Assembly: GCA_963662945.1 (NCBI GenBank)
Contig: OY759974.1
Span: forward strand, 832,001 to 896,000
DNA length: 64,000 bases
Direction of reading: 5' to 3'
Origin: Arcobacteraceae bacterium
GTDB lineage: Bacteria; Campylobacterota; Campylobacteria; Campylobacterales; Arcobacteraceae
Positions 1 to 64,000 of this stretch are shown one piece after another. The translations under genes and the position numbers were made by a program. Below the pieces are notes generated by a model. The model was not told the origin of the DNA. It made no database searches and worked only from the letters and a program-made list of their open reading frames with translations. Positions within the stretch are counted from its first letter, which is position 1. Every line of letters begins with the position of its first letter.

Positions 1-159
1 CTTATATGGAATATTATTTTTTCTTTAATTTTAATCATACCTTATGGTATTGTTGGATTGGCTTTAGCTAGTAGTTTAAGTGGTTTTATATTATTATTCC
101 AAACTTTAAAAGAGTTTGGTTATAAAAATATTGTATTATTACTTACCAATAAATTTTAA
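1..159 (+). CDS. murJ: 3' end of lipid II flippase MurJ (partial)
   Basis: Frame 1 reads LIWNIIFSLILIIPYGIVGLALASSLSGFILL...NKF*; the GLALASSL helix is typical of the MurJ/MviN C-terminus. Confidence 0.7.
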   Translation, partial: LIWNIIFSLILIIPYGIVGLALASSLSGFILLFQTLKEFGYKNIVLLLTNKF

Positions 160-169
160 ACTATCTTAC

Positions 170-257
170 AGAGAAGTGTCTGAGTGGTCGAAGGTACTTC
201 GTTGGAAGCGAAGTGTAGGTCAAACTACCGTGGGTTCGAATCCCATCTTCTCTGCCA
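170..257 (+). tRNA. tRNA-Ser (anticodon GGA)
   Basis: Acceptor stem AGAGAAG/CTTCTCT, anticodon arm CTTCG-TTGGAAG-CGAAG, long variable arm, GGTTCGAATCC T-arm, discriminator G and encoded CCA. Confidence 0.95.
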
Positions 258-461
258 TTAAATTACTACTTTTATCATAATCACTGTATAAAAAACTTTA
301 TTGAATTATGATACATCTTCATAAAAAAAGTCTATAACTCTCCTGTAAAATTTAATAAGTCTAAACCATTCCACTATATTAACGACACAATAATAGATAA
401 ACCATTTCTTTAAAGAAAGATTATATTTATTTATGATATAAATATAGTAAAAATAAAAAAG

Positions 462-1346
462 GTGTACATTTTGTATAAAAAAATAATTTTATTTTTAACA
501 ATAATTTTTTTACTTTCATCATGTTCATCTACAGAAGATCAAAAGCTTAAGATTTCTGCAACAACATGGATTGGTTACTCACCGCTTTATTATGCTAAAG
601 AAAAAGGGTGGCTTGACTCTCTAAATATAAAGCTCTTACATGTAAGCTCACTAAGTGAAAATATGTACCTATATGATGCTGGTAATTCAGATGCTTATGT
701 TGGTACGCAATATGAGTATGGTATATTATCAAAAAAAGATTCTTCACTTTTGCCCATAATATTGTTTGATCGCTCCAATGGTGGTGATATTATTATGAGT
801 AATGTCTCGATACAAAAATTACAAAACACCACAGATAGTATTGATGCTTATTTAGAGATGGATTCTATCAATAATACATTGTTAAAAGATTTTATTCAAA
901 AATATGGACTTCAAAATAAAAAGATAAACTATATTAATCGCGATCAAGCATATATATCTACGCTCAAAAATACACATAAGACAACTATTATTGTTACATA
1001 TATCCCATATGATATAAAACTTAAAGAAAACGGATTTACAAGCATAGCTTCTACTAGAGATAACTTAGATCTTTTAGTTATTGATGCCTTGTTTACAACA
1101 GAGCAAAAACTACAAAAACATAAAGAGCAGTTTATACAATTAAAAAAGTTAATAGATAAAGCTATCAATAGACTTGAAAAAAATCCACGTGAATTTTATG
1201 ATACTGTAAAACCATATATGAGAGATATAACTTATGATGATTTTTATGCTGATTTGGAAAACATAGTCTGGATAAATAAAGATATATCTCAAGAGTTAAA
1301 AAAGAGCATCAAAGAAACACACTTCCCAAGTGCTGGATTAATGTAA
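462..1346 (+). CDS. SsuA/NMT1-like substrate-binding lipoprotein
   Basis: Lipobox LSSC, WIGYSPLYYAKEKG and DRSNGGD motifs. Confidence 0.75.
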   Translation: MYILYKKIILFLTIIFLLSSCSSTEDQKLKISATTWIGYSPLYYAKEKGWLDSLNIKLLHVSSLSENMYLYDAGNSDAYVGTQYEYGILSKKDSSLLPIILFDRSNGGDIIMSNVSIQKLQNTTDSIDAYLEMDSINNTLLKDFIQKYGLQNKKINYINRDQAYISTLKNTHKTTIIVTYIPYDIKLKENGFTSIASTRDNLDLLVIDALFTTEQKLQKHKEQFIQLKKLIDKAINRLEKNPREFYDTVKPYMRDITYDDFYADLENIVWINKDISQELKKSIKETHFPSAGLM

Positions 1347-1347
1347 T

Positions 1348-3339
1348 ATGTTGTTAACAATTCAAAGATTTACACAAATAGCACTTGCTACATTACTTGT
1401 TGTAATCTACTTTATATTTATTAATTATTATTTAGAACAAAAAGAGAAAATGTCTCTCGTTATGATAAAAAGTTTTAAAGATGATATGTCAGAACTTAGT
1501 TATGTACTTTCAAAAAATATAAAAAGTGATATAAGTGTTGATAGTTCTCGTGCAATTTTAGAAAGATATACTGCTAACAATGACTATCTAGCTTCAGTTT
1601 TAGTTGTAGACGGAACAACTGTTTTACTTACTACTAATCCTAGCTATAATGATGTTCCTTATACAACAGATTTATATAGTGATAAAACAATATCACATTA
1701 TGAAGAATTATTTTCAAAAAAAGGTATTGAGGGTGTTGTAAGATTTTATGAAAATGGTATACTTCATAACTTAAGACTTATATTTTTATTTGATCATAAA
1801 GAGATGAATACTCAATTTCATGAAAAAAAGATGTTTTTTATAGTATATTTTGGTTTATTACCTATTGTAATTTTGTTTGTTTCATGGTTAATTATAAGAT
1901 ATATAATTTCAAAACCCTTAGAGAAGTTACGTCAGTATGCATACTATCAAAGTGATGTGCCAAAAGCATTTAAAATCAAAGAGTTAGAAGCTATACGTTC
2001 ATCTATGGTACAGACATTTTCAAGGTTAAATGAAGAGCAAAAAGAACTATATAAAATGGCACGTACAGACCCTTTAAGTGGTCTTGCAAATCGACACTCT
2101 TTAAATGAGTATTTAGAAAGACTTATAGTAGATTCTAAACATGACAATAAAGAGTTTGCTTTCCTTTTTTTAGATATAGATCACTTTAAAAGTGTTAATG
2201 ATGAACTTGGACATAGTCTAGGTGATGAGCTATTAAAGTCTATTTCTTCTAGGATACAAGAGGCTATCCCAGAACACGATTTTGTTGCTCGTGTTGGTGG
2301 TGATGAGTTTGTAGTGATACTGCATCAGTACAGCACATTAACCGAGTTAACAAATATAATAGTTAAAATACAACAATCATTACGTACACAATGGGTAATA
2401 CAAACCCATCCTGTAAATATATCAAGTAGTGTCGGTATCGCTTTATTTGCAAAAGATGGGAAAGATGCACTTTCTTTAATGCAACATGCTAGTATGGCAA
2501 TGTATGAAGCAAAAAAAAATGGACGAGCTCGCTATCATTATTTTACAGAAGAGTTGAATGAAAAAGTAAAAGAGACAATAGCTCTTGATAAAATGATGAG
2601 GAAGGCACTAGAGGATAAAGAATATGAACTATATTATCAACCTAAGACTAGTGTCAAAACTGGTGAAATAATTGGTGCAGAAGCACTAATACGATGGAAT
2701 AGCCCTACAAAGGGTATGATTGCACCTTATAAGTTTATTCCACTCGCAGAAGAAAATGGATTTATAGTAGAACTTGGTAACTGGGTACTAAAAGAAGCTA
2801 TTAAACAACAGGTAGAATGGAGTAAAAAGGGGATCGATATTGTAGTATCAATAAATGTTGCGACAAAACAACTTCTGCAAAGTAGTTTTGAGCATAAACT
2901 AACAAAATTACTTGAAGAAACTGGTGTAAATCCTTCAAAGGTTGATATTGAAATAACAGAGTATCTATTTTTAGAAGAAAATGATAACAACTTATATACA
3001 CTAAATATGATACGTGATAAAGGGCTGACAATCTCACTTGATGATTTTGGTACTGGTTATTCATCACTTTCGTATTTAAAAAAATTTCCTATTGACAACT
3101 TGAAAATAGATAAAATTTTTATGGATGATTATAAAACAAAACAGGGTGCGATATTTATTGATACTATTGTTAACATGGGACAAACTTTAAATATGAATGT
3201 CATTGCAGAGGGAATAGAAGAAAAAGAACAAGTAGAGTACTTACAAAGTATTGATTGTGATTATTATCAAGGTTATTACTGTTCTAAACCATTACCAGTT
3301 GAAGATTTTGAAATTTTTTACAAAGAATACACTACATAA
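1348..3339 (+). CDS. Membrane-bound GGDEF-EAL c-di-GMP enzyme
   Basis: Two TM segments, HAMP-like linker, GGDEF, EAL and DDFGTGYSS motifs. Confidence 0.92.
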   Translation: MLLTIQRFTQIALATLLVVIYFIFINYYLEQKEKMSLVMIKSFKDDMSELSYVLSKNIKSDISVDSSRAILERYTANNDYLASVLVVDGTTVLLTTNPSYNDVPYTTDLYSDKTISHYEELFSKKGIEGVVRFYENGILHNLRLIFLFDHKEMNTQFHEKKMFFIVYFGLLPIVILFVSWLIIRYIISKPLEKLRQYAYYQSDVPKAFKIKELEAIRSSMVQTFSRLNEEQKELYKMARTDPLSGLANRHSLNEYLERLIVDSKHDNKEFAFLFLDIDHFKSVNDELGHSLGDELLKSISSRIQEAIPEHDFVARVGGDEFVVILHQYSTLTELTNIIVKIQQSLRTQWVIQTHPVNISSSVGIALFAKDGKDALSLMQHASMAMYEAKKNGRARYHYFTEELNEKVKETIALDKMMRKALEDKEYELYYQPKTSVKTGEIIGAEALIRWNSPTKGMIAPYKFIPLAEENGFIVELGNWVLKEAIKQQVEWSKKGIDIVVSINVATKQLLQSSFEHKLTKLLEETGVNPSKVDIEITEYLFLEENDNNLYTLNMIRDKGLTISLDDFGTGYSSLSYLKKFPIDNLKIDKIFMDDYKTKQGAIFIDTIVNMGQTLNMNVIAEGIEEKEQVEYLQSIDCDYYQGYYCSKPLPVEDFEIFYKEYTT

Positions 3340-3488
3340 AATAATACTTAAAAAAGTAACACTAGCATGAAGCTATATTAAATATATTAGGTAATTAATC
3401 CAAAATAAATAAACCTCTTAACCTTTTAGAAAAGAGGATTTAATAATAAGAGTATTAAATTATTTCAAATTATTTTTTTTCTACCATA

Positions 3489-4427
3489 TTAAAATGAACT
3501 CTTAAAATTCTCAATATCTTCAAAAATCAAATACAAATTTTCTACCTGATTTTCTTGCAAAATTGGATTCATCAATGCCCCTTTTGTATCAATATGCCCT
3601 ACTCCAACAAGATGTAATATTTCATGAGCTAGTATAGTTTTGAGTTGTTCTAAACTATCAAAACCATATATTTCTATCTTTTCCATATAGTTTTGAGTTT
3701 CTTTTGTTCTATACTCTTTTCCATCTTTATAAACTGTTTTTAGAACTGTTTTTGTATATCCTTTAGCAACACCTTTAATCTCTTTCATACTACGCATAAG
3801 TGTTTCTATTTTTCTTTGAAGTCGGTTATATTGGTTAACAAGAAGATTATGTGAAGATACTTTTTGATTGTAACTTTTCAAAAAATTATTATACTTTATC
3901 CTTTTTTGATCATATATGTTGGTTTCTTGTTTTATTTTTTGTTTCTCTTTAGATATATATTGTTTAATCTCATTATATTCTTGTTGTGATGTTATATTCT
4001 TTGTATTCATCTTTTCGATGTAAAGGTTTAACTTATGAATCTTTTGATTGAGATTTTTATTTAAATTTTGAAGCTCTAAAGCTTTCTTTTTTATATCATC
4101 ATCTTTTGATAAGATATACTCTTGAAATGTGTCAATTTTACTTTTTTGTATTTTTAATGTTTTAATTCCAGATTCTACATCTAATTTTTTCTTTGAAAGT
4201 GGCAGATACAATATATCGATTGGTTTGCCATCATTTGAATAATCAAATATATTTATATTAGTTTGTGTCTCAAGGATTTTCTCAATTTCCTCTATAATTG
4301 AACGAAGTTGTTCTTGTGTGATTTTGTCTTGATAATAAGCATCAATTTTTCCAATTTTTACTTTTTCATATTGCCCATTCAAATTAATAACAACAAATAT
4401 AAAAAGAAAAAAAACTTTTAAGAACAT
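3489..4427 (-). CDS. Matrixin-like zinc metallopeptidase with long coiled coil
   Basis: HEILHLVGVGH zinc motif and ALMNP Met-turn; start moved to the ATG at 4427, which has a GGAG RBS and a signal peptide. Confidence 0.8.
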   Translation of the reverse strand: MFLKVFFLFIFVVINLNGQYEKVKIGKIDAYYQDKITQEQLRSIIEEIEKILETQTNINIFDYSNDGKPIDILYLPLSKKKLDVESGIKTLKIQKSKIDTFQEYILSKDDDIKKKALELQNLNKNLNQKIHKLNLYIEKMNTKNITSQQEYNEIKQYISKEKQKIKQETNIYDQKRIKYNNFLKSYNQKVSSHNLLVNQYNRLQRKIETLMRSMKEIKGVAKGYTKTVLKTVYKDGKEYRTKETQNYMEKIEIYGFDSLEQLKTILAHEILHLVGVGHIDTKGALMNPILQENQVENLYLIFEDIENFKSSF

Positions 4428-4533
4428 TACAACTCCTTTGAAAAATAATATCAAAAGAAATATTCATCTCATATTAAAATATTTTGGATATAATCAACAA
4501 AAATCTAACAATAATCTTACAGGAAAATAGTAA

Positions 4534-5592
4534 ATGATAAATTATGAAACTATAAAAAAGCTAATGTTCAATTTTGATCCAGAAACTGCACATCACATAG
4601 CTTCATTTGGTTTAAAAGCACTTCCATATTGCCGAACAATAAACAACTATATGGTAAATAGAAACTTTATAAATGATGAAATCTTAACTCAAGAGGTATT
4701 AGGGATAAAGTTTCATAATCCAATAGGTCTTGCTGCTGGATTTGATAAAAATGCAGATATGATAAAAGCTATGCCAGCACTTGGATTTGGTTATACAGAA
4801 ATAGGAACTATGACTCCAAAACCACAACCTGGGAATCCAAAGCCAAGACTATTTAGATATCCAGAGCATGAGGCTATACAAAATGCTATGGGATTTAATA
4901 ATGAAGGTGCTTTTGAAGTAATCTCAAATCTTAAAAAAGTATATCCGTTTGCTATTCCTATTGGTGCAAGTATTGGGAAAAATAAAGTAACTCCTGAAAA
5001 TGAAGCACTCAATGATTATGAAATACTTATCAAAGGCTTTAAGGATATTTGTGATTATTTAGTAGTAAATATCTCTTCACCAAACACACCAAATTTAAGA
5101 GACTTACAAAATGAAGAGTTCATAAAAGCTGTATTTGGAATGGCTAAATCAATTACAAATACACCAATTTTATTAAAAATTGCTCCTGATATGGCTACTG
5201 AAACAGCAATTGAATTGTGTAAAACTGCAGTTGAGGCAGGGGCTGATGGTATTATAGCTACAAATACAACGAATGATTATAGTCTACTACCAAATCCACA
5301 AGATTTTGGTGGAATTAGCGGAAAAGTTATGAGTGAAAAATCATATAATCTTTTTAAAGCAATAGCAACTGAACTTCATGATAAAACTACACTTATAAGT
5401 GTTGGTGGAATAAGTGATGCACAAGATGCCTACAGAAGAATAAAAGCTGGTGCAAGTTTGGTACAAATATACAGTGCTTTTATTTTCCAAGGTCCTTCAA
5501 TGTGTAAAAATATCAATGAAGAACTTATCTCATTACTAAAAGCTGATGGATATACAAATATAAGTGAAGCTGTTGGAGCTGATTATAAATAA
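4534..5592 (+). CDS. pyrD: Quinone-dependent dihydroorotate dehydrogenase
   Basis: GLAAGFDKN, NISSPNTPNLR and KIAPD motifs. Confidence 0.97.
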   Translation: MINYETIKKLMFNFDPETAHHIASFGLKALPYCRTINNYMVNRNFINDEILTQEVLGIKFHNPIGLAAGFDKNADMIKAMPALGFGYTEIGTMTPKPQPGNPKPRLFRYPEHEAIQNAMGFNNEGAFEVISNLKKVYPFAIPIGASIGKNKVTPENEALNDYEILIKGFKDICDYLVVNISSPNTPNLRDLQNEEFIKAVFGMAKSITNTPILLKIAPDMATETAIELCKTAVEAGADGIIATNTTNDYSLLPNPQDFGGISGKVMSEKSYNLFKAIATELHDKTTLISVGGISDAQDAYRRIKAGASLVQIYSAFIFQGPSMCKNINEELISLLKADGYTNISEAVGADYK

Positions 5593-5601
5593 GGAAAGAA
5601 A

Positions 5602-6912
5602 ATGAAACTATTAGTATTTATTTTTCTAATCCTACAAGGAGTATTGATGGCAAATAGCCTACCAAAATATTATGAAGAGACTTTAGAAAATGGTCTTAAG
5701 ATTGTTGCAATCCCTATGGATAATGATAGTAAAGTTATCACTACTGATATTTTTTACAATGTTGGAAGTAGAGATGAGATTATGGGGAAAAGTGGAATTG
5801 CACATATGCTTGAACACCTTAACTTTAAATCAACAAAAAACTTAAAAGCTGGAGAATTTGATACTATTGTAAAAGGTTTTGGTGGGGTAAATAATGCTTC
5901 AACAGGATTTGACTATACACATTACTACATCAAATCAAGCAATAAAAATCTTGATAAATCTTTAGAATTATATGCTGATTTAATGGAAAACTTAACTTTA
6001 AAAGATGAAGAGTTTCAGCCTGAAAGAGATGTAGTTGCAGAGGAAAGAAGATGGAGAACTGACAACTCTCCTATGGGGTATTTATACTTTAAACTTTTTA
6101 ATAATACTTTTACTTACCATCCTTATCATTGGACACCAATTGGATTTATGTCTGACATCCAAAATTGGAGTATAGAAGATATAAGAGAATTTCACTCTAA
6201 ATTTTATACACCATCAAATGCCATTATAGTTGTTGCAGGAGACATCACAAAAGAAGAAGTTTTTGAAGCTGCAAAAAAACACTTTACACCTATAAAAAAT
6301 ACAAAAAATAGTAAAGAGATTACAAAAACTTTACACACTGTAGAACCAAAGCAAGAGGGTGAAAAAAGAGTTATAGTTCATAAAGATTCTCAAGTAGAGA
6401 TGTTAGCTATTAATTTTCATATACCAAATTTTTTAAATAAAGACCAAGTTGCTCTTTCTGCTTTAAGTGAACTGTTAAGCTCTGGAAAAAGTAGTCGTCT
6501 TAATGAACTACTTATAGATAAAAAACAAATGGTAAATACTATATATGCTTATAATATGGAGTTAAAAGATCCAGGAGTTTATCTCTTTTTAGCTGTTTGT
6601 AATCCTGGTGTAAAAGCTAGTGATGTGGAAAAAGAGATTTGGAAAGAGATTAAAAGAGTACAAATAGGTGATGTAAAAAAATCAGAACTTGCCAAAATAA
6701 AGAAAAATACTAAATCTGATTTTATCTTTTCTCTAGAAAGTTCTAGCAGTGTAGCTTCTTTATATGGAAGCTATCTTATAAGAGGTGATATAACTCCACT
6801 TATGAATTATGAAGAAGATATTAAAAATCTTAAAACAAAAGATATAGTAGAAGTAGCAAATAAATATTTGATAAAAAGTAACTCTACAACAATGATTTTA
6901 AAACAAAATTAA
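5602..6912 (+). CDS. M16 (pitrilysin) family zinc peptidase
   Basis: Inverted zinc motif HMLEH and NASTGFDYT. Confidence 0.93.
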   Translation: MKLLVFIFLILQGVLMANSLPKYYEETLENGLKIVAIPMDNDSKVITTDIFYNVGSRDEIMGKSGIAHMLEHLNFKSTKNLKAGEFDTIVKGFGGVNNASTGFDYTHYYIKSSNKNLDKSLELYADLMENLTLKDEEFQPERDVVAEERRWRTDNSPMGYLYFKLFNNTFTYHPYHWTPIGFMSDIQNWSIEDIREFHSKFYTPSNAIIVVAGDITKEEVFEAAKKHFTPIKNTKNSKEITKTLHTVEPKQEGEKRVIVHKDSQVEMLAINFHIPNFLNKDQVALSALSELLSSGKSSRLNELLIDKKQMVNTIYAYNMELKDPGVYLFLAVCNPGVKASDVEKEIWKEIKRVQIGDVKKSELAKIKKNTKSDFIFSLESSSSVASLYGSYLIRGDITPLMNYEEDIKNLKTKDIVEVANKYLIKSNSTTMILKQN

Positions 6913-6935
6913 AATCAAATTCACTCAACCCAATA

Positions 6936-6966
6936 ATGACCTCTCAATCAGAGGTCATCTTTTTTA
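6936..6966 (+). terminator. Intrinsic terminator between convergent genes
   Basis: ATGACCTCT-caatc-AGAGGTCAT stem followed by a T-run. Confidence 0.75.
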
Positions 6967-6973
6967 TCTACAC

Positions 6974-9634
6974 CTACTGCTCTAACTCTTGTTGAGGCGC
7001 GCTAAAATAATACCCTTGAGAATAATCTATACCTAGTTCATTTACAATCTTTAATATTTTCTCATTTTCCACAAACTCTGCAATAGTTTTCATATTCATT
7101 TTTTTAGCAAAATTAACAATAGTTTCTACAACCATTTTCGCATTTTTATCTGTATCAATATTTTTTATCATTGAACCGTCAATTTTAATAAAATCAGCTT
7201 CCAGCTTCATCAAATATTCAAAATTACTATAACCAGTACCAAAATCATCAATAGCAATCTTACAGCCAAATGCTTTGACATTTTTAATAAAACTTACCAC
7301 TTGGGTAAAGTTTTCTATAGATTCTGACTCAACAATTTCAAATACAACTCTTTTCCCTATACCATATTTATTTAAAAGCTCAAAAATATAATCTTGTATC
7401 TCAATATTTAAAATATCATCAATAGTTAAATTAACAGAAAACTCAAAGCCATTATTGTAAAACTTTTTAAAACTTTTTTCTAACATAATCTTTGTGAGTA
7501 TATTATAATATTTCGTTTTCTTTGAAATCTCTAAGAAAAAATATGGAGAAATAACTTTATCATCTTCCAATATTCTTATAAGTGATTCATATTTTTCATA
7601 ACTGTTATTTGCATTATTGACAATTGGTTGGAAATATGGCACTACCCTATCTTCTTCAATTGCTTCTTTAATCTTTTTTGTCCATCTTAAATTATTTTCA
7701 TATTCTTTATTTAAAGAATTATCTTCATTGTAAATCACAATATCAATATTCTTTTTTCTTGCAATTTGAAGTGCCATATCCGCAGTTTGTAAAATCTTAT
7801 CATTTGTTTCAAACGATATTGCACCTGTTAATTTTACAGAAAGTTGTTCAGTATCAACCTCTATATTGTCATTATCAATAAAATTTACAATATTTCGAAT
7901 TCTTTCATAAAAAAGGTCGTTAGAGTGTTGGTGTCCTAAAATGACAAACTCATCACCTTGTAAACGATATAATTGATACTGTTTATGATTTGATATTAAA
8001 CTTGATAATATTTCTGATAACCTTTTAATCAATTTATCCCCAAATACATGACCATAAAAATCATTCACTTGTCTAAAATTATCTACATTTAATATAGCTA
8101 TTGAATTTCTTTTATTTTTATGAAGATCGTTCGTAAGTTTAAATCTATTTCCAAGATTCGTTAAAAGATCTCTATTGACTAAATCATCTAACTTTTCTCT
8201 TTGTTTTACAAGCTCAGTAATTTCATGTCGAACTGCAATATACTCCATAATCTCATTTTTACTATTTAATATTGGTTGAATTACAATATCAACCCAGTAA
8301 GAAGTACCATCTTTTCTTCTATTTTTTAAAACTCCTTTCCAAACATTTTTGGATTGAATTGTTTGCCAAAGATTTTCAAACACACTTTTTGGAGTTTTTG
8401 GATCTCTTACTATACTATGAGGAGAACCTATTGTTTCATTTTTAGAGTATCCACTTACTTTATAAAAGTTATCATTTGCATAAATAATATTACCATTTAA
8501 ATCAGACTTTGTAACAATACTTCCTTCATCCATTACACTTTTATAACTATTTAAAAAAGATATATTATCTTGCAATGTTTTTGATAATTTATTAAAATCT
8601 TTTGTAATACTACTTATCTCATCATATTTATCAATTTTAATCTCTTCATATTTATTGTTTTTAATATTTTTGATACTTGCTTTAAGATTTTCAAGAGGAT
8701 TTACTATTGATTTATTAATAAATTTAAATGAAACAATAAAGGTAATAAAAAGTATCAAAATCCATACAAAAAATATCTCTAAATAAGTGATAGTTAATTG
8801 TTTATTGAGTTCTTTTTTATTAATTATAAAAACAGCTTCTAATCCGTGTGTTGTATTATTTATAAGTGGATAACTAACAAAACTATGCTCAGTTGAACTT
8901 TTAATATTTTCAAACTCTTCTTTATCCATTTTATTAGAATATATATAGTTTTCGTCAGATTTTAAAACTATCTGAGTTCCTAATCTATCATTTAACACAG
9001 TTAAAAACTTACTATCTATATTAAATCCAACTCGAATATATCCAATAAGTTTATTGTCCAACAAAACTTTTTTGGTATATTCGAAAAAATAAATATCTTC
9101 CATATAAAAAACTTCAAAAGTATTTTCACTTATCTCTTTTATATTAGGTAAGTTAGTAGATTTTTTTGTTTCATAATCTATAAAAGTTTTTTGTCCATTT
9201 TCATAAGAGATATAGCCTAACTCTTTTTTATCTTTCAATTTTCTATTTACTAAAATTAATTTCCCATTTTTATCAAAAATACTCAAAGTATAATTATCTG
9301 AATCTTTAATCCATTTTCTTGTATTTTCTATCATACTACTTTTTTCAAAATCGTAAATTTCTTTAAGATAATCCATTGGATTTTCATAGTTTGAAATTAA
9401 ATTTAAAGAATTTATAATATCGTTATCATGGGAGATTTCATCCGAAAATTGTTCAATATTTTTTTTAGTATTTTCTATAATATTATGAATAATCTTTTTA
9501 TCATGATTTATATTTTCTGTTCTTTGTGTGTGAAAAATATTTTCCACTACATTTAAAGTAATATAGCTACTTATCATCAATGCTACTGTTGAAAGTGAAA
9601 TAATAAGTACAAATAATTTATGTTTTAACGACAT
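6974..9634 (-). CDS. Membrane HAMP-PAS-GGDEF-EAL protein, probable phosphodiesterase
   Basis: Two TMs, HAMP, PAS (YANDNF...GYS...WKG), degenerate QGDEF, ESL variant of EAL and DDFGTGYSN. Confidence 0.9.
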   Translation of the reverse strand: MSLKHKLFVLIISLSTVALMISSYITLNVVENIFHTQRTENINHDKKIIHNIIENTKKNIEQFSDEISHDNDIINSLNLISNYENPMDYLKEIYDFEKSSMIENTRKWIKDSDNYTLSIFDKNGKLILVNRKLKDKKELGYISYENGQKTFIDYETKKSTNLPNIKEISENTFEVFYMEDIYFFEYTKKVLLDNKLIGYIRVGFNIDSKFLTVLNDRLGTQIVLKSDENYIYSNKMDKEEFENIKSSTEHSFVSYPLINNTTHGLEAVFIINKKELNKQLTITYLEIFFVWILILFITFIVSFKFINKSIVNPLENLKASIKNIKNNKYEEIKIDKYDEISSITKDFNKLSKTLQDNISFLNSYKSVMDEGSIVTKSDLNGNIIYANDNFYKVSGYSKNETIGSPHSIVRDPKTPKSVFENLWQTIQSKNVWKGVLKNRRKDGTSYWVDIVIQPILNSKNEIMEYIAVRHEITELVKQREKLDDLVNRDLLTNLGNRFKLTNDLHKNKRNSIAILNVDNFRQVNDFYGHVFGDKLIKRLSEILSSLISNHKQYQLYRLQGDEFVILGHQHSNDLFYERIRNIVNFIDNDNIEVDTEQLSVKLTGAISFETNDKILQTADMALQIARKKNIDIVIYNEDNSLNKEYENNLRWTKKIKEAIEEDRVVPYFQPIVNNANNSYEKYESLIRILEDDKVISPYFFLEISKKTKYYNILTKIMLEKSFKKFYNNGFEFSVNLTIDDILNIEIQDYIFELLNKYGIGKRVVFEIVESESIENFTQVVSFIKNVKAFGCKIAIDDFGTGYSNFEYLMKLEADFIKIDGSMIKNIDTDKNAKMVVETIVNFAKKMNMKTIAEFVENEKILKIVNELGIDYSQGYYFSAPQQELEQ

Positions 9635-9652
9635 TGTTTCTCTTTTATAAAT

Positions 9653-10546
9653 CTAAAAAATTGGTTCAACTTTATACACATTTTCTTTCGTAACTAATAC
9701 TGTATCCAATGTAATATTCTTTGATACCTTTTTTCCATTAATTATATCCACTACAGCTTGAACACCCTCTTTAGCAGAAGTAGGATATAAAAAACTTCCA
9801 AGTTGTTCACCATCTATAATAGCTTGTCGACTTTGTTTTACATAATCTATACCAACCATTGGTATATGCAAATCTTGTTTAAAACGTTTCATCACTTCTC
9901 TTGCACCAATTAACATACTATCACTATGAGAAAAGATTGCATCAAATTGAATCTTATCATGATATACAGCTTCAACAGCCTTTATAGCATCGTTACGAAG
10001 ATAGTTAGCTCTTTTTGATATAACGTTGATTTTAGGGTATTGATTCATGATACTTAAGAAGCCTTCTTCTCTTTGTATAGTAGAAGAAGCACCTTCTATA
10101 CCTTGTAACATCAGAATATTTCCCTTATAATTTAACTTTTTAACTAAAAGTTTTGCAGCATCTTGGCCAATTTTATAATTGTTTGGGGCAATAAAAACTG
10201 TATAATCATCAGTGGTTATTGTTCTACTGATTAATATAACTTTTATACCTTTATCAATTGCTTTTTTTAATACTAAGGAAGTGATTTTAGCATCTTTTGG
10301 ACTAGTAATTATAAAATCTACACCCTGTTTTATAAACTCTTCTATATCTCTTATTTGTTTTGAAACCTTTGAATTTCCATCTCTTACAATAAGTTTTAAG
10401 TACGGATATTTTTTCACTTCATTTTTTAACTCTTCGGTCTGAGCTAATCGCCAATCATTATTTAAAGTATCTTGAGAAAATCCAATTATATAACTTTTAG
10501 CATACATTGAAGTTATACACAATAATACGAAAAAAAATAATCTCAT
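9653..10546 (-). CDS. RbsB-like periplasmic sugar-binding protein
   Basis: Signal peptide, IGFSQ..NDWR, QIRDIEEF and VGID motifs of type I binding proteins. Confidence 0.85.
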   Translation of the reverse strand: MRLFFFVLLCITSMYAKSYIIGFSQDTLNNDWRLAQTEELKNEVKKYPYLKLIVRDGNSKVSKQIRDIEEFIKQGVDFIITSPKDAKITSLVLKKAIDKGIKVILISRTITTDDYTVFIAPNNYKIGQDAAKLLVKKLNYKGNILMLQGIEGASSTIQREEGFLSIMNQYPKINVISKRANYLRNDAIKAVEAVYHDKIQFDAIFSHSDSMLIGAREVMKRFKQDLHIPMVGIDYVKQSRQAIIDGEQLGSFLYPTSAKEGVQAVVDIINGKKVSKNITLDTVLVTKENVYKVEPIF

Positions 10547-10679
10547 ATAGTTCCTTACAATTATATCTTTTCATTATACATAAATTAAAATAAATATTCA
10601 TAATTAACTTAAATAATTTTATTTTCTTAAATCTATCCAAACTATAATTTTATAATAAAAACTTATTAAGGAGTAGACG

Positions 10680-10832
10680 ATGGAACTTATATTTGCATTG
10701 ATTATTGTTGCATTTTTTATAATGCTAAATCAAGTAAGAATTGGTCTTGTAGGTGATGAAAATCCCTCTTCTGAAATTTTAATAGGATTATCTACTATTC
10801 TTTTTGGATTTATTTATTCTTTATTTGTCTAA
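10680..10832 (+). CDS. Small 50-aa two-helix membrane protein (not in ORF track)
   Basis: AAGGAG RBS then MELIFALIIVAFFIMLNQVRIGLVGDENPSSEILIGLSTILFGFIYSLFV*. Confidence 0.65.
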   Translation: MELIFALIIVAFFIMLNQVRIGLVGDENPSSEILIGLSTILFGFIYSLFV

Positions 10833-10897
10833 TATCATTATTATAAAATCTTTGATATAATCCCCGATAATATTTAAAGATACAATAAGGTAAAAGA

Positions 10898-11788
10898 ATG
10901 ACGATTGTTACAGGAGCTACTACAGCTATAATTACTCCATTTAGAAATGGAAATTTAGATGAAGAAAAATATGCTCAACTAATACAAAGACAAATAGATA
11001 ATGGTATAGATGCAATTTGTCCAGTTGGTACAACTGGGGAAAGTGCAACACTAACGCATGATGAACATAAAAGATGTATTGAAATTGCTGTTGAAGTTAC
11101 AAAAGGTACAAGTGCTAAAGTATTAGCAGGTGCTGGAAGTAACTCAACTGCTGAAGCCGTGGAAATAGCACGACATGCTCAAAAGTGTGGAGTAGATGCA
11201 CTTTTTTCTGTAAGTCCTTATTATAACAAACCTTCTCAAGAGGGATTATACCAACACTATAAAGCTATAGCAAATGCCGTTCCAGAACTTGGGGTAATGC
11301 TTTACAACGTACCTGGAAGAACAGGAGTTGATATAGAAGCAAACACAGTTATAAGACTTTTTGATGATTGTAAAAATATTTACGGTATCAAAGAAGCAAC
11401 AGGAAGTTTAGATAGAACAGTACAACTTCTTTCACAAAGAGCAGACTTAAAAATTTTAAGTGGTGATGATGCTATTGATTTTCCTATTTTAGCAAATGGT
11501 GGAGCTGGTATTACATCAGTAACGGCAAATTTATTACCAGATTTAAAAAGTCAACTTACTCGTGAAGCATTAAATGGAAATTTTTCTGTAGCAAAAGAAT
11601 TAAATAATATGCTATATCCTATCAATAGTGTACTTTTTTGTGAATCAAATCCAATTCCTATAAAAGCTGCTATGTATATAGCTGGACTTATTGATACATT
11701 AGAATACAGACTGCCTCTAACTGCGCCAAGTAGTGAAAACATGAAAAAAATTGAAGCAGTAATGAAAAACTATAATATAGTAAAGTAA
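10898..11788 (+). CDS. dapA: 4-hydroxy-tetrahydrodipicolinate synthase
   Basis: GTTGES, YNVPGRT and GIKEA motifs. Confidence 0.97.
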   Translation: MTIVTGATTAIITPFRNGNLDEEKYAQLIQRQIDNGIDAICPVGTTGESATLTHDEHKRCIEIAVEVTKGTSAKVLAGAGSNSTAEAVEIARHAQKCGVDALFSVSPYYNKPSQEGLYQHYKAIANAVPELGVMLYNVPGRTGVDIEANTVIRLFDDCKNIYGIKEATGSLDRTVQLLSQRADLKILSGDDAIDFPILANGGAGITSVTANLLPDLKSQLTREALNGNFSVAKELNNMLYPINSVLFCESNPIPIKAAMYIAGLIDTLEYRLPLTAPSSENMKKIEAVMKNYNIVK

Positions 11789-11796
11789 TCTTTTAT

Positions 11797-12096
11797 ATGT
11801 ATACAATTATAGCTATCTTACTTCTTTTATTGATAGCTATATTTTCTATCCTTTTATATTTTAAATCAAAAAAATCAAGACAAATTCTACTTGATACTGG
11901 AATTTGTCCATCATGTCATAGTGAGCCAAGAAGTTTTAAAGATGAAGCTACAGGCACACTGTTTAAAGTAAATCCAATCAAAAAAACTATTTTAAAAAAT
12001 CATGGATGCAGTGGTATCATTGAATATGAATACAACTGTACAAATTGTGGACTTAAAGAGGTACATACAAGTGTTGGTCAGGGTTGTAGTTTATAA
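11797..12096 (+). CDS. Membrane-anchored protein with CxxC pairs (putative zinc ribbon)
   Basis: N-terminal TM, CPSC and CTNC. Confidence 0.65.
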   Translation: MYTIIAILLLLLIAIFSILLYFKSKKSRQILLDTGICPSCHSEPRSFKDEATGTLFKVNPIKKTILKNHGCSGIIEYEYNCTNCGLKEVHTSVGQGCSL

Positions 12097-12119
12097 ATTT
12101 TACACTTATTTGATAAATT

Positions 12120-12151
12120 AAAAAGCAAGGTATAAAACCTTGCTTTTTTTT
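12120..12151 (+). terminator. Intrinsic terminator after the dapA operon
   Basis: AAAAAGCAAGGT-ataaa-ACCTTGCTTTTTTTT. Confidence 0.8.
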
Positions 12152-12165
12152 ATTTTTGCAATATA

Positions 12166-12195
12166 CTTGACAAAGAGTGACTAAAGTGTTATAAT
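12166..12195 (+). promoter_or_regulatory. Sigma70 promoter of clpB with overlapping HAIR-like (HspR) operator
   Basis: TTGACA (12167-72), 17-bp spacer, TATAAT (12190-95); CTTGACA-N7-ACTAAAG (12166-86) resembles HAIR CTTGAGT-N7-ACTCAAG. Confidence 0.75.
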
Positions 12196-12199
12196 TTTA

Positions 12200-12226
12200 C
12201 TAGCACTTAAATATTAAGAGTGCTAA
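12200..12226 (+). promoter_or_regulatory. CIRCE element (HrcA operator)
   Basis: cTAGCACTt-N9-GAGTGCTAA versus consensus TTAGCACTC-N9-GAGTGCTAA, just upstream of clpB. Confidence 0.9.
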
Positions 12227-12247
12227 TTTATATAAAAAGGTGTCATA

Positions 12248-14827
12248 ATGAGTAATAATATATTTGAAAAATTAACTAATCAAATGCAAGAAACTATAGA
12301 GTCAGGATTGAGTCTTGCACTTCATAATAAAAACCAAGAAGTAGAAGTTATCCATTTAATTTGGGGACTACTTACAAATACAAGCAGTGTATTAAATCAA
12401 TTATTAAATAAAATGAATTTAGATAAAACTGCCATAGAACTTGAAGCAAAAAGTGTTGCAGGAAAACTTGTAACATCAAGTTCTGTTTCAAAAGAAAATA
12501 TTAAAATAAGTAGAAATGTTGTAGATACACTGAATAATGCAAGTGGATTAATGGCAAGTCAAGGGGATAGTTTCTTGGCTGTTGATACATGGATTATCGC
12601 AAACTTAAACCATCAAGTATTTAAAGATGTTTTAGGAAAATATGTAGATTTAAAAGAGGTAAAAAAAGAACTTGAAACTATAAGAGGTGGTGCAAAAGTT
12701 GATAGTGCTAGTGCTGATGATAATCTTGAAGCATTGAGTAAATACGGTATCGATTTAAATCAAAGAGCCATAGATGGAAAACTAGATCCTGTAATTGGAC
12801 GAGATGAACAACTAACACGTATGATGCAAATTCTTATTAGAAAAACAAAAAATAATCCTATTTTACTAGGGGAACCAGGAACTGGTAAAACTGCAATTGC
12901 AGAAGGACTAGCACAAAGAATTGTAAACAAAGATGTACCAACTTCTTTAGCAAACAAAAGAGTTGTAAGTCTTGATATGTCAGCACTTATAGCTGGGGCT
13001 AAATATAGAGGAGAATTTGAAGATAGATTAAAAGCGGTAATTAAAGAGGTACAAAAAGTTGGAAATATTATCCTTTTTATAGATGAAATTCATACCATCA
13101 TAGGTGCTGGTGCTAGTGAAGGAAGTATGGATGCTGCAAATATCTTAAAACCAGCATTAGCTAGAGGTGAACTTCATACTATTGGAGCAACTACATTAAA
13201 AGAATATAGAAAATATTTTGAAAAAGATGCAGCAATGCAAAGAAGATTTCAACCTATTAATGTAGATGAACCAAGTGTAAATGAAGCATTACAAATTTTA
13301 AGAGGTATTAAAGAAAAACTGGAAACACATCATAATGTAACTATCAATGATTCAGCACTCGTAGCTGCTGCAAAACTAAGTGATAGATACATTACAGACA
13401 GATTTTTACCAGATAAAGCAATCGACTTAATAGATGAAGCAGCAGCTGAATTAAAAATGCAAATTGAGTCTGAACCAACTGCACTTTCAACAACAAAAAG
13501 AGCTATTGGAACTCTTGAAGTTGAAAAAGAAGCTTTAAAGATGGAAAAGGGGAATAAAAATGACTCTAGACTTTCTGAAATAGAAAAAGAATTAAGTGAT
13601 TTAAAAGAGAAACAAAGAAGTTTAGAAACACAATTTGCTAATGAAAAAGAAACTTTTAATGCAGCATCAACCCTAAAAACACAAATAGATGAACTCAAAG
13701 GGAAAGCTGAAAGAGCAAAACGAGAAAGTCAATTTGAACAAGCGGCACAAATAGAATATGGGCAAATTCCAGAATTAGAAAAAAAGATAAAAGAAAATGA
13801 AGAAAAATGGGCAAAAATGCAAGAGCATGGAACACTGCTTCGAAACTTTGTTGATGAAGAAGCAATTGCAAGTATCGTTTCTAGATGGACAGGAATTCCT
13901 GTAAATAAAATGCTTAAAGATGAAAAAGCAAGAATTTTAGAAGTAGAAAATGTTCTTAAACGAGATGTAATTGGACAAGATGAAGCAATAAAAGCAATTA
14001 GTCGTGCAATCAAAAGAAACAAAGCAGGACTTAGTGATGAAACAAGACCTATTGGAAGTTTTCTATTCCTTGGACCTACAGGAGTTGGTAAAACTGAATC
14101 AGCAAAAACATTAGCAAAGTTTTTGTTTGATGATGAAAAATCACTTATACGGTTTGATATGTCTGAATATATGGAAAAACATAGTGCAAGTAGATTAGTA
14201 GGAGCTGCACCAGGTTATGTAGGATATGAAGAAGGTGGACAATTAACAGAAGCTGTAAGAAGAAAACCGTATAGTGTAATACTTTTTGATGAGATTGAAA
14301 AAGCACATCCAGATGTATTTAATATATTACTTCAAGTTCTAGATGATGGAAGACTTACAGATAATAAAGGTGTAACTGTTGATTTTAAAAATACAATTAT
14401 AATTTTAACTTCAAATATAGGAAGTAGAAAAATTATCGAAATAGAAGATAAAGAGCAAAGAAAAGAAGAAGTTCTTGCAGAACTTAAAGGGTATTTTAGA
14501 CCAGAATTTTTAAATAGACTCGATGATATCGTTATATTTGAACAACTTGGACTTGATGCAATTGTCAATATAGTTGATATTATGTTTAATTCGATTGCGA
14601 AAAAAGTTGCAACAAAAGATATAAAATTATCGATGACAACTGAAGCTAAAAAATATATTGCAGAAGCAGGATTTGATCCAGTTTATGGAGCAAGACCATT
14701 AAAACGTGCATTATATGAAATTGTTGAAGATAAACTTGCTGATTTAATACTTGAAGAAAAAGTTGAAGAGGGAAATAGTGTACAATTTGACTTTAAAAAT
14801 GGTGAAATAACTGTAGATATTTCATAA
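12248..14827 (+). CDS. clpB: ATP-dependent chaperone ClpB
   Basis: Two AAA+ domains ([16 protein letters not shown]), middle coiled coil, 859 aa. Confidence 0.96.
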
Positions 14828-14831
14828 AATA

Positions 14832-14860
14832 AAGTTTCCAAGTAGATTACTTGGAAACTT
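14832..14860. terminator. Hairpin between convergent clpB and cytochrome c genes
   Basis: AAGTTTCCAAGTA-gat-TACTTGGAAACTT, a perfect 13-bp stem. Confidence 0.75.
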
Positions 14861-14879
14861 ATACACTAACTAAAATAAA

Positions 14880-15170
14880 CTATTTTATAGTTTGAACGTG
14901 TGCAGCAACTGCTTCAATATCTGCATCACTTAATTTATTTACTTGTGGTATCATAATCGCTTTCATTGCACCACCATAACTACCGTCTTTATAACCTTTC
15001 ATTGTTTTAACAATTTCATCTTTACTCAACGTTGCTAACACTTTTGACTTTCCAAGTGCTACTTTTTCAGCTTTTGCTCCATGACAAGTTTTACATGCGC
15101 TATTATATATAGCTGCACCATCTGCGAATAAACTCCCACACATAAGAGTAACTAAAAACAATTTTTTCAT
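14880..15170 (-). CDS. Cytochrome c553-like monoheme cytochrome
   Basis: Signal peptide from MKKLF (ATG at 15170), CKTCH and a distal Met. Confidence 0.9.
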   Translation of the reverse strand: MKKLFLVTLMCGSLFADGAAIYNSACKTCHGAKAEKVALGKSKVLATLSKDEIVKTMKGYKDGSYGGAMKAIMIPQVNKLSDADIEAVAAHVQTIK

Positions 15171-15313
15171 AACTTTCCTTTTATCAATATGATAAAGAAT
15201 TTTACAATATTTTATATTAGAAAGTACCATTTAAATTTAAAACTTAACTAAACTAACCTTAAGTATTTTTTAAATATAATCCCGAACTCAATTTAGAAAA
15301 AAGGAAATTAGGG

Positions 15314-15448
15314 ATGAAAAGAACATATCAACCACATAACACACCGAGAAAAAGAACTCACGGTTTCAGAACAAGAATGGCTACTAAAAATGGTAGAAGA
15401 GTTATCAAAGCTAGAAGAGCTAAAGGTAGAAAAAGATTAGCTGTTTAA
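15314..15448 (+). CDS. rpmH: 50S ribosomal protein L34 (not in ORF track)
   Basis: [44 protein letters not shown]. Confidence 0.98.
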
Positions 15449-15771
15449 GCAAATCTCACAGAATAAATACTCAAAAAGAGTTTAACTACATATATAAGAG
15501 CAACAAAAAGTGGCACACTAAAAGTTTTGTTGTTTTTTTTCAAAAGGGCGATTATTTAAATGTCGCTTTTGTATCATCAAAAAAAGTTGGCAATGCAGTA
15601 CATAGAAATAGAGCACGTAGAGTTTTACGTGCTTTAGTTTTAGAAAAAGAAAAACAACTACAAAATGGTAAATATATATTTGTAGCAAAAAATGAACTCT
15701 TTGAACGAGATCACAAAACTTTACAAAAAGATTTTGATTTTGCAATGAAAAAATTAGGTTTATATCAATGA
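15436..15771 (+). CDS. rnpA: Ribonuclease P protein component (probable ATT start; not in ORF track)
   Basis: Open frame with [17 protein letters not shown] (RNR motif) between rpmH and yidD; its stop overlaps the yidD start (ATGA). Confidence 0.92.
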
Positions 15772-16100
15772 ATAAATTAGTGCTTTTACTTATAAAGTTT
15801 TATCAAAAGTACCTAACTATATTATCATTTGGAAGTTGTAGATATTATCCAACTTGCTCATCATATGCAAAAATGCAATTTGAACACAATAATTTTTTTA
15901 AAGCACTTTTATTATCATGCTATAGAATACTAAAATGCAATCCACTTTTTGATGGAGGATTCGATTATGTTAAAACAAATTGCCCTTCAAAAAACAAAAT
16001 AAATCTAGAATTTAAAAAAATTAAGGTAAAATACTGGCTCGTTCCAGTAAATAACAAACAATGCTTAATACTGAAACACAATACAAAATGGGATAAATAG
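15768..16100 (+). CDS. yidD: Membrane protein insertion efficiency factor
   Basis: CRYYPTCSSY and RILKCNP motifs; conserved position. Confidence 0.93.
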   Translation: MNKLVLLLIKFYQKYLTILSFGSCRYYPTCSSYAKMQFEHNNFFKALLLSCYRILKCNPLFDGGFDYVKTNCPSKNKINLEFKKIKVKYWLVPVNNKQCLILKHNTKWDK

Positions 16101-17741
16101 ATGTCAATCAACACAAACAATATGAATAAAGAAAAAACACAAAAAAAGATATTAATTGCAACAGCATTATCATTTGCTTTTTTTATAGCTTATGATTTTT
16201 TATACTTACAACCAAAACAAGCTGCTGTAAATGAATTAAATAAACAAAATCAAGCAGTACAACAACAAACAACAACTACTACACAAAATCAAGCACCAGC
16301 TATAATAAATAATACAACAGCACAAAATAGTGCTCCAAAAACAAACAATATAGTTACAACAGATATCATTTCTACAATTGAAACAAAAAATAATATTATC
16401 AAAATAGATAATTTAGGAAGAGTTGCACAAGTAACACTAAAAGAAGTACAGTATGTTGATGCTGATAATAAACAGATTCATCTTTTCGAGCAAAATCAAT
16501 TAAGACCTTTAGAAGTTAGATTTGCAAACACAGCTACAAACAATGAGGCATTTAAAGTAAATGTTACAGCGTCTGCATCTGAAGTAAATGCAATTACTTC
16601 AACACAACAAATTACATTAACACAAAATCTTACAAATACAACATTGACAAAAGTTTTAACTTTTTACCCTGATGGACATTACGATATTGATGTAAGTTCA
16701 ACAAATAAAGAAGAATTTTTTATAACTCCAGGTTTTAGACCAAATGTATTAGCTGATATGTATGCAGATCATGGAGCATTATTAGCATTAAATGATGGAA
16801 CTCTTAATATCATCGAAGATGAAGATATGGAAAAAAGTGCTGAACTTATTGGTGTAAATGTTGCTTCTGCATTTGATAGATATTACGCAACAGTTTTATA
16901 TAACTATGATGTAAGCATGGCTGTAAGTGTTATGAAAGATATTAATGATTCACCAAATATGTTTATCCAAGCAAAAGACAACATAAAACTTCATGGTTAC
17001 ATGGGACCAAAAGAGTATAAAACATTAACAAATCTTGATCAAAGATTATCATCTGTTATAGAGTACGGTTGGTTTACTTTCATAGCAAAACCAATGTTTA
17101 CTATGCTTCAATATATTCATGACTATGTTGGTAACTGGGGTTGGACAATTGTTATTACAACAATTTTAATTAAACTTATTCTTTTCCCTTTATCACATAA
17201 AGGTATGGTATCTATGAATCGACTTAAAGATTTAGCACCTAAAATCAAAGCTATTCAAGAAAAATATCCAGATAAACAAAAAGCATCTATGCATATGATG
17301 GAATTGTATAAAAAAGAGGGTGCAAACCCTATGGGTGGATGTTTACCAATTATCTTACAAATACCTGTTTTCTTTGCTATTTATAGAGTTTTATTAAATG
17401 CTATTGAACTTAAAGGAAGTGAGTGGATTTTTTGGATTAATGACTTAGCAGAGATGGATCCATATTTTATTCTTCCAATATTAATGGGTGCTACAATGTT
17501 TTTACAACAAAAAATCACACCTAATACTATGACGGATCCATTACAACAAAAAATGTTTCAATTTTTACCTGTAATATTTACATTTTTCTTCTTATGGTTC
17601 CCAGCAGGTCTTACACTTTATTGGTTTATCAATAACTTATTTACAATTGGTCAACAATACTATGTAAATCAAATATTTGAAAAAGCAAGAATTCAAAGAC
17701 ATGAAAAACATATAGAAGAGAAACAACACAATAAAAAATAA
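16101..17741 (+). CDS. yidC: Membrane protein insertase YidC
   Basis: GNWGWTI and NPMGGCLPIILQIPVF motifs. Confidence 0.97.
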   Translation: MSINTNNMNKEKTQKKILIATALSFAFFIAYDFLYLQPKQAAVNELNKQNQAVQQQTTTTTQNQAPAIINNTTAQNSAPKTNNIVTTDIISTIETKNNIIKIDNLGRVAQVTLKEVQYVDADNKQIHLFEQNQLRPLEVRFANTATNNEAFKVNVTASASEVNAITSTQQITLTQNLTNTTLTKVLTFYPDGHYDIDVSSTNKEEFFITPGFRPNVLADMYADHGALLALNDGTLNIIEDEDMEKSAELIGVNVASAFDRYYATVLYNYDVSMAVSVMKDINDSPNMFIQAKDNIKLHGYMGPKEYKTLTNLDQRLSSVIEYGWFTFIAKPMFTMLQYIHDYVGNWGWTIVITTILIKLILFPLSHKGMVSMNRLKDLAPKIKAIQEKYPDKQKASMHMMELYKKEGANPMGGCLPIILQIPVFFAIYRVLLNAIELKGSEWIFWINDLAEMDPYFILPILMGATMFLQQKITPNTMTDPLQQKMFQFLPVIFTFFFLWFPAGLTLYWFINNLFTIGQQYYVNQIFEKARIQRHEKHIEEKQHNKK

Positions 17742-17751
17742 AGGATAAAGT

Positions 17752-18594
17752 ATGGTACAAGAGTTTCAAGGTAAAACTTTAGAAGAAGCTTACGAAAAGG
17801 CTTCAACGTCTTTAAAATGTTCCATAACTGATCTTCAAATAGATATATTACAAGTACCTAGCAAAGGATTTTTAGGATTCTTTGCTAAAGAAGCTATTAT
17901 CAGTGTTACTCTACACAAAGAAAAAAAACATCATAAAAAACATCATCGTGAAACACTCAATGAACAAGAAAATGTAGAAACATTAAGTTCTAAACTCAAT
18001 GCATTAAGAGATGAAGAAAAAACTTCAAAAAGTGCACCAATCAAACAAATAGAAAAAGAAGAAATTTTTAATGACTTTTATGGAAATGAAATACAAAAAC
18101 TTCATAAAACTCCAATTATAAATAAATCACATCAAGAAACTATTCAAGAGATTAAAGAACAAGTTAATCATTTATTCTCAAAATTATGTTATAAAATTGA
18201 TGAAATACAAGTTGATATAATCGATGAAGGGAAAACTGTATATATTGAATTTAATGGGGAAGATAGTGCTTTATTAATAGGGAAAGAGGGATATAGATAT
18301 AAAGCTCTTTCATATATACTTTTTAACTGGATAAATGATAAATATAATATGATGTTACGACTGGAAGTTGCACAATTTTTATCAAATCAAGAACAAGCAA
18401 TACATACATACCTTGAGCCAGTTATTACAACGATTAAAACAGATGGTTTTTATAAAACAAAACCTCTTGATGGAATCTTAATCCATATTGCACTTACAAG
18501 ATTAAGGGAAGAGTTCCCTAATAAATATGTAGCTGTTAAAACAAATATCAAGGGAGATAAGTATATTTTAGTGAACGAATACCGTTCCAACTAA
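17752..18594 (+). CDS. jag: Jag/KhpB family RNA-binding protein
   Basis: Jag N-terminal domain (GKTLEEA...KGFLGF), LIGKEG KH loop, located after yidC. Confidence 0.85.
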   Translation: MVQEFQGKTLEEAYEKASTSLKCSITDLQIDILQVPSKGFLGFFAKEAIISVTLHKEKKHHKKHHRETLNEQENVETLSSKLNALRDEEKTSKSAPIKQIEKEEIFNDFYGNEIQKLHKTPIINKSHQETIQEIKEQVNHLFSKLCYKIDEIQVDIIDEGKTVYIEFNGEDSALLIGKEGYRYKALSYILFNWINDKYNMMLRLEVAQFLSNQEQAIHTYLEPVITTIKTDGFYKTKPLDGILIHIALTRLREEFPNKYVAVKTNIKGDKYILVNEYRSN

Positions 18595-18611
18595 TATACT
18601 TAATTTTTTAA

Positions 18612-19952
18612 GTGATAAATGAAGATACAATAGTTGCTATTGCAACTGCAAATGGAATTGGTTCTATCTCTATTGTGAGAGTAAGTGGAGTGCAAGCTTT
18701 ACAAATTGCTCAAAAAATATCAAAACAATCTACAATACAACCTAGATATGCAAAACTTTCTAAACTTTATGATATAAAAGATGAACTTATTGATGAAGCT
18801 CTTATATTATACTTCCAAAATCCCTTTTCTTTTACAGGGGAAGATGTTGTAGAGTTTCAATGCCATGGTGGTGTAGCCATATCAAATATTGTTTTAGAAA
18901 CTTGTATAAAATATGGTGCAAGAATAGCAAATCCTGGAGAGTTTTCAAAACGGGCTTACTTAAATAATAAAATTGATCTCTCGCAAGCACAAGCTATATC
19001 AAAAATGATAGAAGCAAGAAGTGAAGATGCAGTAAAACTACTTGCTCGACAATTAAAAGGTGAATTGACAGATTTTGTTAATGAGATACGAAAAGACTTA
19101 CTTTTCATGTTAGCTTACACTGAAGTAAATATAGATTATGCAGAAGAAGATTTACCAGAAGATATTTTTGAGCAAATTAAAGAAAAACTAGAAATTACAC
19201 AAAAGAAACTTAATAGTACTCTTGATGCTAGTAGACGAAGAGAAGGTTTAATCGAAGGTTTTAAAGTAGCAATCGTAGGGAAACCAAATGTTGGAAAATC
19301 AAGTCTTTTAAATAAACTTTTAAATTTCAATCGTGCTATTGTAAGCGATATTGCTGGAACTACAAGAGATACTATTGAAGAGAGTGTTCGTATTGGAACA
19401 CATATAATTAAAATAGTTGATACAGCTGGTATTAGAGAAGCAAGTGATGAAATAGAAAAAATTGGAATCGAAAAATCAAAAGAAGCTATAGAACAATCAG
19501 ATATTGTAGTAGCTTTATTTGATGGAAGTAGAAAATTTGATGATGAAGATCAAAAAATTGTAGATATTTTACATTCTACATCAAAAGAAATAGTAGTTAT
19601 CATAACAAAATCAGATCTTCCACAAAAATTTGACTTAGAACTTCTAGAAACTTCTATAATTTCACTAAATACAAAAGAAGATATCTCTCCGCTTATTTCA
19701 AAACTCGAAGAGATTTTAAATCAAAATACAAATGGAGATGAGATAACATTAATCTCCAAACAACAAATTTTGGAAGTTGAAAACACTCTTTCTAATATAC
19801 AAAAAGCATATGTACCATTAAATAATGGCGAATTAGAATTTTTTGCACACTATATTAATGAAGCAATTGAAAACATTTCAAATATTACAAGACCTTATGA
19901 ACATAGTCAAATGTTAGATATAATGTTTGGTGAGTTTTGTTTAGGAAAATAA
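18612..19952 (+). CDS. mnmE: tRNA modification GTPase MnmE
   Basis: GKPNVGKSS, GTTRD, DTAG and C-terminal FCLGK. Confidence 0.97.
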   Translation: MINEDTIVAIATANGIGSISIVRVSGVQALQIAQKISKQSTIQPRYAKLSKLYDIKDELIDEALILYFQNPFSFTGEDVVEFQCHGGVAISNIVLETCIKYGARIANPGEFSKRAYLNNKIDLSQAQAISKMIEARSEDAVKLLARQLKGELTDFVNEIRKDLLFMLAYTEVNIDYAEEDLPEDIFEQIKEKLEITQKKLNSTLDASRRREGLIEGFKVAIVGKPNVGKSSLLNKLLNFNRAIVSDIAGTTRDTIEESVRIGTHIIKIVDTAGIREASDEIEKIGIEKSKEAIEQSDIVVALFDGSRKFDDEDQKIVDILHSTSKEIVVIITKSDLPQKFDLELLETSIISLNTKEDISPLISKLEEILNQNTNGDEITLISKQQILEVENTLSNIQKAYVPLNNGELEFFAHYINEAIENISNITRPYEHSQMLDIMFGEFCLGK

Positions 19953-19955
19953 AAA

Positions 19956-20696
19956 ATGTTTAGAAATGCACAAGTATTAGAATTTTTAGAAGAGAATAAA
20001 GATTGTTCTTATTTTGAAAATAAATCTTCAGACATACGATACAGATATATGGAACACTGTTCTGCAGAAGAACAAATGAAAATGCTAGAACGTGGCTGGA
20101 GAAGATTTGGGAATATGCATTTTGTGCCAGAATGTAAAGATTGTCATGAGTGTAAAACTATTCGAATTGATGTTGAAAATTTTCACTTTACTAAAAATCA
20201 TAAGCGTATAATGAAAAAAAACATTGATACACAAGTTTATGTACAAAAGCCAACTGTAACATATGAGCACATTGATCTTTTTAATAAATATCATCATCAT
20301 ATGAAATATAAAAAAGAATGGCAAGAAAATGTTATAGATGTACAAGAATATCACAATTCTTATGTAAATGGTGCTCATGATTTTGGAAAAGAACTTCTCT
20401 ATTTTAGAGGCAATAAATTAATTGCAGTAGCACTTAGCGATATCTTAAGTGAGGGAATTTCTGCTGTTTATTGTTATTATGATCATGATTATGAAGATTT
20501 ATCATTAGGAAAATTTTCAATACTTGCACAAATCAGTATTGCTAAACAAGCGAAGATTCCTTATGTATATTTAGGATATTGGATACAAGACCACTATAGT
20601 ATGGGTTATAAAGAAAAATATAAACCGTTTGAAGTATTAGAAAACAGACCAAAACTTACAGAAGAAACCATATGGAGTTATCATGAGCGAAAATAG
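19956..20696 (+). CDS. ATE1-like aminoacyl-tRNA protein transferase (Bpt family)
   Basis: CSYF, GWRRFG, SAVYCYYD, SLGKFSIL and YLGYWI motifs. Confidence 0.88.
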   Translation: MFRNAQVLEFLEENKDCSYFENKSSDIRYRYMEHCSAEEQMKMLERGWRRFGNMHFVPECKDCHECKTIRIDVENFHFTKNHKRIMKKNIDTQVYVQKPTVTYEHIDLFNKYHHHMKYKKEWQENVIDVQEYHNSYVNGAHDFGKELLYFRGNKLIAVALSDILSEGISAVYCYYDHDYEDLSLGKFSILAQISIAKQAKIPYVYLGYWIQDHYSMGYKEKYKPFEVLENRPKLTEETIWSYHERK

Positions 20697-21090
20697 AAAG
20701 ACAATGATTATTGACGAAGAAATTGAAGATTTTGAAAGTAATGTAACAGCCCAAAGAGATGCAATCTTTGAAAAATTTAAATTAGCTCTTTTAAATGAAG
20801 ACCCTACAAGGCTTCTTGGAAAATTTTATCATTATTGCAATGAATATGTAAATTTTGAATTTGATGAAAGTGCTATGAATATGGATGAAGCAGAAGATGT
20901 CTTACGAAAAATAAATATTTTGAGGGATAAACTTATAGAGTCTTTGGAAGAAACATTATCCTATAAATTTGAAAATATAAAAACAAATACAATGCAATTT
21001 CAAATTTCATTTAGAACAACTATAGAAGATATAAAATATACTGTTATTATTGAGGTTTTTCCTGATAGTTTTGATTTAGAGATAATATAA
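20683..21090 (+). CDS. Hypothetical acidic protein
   Basis: 135-aa ORF overlapping the upstream gene within an operon. Confidence 0.65.
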
Positions 21091-21098
21091 GTTTTACC

Positions 21099-21776
21099 AT
21101 GAAGTTTACTTTTGTCTCACTTTTCCCTAATCTTATCAAACCTTATTTTGAAGACTCTATCTTAAAAAAAGCAATAGAAAAAGATTTGATAACTATTGAT
21201 TTTTATAACCCTAGAGACTACACTTTGAATAAACACAATAAAGTAGATGACACACTTTGTGGAGGTGGTGCTGGACAACTCATGTTTCCTCAACCACTTT
21301 TTGATCTTCTTGATTCAGTTAAAAAAGAAAATAAAGAAGCCTATATCATCTTTCCTTTAGCTGCCGCAAAGCCTTTTAAACAGCAAGATGCAATCAGATT
21401 AGCCAAAAAAAAACACCTTGTTTTTGTAAGTGGAAGATATGAAGGAATTGATGAAAGAGTTATCGAAACTTATGCAAATGAAGTATTTAGTATTGGTGAT
21501 TATATTTTAACGGGTGGAGAATTGGCCTCAACAGTAATGGCAGATGCTATTAGTAGAAACTGTGATGGTGTCTTAGGAAATGATGAGTCTTTAACAGAAG
21601 AAAGTTATAATACAAATGAAGACAATAAACTTACTTTAGAAGCTCCATCTTTTACAAAACCAATCAATTTTAATAATTTAAGAGTGCCTTCAGAATTATT
21701 AAAGGGAAATCACGCTAAAATTCGCAACTTAAAATCAAAACTGTCTAGGTGCAAAACTAAGTACTTTAGACCATAA
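21099..21776 (+). CDS. trmD: tRNA (guanine-N1)-methyltransferase
   Basis: GRYEGIDER and [11 protein letters not shown] motifs. Confidence 0.97.
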
Positions 21777-21825
21777 AAGGCGGCACTGACTAGAATTCTA
21801 GTGTATCCGCGAAAAAGGAAAACAA

Positions 21826-22182
21826 ATGAAAAATAAATACATTGCTGCATTCGAAGCTGCACAAACTGAAGGTAAAGAGATCCCACAATTTAGAGCTGGT
21901 GATACATTAAGACTTGGTGTTGAAATTAAAGAGGGTGAAAAAAAGAGAATCCAGAACTTTGAAGGTATTGTTATTGGTTTAAAAGGTGAAGGTGTATCTA
22001 ATACTTTTACAATCAGAAAAACTGGTGCAAACGGTATCGGTGTAGAGAGAATTTTCCCACTATACTCTGAAAGTTTAAAAACAATTGAAGTATTAAGAAG
22101 AGGTGATGTAAGAAGAGCTAAATTAAATTACCTTAGAAATCTTAAAGGAAAAGCTGCAAAAATTAAAGAGCTTAGAAAATAA
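21826..22182 (+). CDS. rplS: 50S ribosomal protein L19
   Basis: FRAGDT, GVERIFP and [10 protein letters not shown] motifs. Confidence 0.98.
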
Positions 22183-22205
22183 TTCAAATTATTTGAATTT
22201 TTTAC

Positions 22206-22238
22206 AAGGTAAGTATCAGATGATACTTACCTTTTTTT
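22206..22238 (+). terminator. Intrinsic terminator after rplS
   Basis: AAGGTAAGTATC/GATACTTACCTT stem plus T-run. Confidence 0.85.
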
Positions 22239-22245
22239 ATCTCTT

Positions 22246-23121
22246 ATGAAAACTATAACCTATTCTCCAATAGAACAAATCACTTTTGAAAAACAATCTT
22301 TTTTAATCAAAAGAGATGATTTATTACATAAAGATTTTAGTGGAAATAAAGCACGAAAATTTTACTATTATCTAATCAATGACTTTCCAAATATTAACAC
22401 TATTATCAGCCACGGTTCAAATCAATCAAATGCAATGTATAGTTTATCAGTATTAGCAAAATTAAAAGGCTGGAAATTTATTTATTATGTGGATCATATT
22501 CCATCTTTTTTAAAAGAAAATCCACAAGGAAACTATAAGTATGCCCTTAAAAATGGTATGAATATTATTGAAAATAAAGAGTTTAAAAAAGAAAATTTAA
22601 CAGTTCAAAATAATGAACTTTTTATCAATGAAGGTGGTGCCATAAAAGAAGCACAATTTGGACTTGAACAACTAGCTAAAGAAATCAAAGAATATCAATA
22701 TAATAATCAGATACAAAATTTGAAAGTTTTCCTTCCAAGTGGTACAGGAACAACTGCCCTATTCTTACAAAAATACTTAGAATGTGAGGTTTTAACTTGT
22801 CCTTGTGTTGGAGATAGTGAGTATCTAAAAGAACAATTTTTGGAACTTGAAAAGAATGAAAAACTTCATCCTACTATTATATCCACTGATAAAAAATATC
22901 ATTTTGGAAAACTTTATAAAGAAAATTATCTTTTATGGAAAAAGTTAAAAGAAAAGATAAATATTGAATTTGATTTATTATATGACCCTATTGGAATAAA
23001 AACTTTTTTAGCGCTACAAAAAGAAGAGAATTTCACTTACCTTTATATCCACCAAGGGGGAATTAAAGGAAATGAAACTATGCGTGAGCGATATATTTAT
23101 AAATATAAAGATTTAATTTAA
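22246..23121 (+). CDS. ACC deaminase/D-cysteine desulfhydrase family PLP enzyme
   Basis: KRDDL..SGNKARK, QSNAM, PSGTGTT and IHQGG motifs. Confidence 0.85.
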
Positions 23122-24501
23122 ATTAGCTAACCATTTTTGAAAAGCTTCAATTTGTTCTTGCGTTCTAGCTGTACTAGTTCCACCAAAACTTGTTCTTGCA
23201 TTCATAGAATTTCGTAAATTAAGGTATTCTAGAATATCTTCATTTATTGAAGCTACTTCACTATTTGCACCTCGTATCTCTTCAATAGTAAGCTCACTCA
23301 TATCTTTCCCTAATTTATTTGCAACTGCAACCACATCTTTAGTAATATAATATGCAGTTCTAAAAGGAAGATTTGCTTTTTGCACTAAATAATCAGCTAA
23401 ATCTGTAGCACTTAAATGTCCTACCTTACAAGCAGATTCCATAGCATCAACATTGATAATAAGTGTATCCATAACAGAAGTTAATATATCTATAGATATC
23501 TCTGCTGTTGCCACACTATCAAATACACCCTCTTTATCCTCTTGTGTATCTTTATTGTAAGCTAGTGGTAAACCTTTCATAACAGTTAATAAGCCCATAA
23601 GGTTTCCATACACTCGTCCTGTTTTACCTCTTAAAAGTTCAGGTACATCTGGATTTTTCTTTTGTGGCATAATAGAACTTGTTGTTGCATATTCATCACT
23701 CATCTTAACAAAACCAAACTCATAACTTGACCATAAAATCAACTCTTCAGAAATTCTACTTATATGCATCATTGTTGTTGAGATATTAAAAAGTATCTCT
23801 AAAGCAAAATCTCTATTGCTACTTGTATCTAACGCACACGCAGTTGGTGCATCAAATCCTAAAAGTTCAGCTGTTTTAAATCTATCAATATTATGTGGAG
23901 TTCCTGCTAATGCTGCACTTCCTAGTGGCGAATAATTATTTCTCTCATAACTGCTTACAAATCTTTCATAGTCTCTTTTAAACATATTTGCATAAGCCAA
24001 CATATGAAATCCAAAATTTACAGGCTGTGCATGTTGCAAATGTGTCATACCAGGAATTAAAGTCTCTGTATGTTTTGAAGCAATATTTACAAATGTTTTA
24101 ATAAGATTTTCTAACTTCTCTTTTATCACTATAGTTTTATCTTGTACATACAAAGCAAAGTCAGTTGCAACTTGGTCATTTCTACTTCGTGCTGTATGAA
24201 GTCTTCCACCAGCAGAGCCTATATACTCTGTAAGTTTAGACTCAATAGCCATATGAACATCTTCATGCTCTATTTTCCACTCAAACTCCCCCGCTTCTAT
24301 TTCACCCTTTATTCGTAAAAGCCCTGCTTCTATCTTCTCTTGATCTTCTATAGATATAATCCCTTGTAAAGCTAACATTTTACTATGAGCAATACTCCCT
24401 TTTATATCTTGAGCATAAAGCTCTTTATCAAACATAACAGAAGCATTAAATTGATCTAATAGTGCGGCATTTGTATTTTTTAGTATTTGGTCTTTTGACA
24501 T
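23113..24501 (-). CDS. argH: Argininosuccinate lyase
   Basis: HTARSRNDQ and [11 protein letters not shown] motifs. Confidence 0.97.
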
Positions 24502-24543
24502 AAGTATCCTAATATTTGTGATTGATTTTTGGAATTATAACAT

Positions 24544-24575
24544 AAAAAAAGGTAGAGTCAAAACTCTACCTTTTT
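24544..24575 (-). terminator. Intrinsic terminator after nifU
   Basis: AAAAAAAGGTAGAGT-caaa-ACTCTACCTTTTT. Confidence 0.8.
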
Positions 24576-24604
24576 ATCTAACTCAATTAAAGATTACACT
24601 GCCA

Positions 24605-25585
24605 TTAAACAGGCAATACCCTAATGTTTTCATCCACTTTTTGTTTCAATGTAGACTCAATAGCATACAATGTTCCTGTACTTCCTGTTGAACAAGATGA
24701 ACATGCTCCTAGATATCTTATATAGATATCATAGTATGGTGTATTTTCTTTAATATCAATAATTTCCATATCTCCACCATCCATTACTAACATTGGTCTA
24801 ATATATTCTTCTATAATTGCATCTACTGCTTTGATTCTTTGAACTATTGTCATTTTATCAAATGAGTTTTCACCACTTTGTGTTGTATCTGCTGCTGCAC
24901 TTAATTTCTCTTGTTCCATTGATGCTTTTACTTCTGCTAAGATATCTACTAGATATACATCTTTTGCTTCATGTCCACCTGGGCGGATACATGATTTACA
25001 GTAACTTCCTGCTGTTGTTTTCTCAATAATCTCTTCTACTGTTTGAAGGTTATTTTCTCTTATTGCATCTACGATATCTTTTCTTGTTTTTCTTGCACAT
25101 TCACAAACGATATCTTGGTTTTCTATTTCACTTCGCTCAACTCCTTTGTATTGTGCTGCTGCTTCAAGGATTACATCGTATGCCATTACTGAACAATGCA
25201 TCTTTTGAGGTGGAACTGCTGGAGTATTTGGTTCATCTCTTAAAAATGCTTCCACTTCTGTATTTGTAATATGGATTGCATCATCTACTTTTCTACCGAT
25301 ACATAGTTCTGCCATAGCATCACTTGAAGCAATAGCTGTACCACAACCGAAGCTTCTAAATTTTGAATCAAGGATTGTATCTGTTTTTTCATCTACCAAC
25401 CAGTAAAGTCTTACTGCATCACCACAAGACTCTGCACCAAAGTCTGCAACAATTAATCTTGCACCTACTTTATCTGCATCTTCTTGAGTAAATTCACCAA
25501 GTGCTCTTGGGTTATTCATTCTATCTTGTACTTTTCTACTATATTGTTCCCAAACGTTTCCTGTAACTAATTCATCTCTTGCCAT
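24605..25585 (-). CDS. nifU: NifU-type Fe-S scaffold
   Basis: Three-domain layout with CGD, FGCG, KMHCS, a Bfd-like CEC..CKSC segment and an Nfu CSSC motif. Confidence 0.93.
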   Translation of the reverse strand: MARDELVTGNVWEQYSRKVQDRMNNPRALGEFTQEDADKVGARLIVADFGAESCGDAVRLYWLVDEKTDTILDSKFRSFGCGTAIASSDAMAELCIGRKVDDAIHITNTEVEAFLRDEPNTPAVPPQKMHCSVMAYDVILEAAAQYKGVERSEIENQDIVCECARKTRKDIVDAIRENNLQTVEEIIEKTTAGSYCKSCIRPGGHEAKDVYLVDILAEVKASMEQEKLSAAADTTQSGENSFDKMTIVQRIKAVDAIIEEYIRPMLVMDGGDMEIIDIKENTPYYDIYIRYLGACSSCSTGSTGTLYAIESTLKQKVDENIRVLPV

Positions 25586-25619
25586 AATATTTTTCCTTTA
25601 TAATTTATTCTCTATTGTA

Positions 25620-26813
25620 TTAATCGTGTAAGTGTACACTAAAAGCTTGTTGTTTTGCATACGTCATAGATATATTTCTAAGACGAACTACAGTTGACTT
25701 CACTTTCTCAATAACATAATCTATCTCTTCTTCTGTTGTAAATTTACTCAATGCAAACATTACTGTTGCATTTGCTATCTCTGTTTTTTCACCTAATGCT
25801 TCAACTACTGCACTTGATTCTAAATCTTCACTTGAACAGCTTGAACCTGTTGAGATATAGATACCATGTTGATTCATATCCCAAAGCATCGCTTCCCCTT
25901 CAACACCTCTAAAAGAGATTGCTACAAGGTTTTTGAGTCTTTTTACTCTTGGTACATAAGATTTTGTATCTGGTATTTTTAGAAGTTCATCTTCTAGTTT
26001 ATTTCTCAATTTTTGTGTTGTATGATCCATAAAAGAGAGGTTTATATTTGCTAGTTCTACAGCTTTTGCCATTGCTGCAACACCGTTATTATAAAGAGAC
26101 CCACCTCTTTTTCCACCCATTACATTTTTTGCACCATGGATAAGTGTTGTATATGGCGCTCCTGCTTTTATATACATTAAACCTACACCTTTTGGTCCAT
26201 GGAATTTATGTGCTGAACAGGTAAAGTAATCTACACCTAAGTCTCTTACATCTACTTTCATTTTCCCCATTGCTTGGGCACCATCACTATGGAAGTATAC
26301 GTTATGTTTTTTTGCAATTTCACTTATTTTTTTAATATCTTGCACTGCACCTGTTTCATTTGAAGCCATAAGAACAGAGATTAAACATGTTTGAGGAGTA
26401 ATTGCTTTTTCTAGTTCATCTAATTTAACAAGACCATTTACATCTGTTCCTACGTAAGTAACTGCCATACCCATATCTTTACAGAATTTCAGTGGAGATT
26501 TTATACTTGAGTGTTCTGCCACTGTTGAAATGATATGATTTCTACTATCACCTTTTAGGAAGTTATGCAAAAATGTTTTTATTACTGCGTTATTCCCTTC
26601 TGTTGTTGAAGAGGTGATGATAATATCATCTGCATCATCTGCACCTATTCCTTCATACAATGTATCATAGGCATCATTTAACAATTTTCTTGCTTCTATA
26701 CCTTTATTATAGATTACATTTATATTTCCGAACTTCTCTATACTCTCACAGTAAACCTTCTGTACTTTTGGGTCTATTGGGGTTGTTGAGTTATTATCTA
26801 AGTATACTTCCAT
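25620..26813 (-). CDS. nifS: NifS-type cysteine desulfurase
   Basis: YLDNN.TT, SAHKFHGPKG and STGSSCSS motifs. Confidence 0.93.
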   Translation of the reverse strand: MEVYLDNNSTTPIDPKVQKVYCESIEKFGNINVIYNKGIEARKLLNDAYDTLYEGIGADDADDIIITSSTTEGNNAVIKTFLHNFLKGDSRNHIISTVAEHSSIKSPLKFCKDMGMAVTYVGTDVNGLVKLDELEKAITPQTCLISVLMASNETGAVQDIKKISEIAKKHNVYFHSDGAQAMGKMKVDVRDLGVDYFTCSAHKFHGPKGVGLMYIKAGAPYTTLIHGAKNVMGGKRGGSLYNNGVAAMAKAVELANINLSFMDHTTQKLRNKLEDELLKIPDTKSYVPRVKRLKNLVAISFRGVEGEAMLWDMNQHGIYISTGSSCSSEDLESSAVVEALGEKTEIANATVMFALSKFTTEEEIDYVIEKVKSTVVRLRNISMTYAKQQAFSVHLHD

Positions 26814-26853
26814 TATTAGCCACCTAATTATTTATTTGTGTAAGTGTAACTTA

Positions 26854-26876
26854 AATAAGATAAAATTAGTCTTATT
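26854..26876. promoter_or_regulatory. Palindromic operator candidate upstream of nifS (Rrf2/IscR-like)
   Basis: AATAAGA-N9-TCTTATT perfect inverted repeat about 40 bp upstream of the nifS start. Confidence 0.5.
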
Positions 26877-26890
26877 AGAAAAACTTAATT

Positions 26891-28813
26891 TTATTTTCTT
26901 CTATTTTTTATATCTCTTTCAACTCCTCTTCTCTCTTCTCCTTTATAATCTGGGTCTATTATTTTTTTTCTTACTTTAATGTCATCTTTACCACTAAACT
27001 CTTTTCCTGTCGCATCATCAACAATTTTTTGTGCTATTGTACTTGCTTGTTTTGATACTAAATTTGTCTCATCCGCAATTTTTGCATTTTCTTGAACTGA
27101 TTTATCAATATGTGAAATAGTATTATTTATTTGTGATACTTTTTGTTGTTGTATAATTGTTTCTCTAGAAACCAAATCAATTAAAGTAGTAGTAGAACTA
27201 ATATCTTCATTTAATGTTTTATACCCTGTAATCATATCATTGGCAATTGAACTACCAATGTTTGACTGTGCCGTTGCTACTTCTACAAGTTCTTTAATTT
27301 CATTTGCTGCATCTGCACTTCTACTTGCAAGGTTTCGAACCTCTTGTGCAACTACTGCAAATCCTTTTCCAGCTTCACCTGCTGTTGCTGCTTCAACAGC
27401 TGCATTTAAACTTAATATATTTGTTTGAAATGCTATTTGATTTATAATAATTATCGCTTCATTTATAGCATTTACTTTTTCATTTATATTTGATATTGAT
27501 TCAACTGTTTTATTTGCTAAATCTTGCCCTTCTTTAGAAGAAACTCTTACTTTATTTGCTAAATTTTCCATCTCTTGGCTATTTTTTGAAATGTTTGCCA
27601 AATTTTGTGTTACCTCATTTAATGATTCCGAAGCTTCATTAAGAGAACGAGCTTCTTCTTGTGAAGCTTGTGCTAATTTACTTATATTTGTAGACAAAAC
27701 AGCTGATGTTTGTTGTAAAGCTTTTCCATTTTTAAGATTTTGTCCACTTAGTTTTGTTAATGTATCTCCTAAATAATCTACTTGATTAAATAGCTGTTGT
27801 ATTTGTGCAATAGTTTTTCCACTTGATTGTATTCTGTATGAATAATTATCTTGAGAATAATTTTCTAAAGCATCTAAAACTCTTGTTATGTTGTAATTCA
27901 ATGAAGAAATTAAACTATTTACAATAGTTGTAAGATTATTTATTTCTGGATTATTCGCTTTTGTATCTATTTTAACACTTAAATTTCCTAAAGAAACTTC
28001 TTGACATACATTTGAAACTTCTTTTATAGCCTGTGCATCTTTATTTAATCCCTGAATTGTTTTTTCTATATTTTCATTTATAGATATAACCATTTGCCCT
28101 ATTTCATCTTCACTATGTACTTTAAATGGCTCTATAGTTTTTCGCTCATTTGCTAAAAATGAGAAGAATAATTTTAACTCTTCTTGAAGTTCTTTTAATG
28201 GATCTGTTGCTTTTTTTGCTACAAACCAAACTACTCCTAAAGTTAATAAAATAATAAAAATAGATAAAGTTAAATTAGAAAAAATTGTATCTTCAATAGC
28301 AACATCTGCACTATCTAGCGAAAATGTTAAATCAATAACACCAATAACATCTCCCTCTTTTTGATTTGCATGACACATTAAACATTCATTTGAAGCTATC
28401 ATTGGTCTTAAAACTCTTAAAAAATGAGAGTCATGTTTATATTCTTCTAATACTTGTTCTTGCTTTGTACTAAAAGCTCTTAATGTATCTTTATCTGTAG
28501 TAAATTGCGTTTGAGGAGAATACATTTCTATAGTTTCTTTGCTCTTTGCAACAGTTAGTTGTGTCAAACCTTTAATATTTTTTCTACTATCCTCTTCTGC
28601 TTTTTGGATAACTGCTGGGTCTCCTGTATTCATAGCATTACGCAAAGTTAAAAATAAAGAATCTGTTAACATACTTAAAGATTCTTTTGCACTATTTTTT
28701 GCTAGATCATGCATATTGTTTGTTGTAATGTAATTTGTAATAATATTACCTAAAGTTAAAATAATAATGATTGGAAAAATTATTTTTGTTGAAACTCGAA
28801 GTTTTTTAAACAT
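26891..28813 (-). CDS. Methyl-accepting chemotaxis protein with periplasmic CxxCH
   Basis: Two TMs, periplasmic CLMCH, signalling hairpin [27 protein letters not shown]. Confidence 0.93.
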
Positions 28814-28940
28814 AGAAACCCTTGATTAATCTAAAATATCGCGTCATTATACAACACTAGGACTTTAAGGAGACTTGCAAAAAGCTGATATAAATCTAGA
28901 TATGCTATAATATTATTATAAAATAATTTTTAGGACAGAT

Positions 28941-29669
28941 ATGACAATTTCAAAATATAATGCAAGTGGAAATACTTTTGTAATCTTTCATACAAATGAA
29001 AAAAAGGATTATAGTCAACTTGCAATTGAACTATGCAAACAAGAAAATACAGATGGTATGATAGTTGTTGTGCCTCATCTTGTATATGATTTTGAATGGC
29101 TTTTTTATAATAATGATGGAAGTACAGCTTCAATGTGTGGAAATGGTACGCGAGCTGTTGCACACTACGCTTACTCAAATCAATTGTGTGGTACTTATTT
29201 AAAATTTTTAACAGGTGCCGGAGAAATAACTTGTATAGTGGATGATGATATTGTAAAAACTACAATGCCAAAACCAAAATTTATACAAGAAAATTTTCAA
29301 GAAGAAAATTTCACTTGGTATCTTCTTGATACTGGTGTCCCACATCTTGTTACAATTGTAGAAGATTTAGACCTATTTAACCTTGAACTATGTGCATCAA
29401 TGAGATATAAACATAATGCAAATGTAAATTTTGCAAAAATTGAAAATGAAGTAGTCAAAGTTAGAACCTATGAAAGAGGTGTAGAAAACGAAACTCTTGC
29501 TTGTGGTACAGGAATGACTGCTTCATTTTTAGTAGCCAATAAATTAAATCTCGTTCCAAATAGTGTTAGTGTGTATCCAAAAAGTGGTGAACAATTAATT
29601 TTGTCAAAAGATGCAGATAATTTATACTTTCAAGGGAAAGTTACTCAAGAATATACAAAGAGTATATAA
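28941..29669 (+). CDS. dapF: Diaminopimelate epimerase
   Basis: MCGNG, GVPH and ERGVENETLACGTG motifs. Confidence 0.95.
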   Translation: MTISKYNASGNTFVIFHTNEKKDYSQLAIELCKQENTDGMIVVVPHLVYDFEWLFYNNDGSTASMCGNGTRAVAHYAYSNQLCGTYLKFLTGAGEITCIVDDDIVKTTMPKPKFIQENFQEENFTWYLLDTGVPHLVTIVEDLDLFNLELCASMRYKHNANVNFAKIENEVVKVRTYERGVENETLACGTGMTASFLVANKLNLVPNSVSVYPKSGEQLILSKDADNLYFQGKVTQEYTKSI

Positions 29670-30458
29670 ATGAAAAAGTATTCTTCTTTCTTTCTAATTT
29701 TAACAGTTCTATTTTTCATGACAGGCTGTGATAAAAAGAATGTGAAAGAAGATGTTAAGCTTGTAAAAAAAAGTTATTTCAAAACTAAACTGGGAACTAT
29801 AGAAAATCAAAAACTTGTCACTGTTTTACCTGAAGCTAAAAAGAAAATAGTTAAAAAGAAAAAAAAACCTCAAGTTAATTCTCTTGTACTGCAAAAAAAA
29901 CAAAAATTTAAAGAAATTTTAGTACCCATTGTCACCGAAGTGTACAACACACTCCAAAGACAATATCTTAATGTAAAATCAGATATAGAACAAGGGAAAA
30001 ATCAAGAATTTATTGAAAAATTGAAAGTAGAATATAAAGCAACAACAAATAAAGAACTTCTTGAAGCTTTAAAGCCACATCCAGTGAGTATAGCCCTAGC
30101 ACAAGCTGCTATTGAGAGTGCATGGCTTACTTCTAGATTTACAATCAAAGCCAACAATATTTTTGGTGTATGGTCATTTAGGGATGATGAACCTAGAATT
30201 GAAGCAAGTTCTACAAGAGGTGAAAAGAAAATTTATCTTAAAAAATATAAAACTTTTAAGGCAGCAGTAACAGACTATTATAAAAATTTAGCAAAAAATT
30301 GGGCCTATGAAAAGTTTAGAGAAGAAAGAACACTCACTAATGACCCGTATCATTTAGTACAGTTTTTAGAATCCTATTCGGAAAAAAAAGAACGATATAC
30401 TAAACTACTTGCTAAAATGATAGAACATAATGATTTTTACAAATATGATATAAAGTAG
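29670..30458 (+). CDS. Glucosaminidase-domain (Bax-like) lipoprotein
   Basis: Lipobox MTGC; LAQAAIESAWLTSRF..ANNIFG. Confidence 0.85.
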   Translation: MKKYSSFFLILTVLFFMTGCDKKNVKEDVKLVKKSYFKTKLGTIENQKLVTVLPEAKKKIVKKKKKPQVNSLVLQKKQKFKEILVPIVTEVYNTLQRQYLNVKSDIEQGKNQEFIEKLKVEYKATTNKELLEALKPHPVSIALAQAAIESAWLTSRFTIKANNIFGVWSFRDDEPRIEASSTRGEKKIYLKKYKTFKAAVTDYYKNLAKNWAYEKFREERTLTNDPYHLVQFLESYSEKKERYTKLLAKMIEHNDFYKYDIK

Positions 30459-30462
30459 GACT

Positions 30463-31503
30463 ATGAAAATACTTGTTTGTGCACTCGAAACCTCTTCTAA
30501 TATTCATTTAAAAGCTCTTAAAAAAGAGTTAAATGACGATGTGGAACTCATCGGAATTTATGATAAAAAATTAGGAGATCCAAACTATGATATTAGTGAT
30601 ATGGCAGTAATGGGCTTTATTGATGCTTTTAAAAAACTTCCATTTTTTCTAAAACTCAATAATCAGATGGTAGAACTTGCTTCACAAGTAGATAAGGTTT
30701 TACTGATGGATTCTTCAGGATTCAATCTTCCTCTTGCTAAAAAAATTAAAAAAAGATATCCAGATAAAGAGATAATCTACTACATCTTACCACAAGCTTG
30801 GGCTTGGAAGAAAAAAAGAATTCCAAAGATTGAAAAGTACTGTGATACCTTATGTTCAATTCTCCCTTTTGAAAAAGATCATTACAATAAAAAAGAGATG
30901 ATTCATTATGTTGGACATCCACTTTTAGATGAAATTAATTACTTTAAAGAGAGTGTTTCTCACAATAATAAAATAGCTTTTATGCCAGGAAGCAGACGAG
31001 GTGAAATAACAAAACTCATGCCTATATACAAAGAGATTGTAAAACATATCAAAGAAGAAGCAATTTTAATTATTCCAGCTCATTTTAATGATGAATATAT
31101 CAAAGCCACTTATGGTGATATTTCTATGTTCACAATATCAAAAGACACTCATAAAACACTTCAAGAAGCTGATTTTGCATTTATTTGTAGTGGTACTGCA
31201 ACACTTGAAGCAGCACTTATTGGTACACCTTTTGTTTTAAACTATATTGCTAAAAAATTAGATTATTTTATTGGAAATAATTTAGTAAAAATTAACTTTA
31301 TAGGACTTGCAAATATCTTTTTTGAAAAAATGGGAAAAGCTCCAATACATAAAGAATATGTTCAAGAACAAGTCACAGTAGAAAATCTATTAGATGAATA
31401 CAATAATCTTGACAGAGAAAAGTTTTTAGAAAATTCTAAAATTTTAAGAGCATATTTACAGAATGGAAGTAGTAAAAATGTTGCTACTTTTATAAATAGC
31501 TAA
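30463..31503 (+). CDS. lpxB: Lipid-A-disaccharide synthase
   Basis: PQAWAW, VGHPL, PGSR and SGTATLE motifs. Confidence 0.95.
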   Translation: MKILVCALETSSNIHLKALKKELNDDVELIGIYDKKLGDPNYDISDMAVMGFIDAFKKLPFFLKLNNQMVELASQVDKVLLMDSSGFNLPLAKKIKKRYPDKEIIYYILPQAWAWKKKRIPKIEKYCDTLCSILPFEKDHYNKKEMIHYVGHPLLDEINYFKESVSHNNKIAFMPGSRRGEITKLMPIYKEIVKHIKEEAILIIPAHFNDEYIKATYGDISMFTISKDTHKTLQEADFAFICSGTATLEAALIGTPFVLNYIAKKLDYFIGNNLVKINFIGLANIFFEKMGKAPIHKEYVQEQVTVENLLDEYNNLDREKFLENSKILRAYLQNGSSKNVATFINS

Positions 31504-31509
31504 AGGGTT

Positions 31510-32880
<1,371 letters not shown>

Positions 32881-32977
32881 TTATTTTTATTACTAACATG
32901 ACAATATTAGCTTAAATAGATTTATATTTACATTATGGTACAATCTTTTTAACTAACATGAGGAAACTTTCTACTAA

Positions 32978-35008
32978 ATGCCCCTATCAAATTTAAATAA
33001 AGAACAACACGCTTCTGCTACTTGTAACATCGGTCACAATTTAACAATAGCCAGTGCAGGAACGGGAAAAACATCTACAATAGTAGGAAGAATTGGTCAT
33101 CTACTTCATAATGGCACAAAGCCTTCTCAAATACTTCTCTTAACTTTCACAAATAAAGCAGCTGCAGAAATGATCAGTAGAGTTGCTAATTTTTTTGATG
33201 AAACAACTGCAAAAGCAATTATATCTGGAACATTTCATAGTGTAAGTTATAAACTGTTAAAACAATATGAAAAAAATATCACATTAAAACAACCAAATGA
33301 ACTCAAAACACTGTTTAAATCTATTTATGAAAAAAGAGTTTTTGTAGACCAAGATGATGTGAAACCTTATGATGGTGGCTATTTATATGATATGTATAGT
33401 TTATATCTCAATAGTAGTTATGGAGAAGATTTTGAAACATGGATAGGGAATAAAAATAGTGATCAAAAAAAATACACACTTATATATCAAGATGTTGTAG
33501 ATGAATTCAATCGTTTAAAAAAAGAATATGGCTATGTGAATTTCGACGATTTACTTTTAGAGATGTTGGAATTACAAAAAGAGATTGATTTTGATTTTAC
33601 TGAAATACTTGTAGATGAATACCAAGATACAAATCCCTTACAAGGAAAAATTCTTGATGGATTTAAACCAAAAAGTTTATTTTGTGTGGGAGATTATGAT
33701 CAAAGTATCTATGCTTTTAATGGAAGTGATATAAATATCATCTCTTCATTTGATGAAAGATATCCAAATGCAACTATTTATACTCTCAATAAAAACTATC
33801 GTTCAACAGCAAACATTTTAAATCTAGCAAACAGAGTTATAGAACATAATCCAAGAATATATGAAAAATCTTTACAAGTTGTAAGAGATGCTGCAAATCA
33901 ACATATTCCACAACTGTTAAAATTTGATGAACTCTATATCCAATATGAGTTTATCTCAAAACAAATCCTAAAAAGCGCAAATCCTAAAGATGAAATAGCA
34001 ATTATCTATAGAAATAACTCTAGTGCAGATGGTATAGAAGCAAATTTAAGAGATATGGGAATAGATTGTAAAAGAAAAGGTGGTCATAGTTTTTTTGATT
34101 CAAGAGAAATAAAAGTGATACTTGATCTCATGGTTTTAATGGTAAAACAAAATGATATGATGGCCTTTATTCACATAGTAGAATACGGTAAGAATATCGG
34201 GAAAGCTATAGCTAAAGATATTTTTGAAGCCTTATTAAGAATAGGACATGGAAATATTTTTCATGGACTTTTTAATCCTGACAATACTATTATTAAGCCT
34301 TATAAAAGTACAAAAACAACCAATGTACAGCTTGGTCTTTTTGATGATTTTATAGAGATGGGAAGTACTGCAAAATTTAAAGATTTGGGTTGGGAAAATA
34401 AATTTTTAAATAACTCCATACTGAAGCATCCAAAACTTACTTTGGAAGGTGGAATATTTTTATATGATTTTTATTCTTTATTAAAGGAATTAAAAAGAAT
34501 ACAAAATCCAAATAATATGATCAAACATATCCAAGAACATAAGTTTTTTAAAACAATACTTGATAGTATCACTACAGCTAGGGCAAAACAAAAAGATGGT
34601 ACAATAAATGAAACAATTAAACAAAGTGCTTCATTTAAAGCTAATAGAAGAGTAGAAACACTGAAACAGCTTTCAAGCAGACATAATAACTTAGGAAACT
34701 TCATAAATGCCATGATACTTGGTGGTGGAGAGATGAGTGAAGGTGGTGGAGTTAACTTACTTTCAGTCCATGCAAGTAAAGGCTTAGAATTTAAAGAAGT
34801 ATATGTAGTTGATTTGATGGATGGTAGATTTCCAAATAGAACTTTAATGAGTAAAGGTGGAAGTTTAGAAGAAGAACGACGACTTTTTTATGTTGCAGTT
34901 ACAAGAGCTAAAGATATTTTATATTTAAGTTATGCAACTTACGATAGAATAAAAAAATTAGATTTTATACACAGTCCTTTTTTAGTGGAAGCTGGACTTG
35001 TACAATAG
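32978..35008 (+). CDS. UvrD/Rep family ATP-dependent helicase
   Basis: AGTGKT, VDEYQD, HASKGLEF and EERRLFYVAVTRA motifs. Confidence 0.93.
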   Translation: MPLSNLNKEQHASATCNIGHNLTIASAGTGKTSTIVGRIGHLLHNGTKPSQILLLTFTNKAAAEMISRVANFFDETTAKAIISGTFHSVSYKLLKQYEKNITLKQPNELKTLFKSIYEKRVFVDQDDVKPYDGGYLYDMYSLYLNSSYGEDFETWIGNKNSDQKKYTLIYQDVVDEFNRLKKEYGYVNFDDLLLEMLELQKEIDFDFTEILVDEYQDTNPLQGKILDGFKPKSLFCVGDYDQSIYAFNGSDINIISSFDERYPNATIYTLNKNYRSTANILNLANRVIEHNPRIYEKSLQVVRDAANQHIPQLLKFDELYIQYEFISKQILKSANPKDEIAIIYRNNSSADGIEANLRDMGIDCKRKGGHSFFDSREIKVILDLMVLMVKQNDMMAFIHIVEYGKNIGKAIAKDIFEALLRIGHGNIFHGLFNPDNTIIKPYKSTKTTNVQLGLFDDFIEMGSTAKFKDLGWENKFLNNSILKHPKLTLEGGIFLYDFYSLLKELKRIQNPNNMIKHIQEHKFFKTILDSITTARAKQKDGTINETIKQSASFKANRRVETLKQLSSRHNNLGNFINAMILGGGEMSEGGGVNLLSVHASKGLEFKEVYVVDLMDGRFPNRTLMSKGGSLEEERRLFYVAVTRAKDILYLSYATYDRIKKLDFIHSPFLVEAGLVQ

Positions 35009-35029
35009 ATATTATGGAAAAGGTTTAGA

Positions 35030-35518
35030 ATGTTTGAGAATTTAAAATTAAAAATTATCTCATATATATACAAAATATCACAACAACCTGTAAAATTAGA
35101 CAAACTTTTAGATGCAAACTTGTTATTTCATGAAGGAATGAAACTAGATGGTACAAAATTAGGATTTAGACTTAAAGTTGGTCGTGCTTATATTGTGTTT
35201 TTAATACTAGCACATCTTATCATAATACCTCTTGCTTTTATTGCCCATGGATTATTTAAAGTGCTTGATTGCCATGCTTCAATCATACTAGCAATCTTTT
35301 TTACAGCACTTCTTTTTGGACTTTTTAATTTTTTTAAAGAGTGGACAAGGGATTGTGTTACAAAACAACGAATAAAACAGATGTGGTCTTTACATTTTCC
35401 ACATTTTCCATTTGATGAATTTAGTGCTGAAGTTGCTGATATATATGAACAAGCTTTAAAAGAGGAAGTAAAGCACGCTGATCTTGAAAGATATATTTTA
35501 GATAAGCTATCTTCTTAA
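35030..35518 (+). CDS. Hypothetical two-TM membrane protein
   Basis: 162-aa ORF with two hydrophobic helices, in an operon. Confidence 0.7.
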   Translation: MFENLKLKIISYIYKISQQPVKLDKLLDANLLFHEGMKLDGTKLGFRLKVGRAYIVFLILAHLIIIPLAFIAHGLFKVLDCHASIILAIFFTALLFGLFNFFKEWTRDCVTKQRIKQMWSLHFPHFPFDEFSAEVADIYEQALKEEVKHADLERYILDKLSS

Positions 35519-35529
35519 TGGATTATTAA

Positions 35530-36687
35530 ATGGGAAATACGACACAAATTATTAAAGATACGTTTATAGGATTAAAAAAGAAGAATCTTGAAGCTACTCC
35601 AAAAAATTATGCGAATGAATTTTATATTCAAGCAAAATCACATAACCTTGAACACCAATATGATTTATCTCTTTTTGATGATGAAAAGTTAAAGATATTT
35701 ATCCAAGAACTAGATGTTATTTTAAAACCATCTATTGACTTGACAATAAAAGAAGAAATTGGAAAATTTGTTAAAGAGATTCTAGAAAAACCTCTAGAGT
35801 TATTTGAAATAGATTCCCTTCACACAATCAAAAATATCACTGCAACAAGAATTACAAATGATAGAGAAGTTGTTAAAAACAAAACAAATGATATTATAAA
35901 ACTTACAAAGCTTCTTTCAAAACAGTTTCAAAAAATGATTTTAGCTAGTGATAATTCTTCTCATACCTTTTTAGATATCAAAGATGAACTAGAAGAACTC
36001 AATATTTCAAAATCTTCAACAAGAGAGTTAGGTGGACTTCAAACAAAACTTATAGATACAATTCACAACCTTGAAGAATCAATTAAAGAACACAGATACT
36101 CACTTTTACAAGAAAAAGAAAATTTAGAGGATATTGAAGAGAAGTTTCTCCAACTACAAGAAGAACTTAAAAAAGCACAAAATGAAAAAAATATTGATTA
36201 CTTAACAAATATTTACAATAGAAGAGCATTTGACATAGAACTAGAAAAAATAGAAAAAAAATACAATATTTTTAATAGTAACTATGCTATTGCACTTTAC
36301 GACATAGATCATTTTAAAGCAATAAATGATCAATATGGTCATGAGTGCGGAGATAATGTTCTAAAAACATTTGCAACTCTTTTACATAAATTAAGTCGTG
36401 AAATAGATATTTTAGCACGGTATGGTGGGGAAGAATTTATTATTATATTAAACTATGATAATACAAAAGAGATAATGCAATATGTTCAAAGAATAAAACA
36501 ACTTATAGAAGATAGAGAATTTAAATATAAAGATCATATTATAGATGTAAAATTTAGTGGTGGTATTGCACTTCGAGGGAATAATCAAACGCCATTAGAT
36601 ACTATCAATAAAGCTGACCATCTACTTTATGAAGCAAAAAAACAAGGACGAGATAAAGTAATCCTTGAAGATGGCACTATTATATAA
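35530..36687 (+). CDS. Cytoplasmic diguanylate cyclase
   Basis: Coiled coil, DIDHFK, RxxD I-site (REID) and GGEEF. Confidence 0.92.
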   Translation: MGNTTQIIKDTFIGLKKKNLEATPKNYANEFYIQAKSHNLEHQYDLSLFDDEKLKIFIQELDVILKPSIDLTIKEEIGKFVKEILEKPLELFEIDSLHTIKNITATRITNDREVVKNKTNDIIKLTKLLSKQFQKMILASDNSSHTFLDIKDELEELNISKSSTRELGGLQTKLIDTIHNLEESIKEHRYSLLQEKENLEDIEEKFLQLQEELKKAQNEKNIDYLTNIYNRRAFDIELEKIEKKYNIFNSNYAIALYDIDHFKAINDQYGHECGDNVLKTFATLLHKLSREIDILARYGGEEFIIILNYDNTKEIMQYVQRIKQLIEDREFKYKDHIIDVKFSGGIALRGNNQTPLDTINKADHLLYEAKKQGRDKVILEDGTII

Positions 36688-36706
36688 TTTTAAAGGGAAA
36701 AAATAA

Positions 36707-36964
36707 ATGAATTCGTTTGAAGATATTAAAATAGCTATAGAGTACAGCTATAACTCAATGACATGGGTAACTTGGTTGGTATTATTTATCTTAGTTTTTA
36801 GAACTATTGTATTTTTCAATAGTGCATATAAAGAAAATAATACTTATGAAGAGATGAAACAAAACCAAGATAAAAAAGCTATTACACAATTTTATTCTGG
36901 AATCATTTTATCTTTCTTATGTATCGTAGTATTCTTCTTACCTTACTTAATAAATTATAATTAA
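36707..36964 (+). CDS. Small two-TM hypothetical protein
   Basis: 85-aa ORF with RBS and two hydrophobic segments. Confidence 0.6.
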   Translation: MNSFEDIKIAIEYSYNSMTWVTWLVLFILVFRTIVFFNSAYKENNTYEEMKQNQDKKAITQFYSGIILSFLCIVVFFLPYLINYN

Positions 36965-36978
36965 ACAAAGAAGTTGTT

Positions 36979-37359
36979 ATGACAGATATTATATTTCCAT
37001 TTTTAGAACATACCGGCGCAAAACTTAAAAGCTATGAAAAAGGAAAAGCTGAAGTTGAACTACATACACAACCTCATCATTTACAACATTTAGGATTTAT
37101 TCACGGTGGAGTTATCTCAACACTGCTTGATAATACAGGATGGTATGCTGCTGTCTCAAATTTAGATAAAGGCTATACAGCAGTAACTATGGAGATAAAA
37201 ATCAACTATCTCAAACCAGCTTCTGGCAAACATCTCATAGCAACAGGGGAAGTAAAAAGACAAGGAAGAACCACTTCATTTGTTACTATTGAACTTAAAG
37301 ATGATGGAAAACTTGTGGCATATGCAACTGGTACATATGCAATACTAAAAGAGGACTAA
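36979..37359 (+). CDS. PaaI family thioesterase
   Basis: HGGVISTLLD and EIKINYLKP hotdog-fold motifs. Confidence 0.9.
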   Translation: MTDIIFPFLEHTGAKLKSYEKGKAEVELHTQPHHLQHLGFIHGGVISTLLDNTGWYAAVSNLDKGYTAVTMEIKINYLKPASGKHLIATGEVKRQGRTTSFVTIELKDDGKLVAYATGTYAILKED

Positions 37360-37366
37360 ACCAATT

Positions 37367-37855
37367 ATGGATATAACAAAAATAGCAAACTTTATACTTT
37401 ATATGATAGAAAATAAAGTATCTCATATCAATGATAAAAAACTCTCTATCTTACTTTTTTTGATAGATTATAAATCATTACAAACATATGATATAAAAAT
37501 ATTTGGTGAAGAGTATATCAAAACACCTAGAAATCCTGAACCAAAAATACTTACAGAACTTTTTAATATTATAGCGAACGAAGAAGACTTAGAAGAAGAT
37601 GATGAAAGACTCTATCTCATCCAAGAATTACTTGACTTTGTAGATATAGAGATAGTTAAAAAACCAAACTTTATAGAACTGCAGTTTATAAAAGTTGAGG
37701 AAGAATTTGATAAATCAATCTTCACAAGAAAAGAACTCAAACTAATAGACAGTACTATTGAAAAATACAGAGATACTACAGTTAGAAATATTGCAAATGC
37801 ATGTTTTAAAATAGATAAAGTTCGAGAAACTACAAATGGTGAAGTTATTATTTAA
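37367..37855 (+). CDS. SocA/Panacea (DUF4065)-like protein
   Basis: N-terminus KIANFILY...KKLSILLFLIDY and C-terminal FTRKELKLIDSTIEKY resemble the family. Confidence 0.55.
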   Translation: MDITKIANFILYMIENKVSHINDKKLSILLFLIDYKSLQTYDIKIFGEEYIKTPRNPEPKILTELFNIIANEEDLEEDDERLYLIQELLDFVDIEIVKKPNFIELQFIKVEEEFDKSIFTRKELKLIDSTIEKYRDTTVRNIANACFKIDKVRETTNGEVII

Positions 37856-37975
37856 AATTTTTCTCCTCACGTATTTTTCTAACTAAAAAAGCTACATTTT
37901 ATACAGTTTTTTTTCACCCTATTTTCAATTTTATATTAAAATATTCCACAATATATTATTTATAAAGGACATACA

Positions 37976-38698
37976 GTGAAATATATCTATATAATCAAAA
38001 CTGGTGAAACTTTTAAAACAACTAAAAATAAATTTGGTGATTTTGACAAATGGATTATCAATGTAATTAAAAATAAAAATGTCAAAATAATTGATATTTT
38101 AAATAACGAAAAATTGCCAAATATTTACAGTGCTAAAGGATTTATAATTACAGGCTCTCACGCTATGGTCACTCAAGAACTAACCTGGAGTTTAGAACTA
38201 GAATCCTATATAAAAAAAATAGCTTCTAAAAACATTCCAGTATTAGGTATTTGTTATGGTCATCAACTTATAGCAAAAGCACTAGGTGGAATAAGTGGAT
38301 ACAATAAAAATGGAAAAGAGATAGGTACCACAAGAATAAAAAAGCTACATACAGCTAAAAATGATCCTATATTAAAAAATATTCCCTTACAATTTAATGC
38401 ACACGAAACACACTATCAAAGTGTACTAAAATTACCTCATAAAGCAATAATTTTAGCAAATAATAGACACGAATCACATCAGGCAGTTAAATTTAAAAAA
38501 TATGTATGGGGTGTACAATTTCATCCAGAATTCGATACTAGGATTATGAAAGAATATATTATTAATCAAGAAAAAGATTTAATCAAATTAAACTTTAATA
38601 TAAACCATCTTTTAAAAAATGTAAAAAAAGCTACTAAGAGTAGTGCCGTTTTAAATAATTTTATAGAATTTATAGTTAAAAAGCCAAAAAAATTTTAG
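37976..38698 (+). CDS. Stand-alone class I glutamine amidotransferase
   Basis: ITGS, LGICYGHQ and GVQFHPE triad. Confidence 0.9.
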   Translation: MKYIYIIKTGETFKTTKNKFGDFDKWIINVIKNKNVKIIDILNNEKLPNIYSAKGFIITGSHAMVTQELTWSLELESYIKKIASKNIPVLGICYGHQLIAKALGGISGYNKNGKEIGTTRIKKLHTAKNDPILKNIPLQFNAHETHYQSVLKLPHKAIILANNRHESHQAVKFKKYVWGVQFHPEFDTRIMKEYIINQEKDLIKLNFNINHLLKNVKKATKSSAVLNNFIEFIVKKPKKF

Positions 38699-38703
38699 AA
38701 ATG

Positions 38704-38733
38704 AAAAAAGAGGCTATTTATAAACCTCTTTTT
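38704..38733. terminator. Bidirectional terminator candidate
   Basis: AAAAAAGAGG...CCTCTTTTT between convergent genes. Confidence 0.65.
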
Positions 38734-38737
38734 ATTT

Positions 38738-40186
<1,449 letters not shown>

Positions 40187-40197
40187 TTATCCCCTTT

Positions 40198-41562
40198 TTA
40201 TTTTATATAATTAATATTTTGCTCTAAACTTAAAGCACCGTCAAATAAAGTTTGTTCATCATAAGCACGCCCTATAAACTGTAAACCAATAGGCATACCA
40301 TCTTTGTCTTTTGAGACAGGTAAACTTATCGCTGGAAGTCCTGCTAAGTTAACTGAGATAGTATAAATATCACTTAAATACATCTCTAAAGAACTTGCAA
40401 ATGCACCAAACTTAGGTGCTGTTGTAGGTGCAACTGGATTTAAAATCAAGTCTGCATCTTCAAAAATTTTGTCAAATTCATCTTTGATAAGATGTCTTAC
40501 TTTTTGTGCTTTGATATAGTATGCATCATAGTAACCTGAACTTAATACAAAAGAACCAAGCATAATTCTTTTTTGTACTTCATCTCCAAAACCTTGAGTT
40601 TTCGTATTAAGATATGTTTCTTTAAGGTTTGCTGCATCTACTCTATTTCCATATCGTATACCATCATATCTACTTAAGTTCGCACTAGCTTCTGCTGTTG
40701 CTATGATGTAATAAGATGAAAGAATATTTTTAGTGTCCATCATTCTTTTATGCACTATTGTATGTCCTGCATCTTCTAGTGTTTTGATAGATTTATTCAT
40801 GGCTTCTTTTATCTCATCACTTGCTTCTTCAACAAAGTTATCAATCACAGCGATAGTAAGCTTCTTTGAACTATCAAGATTTGGAGTAATTGGTGTATAG
40901 TCTACATTTGCACTTGTTGAATCTTTTGGATCATATCCAGAGATAATATCATATAAAATAGCCGCATCTTCAACATTTTGTGTAATAGGTCCACATTGAT
41001 CAAGACTTGAACTATAAGCAGCTATCCCATATCTAGAAACTCTTCCATAAGTTGGTTTCATACCAACACAACCACAATAAGCTGCAGGTTGACGAATACT
41101 TCCACCTGTATCAGTTCCAAGTGCTGCAATTGCAAGTCCAGCAGCAACAGCAGCAGCCGAGCCACCACTACTTCCACCTGGTACTTTTGTATTATCAACA
41201 GGATTTAAAGTTTTACCATAACAACTAGATTCTGTACTACTTCCCATAGCAAATTCATCCATGTTTGTTCGACCAAAAGCACATAAACCATTTTTTTCTA
41301 AATTATTTATTACTGTTGCATTGTAAGGAGCTATATAGTTTTTTAAGATATTACTACTACAAGTGAGTTCCCAACCTTTTACATTGATATTATCTTTTAT
41401 TGCAATTGGGATACCACTTCCTGAGCTTAGTATTTCAGCTGAAGTAAACTGTTCAACATAAGCACCTAGTTGTTTGTTTTCCTCTATTGATTTTTTCAAA
41501 TCTTCTTTGAGCGATATAATCTGTTGGTCATCTAAACTTAAAGCTTCTTTTAAAGTGATCAA
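40198..41562 (-). CDS. gatA: Glu/Asp-tRNA amidotransferase subunit A
   Basis: [18 protein letters not shown] and [10 protein letters not shown] motifs. Confidence 0.97.
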
Positions 41563-41720
41563 ACTTACTCCTATTGATTAATAATTGTATCTATAATATT
41601 TGCGATTGTATCTAAAATATACTATGAATCTTATTAAATATGAGATAGAAGAGAAGGATAAATAATGCATTTAAAAGAAAAAATTGATTATAGTTTCGAA
41701 ATTTTATTTTTAGGTGCTTT

Positions 41721-42155
41721 ATGACAAATAAACAAATTTCACAACTTTTTTTAGCTTCAATTATAGCGATACTCATAACTTACTCAATTTTTTTAGGTAA
41801 AGTAAAAACCATCTTCCTATTTTTAGATGCAGCTGTGTATATCTTTGTAGCTATTGCCCTCTTACTTCCTCTATGGCGTTACAAGAAGAAATTAAAAACT
41901 GTTGAGATTATAGATTTTAACAGAAACAGCAATCTTACTTTTCAATCTACAGCTTTGTTTTTTTTATTTTTTCAAGTGATTGATTACATCTATGAAGATG
42001 GTTTTATTGGGATGATAAGCCAATGGATTTTTTACTGGATGATGGGGATAATTGCCTTTATCATTGTCAACATTATGAACTATTATAAAAATGTACAATA
42101 CTACAAACAAGTATTAACTCATGATGCTAAGTATTATCCTTATGAGAATCAATAA
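41721..42155 (+). CDS. Hypothetical multi-TM membrane protein
   Basis: 144-aa hydrophobic ORF. Confidence 0.7.
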   Translation: MTNKQISQLFLASIIAILITYSIFLGKVKTIFLFLDAAVYIFVAIALLLPLWRYKKKLKTVEIIDFNRNSNLTFQSTALFFLFFQVIDYIYEDGFIGMISQWIFYWMMGIIAFIIVNIMNYYKNVQYYKQVLTHDAKYYPYENQ

Positions 42156-42179
42156 CTCCTAAAGTAACTTATTGGTAAA

Positions 42180-42611
42180 ATGATAACTATGATTAAACTT
42201 TCACTTTTATTATTTACCACTTTACTATTTTCAAAATCTACTTTTGAAGATTCTTTTATTACACAATATGAATATGGGAAAATGCTTTATAAAAATCCTA
42301 GAGGCATAAGCTGTAACAAATGCCATGGGGATAATGCAAAAGGAAAAATAATATCAACATTTACACATAAAGTAAAGAAAAAAGAGTATATCTGTACAAT
42401 CCGTACAAAAGATATCACAAATGTTACTTATGAAACTTTTTTACAAACACTTGACCCAAAACTAGAAAAACCAAAAAAGAAATTTGACAGTAGTCAAGTG
42501 TGTGAGAAACTCACCTATGGCAACAGTATGCCAACATACTTTTTAACTCCAGAAGAGTTAAAATCAATTTTCTTTTACTTAAAAAACAAGGATAAATATG
42601 AAACTAAATAG
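42180..42611 (+). CDS. c-type cytochrome
   Basis: Signal peptide, CNKCH and a distal MP. Confidence 0.85.
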   Translation: MITMIKLSLLLFTTLLFSKSTFEDSFITQYEYGKMLYKNPRGISCNKCHGDNAKGKIISTFTHKVKKKEYICTIRTKDITNVTYETFLQTLDPKLEKPKKKFDSSQVCEKLTYGNSMPTYFLTPEELKSIFFYLKNKDKYETK

Positions 42612-43416
42612 ATCCTATTTGATGGTAGCTGGAGATAAAGAAAAGCATCTTGATAAATTAGATGTGCTTAAAACAGATTTTGCTACAGTTAATCTTGAAG
42701 ATGCCGTCCATGATAAAGAGTTTGCTAGAAATCTCGTTGTTAAAAAACTCAAAAATAGAGACAATGGTGATATTGTAGTACGAGTAAATAGTCTAGATAG
42801 TTGTGGTATACAAGATATAGAAATGATAAATATGATAAAACCGTATGCTATACGAATACCAAAAGTTATGTCACTTGAAGATGTAAAATTGGCTTTAAAA
42901 CTAATAGATGAAGATATACAACTACATCTTACGATTGAGACAAAAGAAGCATTTTCACTTTTATCTCAACTTAAAATTGACACTAGAGTTACTACAGTTT
43001 TTTTAGGTATTTTAGACTTATTAGAATCACTTGAATTACCTCAAAATATACTACAACTAGACAATCCAACTATAGATTATATTTTAAGTAAATTTCTTAT
43101 TGATAGTAAAACAGCTGGTCTTCACCCTGTATCTTTTATATATCAAGAGTATAAAGATTTAGGTACCTTTAGAAAATGGTGTATAAAAGAAAAAGCTATG
43201 GGATTTACTTCTAAAGGGTGTACAAGCCCTGGACAAGTTGATGTGGTTAATGAAATTTTTTCAATCAACAATGATGCTATCATCCGAGCCCAATATATTA
43301 AAGAGGTTTTTGAAAAACAACAAGCGTTAGGATGTACAGGTTTTAGTGATGAGAAATATGGTTTTATAGATGAACCTATCTATAAAGATGCTTTACTCGT
43401 TTTAAAAAATAATTAG
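42598..43416 (+). CDS. HpcH/HpaI aldolase/citrate lyase beta (CitE-like) protein
   Basis: RSYLMV, NLEDAV, VRVN, IPKV and TIET motifs. Confidence 0.88.
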   Translation: MKLNRSYLMVAGDKEKHLDKLDVLKTDFATVNLEDAVHDKEFARNLVVKKLKNRDNGDIVVRVNSLDSCGIQDIEMINMIKPYAIRIPKVMSLEDVKLALKLIDEDIQLHLTIETKEAFSLLSQLKIDTRVTTVFLGILDLLESLELPQNILQLDNPTIDYILSKFLIDSKTAGLHPVSFIYQEYKDLGTFRKWCIKEKAMGFTSKGCTSPGQVDVVNEIFSINNDAIIRAQYIKEVFEKQQALGCTGFSDEKYGFIDEPIYKDALLVLKNN

Positions 43417-43435
43417 ACTACTGTACACTATATTC

Positions 43436-43603
43436 ATATAATCCTATGTTAAGTTTTAATTAAGATTAACAAAAAAATTACGCGCGATTTGAAGATGAAT
43501 AGCCAATACGTTAAGGCACTTACAGTTCCAAAATGAATAAAAGAAAATTAACTGCTAAAGCTATTTTCTTTAATCTTAATTAAAACTTAACATATGATTA
43601 TAT
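43436..43603 (+). repeat. Hairpin/MITE-like element, copy 1
   Basis: 34-bp terminal inverted repeats (43436-43469 and 43570-43603, one mismatch) around a 100-bp core homologous to copy 2. Confidence 0.9.
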
Positions 43604-44427
43604 TACAAACTATTTTTATACTGGACAATTTTTTGTCCCGCAAAAAATAACAATAATCCTACCCCACTTACCATAATAATAGTTGCTCCACTTGTTAAGT
43701 CATAACTATAAGATAAAATAAGTCCAAGAAGTGTAAAAAACGTAGATAAAATTCCAGCATAAACCATCATAGATGCTAGTGTATTTGAAAGCTTTTCAGC
43801 TATATAAATAGGAATAGTCAAAAGTGCAATTACAAGAATAAGTCCCACTATTTTTATAGCAACGACTACTGTTAATGCAGATAAAACTAAAATAAGTGTA
43901 TAAAAAAATGGAACATTAATCCCTCGCAAGTTTGCATACTCGCTATCATAAGAAACTGCTAAAATATCTCTATACCAGACACTCATCATAACACTAATAA
44001 CAACAAGTAACCCACCCATATAATATAAATCTTCATCACTTACTGCTAATATTGAACCAAATAAATAACTCATCAAATCTACATTGTATCCAGGAGTTAA
44101 ATCTATTAAAATTATCCCTATTGCCATCCCTATTGCCCAAATAAGACCTATGAAAGTATCTATTCGTGTCCTATTTTTTAGTGTAATAAATGCCATCAAA
44201 AGTGCGGCACCGCAAGCAAATATAGAAGCTCCTAAAAATATAGGAAAACCAAAATAAACAGCTAACCCAATCCCACCATAAGAGGTATGCGCAATTCCTC
44301 CTGCTAAAAAAACCATCCGATTTACAACTATTAGTGAACCTATGATACCAGAGGCAAAACTTACTAAAATACCAGCGATGATAGCATTTTGTATAAACTC
44401 ATATTGCAACATATCTAACATGAACAA
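43603..44427 (-). CDS. znuB: Zn/Mn ABC transporter permease (ZnuB family)
   Basis: GIAHTSYGG, SYLFGSIL and VGLILVIALL motifs. Confidence 0.88.
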   Translation of the reverse strand: MFMLDMLQYEFIQNAIIAGILVSFASGIIGSLIVVNRMVFLAGGIAHTSYGGIGLAVYFGFPIFLGASIFACGAALLMAFITLKNRTRIDTFIGLIWAIGMAIGIILIDLTPGYNVDLMSYLFGSILAVSDEDLYYMGGLLVVISVMMSVWYRDILAVSYDSEYANLRGINVPFFYTLILVLSALTVVVAIKIVGLILVIALLTIPIYIAEKLSNTLASMMVYAGILSTFFTLLGLILSYSYDLTSGATIIMVSGVGLLLFFAGQKIVQYKNSL

Positions 44428-45179
44428 CTCTTTTTTGTAGTCTGAACAGTTCCAGCACTTAACATTTGTAACAACTCCACCTCACAAAAATGCTCATCAC
44501 TACTATCAAAATTTCTCTTTGTGTCACTTATATCATGGTATGATATATTTTTATTGATATGGGCTACTTTTGATGCATATCCAAGAATTACCGAAATATC
44601 ATGACTTACAACTATAATAGTGATAGTTTTATTTAAAATCTTCAATAATTCATATATCTGCTTTTGTCCAGCAACATCTATACTTGCTGTTGGTTCATCA
44701 AGAATAAGTATCTCAGGATGGGCACATAAAGCACGTGCTATCATAACCCTTTGTCTCTGACCACCAGAAAGTGAGCCTATTTTACTTTGAGCAAACTTTT
44801 CCATCCCAACTTGTGCCAATGCACCCATAGCACAAGCTATTTCTTCTTTTTTATACCCTAAAAGCGGTCGTTTGTGTCCTACATGCCCCATCATAACTAC
44901 TTCGATAACTTTAATAGGAAAATCAATGTTGATATTTGTATTTTGTGGTACATACCCCACTTTTGAAAGATTTTTAGAGGGTTCTTGATCGAGTATTTTT
45001 ATGGTTCCATTTTTATAGTTTTCTATCCCTAAAATAAGTTTCAGTAAGGTAGATTTTCCCCCACCATTTGGTCCTATGATTGCTAAGAAATCATTTTTTT
45101 GGACACTAAGATTTATATCTTCTAAAATGATTTGTTTATTGTAGGCAAAAGTGAGGTTTTTTATCTCTATTATAGGCAT
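44415..45179 (-). CDS. znuC: Zn/Mn ABC transporter ATPase (ZnuC family)
   Basis: GPNGGGKST, GYVPQ, LSGGQ, DEPT and a His/Cys tail. Confidence 0.88.
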   Translation of the reverse strand: MPIIEIKNLTFAYNKQIILEDINLSVQKNDFLAIIGPNGGGKSTLLKLILGIENYKNGTIKILDQEPSKNLSKVGYVPQNTNINIDFPIKVIEVVMMGHVGHKRPLLGYKKEEIACAMGALAQVGMEKFAQSKIGSLSGGQRQRVMIARALCAHPEILILDEPTASIDVAGQKQIYELLKILNKTITIIVVSHDISVILGYASKVAHINKNISYHDISDTKRNFDSSDEHFCEVELLQMLSAGTVQTTKKSCSC

Positions 45180-45203
45180 ATGATAACTTTTCTTTTTTAT
45201 TAG

Positions 45204-45218
45204 TGCAACTTAGTTGCA
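45204..45218. promoter_or_regulatory. 7-1-7 palindrome, candidate Fur-family (Zur-like) box
   Basis: TGCAACT-T-AGTTGCA about 25 bp upstream of znuC. Confidence 0.65.
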
Positions 45219-45289
45219 TATTTATTTTGCAATTGTATATCTTATGGGCTTAATTATAACTTATCCTTTTATTTACTTACGATACAATA

Positions 45290-45459
45290 AGCTCAATCTA
45301 GTGTTAAGTTTTACATAAGATTAAAGGAAATAGCTTTATCAGTTAAGTTCTTTTTATTTGTTTAGACACTTAATATGCCTTAACCCAATGGCTATGTATC
45401 TTTAAGTCACGCGTAACTTCTTTGTTAATCTTATGTAAAACTTAACACTAGATTGAGCT
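45290..45459 (-). repeat. Hairpin/MITE-like element, copy 2 (opposite orientation)
   Basis: Perfect 35-bp terminal inverted repeats (45290-45324 and 45425-45459) around a 100-bp core; about 76/100 ungapped matches to copy 1 by hand count. Confidence 0.9.
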
Positions 45460-45496
45460 GTGATACAATTTGTACAATATAATTAAAGGAAACCTT

Positions 45497-45691
45497 ATGG
45501 AAGAGAGATTTATCGTATGTCCTTACTGTAGAGAACATATCTCTATACTTTTAGATACAGGAGTTGAAGGTATTTACAATATCATTGATGATTGTGAAGT
45601 GTGTTGTAGACCTATAGATATAACTTATGGTGTTGAAAACTTAGAGGTTATCGCTTTAGATTATAGAACTATAGAGGGAAATGAATTTTAA
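45497..45691 (+). CDS. CPXCG-type small cysteine-rich protein
   Basis: AAAGGA RBS, CPYC and DDCEVCCRPI. Confidence 0.8.
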   Translation: MEERFIVCPYCREHISILLDTGVEGIYNIIDDCEVCCRPIDITYGVENLEVIALDYRTIEGNEF

Positions 45692-45699
45692 AAAGGAAA

Positions 45700-46294
45700 A
45701 TGATGGGATTTTTAAATAATATGTTCAATAAACTAAAACAGGCTACACGAGATAGATTTGTTTTAAATAAAGAGACAAACTCCATACAAATACTCCTAGA
45801 TAGTTCCCATGAACAATACTTCACACTAGAATTTGACACAATGAATATCAAAACACCACACGATCCAAATATCTTCAAAAGTACTGTCATAGATGCAAAT
45901 AATTCAAACCTTGGAGAACTCTATATAGAGGTAATTCAACTAGACCAAACACGATTGGAAGGGAAGTGCTGGAAGTTGTTTTGATATTTTTATCAAACAA
46001 GAGTTTCCCTCATCAAATTTTGAATTTATAAAAAGTTTTGATGATGATTTTGCTAAATTCACAAAATACCTTGTGGATGACAAATATGAAGTAGGCTTAA
46101 TCTGGTTTTCTTTAAATAAAGAAGATATTTTTATCTTTGATACAAAAGGGAAGCTTTTTAATGACTTACTAAAAATATATGGTGTAGAAAATAATGCTTA
46201 TTTTATAGAAAATTTTGAAACAAATAACTTTGTAGTAAAAAACAGTATTACAAAACTAAATATGATAGAAAACTTTATTGGTCATAAAGAGTAG
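45700..46294 (+). pseudogene. Frameshifted hypothetical gene
   Basis: The frame of ORF 46073-46294 is open back to 45944 (HDWKGSAGSCFDIF...) and overlaps the end of ORF 45700-45984, so one +1 shift would join them. Confidence 0.6.
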
Positions 46295-46325
46295 TGTAGC
46301 TAAGTATTTGTTTTTTTGAGATTCA

Positions 46326-46415
46326 TTAATTATTAAAATAAGTTCGTTATTTACTAATGCTGTAATGTTTTACTCTAATTTTATCTCTCATGATTTCAAA
46401 TAACTTTTTAGCCAT
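46326..46415 (-). pseudogene. intI: Truncated integron integrase N-terminus
   Basis: GGAGA RBS then MAKKLFEIMRDKIRVKHYSISK*RTYFNN*, matching the IntI N-terminal pattern KLLD.VR..IR..HYS..TE..Y. Confidence 0.8.
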
Positions 46416-46495
46416 AATAATCTCCAATCTTAAATAAATATAAAACATAACATAATGTATATTTATTTTCTTATTTAAGGGTATTTTATATAGTA

Positions 46496-46519
46496 TGTTA
46501 TACTAATAGATAGTTAGCT
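46496..46519 (+). other. attI-like site with possible cassette promoter
   Basis: CTAATAGATAGTTAGCT resembles the attI1 simple site CTAAAACAAAGTTAG; TGTTATACT extended -10-like box upstream; lies about 100 bp from the divergent intI start. Confidence 0.55.
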
Positions 46520-46541
46520 TAAAATATGAAAGGTAAAATAG

Positions 46542-47471
46542 ATGGGTATATTTGATTTATTTTCAAAAAGACAAAAAAGACTTCGTGGTGATGTTCCAGA
46601 TGTTTATCAGTATGAAGATATAAATAATAACTTTCGTGTTCAAGTTGTACATATTATAAGAGATACATTTGGAAGAGATCCTAATTATGGAACTCAACAT
46701 TCATCAACTGCATTTCATGAGATACATCGAATTCTTTGTAAAGAATATGGAGTATTTACACTAAAAGAATATGAAGATAATGATTTCAATAGAATTTATA
46801 ATTATTTTTTATCAGTTCAAGATTATGAAAAAGCACTAGATATAATTGAATTGAGTTTTAAAGTAATTGATAAAATTGTTAGAGGTAATCAATACCAAAG
46901 AGATACTTATGAAATAAAAACAACTCCCGATGAAGCAATAAATGAACTAAATGAAAGATTTAAGGAGCATGGAATTGGTTATCAATTTGAATCAAGTGAA
47001 CTTATAAGAATTGATTCTCAAATTATTCATGCGGATGTAGTAAAACCAACTCTAAATATTTTAAAAAATCAAATCTATGCCGGTGCAAATGAAGAATTTT
47101 TAAAAGCACATGAACATTATAGAAATAATAGAAATCAAGAATGCTTAAATGAATGTTTAAAATCTTTTGAAAGTGTTTTAAAAGCAATTTGTAGTAAAAA
47201 TAATTGGGAATATAGTCAAAATGATAATGCAAATAAATTAATAACTATTTGTTTTAATAATAATTTAATTCCAGACTATTTAAAATCACAATTTACATCA
47301 TTACAATCATTATTTACAAGTGGTGTACCAACAATAAGAAATCGTAATTCGGGACATGGACAAGGTGTTGAGCAAAGAAGTGTTACTAATGAAATGACAA
47401 GCTATATGTTACATTTAACAGCAACAAATATATTATTCTTAACAAAGCAAGAAGAACAATTAAACAACTAA
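46542..47471 (+). CDS. AbiJ-like/HEPN (STM4504/CBY_0614-like) candidate anti-phage protein, integron cassette gene
   Basis: LFSKRQK...PDVYQY N-terminus, INELNERFKEHGIGYQ and C-terminal IRNRNSGHGQG (RN...H HEPN/Abi_C-like motif). Confidence 0.75.
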   Translation: MGIFDLFSKRQKRLRGDVPDVYQYEDINNNFRVQVVHIIRDTFGRDPNYGTQHSSTAFHEIHRILCKEYGVFTLKEYEDNDFNRIYNYFLSVQDYEKALDIIELSFKVIDKIVRGNQYQRDTYEIKTTPDEAINELNERFKEHGIGYQFESSELIRIDSQIIHADVVKPTLNILKNQIYAGANEEFLKAHEHYRNNRNQECLNECLKSFESVLKAICSKNNWEYSQNDNANKLITICFNNNLIPDYLKSQFTSLQSLFTSGVPTIRNRNSGHGQGVEQRSVTNEMTSYMLHLTATNILFLTKQEEQLNN

Positions 47472-47472
47472 A

Positions 47473-47592
47473 AACTAACAAAACATTATGGATACTGCGG
47501 TTTTTTGAGCTTTTAAGTGTCGATTAAATAAAATATAAAAACAAGAATTTCAAGTCGTTAAATCCACTTGTTTCTCAACTTAGGCATTACAT
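47473..47592 (+). other. Degenerate attC-like site
   Basis: AACTAAC immediately after the stop codon, near-complementary to the cassette-start GTTAGCT; the distal end reads TTTCTCAACTTAGGC-ATTACAT where GTTRRRY would be expected. Confidence 0.5.
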
Positions 47593-47593
47593 T

Positions 47594-48787
47594 CTACAAC
47601 TCAATAACTTTTTTCTTATCCAAACTCTTTCTCCCAGCTTCAAGTATTTTTGTCACATTTAATGTATTTTGAATAGTTGGTAAAGTTTTATTATATTCTT
47701 TTAATCTCTTTGTATCTTTTTGAAGCTCTTTTGCACTTTTTATAAATGTAGCGATACTTTTATATCCATACCCATCTTGCCCTACAAACTTCCCATCTTT
47801 TGGAGTATATTTCATAAAAAGTGGATTGGAACTTTTAAAACCATTGGTGTCTGTACTTTGGGTATATCCTCTATGAGCTTGGTCTATATTTATCTCCCCT
47901 TTTTCACCCATATAGAAAAATCTTTGTTGAGAGTGTACATCTGCTGGTGGTGCTATCCACGAAGCTGTGTGGATACTTGTTCCTAAACTTCCATCTTTTA
48001 TATTTTCCCATTGTACTGTTAATGTTATAGTATCTTCTACATCTCGTTTGAGTTTTTTATTTGCAACACCCGTTGAAGCTGTTGCGTATACTGAGATTGG
48101 TTTAGCTATATCTTCTAGTGTCCAACATAAAAAATCAATATGATGAGAGTTAAGATAGTAGCTTATATCACTACTTATCCCAGCCCACGAAGCAAAAGTG
48201 TCAAGTTGTGATTTTGGTTGTGACATATAGCTATTAAAATAGGAAAAGTCACCAAATGTTCTGATATTGTCTCTCGCATCTGCATAGATTGGATCAAATC
48301 TTTTATGCACCTCTAACATCAAAAGAAGATTGTTTTTTGTAGCTAGTTTTTGAAGTTTTTTATGCTCTTTTGTTGTTTTTACTAAGGGTTTTGCTACAAG
48401 TGTATGCATCCCAGATTTTAGTGCGTATTGTGCTATCTCAAAGTGTGTATCATCTGGGGTAAAGATAAGCACTGCCGAGCCTTTTTTTAAACTATCTATT
48501 GCATTTTTATAAGCTGTATCACTTTTGGTATTTTTTTGTGGAAAACCTTCAAATGAAGTGTTTAATGTAGGATAAAAAGCTTTCATATTAGTATCAAAAT
48601 GTTCTTTAATAATAGTAAACTTATCACCATCTCTACCAGCTAGTTTGATATTTTTTATAAGTCCTTGCTCTTTTAGGTCAAATAAACTTAAAGCAATAAC
48701 ACCTAAACTTTTATCAGAATTAGCCTTTTTATCTCCACTCAATCCTGTAACATATTCACCAATACCAACCACACATACATCTATCAT
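47594..48787 (-). CDS. Gfo/Idh/MocA oxidoreductase (D-galacturonate reductase-like)
   Basis: VVGIGEY Rossmann loop, FTPDDTH, AKPLVK, HKRFDP and YLNSHHID motifs. Confidence 0.8.
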   Translation of the reverse strand: MIDVCVVGIGEYVTGLSGDKKANSDKSLGVIALSLFDLKEQGLIKNIKLAGRDGDKFTIIKEHFDTNMKAFYPTLNTSFEGFPQKNTKSDTAYKNAIDSLKKGSAVLIFTPDDTHFEIAQYALKSGMHTLVAKPLVKTTKEHKKLQKLATKNNLLLMLEVHKRFDPIYADARDNIRTFGDFSYFNSYMSQPKSQLDTFASWAGISSDISYYLNSHHIDFLCWTLEDIAKPISVYATASTGVANKKLKRDVEDTITLTVQWENIKDGSLGTSIHTASWIAPPADVHSQQRFFYMGEKGEINIDQAHRGYTQSTDTNGFKSSNPLFMKYTPKDGKFVGQDGYGYKSIATFIKSAKELQKDTKRLKEYNKTLPTIQNTLNVTKILEAGRKSLDKKKVIEL

Positions 48788-48876
48788 TTTAAATTTACCC
48801 CAATTATTAATTTTATTACCACTTCTATAGCTACTTTTTCATATAATACCAAAAATAAATTATATAAAAGTATATT

Positions 48877-49077
48877 ATGAAACAACTAGAAAAAGATTTA
48901 CAAGAAGCATATAAATTACGATTTGAATTTTTCAATCTTTATGAAAATAAAGAGGAAAAATGGCACAAAAAATATTCCCACCATCCGTTATATCTTTTAG
49001 TTATAGAAAGTTTTCAATATCCATTTTCAGAGATTGGCGTACAAATGCCAAAACTAATTGAAGAATTTAACAAATAA
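48877..49077 (+). CDS. Small hypothetical protein
   Basis: 66-aa ATG ORF filling the gap between genes. Confidence 0.55.
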   Translation: MKQLEKDLQEAYKLRFEFFNLYENKEEKWHKKYSHHPLYLLVIESFQYPFSEIGVQMPKLIEEFNK

Positions 49078-49085
49078 AATACACA

Positions 49086-49820
49086 CTATAAATCTATCAT
49101 CATAACTTGACCGGCTTGTACGCCAAGTTTTTCAAGTTGTATTTTTGAACGGGCATTTTTGGAGTTCATCTTTTCTTCATGATACTCTTCTCTTTTATTT
49201 GATTCCCAAGTTGTATTCCAAACTACACTAGATAAGTTTATCACTTTTGCATTCATAGTGTTTGGTTTGAGTTGTTGTAAAAGTGAGATTGTAACAACCT
49301 CTTCAATTCCCCCTGGAATATCCTCTAAATTTCCACTTGAAATACTTAAAAAACCTGTTAAAGAAAGTTTTTCTAGATTCCAAAGTGCCAATGTATTCCA
49401 AGGACTATTCCAACCGTTTATGATGCAAGTTTCATTTTTAGCCCCATGTCTATCATGAAGTTTTGCACCAACGACTAAAGTATTTTCATCTAGATAACTC
49501 TCTAATCTTTGCATATCTTCCAAGGAAATTTCTACCTCGATACTTTGAAAAAGCAACTCTTTTGCACCTATTGAAAGTGCTTTTTCTACAAGTAAATTTA
49601 AAGGTTGTGTAAAACTTATCCAAGGTTCTATATGAAATATTTCTATTCTCTCTTTAAACTCTTCTTTAGCATTTTGTATTGCATTGAGGTATTTTGTATC
49701 AACAACTACAATAAGTTTGTCACAATAATTTAATACATGTGTACACCACTTATAAATCAAAGATGGATCTATAAGAACATTTTCATTTGTTGTATGAAGT
49801 CTTGTAGCTACAATTCGCAA
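49086..49820 (-). CDS. Hypothetical protein coupled to the acyl-CoA ligase
   Basis: 244-aa ORF with TTG start 3 bp after the upstream stop; motif-like segments SPWNTLALWN and GGIEEV. Confidence 0.75.
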   Translation of the reverse strand: MRIVATRLHTTNENVLIDPSLIYKWCTHVLNYCDKLIVVVDTKYLNAIQNAKEEFKERIEIFHIEPWISFTQPLNLLVEKALSIGAKELLFQSIEVEISLEDMQRLESYLDENTLVVGAKLHDRHGAKNETCIINGWNSPWNTLALWNLEKLSLTGFLSISSGNLEDIPGGIEEVVTISLLQQLKPNTMNAKVINLSSVVWNTTWESNKREEYHEEKMNSKNARSKIQLEKLGVQAGQVMMIDL

Positions 49821-49823
49821 ATT

Positions 49824-51521
49824 TTATTTTCCTAATACTATTTCACTATTTTTTATTTTATTATACAATATTTGATCCAACTCAAGATATTGACCATCAA
49901 TTAACACAAAATGTTTAGCTTTTTTATAGTTTTCAATTCCCTCTTTTGCCAACGCCGTTTTTTGTATTTTTAATGTTGATGTAGTAGTATGTTTCTCTTT
50001 TGCCAATTTTACAATATAAGGTAAAGCATACGATGGTAACTTCTCTTGTAATTTATTTAAAAATATATCGAGATTGAGTTGCTCTTTAGTTACAAGTGAA
50101 GCCATTCCTATTTTACCATCAAGATTAGGTAAACTGATTCCATATACTGCAACCTCATCAAACTCTCCACACGTATAAATGCTCTCTTCTACATCAACAC
50201 AAGCTATATTCTCACCTTTAAATCTATAGGTATCCCCTAATCTTTCTATAAATGTATAAAAACCATCTTCTGTAGAACTTAACAGATCGCCACTTTTCCA
50301 CCATACATCACCAGTTTCAAAAAGATTTCGATACAGCTTTGTTTCATCTAAACTACTATCAAGATAGCCTTTATAAATTCCACTTGGTACTTTAAAAAGT
50401 GCCTGACCATTTTCTCCATAAGAAACTACTTTGTAATTTTCATCTACAAGCACCATCTCATTGAGTCTTGGGTCATCGGCAGGTAAATATCCACAAAAGC
50501 CGTGAACATCATACCAATTTGTTAAAGCCCCTGCTGGCATCTCTGTTGAACCAAAATGTTCCACCACATGAGATATATCAAATTGTTCTACAACTTTATC
50601 CCACAAACTTTTTGTTAGACCATTTCCAAATATCACTTGTAAATATTTATTTGGATTGGTATCATATTTATTTAAAATATATCGCCAAAGCTCTCCAATA
50701 TAAACCATATAGTTACATCTATAACTATTAATATCTTCAAAAAAATGTGTAGTTGAAAACTTTATCCGTATAGTTGCTGTTGCATTTGCGTATATAACAC
50801 TACTAAACGCAACCGCAAGTGCATTTCCATGATAGAGTGGTAGTGGAATATAGCAGTTGTCATCACTTGTCATCCCTGTTCGTAAACTCCAAGCAACTCC
50901 TGCCCCAATAGCACGTCTATGAGAAAATAATGCACCCTTACTAGGTCCACTTGTTCCACTTGTGAAGATAACAAAAGCTGGGTCATCAAGAGAAGTTGAA
51001 AGAGAAAAGTCATAAATTAAAGGTTGTAGTTTCTTTTGAAGTATCTTTTGAATATTATAATTTTCCAAACTATTTATGGGATTTCCAAATACTATTTTTG
51101 TATCGCTGTACTTTGCTAGCTCTTCAAGTCTATTATCTGGTTCTCTATTATTAAAAAGTATTGCTAATTTTCCAGCTTTATTAATACCTATAACTGTTGC
51201 TAAAAAATAAAAACTATTATGATAATTCACCCCAATTTGATATTCTTGTGTTGTATTAAGTAAAAAATTTTTGATTTTATTGGAAGCTATTTCAAGTTCT
51301 TCATAGGTATACGAGTTATTTGTATCAACTTCATTGATGACTATTTGTTTTGGAGTTTGTTGTGCTTTGAAAGAAAAAAGTGCTCCCCAGTTTGTGAGTT
51401 TGGTTTCTTTGATTTCATCCCAACATTTTTGTTCTTTTAAGGAGAGAGTTTCATATAAAAACTCCATCCCCTCTTTTGTAGTATTCTGTTTTTTTATTGA
51501 ATTTAAAAATTCAACATTCAT
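49824..51521 (-). CDS. FATP/FadD6-like long-chain acyl-CoA synthetase
   Basis: FTSGTSGPSKG, PLPLYH, YIGELWRY, GNGL, GSTE, SGDLL and RLGDTYRFKGEN motifs. Confidence 0.88.
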   Translation of the reverse strand: MNVEFLNSIKKQNTTKEGMEFLYETLSLKEQKCWDEIKETKLTNWGALFSFKAQQTPKQIVINEVDTNNSYTYEELEIASNKIKNFLLNTTQEYQIGVNYHNSFYFLATVIGINKAGKLAILFNNREPDNRLEELAKYSDTKIVFGNPINSLENYNIQKILQKKLQPLIYDFSLSTSLDDPAFVIFTSGTSGPSKGALFSHRRAIGAGVAWSLRTGMTSDDNCYIPLPLYHGNALAVAFSSVIYANATATIRIKFSTTHFFEDINSYRCNYMVYIGELWRYILNKYDTNPNKYLQVIFGNGLTKSLWDKVVEQFDISHVVEHFGSTEMPAGALTNWYDVHGFCGYLPADDPRLNEMVLVDENYKVVSYGENGQALFKVPSGIYKGYLDSSLDETKLYRNLFETGDVWWKSGDLLSSTEDGFYTFIERLGDTYRFKGENIACVDVEESIYTCGEFDEVAVYGISLPNLDGKIGMASLVTKEQLNLDIFLNKLQEKLPSYALPYIVKLAKEKHTTTSTLKIQKTALAKEGIENYKKAKHFVLIDGQYLELDQILYNKIKNSEIVLGK

Positions 51522-51534
51522 ATTTTCACTTAGT

Positions 51535-53322
51535 TTATTTTTTATTATCTACATAATGTATAGCATCTTTGATACTATAATCTTCATTTTTCAATGCTTC
51601 AATTATTTCACATAAATAAGTAAGACCATTTCCATTTATTCCATCAACAGAGATTTCTCTCTTTTCTTCTGTTTTTCGTGAAATAATTTCAACTAAACCA
51701 TCTTCAAGTTTTTTACCAACAACAACAGAATAAGGGAAACCAATAAGTTCAAAATCAGCCATTTTAGAACCATAAGTATCTTTTTTTCCTTTTCTATCAT
51801 CAAAAATAGTATCTATTTTATAAGTTCTTGTAAGTTTTTGATAGATTTGTTCTGCCATATCAAATTCAACTTCTTTTTTTCCATTTGATACAATTACATC
51901 TACAAAATAAGGAGCTGTTTCTTTTGTCCAAATACACCCTTTTTCATCATGACTTTGCTCAACTACTGCTGCAATTAGTCTACTTACACCTATCCCATAT
52001 GTTCCCATAATAAATGGTTGTGATTTTCCATTTGCATCTAAAAAGTTTGCCCCTAAAGGTTCACTATAAACTGTACCTAACTGAAAAATATGCCCAGCTT
52101 CAATCCCTTTTGTATATCCTAATGTTCCACCACAGCATTTACAAACATTTCCCTCTTGAACTGCACATAAATCAGCATAAATATCTTCCTCTTTACAACA
52201 AACATCAACTCCACATAAATGATAATTTACCTCATTTGCTCCACATACCATATCATGAGAATCTTTTAGTTCTTTATCAATTTTATAAAGAATATTTGCA
52301 GGTAAATCTACAAGTCCAACATACCCTGCACATAATCCAGCAGCTTCTATATCTTCTATTGTTGCATCATCTAATTCTAAAGCATTTACACTATTACAAG
52401 CTTTTGTCTCTTCAAGTTCATCGTCACCTCTTACAAAAAATACTACAACTTTAGATTCTTCTTCATAAATAGCTTTTTTGATAACTGCTTTGATTGTTTG
52501 AGATGGTTTGATTTTTAAAAATGAACTCACCTCATCAATAGTTGTAAGATTTGGTGTTTCTACTTTTCCACTTCTATCAAGCTTTACAGTATCTATAGTT
52601 CTAGGTTCTCTTACTGCAGCTTCAATATTTGCACCATATTCACAGTTATCACATACAACTATTGTATCTTCTCCACTGTCTGCTATGACATGAAATTCTT
52701 TACTTCCAGTTCCACCAATAGCTCCACTATCTGCTTCAACTACTCTAAAATCAAGACCAAGTCTTGTGAAGATTTTTTTATAAGTTTCTTCCATAAGTGC
52801 AAATTCTCTTTGCATATCTTCAACAGATTCATGAAAAGAATATCCATCTTTCATAAGAAACTCTCTTCCTCTCATAAGTCCAAATCGAGGTCGTGCTTCA
52901 TCTCTAAATTTTGTATTGATTTGATATAAGTTTAGTGGTAAATCTTTATAGCTAGTTACTCTATTTTTTACTAACTCTACCATCGCTTCTTCATTTGTAG
53001 GGCTTAATACAAAATCATTATTTTTTCTATCTTTGATTCGTAACATCTCTAACCCCATCTTAGAGGCTCTACCACTTCTTTGCCAAAGTTCATAAGGGGT
53101 AACAAAACCTAATTGTACTTCACTACAACCCGCATTATCTAACTCCTCTTTTACAACCGCTCTTATCTTATCAAGAACAATTTTTCCTAAAGGCATATAG
53201 TTATAAAGTCCACTTCCTTGTTGATTGATAAATCCAGCTCTTATTAAAAACTGGTGAGATGGAAGTGTTGCATCATTTGGTGTTTCTTTTGTTGTTGGTA
53301 TAAAACAGTTTGAAAATTTCAT
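51535..53322 (-). CDS. proS: Proline--tRNA ligase
   Basis: [25 protein letters not shown], editing insertion and [11 protein letters not shown]. Confidence 0.97.
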
Positions 53323-53395
53323 TATTTGTTATTCCTAGTATTATTTGAAGTGTGTATTTTACTATAAACTTACTTATAGCAAATATTTAAATCAT

Positions 53396-54907
53396 TTAGA
53401 GAACAATTGTAAAGCAAGCACCACCATTTTGATTTGAAACATTTATGTCACCTGCTGATTTATCAATAATTTGTTTTGACATATAAAGTCCTATTCCTGT
53501 TCCTACACCTTCTGGTTTTGTGGTAAAGTTCGCTTCAAAAATATGTTCTATAACATTTTCAGGTATTCCACCAGCATTATCTAATATAGTGATACAATTT
53601 TTTTGACCAACTTTATCCAAAGTAATAATGATTTTTCTTTCTTTGATTTTATTTTCAACAAAAGCATCTTTAGCATTATTTAAGATATTTAAAATTACAT
53701 GTTTAAATTCATTTTCAACACCATTATAAATTAACTCTTGTTTCACATTGACTTCAACTTTTATAGTATGTTTTATCAATTCATCTTTTATAAGTAATAA
53801 TACACTATTAATACTCTCTTCTAGAAAAAACTCATGTTTCTCTTTATTTGGTCTCAAAAATGTTCTAAATTCATTTAAAGTGTTTGTCATATGTTCGATT
53901 TGAATATAAACTTTTTGTTGATACTCTTCTAAAACTTTTTTTGATAACTTATCATCAACAAGTTCATAAGTAAGAAAATCTGTATTTAATTGAATTAAAC
54001 TAATTGGTTGTTTCCATTGATGTGCAATAGCATCTATCATTTCACCCATAGAAGCCATTTTTGCTTGTTCATAAAGCACTTTATCTTTAAATCTCAGTTG
54101 TTCTATATGTTTTTTTAAGTCTCTAACAAGTATTAAAATAATCACAAAGAATACGATATAAGCAATCATCATAATATAAAACTTCTTTGTCATTCCACTT
54201 TGTTTTTTTTGAGATTCTTCCTCTAATATTTGAAAGCTTTCTTCAATAATAGTTGGTAAAATATGATTTGTTATTTTGGAAAATATTTTATGTAATTTTG
54301 GAATCTCATTATGTAATAACTTAATATGAATATATTGTAATTTATAAACACTGTTTTTTTCTTGATTATTTTGAAAAAACTCTAATAAGTCTTTTGAAAA
54401 AAGATACTCTTGATTAAAACTGTTTTTCATATCATTCAACTCAGTTACAATTTTTACATAATTATCAAAATAAAGTTTATTATCACTTTCTAAACTCGTT
54501 AACTTTTTATTTAAAATAGACATCGAGTTTTTAATTTTTGCATTAATCATTATAAACTGATTTGTTAAGTTTTTTAATTCAATTCTATGTTCTGAATATT
54601 TTTTTAAATTTTTATATACTCTTGGGTAATTTTTTTTTATTATTTCATCTTCTAGTAACATTTTATTGAAATCTTCATTTTTTTTATTATGTTTGACTAA
54701 AATGTCATTATTAAATTTTCCTGCAATTAAAGATTCTTTTAAAATATCTAAATGTGTTTTCCAACTATTATCTAAAATATACAGTTTTTTGATTGTTTGT
54801 AAATAATTTTGATGAAACTTATTGATTTGTGAATTAAAATCAACAGCAAGATATAGAACTCCAACAAGAAGTATTGTAATGGCTGTAAGTCTAAAATCTA
54901 TTTTCAT
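53396..54907 (-). CDS. Sensor histidine kinase with helical periplasmic domain (DAHL-like)
   Basis: Two TMs, AHQWKQP H-box, NILNNAKDA, DNAGG and GTGIGL. Confidence 0.9.
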   Translation of the reverse strand: MKIDFRLTAITILLVGVLYLAVDFNSQINKFHQNYLQTIKKLYILDNSWKTHLDILKESLIAGKFNNDILVKHNKKNEDFNKMLLEDEIIKKNYPRVYKNLKKYSEHRIELKNLTNQFIMINAKIKNSMSILNKKLTSLESDNKLYFDNYVKIVTELNDMKNSFNQEYLFSKDLLEFFQNNQEKNSVYKLQYIHIKLLHNEIPKLHKIFSKITNHILPTIIEESFQILEEESQKKQSGMTKKFYIMMIAYIVFFVIILILVRDLKKHIEQLRFKDKVLYEQAKMASMGEMIDAIAHQWKQPISLIQLNTDFLTYELVDDKLSKKVLEEYQQKVYIQIEHMTNTLNEFRTFLRPNKEKHEFFLEESINSVLLLIKDELIKHTIKVEVNVKQELIYNGVENEFKHVILNILNNAKDAFVENKIKERKIIITLDKVGQKNCITILDNAGGIPENVIEHIFEANFTTKPEGVGTGIGLYMSKQIIDKSAGDINVSNQNGGACFTIVL

Positions 54908-54923
54908 TTATATACCTTCTATA

Positions 54924-55835
54924 TTAGAGTGTCTCAGGTAAATCACCAGTAACAGTTTGCAAAAACTTTTCAATATAGTGAATCTCATCATTTGTTAAAA
55001 CAACTCCAATATTATAATAGCCCATTAACATGATTGCTTCTTTAAGTGTTTTGATATGTCCGCTATGAAAATATGGTGCAGTTTTTTCCACATTTCGTAA
55101 ACTAGGAACAATAAAAACATTTTTATCTTCAATCTGTCCTGTAACTTTATATCTATCTTCCCATTGAGTTACACTATCATTAAGATCAATAACCGTTCCA
55201 AATTTTTGATAAGAGTTACCTCCAAGATTAATTCCATTATGGCAAGAGGCACAACCATAAGAAACAAAAAGTTCCAATCCTTTTTGTTCTTCAGAAGATA
55301 GTTCCACTTCATGCCGAAGATATTTGTCAAATTTTGAATTTTTAGAAATAAGTGTATTTTGAAACTCCACAATAGCATCAATAACTAATTCAAAACTTGG
55401 TTTTTGATGATAAACTTCTTCAAAAAGAGTTAGATATTTTGGACTATTTTGTAATCTCTTTTCTATATCTTCTTTACTACTTGCCATTTCATGTTTATTA
55501 AAAAATGGACCATCTGTCATTTGTGCCTGCAAAGTTTCACTTCTTCCATTCCAAAAATAACCTATTTTATATGGTAAGTTAAAAACTGATGGTGTATTTA
55601 TAAACCCTCTTCTATTCTCTGTTCCTAAACTAAATTGTTTAGTATCTGCACCATAATGAAAATGACAAGAGTGACAAGAGATATCTCTATCTCTTGATAA
55701 TATAGGATCAAAAAAAAGAGTTTTTCCTAAACTTACTTTTGTACTATTGTAAGATATTTTTTGAGGTAAGGGGAGAAAAAGAACTTGTGAAAAGCTCAAA
55801 GTAATTACAAAAAATAAAAGTATGAAAACTTTCAC
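54924..55835 (-). CDS. Di-heme cytochrome c peroxidase/MauG family protein
   Basis: LFFDPILS, CHSCH, CASCH and VPSLRNV..TAPYFH motifs. Confidence 0.9.
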   Translation of the reverse strand: MKVFILLFFVITLSFSQVLFLPLPQKISYNSTKVSLGKTLFFDPILSRDRDISCHSCHFHYGADTKQFSLGTENRRGFINTPSVFNLPYKIGYFWNGRSETLQAQMTDGPFFNKHEMASSKEDIEKRLQNSPKYLTLFEEVYHQKPSFELVIDAIVEFQNTLISKNSKFDKYLRHEVELSSEEQKGLELFVSYGCASCHNGINLGGNSYQKFGTVIDLNDSVTQWEDRYKVTGQIEDKNVFIVPSLRNVEKTAPYFHSGHIKTLKEAIMLMGYYNIGVVLTNDEIHYIEKFLQTVTGDLPETL

Positions 55836-55862
55836 AACTTCTCCTTAAATTTTATTCAAGCT

Positions 55863-56759
55863 TTAAAAACTTCTATTTATCATATCGCCCATAATATTTT
55901 CTAAATCAGTGTTATTATAATCTTTGATAGCTTCAATTGCTTCTAGTCCTAATTTTTGAGCTTCTTTTACACTATCTGCTAAAGCATTTGTGTGTTGCAT
56001 GTTCTTTTTTATCCAAGCTATTTCTTCTTCATTTAACTCTTTTTTATACAATGATTTTAAATAGTTTTTATCTTCTATTCTTTCATGCAATAAAAGATAA
56101 GGAATTGTTACTTTTCCCTCTACAAAATCTAACATTGCAGGTTTCCCCAATGTTACACTATCTTGTGTAATATCTAAAATATCATCTATCATCTGAAAAG
56201 CTAATCCAAGGTTTTTCCCATAAAGAGCAAATGCATTTTCATCTTTTCCACTTAAAAGTGCTGCTGCTTTTGCACTAGCTTCTATTAAAGAAGCTGTTTT
56301 TTTATAAATCATATCAAAATATTTATCATAAGAGGTATTAAAAGAGTTTGTTAAATCTACATCCATCATCTCACCCACACTTAAAAGTGTTACAGCATTT
56401 GAGATAGTAAATGCAACTTTTTTGTCCATAGTAGTTAATTGTGTAAAAGCTTTTGAGTAAAGAATATCCCCAAACATTATAGAAGTTTTACTATCAAAGA
56501 GTGCATTTATAGAAGGCTTACCTCTTCTTGTATCTGCCTCATCTATTACATCATCGTGAAGAAGTGATGCTGATTGTATCATCTCTACTATAGCACAAAG
56601 TTTAATACTTTCTTCAGTTACTCCCGCAATTTTCAATATTAACTTACTTCGTAACATTTTACCTTCAGATAATAAATCAAGTAACTCTAAACTTTTTGCA
56701 TCCCCAATCTCTTCAACAAATGTTTGTATCTGTTCTTTAACTCTTAATAACGCTTCCAT
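55863..56759 (-). CDS. ispB: Polyprenyl diphosphate synthase
   Basis: LLHDDVID..RRG and FQMIDDILD motifs. Confidence 0.9.
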   Translation of the reverse strand: MEALLRVKEQIQTFVEEIGDAKSLELLDLLSEGKMLRSKLILKIAGVTEESIKLCAIVEMIQSASLLHDDVIDEADTRRGKPSINALFDSKTSIMFGDILYSKAFTQLTTMDKKVAFTISNAVTLLSVGEMMDVDLTNSFNTSYDKYFDMIYKKTASLIEASAKAAALLSGKDENAFALYGKNLGLAFQMIDDILDITQDSVTLGKPAMLDFVEGKVTIPYLLLHERIEDKNYLKSLYKKELNEEEIAWIKKNMQHTNALADSVKEAQKLGLEAIEAIKDYNNTDLENIMGDMINRSF

Positions 56760-56767
56760 ATTTTAAA

Positions 56768-57067
56768 CTAACTATCTAACCTACAAACTATTTCACCGGT
56801 CCAAGATACATAAGTACTTTTTTTATCTTCTTCCAATTGTATTGAATTTTCCAAAGCATATTGTTTTAACATATGTTCCAACTTTTCTTCCCCATAATGC
56901 TCAACTAAAAAGTTTTCCATAATTGTGAATTTTTGTACAAATTGATCAAATTGATCTTTTACTAAATCATCACTAGCTTGATTTGCTATATCCCAAAATT
57001 TTGATTTTGGAGTTCCACCAAAAATGTTTTCTTCATCTTCAAATAATGCATCATATTTACTCATCAT
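56768..57067 (-). CDS. DUF2018-like protein
   Basis: IFGGTPKSKFWDI motif; adjacent to ispB. Confidence 0.65.
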   Translation of the reverse strand: MMSKYDALFEDEENIFGGTPKSKFWDIANQASDDLVKDQFDQFVQKFTIMENFLVEHYGEEKLEHMLKQYALENSIQLEEDKKSTYVSWTGEIVCRLDS

Positions 57068-57076
57068 ATTTTCCTT

Positions 57077-58369
57077 TTATTTATCTAATCTTACTCTAAC
57101 ACTTTGTGCGTGTGCAGTTAAACTTTCTGTATCTGCTAAAAGTGCACACTCTTTTCCAACTTCATTGATAGCTTTTTTACTAAAGCTTATGATAGAACTT
57201 TTTTTCATAAAGTTTTCTACATTTAATGGGCTATAAAATTTTGCTGTTCCACCTGTTGGAAGTGTATGGTTTGGTCCAGCTATATAATCGCCAATAGGCT
57301 CAGGTGTATTTTCACCTAAGAAAATAGCTCCTGCATGTTTAATACTTGGAAGTAATTCAAATGGATTTTGTGTCATAACCTCTAAATGCTCTGGGGCAAT
57401 CTCATTCATCAACTCAATAGCATATTCCATAGTATCAGTAATTATAATACAACCTCTCTCATCTATAGATTTTTTAGCTATTTCACTTCTACTTAAAACT
57501 TTTAAATAGTTATCAACTTCTACACTTGTTGCTTGTGCCACACTTTCATCAGTTGTAATCATAATAGAACTAGCCATCTCATCATGCTCTGCTTGAGAAA
57601 GTAAATCTATAGCTAAATAGTTTGGTTTTGCACTACTATCTGCTAATATTCCTATCTCAGATGGTCCAGCAATCATATCAATATTTACTTCACCAAATAC
57701 AAGTTTTTTAGCAGTTGCCACAAAAATATTTCCAGGTCCAGTAACAACATCCACTTTTTTTAGTGACTCTGTTCCATATGCCATAGCAGCAACAGCACTA
57801 GCACCACCAACTTTACAAACTGTTTTTATCCCACATAAATGACACGCTGCAAGAAGTAATTCATTTGGTTCATTATCAGGAGTTGGTGTACATACAACTA
57901 TCTCTTCAACTCCAGCCACAATTGCAGGAATTGCATTCATCAAAAGCGAACTAGGATATGCAGCTTTTCCACCTGGAATATAAAGCCCTGCTCTATCTAC
58001 TGGTGTTACTTTTTGCCCAAGTATAGTTCCATTGTCTTCAAAATCTAACCAAGATTTTGGAAGTTGTTTTTCATGGTATACTTTTATTCTATCGTACGCT
58101 AAATGAAGTGATTTTCTCAAATCATCACTTAAATTATTATATGCTTTTTCCATATCTTTTACATCTACAAAAAGCTCTTCATCATTTTTTGGTGTCCAAT
58201 TGTCAAATTTTGCAATATGTTCTTTAACTGCACTATTTCCATTTTGAACTATATCATCGATTATACCATTTACAATAGAACTTACTTTCTTGATATCAAC
58301 TTTAGCTCGACCTAAAATCTCTTCAAACTCTGCTTTAAAATTACTATCTTTTGTATTTATTATTTTCAT
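57077..58369 (-). CDS. hisD: Histidinol dehydrogenase
   Basis: GLYIPGG, IDMIAGPSE, SQAEHD and APEHL motifs. Confidence 0.97.
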   Translation of the reverse strand: MKIINTKDSNFKAEFEEILGRAKVDIKKVSSIVNGIIDDIVQNGNSAVKEHIAKFDNWTPKNDEELFVDVKDMEKAYNNLSDDLRKSLHLAYDRIKVYHEKQLPKSWLDFEDNGTILGQKVTPVDRAGLYIPGGKAAYPSSLLMNAIPAIVAGVEEIVVCTPTPDNEPNELLLAACHLCGIKTVCKVGGASAVAAMAYGTESLKKVDVVTGPGNIFVATAKKLVFGEVNIDMIAGPSEIGILADSSAKPNYLAIDLLSQAEHDEMASSIMITTDESVAQATSVEVDNYLKVLSRSEIAKKSIDERGCIIITDTMEYAIELMNEIAPEHLEVMTQNPFELLPSIKHAGAIFLGENTPEPIGDYIAGPNHTLPTGGTAKFYSPLNVENFMKKSSIISFSKKAINEVGKECALLADTESLTAHAQSVRVRLDK

Positions 58370-58383
58370 TTTTCTCTTCTTTT

Positions 58384-58893
58384 CTAAATTGCTTTTAAAA
58401 TATTTTGCACTGCTTTTTGCTCATCAAAATCATTTACATCTATGATAATATCTGCAACTGCTTCATACTCTTTCACTCTTTGTTTATAAATCTCTTTTGC
58501 TTTATCTAAGTCTTCTAACAAAGGTCTTTTTTTGAATTTTGATTTTGAATTTGGTGCTTTTTTAAGTCTTTGAATTATACTTTCGAAACTTGCTTTTAAA
58601 TATATTACCTTACCGATTTTATGAATATTTTCTTGTCGATAAAATCCACCACCTGTTGAGATAATAGTACCTGTAAGATTTTGTTCACACCATAATGCAC
58701 ATTTTTTTTCTAAGCTCCTAAAATATGGTTCGCCTTGCTTAGCAAATATTTTCTTTATCTTTGTATTTTCCAAGCTCTCAATTAAATCATCAGTATCAAC
58801 TGCAAAATAATCACTTTGCGCAACTAATGCTCTAGCAATAGTTCCTTTACCAACACCCATAAAACCAATTAGTATAATATTCTCTTTACTCAT
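58384..58893 (-). CDS. aroK: Shikimate kinase
   Basis: GFMGVGKGT, GEPYFR, STGGG and RPLL motifs. Confidence 0.95.
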   Translation of the reverse strand: MSKENIILIGFMGVGKGTIARALVAQSDYFAVDTDDLIESLENTKIKKIFAKQGEPYFRSLEKKCALWCEQNLTGTIISTGGGFYRQENIHKIGKVIYLKASFESIIQRLKKAPNSKSKFKKRPLLEDLDKAKEIYKQRVKEYEAVADIIIDVNDFDEQKAVQNILKAI

Positions 58894-58988
58894 AAGTATT
58901 ATTATATCTTCTAATTACTTAATTTATTTAGAGTTTAATTTGGGATTAGATATAATGGCAAAAATTTAGAATATAAAGAGATTTAAAT

Positions 58989-60269
58989 ATGGGTCAAACA
59001 ATAACAGAAAAAATATTTAGTGAACATGTAGGACATGATGTATTTGCGGGTGAAATCGTAAGAAGTCCTATTGATATGGTTATAGGAAATGATATAACTA
59101 CCCCTATATCTATAAAAGCATTTGAAGAGAGTGGTGCACAAAAGTTAGCAAATCCAGATGGATTTTCTATAGTACTTGACCATTTTATCCCTGCAAAAGA
59201 TATAGCTTCTGCAAATCAAGCAAAAATCAGTAGAGATTTTGCAGCAAAACACAACTTAAAAAACTTTTTTGATGAAAAAGATATGGGTATAGAACACGCA
59301 CTTTTACCAGAAAAAGGACTTGTGATCCCTGGTGATGTTATCATTGGTGCAGATAGTCACACATGTACACACGGTGCTCTTGGTGCATTTAGTACAGGAA
59401 TGGGTAGTACAGATTTAGCATTTGCTATGGTTACAGGTGGAAACTGGTTTAAAGTTCCTGAGTCTATTAAAGTAGTGTTTAGTGGAAAGCCAAGAGACTT
59501 TGTAACAGGAAAAGATTTGATCTTAGAAATTATTAGAATGATTGGTGTTGATGGTGCATTATATAAAACATTAGAATTTACAGGTGATACAATCCAATAC
59601 TTAACTATGGATGATAGATTTGCTTTATGTAATATGGCTATTGAAGCTGGTGCAAAATCTGGAATAGTAGCTTATGATGAGATTACAAAAGAATTTTTAG
59701 ATGGCAGAATTGAAGCAAATGGAAGTTTAAGAGCAGAACCAAAAATACATTATAGCGATGAAGATGCTAACTATTGTCAAGTTTTAGAAATAGATGTTGC
59801 TAACTTAGAACCAGTGATTGCATATCCTTTCTTACCAGAAAATGGACATAGTATTTCACAAGCTGTTGTAGATAACATTAGAGTTGATCAAGTATTTATA
59901 GGAAGCTGTACAAATGGAAGATTAAGTGACTTAAAAGTTGCAAGTGAAATTTTAAATGGTAAAAAGCTTGCATCACATGTTAGAATGATAGTAACACCAG
60001 GTACACAAAAGATATTAAGAGAAGCTACAAAACTAGGATATATAGATATTTTAGTGGATGCAGGAGCAGTTGTTTCTAATCCAACTTGTGGTGCCTGTCT
60101 TGGTGGATATATGGGTATTTTAGGAGATGGTGAAGTATGTATCTCTACAACAAATAGAAACTTTGTTGGAAGAATGGGAAGTAGAACCTCAAAAGTATAT
60201 CTTTCTAATAGTGCCGTTGCAGCAGCTAGTGCAATAAGTGGATATATTACAGATCCAGCTACAATATAA
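58989..60269 (+). CDS. leuC: 3-isopropylmalate dehydratase large subunit
   Basis: GADSHTCT, GSCTNGR, CGACLG and STTNRNF motifs. Confidence 0.9.
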   Translation: MGQTITEKIFSEHVGHDVFAGEIVRSPIDMVIGNDITTPISIKAFEESGAQKLANPDGFSIVLDHFIPAKDIASANQAKISRDFAAKHNLKNFFDEKDMGIEHALLPEKGLVIPGDVIIGADSHTCTHGALGAFSTGMGSTDLAFAMVTGGNWFKVPESIKVVFSGKPRDFVTGKDLILEIIRMIGVDGALYKTLEFTGDTIQYLTMDDRFALCNMAIEAGAKSGIVAYDEITKEFLDGRIEANGSLRAEPKIHYSDEDANYCQVLEIDVANLEPVIAYPFLPENGHSISQAVVDNIRVDQVFIGSCTNGRLSDLKVASEILNGKKLASHVRMIVTPGTQKILREATKLGYIDILVDAGAVVSNPTCGACLGGYMGILGDGEVCISTTNRNFVGRMGSRTSKVYLSNSAVAAASAISGYITDPATI

Positions 60270-60307
60270 TTAAAATAAATATTTATTTTTTTATAATTTA
60301 TACAATT

Positions 60308-60334
60308 AAATAGTACATATCTTATGTACTATTT
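60308..60334 (+). terminator. Hairpin after leuC
   Basis: AAATAGTACATA-tct-TATGTACTATTT. Confidence 0.55.
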
Positions 60335-60585
60335 ATAATTGATTATTTAAAGTTTTAATTTATAATATTCTTATTTAAAATTACAAATTATTCTTTTTTC
60401 TCCTTTAAACACTATACTTTCAGTCAAGCCAAATATATTCTACTTAAAACAAAAAGTTATAATTATAAAACAAAACATAAGTTAAACTAATAAATAAAAT
60501 TATTTGAACCCCAGTCAATTTAAGTTATGTATTATTTTCTTTGTGTTAATCTTTCTCATAAATTTAATTTTACAAAAAGGAAACT

Positions 60586-62082
60586 ATGATGATTGAGAAT
60601 AGAAATGTTCAAAAAGACTTAGAGCAATTAGACGCTATATTAAAAGAGCAAGGTATCTCTAGAAGAGATGCGATGAAAATGATGGGAGTTGGTAGTTTAT
60701 CTGCACTTATGATGGGTACAGAAGCTGAAGCTGCTACAGTTGCTCAAGCAAGTGATGCAAAAGGTAAAATTGTAATTATTGGTGGTGGTTTATCAGGTAT
60801 GTCAACTGCTGCAAGACTTACAAATAGTTTATCAAATCCAGATATCACTGTTATTGAACCAAATGAAGTTTCTACAAGTTACCAACCAGGTCAAACACTA
60901 GTAGGTGCTGGTCTTTGGGATAAAAGTGAAATAGTTTATAAAAGAGATGATTTTGTTCCTGCAGGTACAAAAATAGTAAAAGAAAAAGTAACTGAAGTTG
61001 ATGCTGATAACAATACAGTAGTAACTGATAAAGGTACTAAAATTACTTATGATTTCTTAATTGTTGCAGCTGGTGTTAAACTTAACTATGGTGCAATTAA
61101 AGGTTTAGAAGAAGCTGGTGAAGCTTATGCAAATGGAGACAACTCACAATTAGTTAAAATTCTTGATTCTGTTGGTGCTTCATCAATCTATACAGCAGAT
61201 GGTGCAGAAGCAACATGGAAACATATGCAAAAATTTGTTGCAGATGCAAAATCAGGTAAAAAAGTAAAAGGTGTTTATACACATCCAAATACACCAATCA
61301 AATGTGGTGGTGCTCCTAAAAAGATTATGTACCTAACAAATGCAAGACTTGAGGAAGCTGGTGCTAGAGCAAATGCTGATTTACATTTCTATCCAAATGG
61401 TGGTTCAATGTTCGGTATTAAAGATTACCATGATGCAATCGTAAAACAATACGAAGCTAGAGGTATGAAATGGAGCTATAACCATAACTTAATCGAAGTT
61501 AAAAATGGAACAGCAATTTTTGATCATCACACTAAAAAACAAGGTGCTTTTGATAAAGATTTAGGTGAGTACGAAATGATTACAACTCATGAAAATGTTG
61601 AAGTACCATTTGATTTCTTACATATTACACCTCCAATGAAAGCTCCAGATGAAATCGGTAATTCTTCTGTTGGTTCAGGAAAAGGTTGGATTCCAGTAAA
61701 TAAAGAAACACTACAACACGTTAAATACAAAAATGTATTTGCATTAGGTGATATTGCTGCTGTTCCAATGGGAAAAACTGGTGGATCTGCTAGAAAACAA
61801 TACAAAGTTTTAGTTAACAATGTAATCTCTATGATGGAAAAAGGTGAAATACCTGCTTCTAATGCTAAGTACGATGGATACACAGTTTGTCCACTTATTA
61901 CAAGCATCGGTACTGTTATGTTAGCTGAGTTTAACTGGGAATCTAAAAAACTTGGAAGTGGTAAAAATGCAGCATTATTATCATTCTTAGATCCAACTCA
62001 AGAAAGATACATCTGGTGGTTATTAAAAGTTTACTTACTTAAACCAATGACTCAATACGGTATGTTATCTGGTAAAGCATAA
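60586..62082 (+). CDS. sqr: Tat-exported sulfide:quinone oxidoreductase family flavoprotein
   Basis: SRRDAMK Tat motif, GGGLSG, YQPG, IKCGGAP, ALGD and YDGYTVCP motifs. Confidence 0.8.
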   Translation: MMIENRNVQKDLEQLDAILKEQGISRRDAMKMMGVGSLSALMMGTEAEAATVAQASDAKGKIVIIGGGLSGMSTAARLTNSLSNPDITVIEPNEVSTSYQPGQTLVGAGLWDKSEIVYKRDDFVPAGTKIVKEKVTEVDADNNTVVTDKGTKITYDFLIVAAGVKLNYGAIKGLEEAGEAYANGDNSQLVKILDSVGASSIYTADGAEATWKHMQKFVADAKSGKKVKGVYTHPNTPIKCGGAPKKIMYLTNARLEEAGARANADLHFYPNGGSMFGIKDYHDAIVKQYEARGMKWSYNHNLIEVKNGTAIFDHHTKKQGAFDKDLGEYEMITTHENVEVPFDFLHITPPMKAPDEIGNSSVGSGKGWIPVNKETLQHVKYKNVFALGDIAAVPMGKTGGSARKQYKVLVNNVISMMEKGEIPASNAKYDGYTVCPLITSIGTVMLAEFNWESKKLGSGKNAALLSFLDPTQERYIWWLLKVYLLKPMTQYGMLSGKA

Positions 62083-62110
62083 TATTATCAACTAAATTTT
62101 AGTTAGATTT

Positions 62111-62143
62111 AAAGCCCTAAACTTCAAGGTTTAGGGCTTTTTT
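62111..62143 (+). terminator. Intrinsic terminator after sqr
   Basis: AAAGCCCTAAAC/GTTTAGGGCTTT stem plus T-run. Confidence 0.85.
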
Positions 62144-62189
62144 ATTTATATTATATTACAATTCCAAAATTAATTTTAAGTGAGTTTAT

Positions 62190-62411
62190 ATGAAAAAAGA
62201 GATTATTATTTTTATAGGATTGTTTTTATTTTTAGCTATTGGTATGCATTTTAAACAATGGCTTGATCATCCAATTGATCATCTAATGAATATGCCACAT
62301 GGTGGAGCTTTTGGAGTACCAGGTATTATTCATCCATTTGTTTTTACATTTATATTATATTTTATTGTAAGATTTCCTGTTTTTATCAAAAAGCTTTTTT
62401 CTAAAAAGTAG
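62190..62411 (+). CDS. Small two-TM hypothetical protein
   Basis: 73-aa ATG ORF with two hydrophobic helices. Confidence 0.65.
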   Translation: MKKEIIIFIGLFLFLAIGMHFKQWLDHPIDHLMNMPHGGAFGVPGIIHPFVFTFILYFIVRFPVFIKKLFSKK

Positions 62412-63009
62412 TTTTTATTAACTCTTTTTTTACCCTTTCCACTTCATTTTGTAGGTGGGGTAAATCTAAGCTATTATCTATTACATAAGTAGCTAATATT
62501 TTTTTCTCTTCTATGTCCATTTGGTTATTGATTTTTACTTGTGCTTCATCGTATGTACAATTATCACGTTTCACTAATCTTTGAATTTGTATCTCTTTAG
62601 GTACATATACGACAATTGAAGTTCTTATGTCATAGTTTTGTTTTTCAAAAAAAAGAGGAATATCTATAAGGTATGGCTTTTTCTGTAATTCAAATACTTT
62701 TGCTTCTTTAATAATCTCTTCTTTAATTAAAGGATGGATAAAATTTTCTAAACGTTCTTTTTGAACTTCATCATTAAAAATCAAATTTCCAAGTTTTTTT
62801 CTCAATACTTTTTGATTTTCTATATATTCTTTTCCAAAAAGTTGTTCAATATCTTTATAATGGATATCTAAAAGTTTATGTGCAATTTTATCTGCATCAA
62901 TTGTTAAAAAACCATGTAGTTTAAAAAGTGATGCAACAGTACTTTTCCCTGTTGCAATTCCACCTGTAAGTGCTACGGCATGGGTAAATTCTTGATTATC
63001 TTTTGGCAA
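62401..63009 (-). CDS. coaE: Dephospho-CoA kinase
   Basis: LTGGIATGKS, DADKIAH and DIPLFFE motifs; start probably the TTG at 63009. Confidence 0.93.
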   Translation of the reverse strand: MPKDNQEFTHAVALTGGIATGKSTVASLFKLHGFLTIDADKIAHKLLDIHYKDIEQLFGKEYIENQKVLRKKLGNLIFNDEVQKERLENFIHPLIKEEIIKEAKVFELQKKPYLIDIPLFFEKQNYDIRTSIVVYVPKEIQIQRLVKRDNCTYDEAQVKINNQMDIEEKKILATYVIDNSLDLPHLQNEVERVKKELIKTTF

Positions 63010-63547
63010 TACCAGTAATCCCTTTAGTAATATATGTTGGATAAACAAAACAAGCATTATGTAATTCAGTATTATAATAGTTACACCCTTCTAATAAATC
63101 AGAAGTATGAAGTACAATCTCTGCTTGTGGATGATATTTTTTTGAAGCAAATATTAGAGTATTATGTCCAAAACTATATGGCATACATATCCAGAAATTT
63201 TTTCCTACTGTTTCTAACTCTTTTTTAGAAACTTCTAAATCTTTATATATAAAAGAAGCTTTTGTTACAAAAATACCTTTTGTTTGTTCTAAACATCTAT
63301 CAACTGATGCCATAAACATTTCATCAAAATTTTCCTCTTTATTATAAAGGATTATATCAAAAGTTCCTTCTATATTGAGATTATCAGTAAATATAACATC
63401 TTTACATTTGTGTTTGTCTAACTCTATTTTAAACTCAGGTGAAACTTCACCTACTACTAATATTTTATTTATATATTTATGAGAACATAAAGGCACATGT
63501 ACCATCATCTCATCATAAGCAAAGTTTTTGTTATCGCAGTTTGCCAT
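62996..63547 (-). CDS. Short spermidine synthase-like protein
   Basis: YDEMMVHVPLCSH, KILVVG, ASKKYHP and YYNTELHNACF; only 183 aa. Confidence 0.75.
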   Translation of the reverse strand: MANCDNKNFAYDEMMVHVPLCSHKYINKILVVGEVSPEFKIELDKHKCKDVIFTDNLNIEGTFDIILYNKEENFDEMFMASVDRCLEQTKGIFVTKASFIYKDLEVSKKELETVGKNFWICMPYSFGHNTLIFASKKYHPQAEIVLHTSDLLEGCNYYNTELHNACFVYPTYITKGITGIAKR

Positions 63548-63634
63548 TTTGTATAAGCCTTTTAAATTAATTTTAGGTATAATACCAAAAAAATTTTAAA
63601 CTCAAATAACTTGGGTATATTAAAGGTAAAAATT

Positions 63635-63838
63635 ATGAATGTATATGAGAAGATACGAAATTTTTGTAGAAAATTTCGAATTACAGTTGGTTTAATAGCT
63701 ATTGCAATAGCTATATTATTTAGCAATCCTTGGTGGTATTTAGGAATAATTCCTCTTATTGCTGGATTAGCTGATTTCTGTCCAATTTGTATCATATCTA
63801 AAAAATGTGATTTACCTAAAGATGGGAAAGAAGCATAA
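63635..63838 (+). CDS. DUF2892 (YgaP-like) membrane protein
   Basis: RITVG...[15 protein letters not shown]; start taken as the ATG at 63635. Confidence 0.75.
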
Positions 63839-64000
63839 TGGCAACAATATCATATAAAGATGCTGGAGTTGATATAGATGCAGGAAATAGTTTTGTAGAA
63901 AACATAAAACCGTATGTAAAATCTACTATGATTCCAGGTGTACTTGGTGGAATTGGTTCATTTGCTGGTGCTTTTGAATTACCAAAAGGATATAAAGAAC
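63838..64000 (+). CDS. purM: AIR synthase, 5' part (runs off window)
   Basis: [24 protein letters not shown]...[10 protein letters not shown]. Confidence 0.93.

What the first reader, a model, noticed from the sequence alone, without database searches (positions are those of the whole stretch)
43436..45459. Two diverged ~170-bp hairpin elements with co-varying arms and an invariant 100-bp core
Seen: copy 1 (43436-43603) and copy 2 (45290-45459, inverted) each have 34-35 bp terminal inverted repeats around exactly 100 bp. The cores align with no gaps at about 76/100 by hand count. The arms share TGTTAAGTTTTA-nn-TAAGATTAA but differ elsewhere between copies (AT versus CA internally; outer ATATAATCCTA versus AGCTCAATCTAG), and each change is mirrored in the partner arm. 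Both cores keep nested pairings ATAGC/GCTAT and GTTAA/TTAAC plus a TTACGCG motif. Inference: this is a structure-constrained repeat family (MITE, REPIN/ERIC-like element, ssDNA recombination site or structured RNA). I do not recognise it as a named family, and no transposase is present in the window.
Basis: partly seen in the sequence, partly recalled or inferred. Interest (0 to 1): 0.8.

Follow-up and report, generated by a model that had tools for sequence, protein, structure and literature searches.

The report
New hairpin mini-transposon (MITE) family
The two hairpins are old copies of a previously undescribed 170-base passenger transposon found in a handful of Arcobacter-family bacteria, whose two arms stay matched and whose middle flips over evolutionary time; it is a new example of a familiar kind of selfish DNA.

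Summary
In detail: both ~170-bp hairpin elements exist as described, with 76/100 core identity. They belong to a dispersed family. The window's genome holds 6 full copies and 1 relic. Five congeners hold from 1-2 up to about 60 copies; the family occurs in 6 of 184 family genomes and 1 of 22 genera.

It is a MITE. It has 36-bp terminal inverted repeats and an exactly 9-bp AT-rich target duplication. Relatives show a clean empty site for copy 2, and copies insert into one another. No transposase was found in the window, and no autonomous parent was found anywhere searched.

The arm covariation is also real (361 double-sided changes against 105±9 in shuffles). It arises in place at orthologous loci, while the direct-repeat target duplications decay. 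At 3 of 4 orthologous loci the core is flipped relative to its flanks. There is no orientation bias and no G·U excess.

Best reading: arm-to-arm DNA exchange (recombination or template switching) keeps the arms matched. Selection on a hairpin is not excluded, because the subterminal blocks evolve about 3× slower in place. Verdict: a new member of a known kind, of moderate interest.

The parts
43434..43605 (+). MITE copy 1 (172 bp). Left arm 43434-43469, core 43470-43569, right arm 43570-43605. Orientation is given by the asymmetric core motif.
   Evidence: L099:2035-2206. The copy is orthologous in G002 (same way round) and in G025 (core flipped).
43425..43433 (.). Left flank of copy 1, at the position of the expected 9-bp target duplication (degraded).
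   Evidence: Read: only 2 of 9 positions match the right flank 43606-43614 in register, or 6 of 7 with a 1-2 nt shift. This is an old insertion shared by three species. The G000 copies average 5.0 of 9 matches.
43606..43614 (.). Right flank of copy 1, the degraded partner of the target duplication.
45289..45460 (-). MITE copy 2 (172 bp). Arms 45289-45324 and 45425-45460, core 45325-45424. Inverted relative to copy 1.
   Evidence: L099:3890-4061. The copy is absent from the orthologous intergenic region of G002, G018 and G020.
45280..45288 (.). Target-site duplication of copy 2, left copy.
   Evidence: Matches 45461-45469 at 8 of 9 positions. The empty site in G002, G018 and G020 holds this sequence once.
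45461..45469 (.). Target-site duplication of copy 2, right copy.
43603..45179 (-). Two-gene ABC transporter operon (ABC-3 permease 43603-44427 and ATPase 44415-45179) lying between the two copies. It is a bystander, not cargo.
   Evidence: Pfam ABC-3 at 8.8e-69 and ABC_tran at 6.9e-32. The query region, which is mostly this operon, matches 26 of 27 congeners whether or not they carry the element; G002 has copy 1 without copy 2.
42598..43416 (+). HpcH/HpaI aldolase-family gene. It ends 17 nt before copy 1.

Best explanation
The two elements are independent, old insertions of a non-autonomous transposon (a MITE) of about 170 bp. Its anatomy is two 36-bp terminal inverted repeats around an asymmetric core of about 100 bp. 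The core has two strongly conserved subterminal blocks and a free-drifting middle. A transposase supplied in trans, not yet identified, makes 9-bp staggered cuts in AT-rich intergenic DNA; that is the inferred mechanism. A DDE-type enzyme is inferred only from the terminal repeats plus the fixed 9-bp duplication. After insertion the copies stay put, but the two arms of each copy keep exchanging sequence with each other, by homologous recombination or replication template switching between the inverted arms. This exchange copies a mutation from one arm into the other, so the arms co-vary without any need for selection, and it occasionally inverts the core. What is shown: family membership, the 9-bp duplication, the empty site, in-place compensated changes and core flips. 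What is inferred: the type of transposase, and that arm exchange rather than selection keeps the arms matched.
For: Family and mobility:
- G000 holds 6 full copies and 1 half relic, next to unrelated housekeeping genes.
- The element occurs in 6 of 28 congeners and 6 of 184 family genomes, 1 of 22 genera. Arm-pattern counts reach 56/57 in G012 and 39/41 in G006, against 0-3 in controls.
- A scan of GTDB species representatives gave 97 stretches; 96 lie in five MAG species and 1 is a chance hit.
- Some G012 copies are 95-97% identical to each other, which indicates recent activity.

Target duplication:
- In an 11-nt window at the ends, identity between the two flanks is 0.37, then 0.66-0.76 for nine positions, then 0.35. 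Of 92 copies, 19 are perfect at 9/9, against 0 of 92 in mismatched-pair controls.
- The duplications are 84% A+T against 71% for the genome.
- The copy 2 site is empty in G002, G018 and G020, with the target present once.
- Some copies are inserted into other copies (L135, L198).

Arms:
- On 78 aligned copies, 95.8% of cells pair against 84.7±0.3 in shuffles. There are 361 double-sided changes against 105±9, reached by 0 of 500 shuffles. Sliding the partner columns gives 32-50% paired.
- Changes are compensated in place at orthologous loci. For copy 1 against its G002 orthologue, 7 pairs are compensated and 5 are not.
- Decay of the target duplication is not accompanied by arm decay (Spearman 0.12, p 0.24).

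A DNA-level rather than RNA-level process:
- The core is flipped relative to its flanks at 3 of 4 orthologous loci. Core identity is 80-93% in element orientation and 28-41% otherwise.
- The outermost asymmetric bases stay with the flank when the core flips.
- Arm mismatches comprise 30 G.T, 58 A.C and 168 other, mostly A.A and T.T.
- Genes end toward the element on the 5' side 43 times and on the 3' side 30 times.
- Arm integrity does not differ between convergent, co-directional and divergent gene contexts (Kruskal p 0.42).

Literature: template switching between inverted-repeat arms gives arm homogenisation and spacer inversion (PMC8604942, abstract and passages read). It can also maintain hairpins (PMC8794818, listing and start of abstract only).
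Against: - No autonomous parent with these ends was found. In the metagenome scan of 32 stretches, 26 have the right arm 106-109 nt after the motif, 5 are cut by a contig end and 1 has its left arm cut off by the contig end. The truncated copies run into host genes.
- In the five carrier genomes, Pfam families for IS256, IS1 and IS1595 gave 0 of 5. DDE_Tnp_1 is present only in G006 and G012, and its elements have unrelated ends. ISL3 is a fragment in G006.
- Arm exchange cannot explain two observations. First, the non-palindromic subterminal blocks change about 3× more slowly than the middle at orthologous loci: 9/200 against 28/198, Fisher p 0.0009, with two of the four pairs sharing copy 1. 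Second, a pair beyond an asymmetric internal loop co-varies perfectly (G-C 58, A-T 20, broken 0 of 78) while the loop stays asymmetric.
- The variable outer arm is more diverged between copies than the middle (0.58 against 0.76 identity in G012).
- Flipping has not been seen within a population, only between species.
Confidence: 0.6

Rival explanations
1. This is a MITE that has been co-opted, or is selected, as a hairpin. In this reading the long stem, in RNA read from either strand or in extruded or single-stranded DNA, together with the conserved subterminal blocks, does something for the host or the element. Candidate roles are a two-way transcript end or stabiliser, an RNase III target, or a protein-binding site. 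Selection for pairing would then produce the compensatory changes.
For: - Covariation is strong, including a pair beyond an internal loop with no broken cell in 78 copies.
- The conserved blocks change about 3× more slowly than the middle at orthologous loci.
- Many copies sit within 0-20 nt of a stop codon.
- Folding is far more stable than shuffles on both strands.
- There is a precedent: the bcr1 repeats of Bacillus are reported to keep an RNA structure by compensatory changes (PMC3184786, passage read).
- A stem used from both strands would also show neither orientation bias nor a G.U excess, so those tests do not exclude this reading.
Against: - Copies occur in every gene context, most often between divergent genes: 25 divergent, 27 co-directional and 17 convergent, of the 69 of 93 copies with both neighbouring genes called. 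Stems are kept equally well in all three contexts.
- Pairs changed on one side only (wobble-type) are rare, 0-4 per pair, while 20-42 are changed on both sides at the variable pairs.
- No consensus structure is predicted in the middle 80 nt.
- There is no Rfam match.
- It would require selection on each of up to about 60 selfish copies.
Confidence: 0.27
2. This is an invertible DNA switch. A site-specific recombinase would act on the conserved inner arms and flip the core, which would carry a promoter or terminator. The MITE would then spread phase-variable control to many genes.
For: - The core is flipped at 3 of 4 orthologous loci between species.
- The inner 20 bp of the arms are nearly invariant.
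- Outward-facing -35-like hexamers lie in the arms. This is weak: 20 promoter-like sites were found in the region against 13.9±3.5 in shuffles.
Against: - No recombinase gene is linked to any copy examined.
- Flips are seen only between species, which ordinary recombination between 36-bp repeats can explain.
- The middle of the core is the least conserved part of the core, which is not expected of a regulatory payload.
- Public data are assembled contigs that break at the arms and cannot show mixed orientations.
Confidence: 0.05
3. This is a REPIN/RAYT-type or IS200/IS605-type single-strand element moved by an HUH (Y1) transposase that recognises the hairpin.
For: The structure is a long hairpin with co-varying arms, so shape rather than sequence could be recognised. 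One Y1_Tnp gene is present in G025.
Against: A fixed 9-bp target duplication is present; from my own knowledge of the IS200/IS605 and RAYT families, these make none. Y1_Tnp is absent from 4 of 5 carrier genomes, including G012 and G006, which hold the most copies.
Confidence: 0.02
4. The two inverted copies form a composite transposon carrying the ABC transporter operon.
For: Two copies in inverted orientation bracket the two-gene operon.
Against: - Each copy has its own flanking duplication.
- G002 has copy 1 but an empty copy 2 site, and G020 lacks both copies yet has the operon in the same place.
- The query region, which is mostly this operon, matches 26 of 27 congeners.
Confidence: 0.02

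Closest known systems
Chunjie MITE of Geobacter uraniireducens
   Same: It is A+T-rich, 178-235 bp long, has terminal inverted repeats and 9-bp direct repeats at the ends, and is predicted to fold very stably (PMC3184786, passage read).
   Different: Its terminal repeats are 21 bp, against 36 bp here. It belongs to a different phylum. No sequence comparison was possible because no Chunjie sequence was at hand. That passage does not report arm covariation or core flipping for it.
bcr1 repeats of the Bacillus cereus group
   Same: It is a mobile intergenic repeat of about 155 bp, with non-conserved positions between strains and compensatory base-pair changes reported to keep a folded structure (PMC3184786, passage read).
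   Different: It has 5-bp direct repeats, against 9 bp here. The compensation is interpreted there at the RNA level and the element is transcribed. Here no RNA data exist, and the evidence leans to a DNA-level process.
ERIC/IRU and Correia (NEMIS) elements
   Same: From my own knowledge: they are imperfect palindromes of 100-170 bp dispersed in intergenic DNA and co-transcribed with neighbouring genes.
   Different: From my own knowledge: Correia elements duplicate TA, and ERIC elements are confined to enterobacteria and vibrios. Neither was compared by sequence here. Rfam gave no match to the region.
Template switching / homogenisation of short inverted repeats
   Same: It accounts for both signatures seen here: the arms become or stay identical, and the spacer inverts (PMC8604942, abstract and passages read; PMC8794818, listing and start of abstract only).
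   Different: The cases described there have arms of 7-16 bp with spacers of a few bases, inside yeast genes. Here the arms are 36 bp around a 100-bp spacer, inside a mobile element with dozens of copies.

Membership tests
MITE (non-autonomous transposon with inverted ends) | Terminal inverted repeats | tested here: met
   The arms are 36 bp, and 95.8% of 3197 pair cells are complementary over 78 copies.
MITE (non-autonomous transposon with inverted ends) | Target-site duplication of fixed length | tested here: met
   The duplication is exactly 9 bp. Of 92 copies, 19 are perfect and 18 match at 8/9, against 0 perfect in controls.
MITE (non-autonomous transposon with inverted ends) | Presence/absence polymorphism with an intact empty site | tested here: met
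   The copy 2 site is empty in G002, G018 and G020, with the target present once.
MITE (non-autonomous transposon with inverted ends) | Small, multi-copy, no coding capacity | tested here: met
   Copies are 170-195 bp. No ORF of 50 aa or more lies inside either window copy. Copy numbers range from 6 to about 60 per carrier genome.
MITE (non-autonomous transposon with inverted ends) | A full-length insertion sequence with the same ends that supplies the transposase | tested here: inconclusive
   None was found in the own genome, 5 carrier genomes, 97 GTDB stretches, 32 metagenome stretches, plasmids or phages. The MAG assemblies may have lost it.
REP/REPIN with RAYT | A linked or genomic Y1 (HUH) transposase, and no target duplication | tested here: not met
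   Y1_Tnp is present in 1 of 5 carrier genomes. A 9-bp duplication is present.
Any Rfam RNA family | Covariance-model match | tested here: not met
   A permissive scan of window 42000-47000 found nothing on the elements. The only hit was an unrelated snoRNA model at E 0.67 elsewhere.
Integron attC site | Cassette array in one orientation, with core sites in the order R''...R', next to an integrase | tested here: not met
   By inspection, the matching heptamers lie in the reverse order and only in some copies. Copies are dispersed and in both orientations. No integrase was found in the window.
Inverton (recombinase-driven invertible switch) | Both orientations present within one population, and a dedicated recombinase | not testable with these tools
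   Only assembled contigs were available, and they break at the arms. Flips are seen between species only.
Composite transposon | One duplication flanking the whole unit, and the unit moving together | tested here: not met
   The insertions are independent. G002 has copy 1 without copy 2, and the operon is in place without either copy in G020.

The most novel reading that the evidence does not exclude
The element is more than a fossil transposon. It would be a dispersed, orientation-free hairpin module whose stem and two subterminal blocks are kept by selection at each locus. It could act, for example, as a two-way transcript end or processing site, or as the binding site of a host protein. 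Its flippable core could also make it a mobile, copy-and-paste DNA switch.
Probability: 0.2. Interest if true: 0.65.

Novelty: new member of a known kind. Interest (0 to 1): 0.4.

Why it matters
It adds a MITE family to a bacterial phylum for which the passages I retrieved from two reviews name none. Term searches within PMC3184786 and PMC10969869 found no occurrence of Campylobacter, and PMC10969869 none of Helicobacter. Two library searches on Arcobacter and MITEs found nothing relevant.

More usefully, it is a clean natural experiment. Each copy carries a direct repeat (the target duplication) that decays, next to an inverted repeat that stays matched. Orthologous copies in sister species show both compensated arm changes and flipped cores. 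This makes the question of whether selection or DNA mechanics produces compensatory changes in hairpins directly countable on dozens of copies.

For annotation, it explains assembly breaks at these sites, and it warns against reading covariation alone as proof of a functional RNA.

Tried and rejected
- Rfam: a permissive scan found nothing on the elements.
- Autonomous parent: pairs of arms 1.9 kb and 3 kb apart in G006 enclose ordinary host genes, namely a phosphate transporter, HisRS and an M50 protease.
- G000 self-comparison: the dispersed repeats I annotated by Pfam are paralogous chemoreceptor, NifS/NifU and AmtB/GlnK/GlnA genes; rRNA operons and tandem arrays were set aside; no insertion sequence was seen.
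- DDE_Tnp_1 elements of G006 and G012: BLAST against all 93 copies gave no hit, and their ends, read by eye, are unrelated.
- The only rve-domain gene of G000 sits in a TnsA/TnsB/TniB cluster, a Tn7-like element. From my own knowledge Tn7-like elements duplicate 5 bp, so it was rejected as the mobiliser.
- Plasmid and phage collections: no match.
- Sequencing runs: no RNA holder is listed.
- Laying contigs of four runs: the contigs break at the arms, so they can show neither orientation nor expression.
- Three reverse-strand arm-like hits in G008, and one in G000 at 250231, belong to a different repeated sequence and were treated as chance resemblance.
- An attC reading was dropped on inspection.
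- A first guess of an 8-bp duplication plus 3 variable bases was replaced by 9 bp plus fixed T...A ends after the position-wise count.
- Alignment A2 holds 78 of the 93 copies; the 15 long-form copies were left out.
Full report
The sequence at 43300-45600 and the repeat finder show two elements. Copy 1 has arms 43436-43475 / 43564-43603 (40 nt, 93% complementary). Copy 2 has arms 45290-45324 / 45425-45459 (35 nt, 100% complementary, 100 nt between them). The copies are inverted relative to each other, 160 nt at 79%. Copy 1 folds far better than shuffled sequence on either strand (z -8.0 and -7.8; 0 of 200 shuffles reach either value). Rfam has nothing on the elements. The window has no transposase among 54 ORFs of 110 aa or more.

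**2. It is a dispersed family.** The window's genome (G000, one contig, 2.50 Mb) holds six full copies and one 5' half relic. All are intergenic and lie next to unrelated housekeeping genes: an HpcH-family aldolase, an ABC-3 transporter, phosphoglucomutase and FBPase, an FGGY kinase, RecN and Asd, and MltC and QueA. Among congeners the element occurs in 6 of 28 genomes. In the taxonomic family it occurs in 6 of 184 genomes, 1 of 22 genera.

An arm pattern with up to one mismatch occurs at these forward/reverse counts:

| Genome | Forward / reverse |
|---|---|
| G012 | 56 / 57 |
| G006 | 39 / 41 |
| G002 | 9 / 9 |
| G025 | 7 / 8 |
| G000 | 5 / 4 |
| G005 | 1 / 1 |
| All other genomes | 0-3 |
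| Reversed-pattern control | 0-3 |

An exact scan for a 23-letter core motif over one genome per GTDB species gave 97 stretches. Ninety-six lie in five MAG records labelled Arcobacteraceae or Campylobacterota, and one is a chance hit in a Lachnospiraceae MAG. The carriers are scattered through the genus when ranked by identity of the neighbouring operon: 88% and 87% for G002 and G025, 78% for G006, 73% for G005 and 72% for G012, with non-carriers in between. Some G012 copies are 95-97% identical to one another, so the family was active there recently.

**3. It is a transposon, with a 9-bp target duplication.** I extracted 93 distinct full-length copies with flanks. I took an 11-nt window that abuts the conserved element ends and compared left and right flanks position by position. 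Identity is 0.37, then 0.66-0.76 for nine positions, then 0.35. The background measured on mismatched pairs is about 0.35. Of 92 copies, 19 have a perfect 9/9 duplication and 18 have 8/9, while controls have none. The bases next to the duplication are T on the left (60 of 92) and A on the right (72 of 92), so they belong to the element. The duplications are 84% A+T against 71% for the genome.

For copy 2 there is a clean empty site. G002, G018 and G020 carry the same intergenic region with the target present once and no element. In the window the duplication is 45280-45288 and 45461-45469, matching at 8 of 9. Copy 1 is older. It sits at the same place in G002 and G025, and its duplication is degraded. 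Copies are also found inserted into other copies (L135, L198).

Copies 1 and 2 are therefore separate events, not a composite transposon. G002 has copy 1 but not copy 2, G020 has neither, and the query region (mostly the ABC operon between them) matches 26 of 27 congeners.

**4. No parent was found.**
- G000's dispersed repeats that I annotated are paralogous genes, not insertion sequences.
- Its only rve-domain gene lies in a Tn7-like tnsA-tnsB-tniB cluster. From my own knowledge that family duplicates 5 bp, not 9.
- In the five carrier genomes, Pfam models for IS256, IS1 and IS1595 hit 0 of 5. ISL3 hits a fragment in G006, and Y1/HUH hits one gene in G025.
- DDE_Tnp_1 hits only G006 and G012, the two genomes with the most copies. 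However, those elements have unrelated ends, and BLAST against all 93 copies found nothing.
- Widely spaced arm pairs in G006 enclose host genes.
- Of 32 metagenome stretches with the core motif, 26 have the right arm 106-109 nt on, 5 are cut by the contig end and 1 has its left arm cut off by the contig end. None is long.
- Plasmid and phage collections have no match.
- The MAGs are fragmented (200-230 contigs), so absence there is weak evidence.

**5. The arm covariation is real and arises in place.** I aligned 78 short-form copies and left out 15 long-form ones. On this alignment 95.8% of 3197 pair cells are complementary, against 84.7±0.3 in shuffles. There are 361 cells with changes on both sides, against 105±9, reached by 0 of 500 shuffles. 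Sliding the partner columns by 1-3 positions gives 32-50% paired. One arm position shows four pair types: A-T 27, C-G 21, G-C 14 and T-A 7. A pair beyond a conserved asymmetric internal loop is G-C in 58 copies and A-T in 20, and is never broken.

Conserved and variable arm positions alternate. The tip dinucleotide, a CAAT-like patch and the inner 20 bp are nearly fixed. Positions 4-6, 10-16, 18 and 26 are free.

The decisive point is that orthologous copies, identified by matching flanks in sister species, differ by compensated changes:

| Orthologous pair | Compensated pairs | Uncompensated pairs |
|---|---|---|
| Copy 1 vs G002 orthologue | 7 | 5 |
| FGGY-kinase copy vs G002 orthologue | 2 | 2 |
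| Copy 1 vs G025 orthologue | 1 | 2 |
| G002/G025 pair L202/L177 | 1 (plus the pair beyond the loop) | 5 |

The target duplication gives an internal control, because it is a direct repeat with no partner to copy from. It decays to as few as 1-4 matches of 9, while arm mismatches stay near two of 35 regardless (Spearman 0.12, p 0.24).

**6. The core flips.** Four loci are shared between G000, G002 and G025 with both flanks matched. At three of them the core has opposite orientation relative to its flanks in at least one genome. These are copy 1 in G025, the RecN/Asd copy in G002, and L202/L177. Core identity is 80-93% in element orientation but 28-41% when forced into flank orientation. In the copy 1 / G025 pair the outermost asymmetric bases stay with their flank. 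The inversion therefore happened inside the arms, not by excision and re-insertion.

**7. What keeps the arms matched?** Several results argue against a strand-specific RNA:
- There is no orientation bias toward neighbouring genes. Gene ends face the 5' side 43 times and the 3' side 30 times.
- Copies lie between divergent (25), co-directional (27) and convergent (17) genes, with equally good stems in each (Kruskal p 0.42).
- Arm mismatches are mostly A.A and T.T, with 30 G.T against 58 A.C.
- Wobble-type single changes are rare (0-4 per pair), while 20-42 are double changes at the variable pairs.

Exchange between inverted-repeat arms is described in the literature as producing exactly the two signatures seen here, arm homogenisation and spacer inversion (PMC8604942, abstract and passages read). 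It is also described as creating and maintaining hairpins (PMC8794818, listing and start of abstract only). I therefore favour DNA-level arm-to-arm copying, by recombination or template switching.

Two results do not fit this reading alone:
- The non-palindromic subterminal blocks change about three times more slowly than the middle at orthologous loci: 9/200 against 28/198, Fisher p 0.0009, with two of the four pairs sharing copy 1.
- The pair beyond the loop co-varies while the loop stays asymmetric.

Either selection acts on the folded element, or copies also exchange short patches with one another through their identical blocks. A stem used from both strands would also escape my orientation and wobble tests. 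I give the selection reading about one chance in four.

**8. Comparison and novelty.** The closest described elements are listed here.
- Chunjie of Geobacter is A+T-rich and 178-235 bp long, with 21-bp terminal repeats and 9-bp direct repeats.
- bcr1 of Bacillus is about 155 bp long, has 5-bp direct repeats, and is reported to keep its structure by compensatory changes. Both descriptions come from a passage of PMC3184786.
- ERIC and Correia elements resemble this family in general form, from my own knowledge.

I found no description of this family. Two library searches on Arcobacter with MITE terms returned nothing relevant. Term searches within the two reviews found no occurrence of Campylobacter (PMC3184786; PMC10969869) and, in PMC10969869, none of Helicobacter. 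ISfinder could not be consulted. This is a new member of a known kind. Its special value is the built-in comparison of a decaying direct repeat with a self-matching inverted repeat, and the documented core flips.

**9. Limits.**
- No RNA data exist for this organism in the runs offered.
- The laid runs are assembled contigs that break at the arms.
- Covariation counts are not corrected for relatedness of copies.
- The ORF-based gene contexts rest on 270-400 nt of flank and are approximate.
- The transposase type is inferred only from the terminal repeats and the duplication length.

Noticed in passing
window 43603-43605: The stop codon of the ABC-3 permease gene (minus strand) lies in the last three bases of copy 1, so the insertion supplies the end of that reading frame.
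   Followed up: partly
window 45320-45442: A contig of an aquatic metagenome run (X7) joins 45320 to 45442 and skips 121 nt. This leaves a core-less palindrome of the two arms of copy 2. It could be a real deletion derivative in a relative or an assembly artefact at the inverted repeat. Overlapping arm hits without a core also occur in G006 at C95:3637-3664.
   Followed up: no
L089-L094 (G006), L218 (G002), also L133, L146, L199, L209 (G012): A long subfamily of about 185-195 bp carries an extra segment of 22-27 nt just inside the right arm. The segment partly mirrors the conserved left block, which suggests an ancestrally longer inverted repeat. The G002 orthologue of the RecN/Asd copy has the segment and the G000 copy lacks it.
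   Followed up: partly
window 45442-45469 and 45279-45307: Each arm of copy 2 contains an outward-facing -35-like hexamer that pairs with a -10-like hexamer in the flank, one with a TG extension, pointing at the CPXCG-family gene. These are consensus matches only: 20 sites in the region against 13.9±3.5 expected.
   Followed up: no
G025:C3:211163-215114 (L101, L126): Where G000 has copy 2, G025 has about 4 kb of other DNA between the ABC ATPase gene and the CPXCG gene. I did not examine its content.
   Followed up: no
window 46542-47471 and 37367-37855: The first is an AbiJ-like gene (AbiJ_NTD4 plus DUF7014) about 1 kb beyond copy 2. The second is a SocA/Panacea antitoxin-domain gene.
   Followed up: no
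window 24605-26816: A 2.2-kb stretch holding NifU-like and cysteine-desulfurase genes is duplicated at 99.8% identity elsewhere in the genome, at G000 477183-479394.
   Followed up: partly
G000:C1:953374-964719 (outside the window): A perfect tandem array with a 315-bp period spans about 11.3 kb, roughly 36 units at 100% identity. A second array with a 312-bp period lies at 1640354-1645038.
   Followed up: no
G000:C1:1137081-1140270 (L238): A Tn7-like cluster, with TnsA-like, TnsB-like (rve plus Mu-transposase C) and TniB/TnsC-like genes. It is the only rve-domain hit in the genome.
   Followed up: partly
L241-L243 (G008 contig starts) and G000:C1:250231-250249: A different multi-copy sequence in G008 starts three contigs. 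It carries two direct copies of a 20-mer that resembles the element's inner arm at 17 of 19 positions, next to a repeat-like GC-richer segment. G000 has one such arm-like site. I treated this as chance resemblance.
   Followed up: partly
G018:C1:663480-663520 (L245): A solo left arm, the full 36-bp arm followed by unrelated sequence, is a relic of the family in a genome that otherwise lacks it.
   Followed up: no
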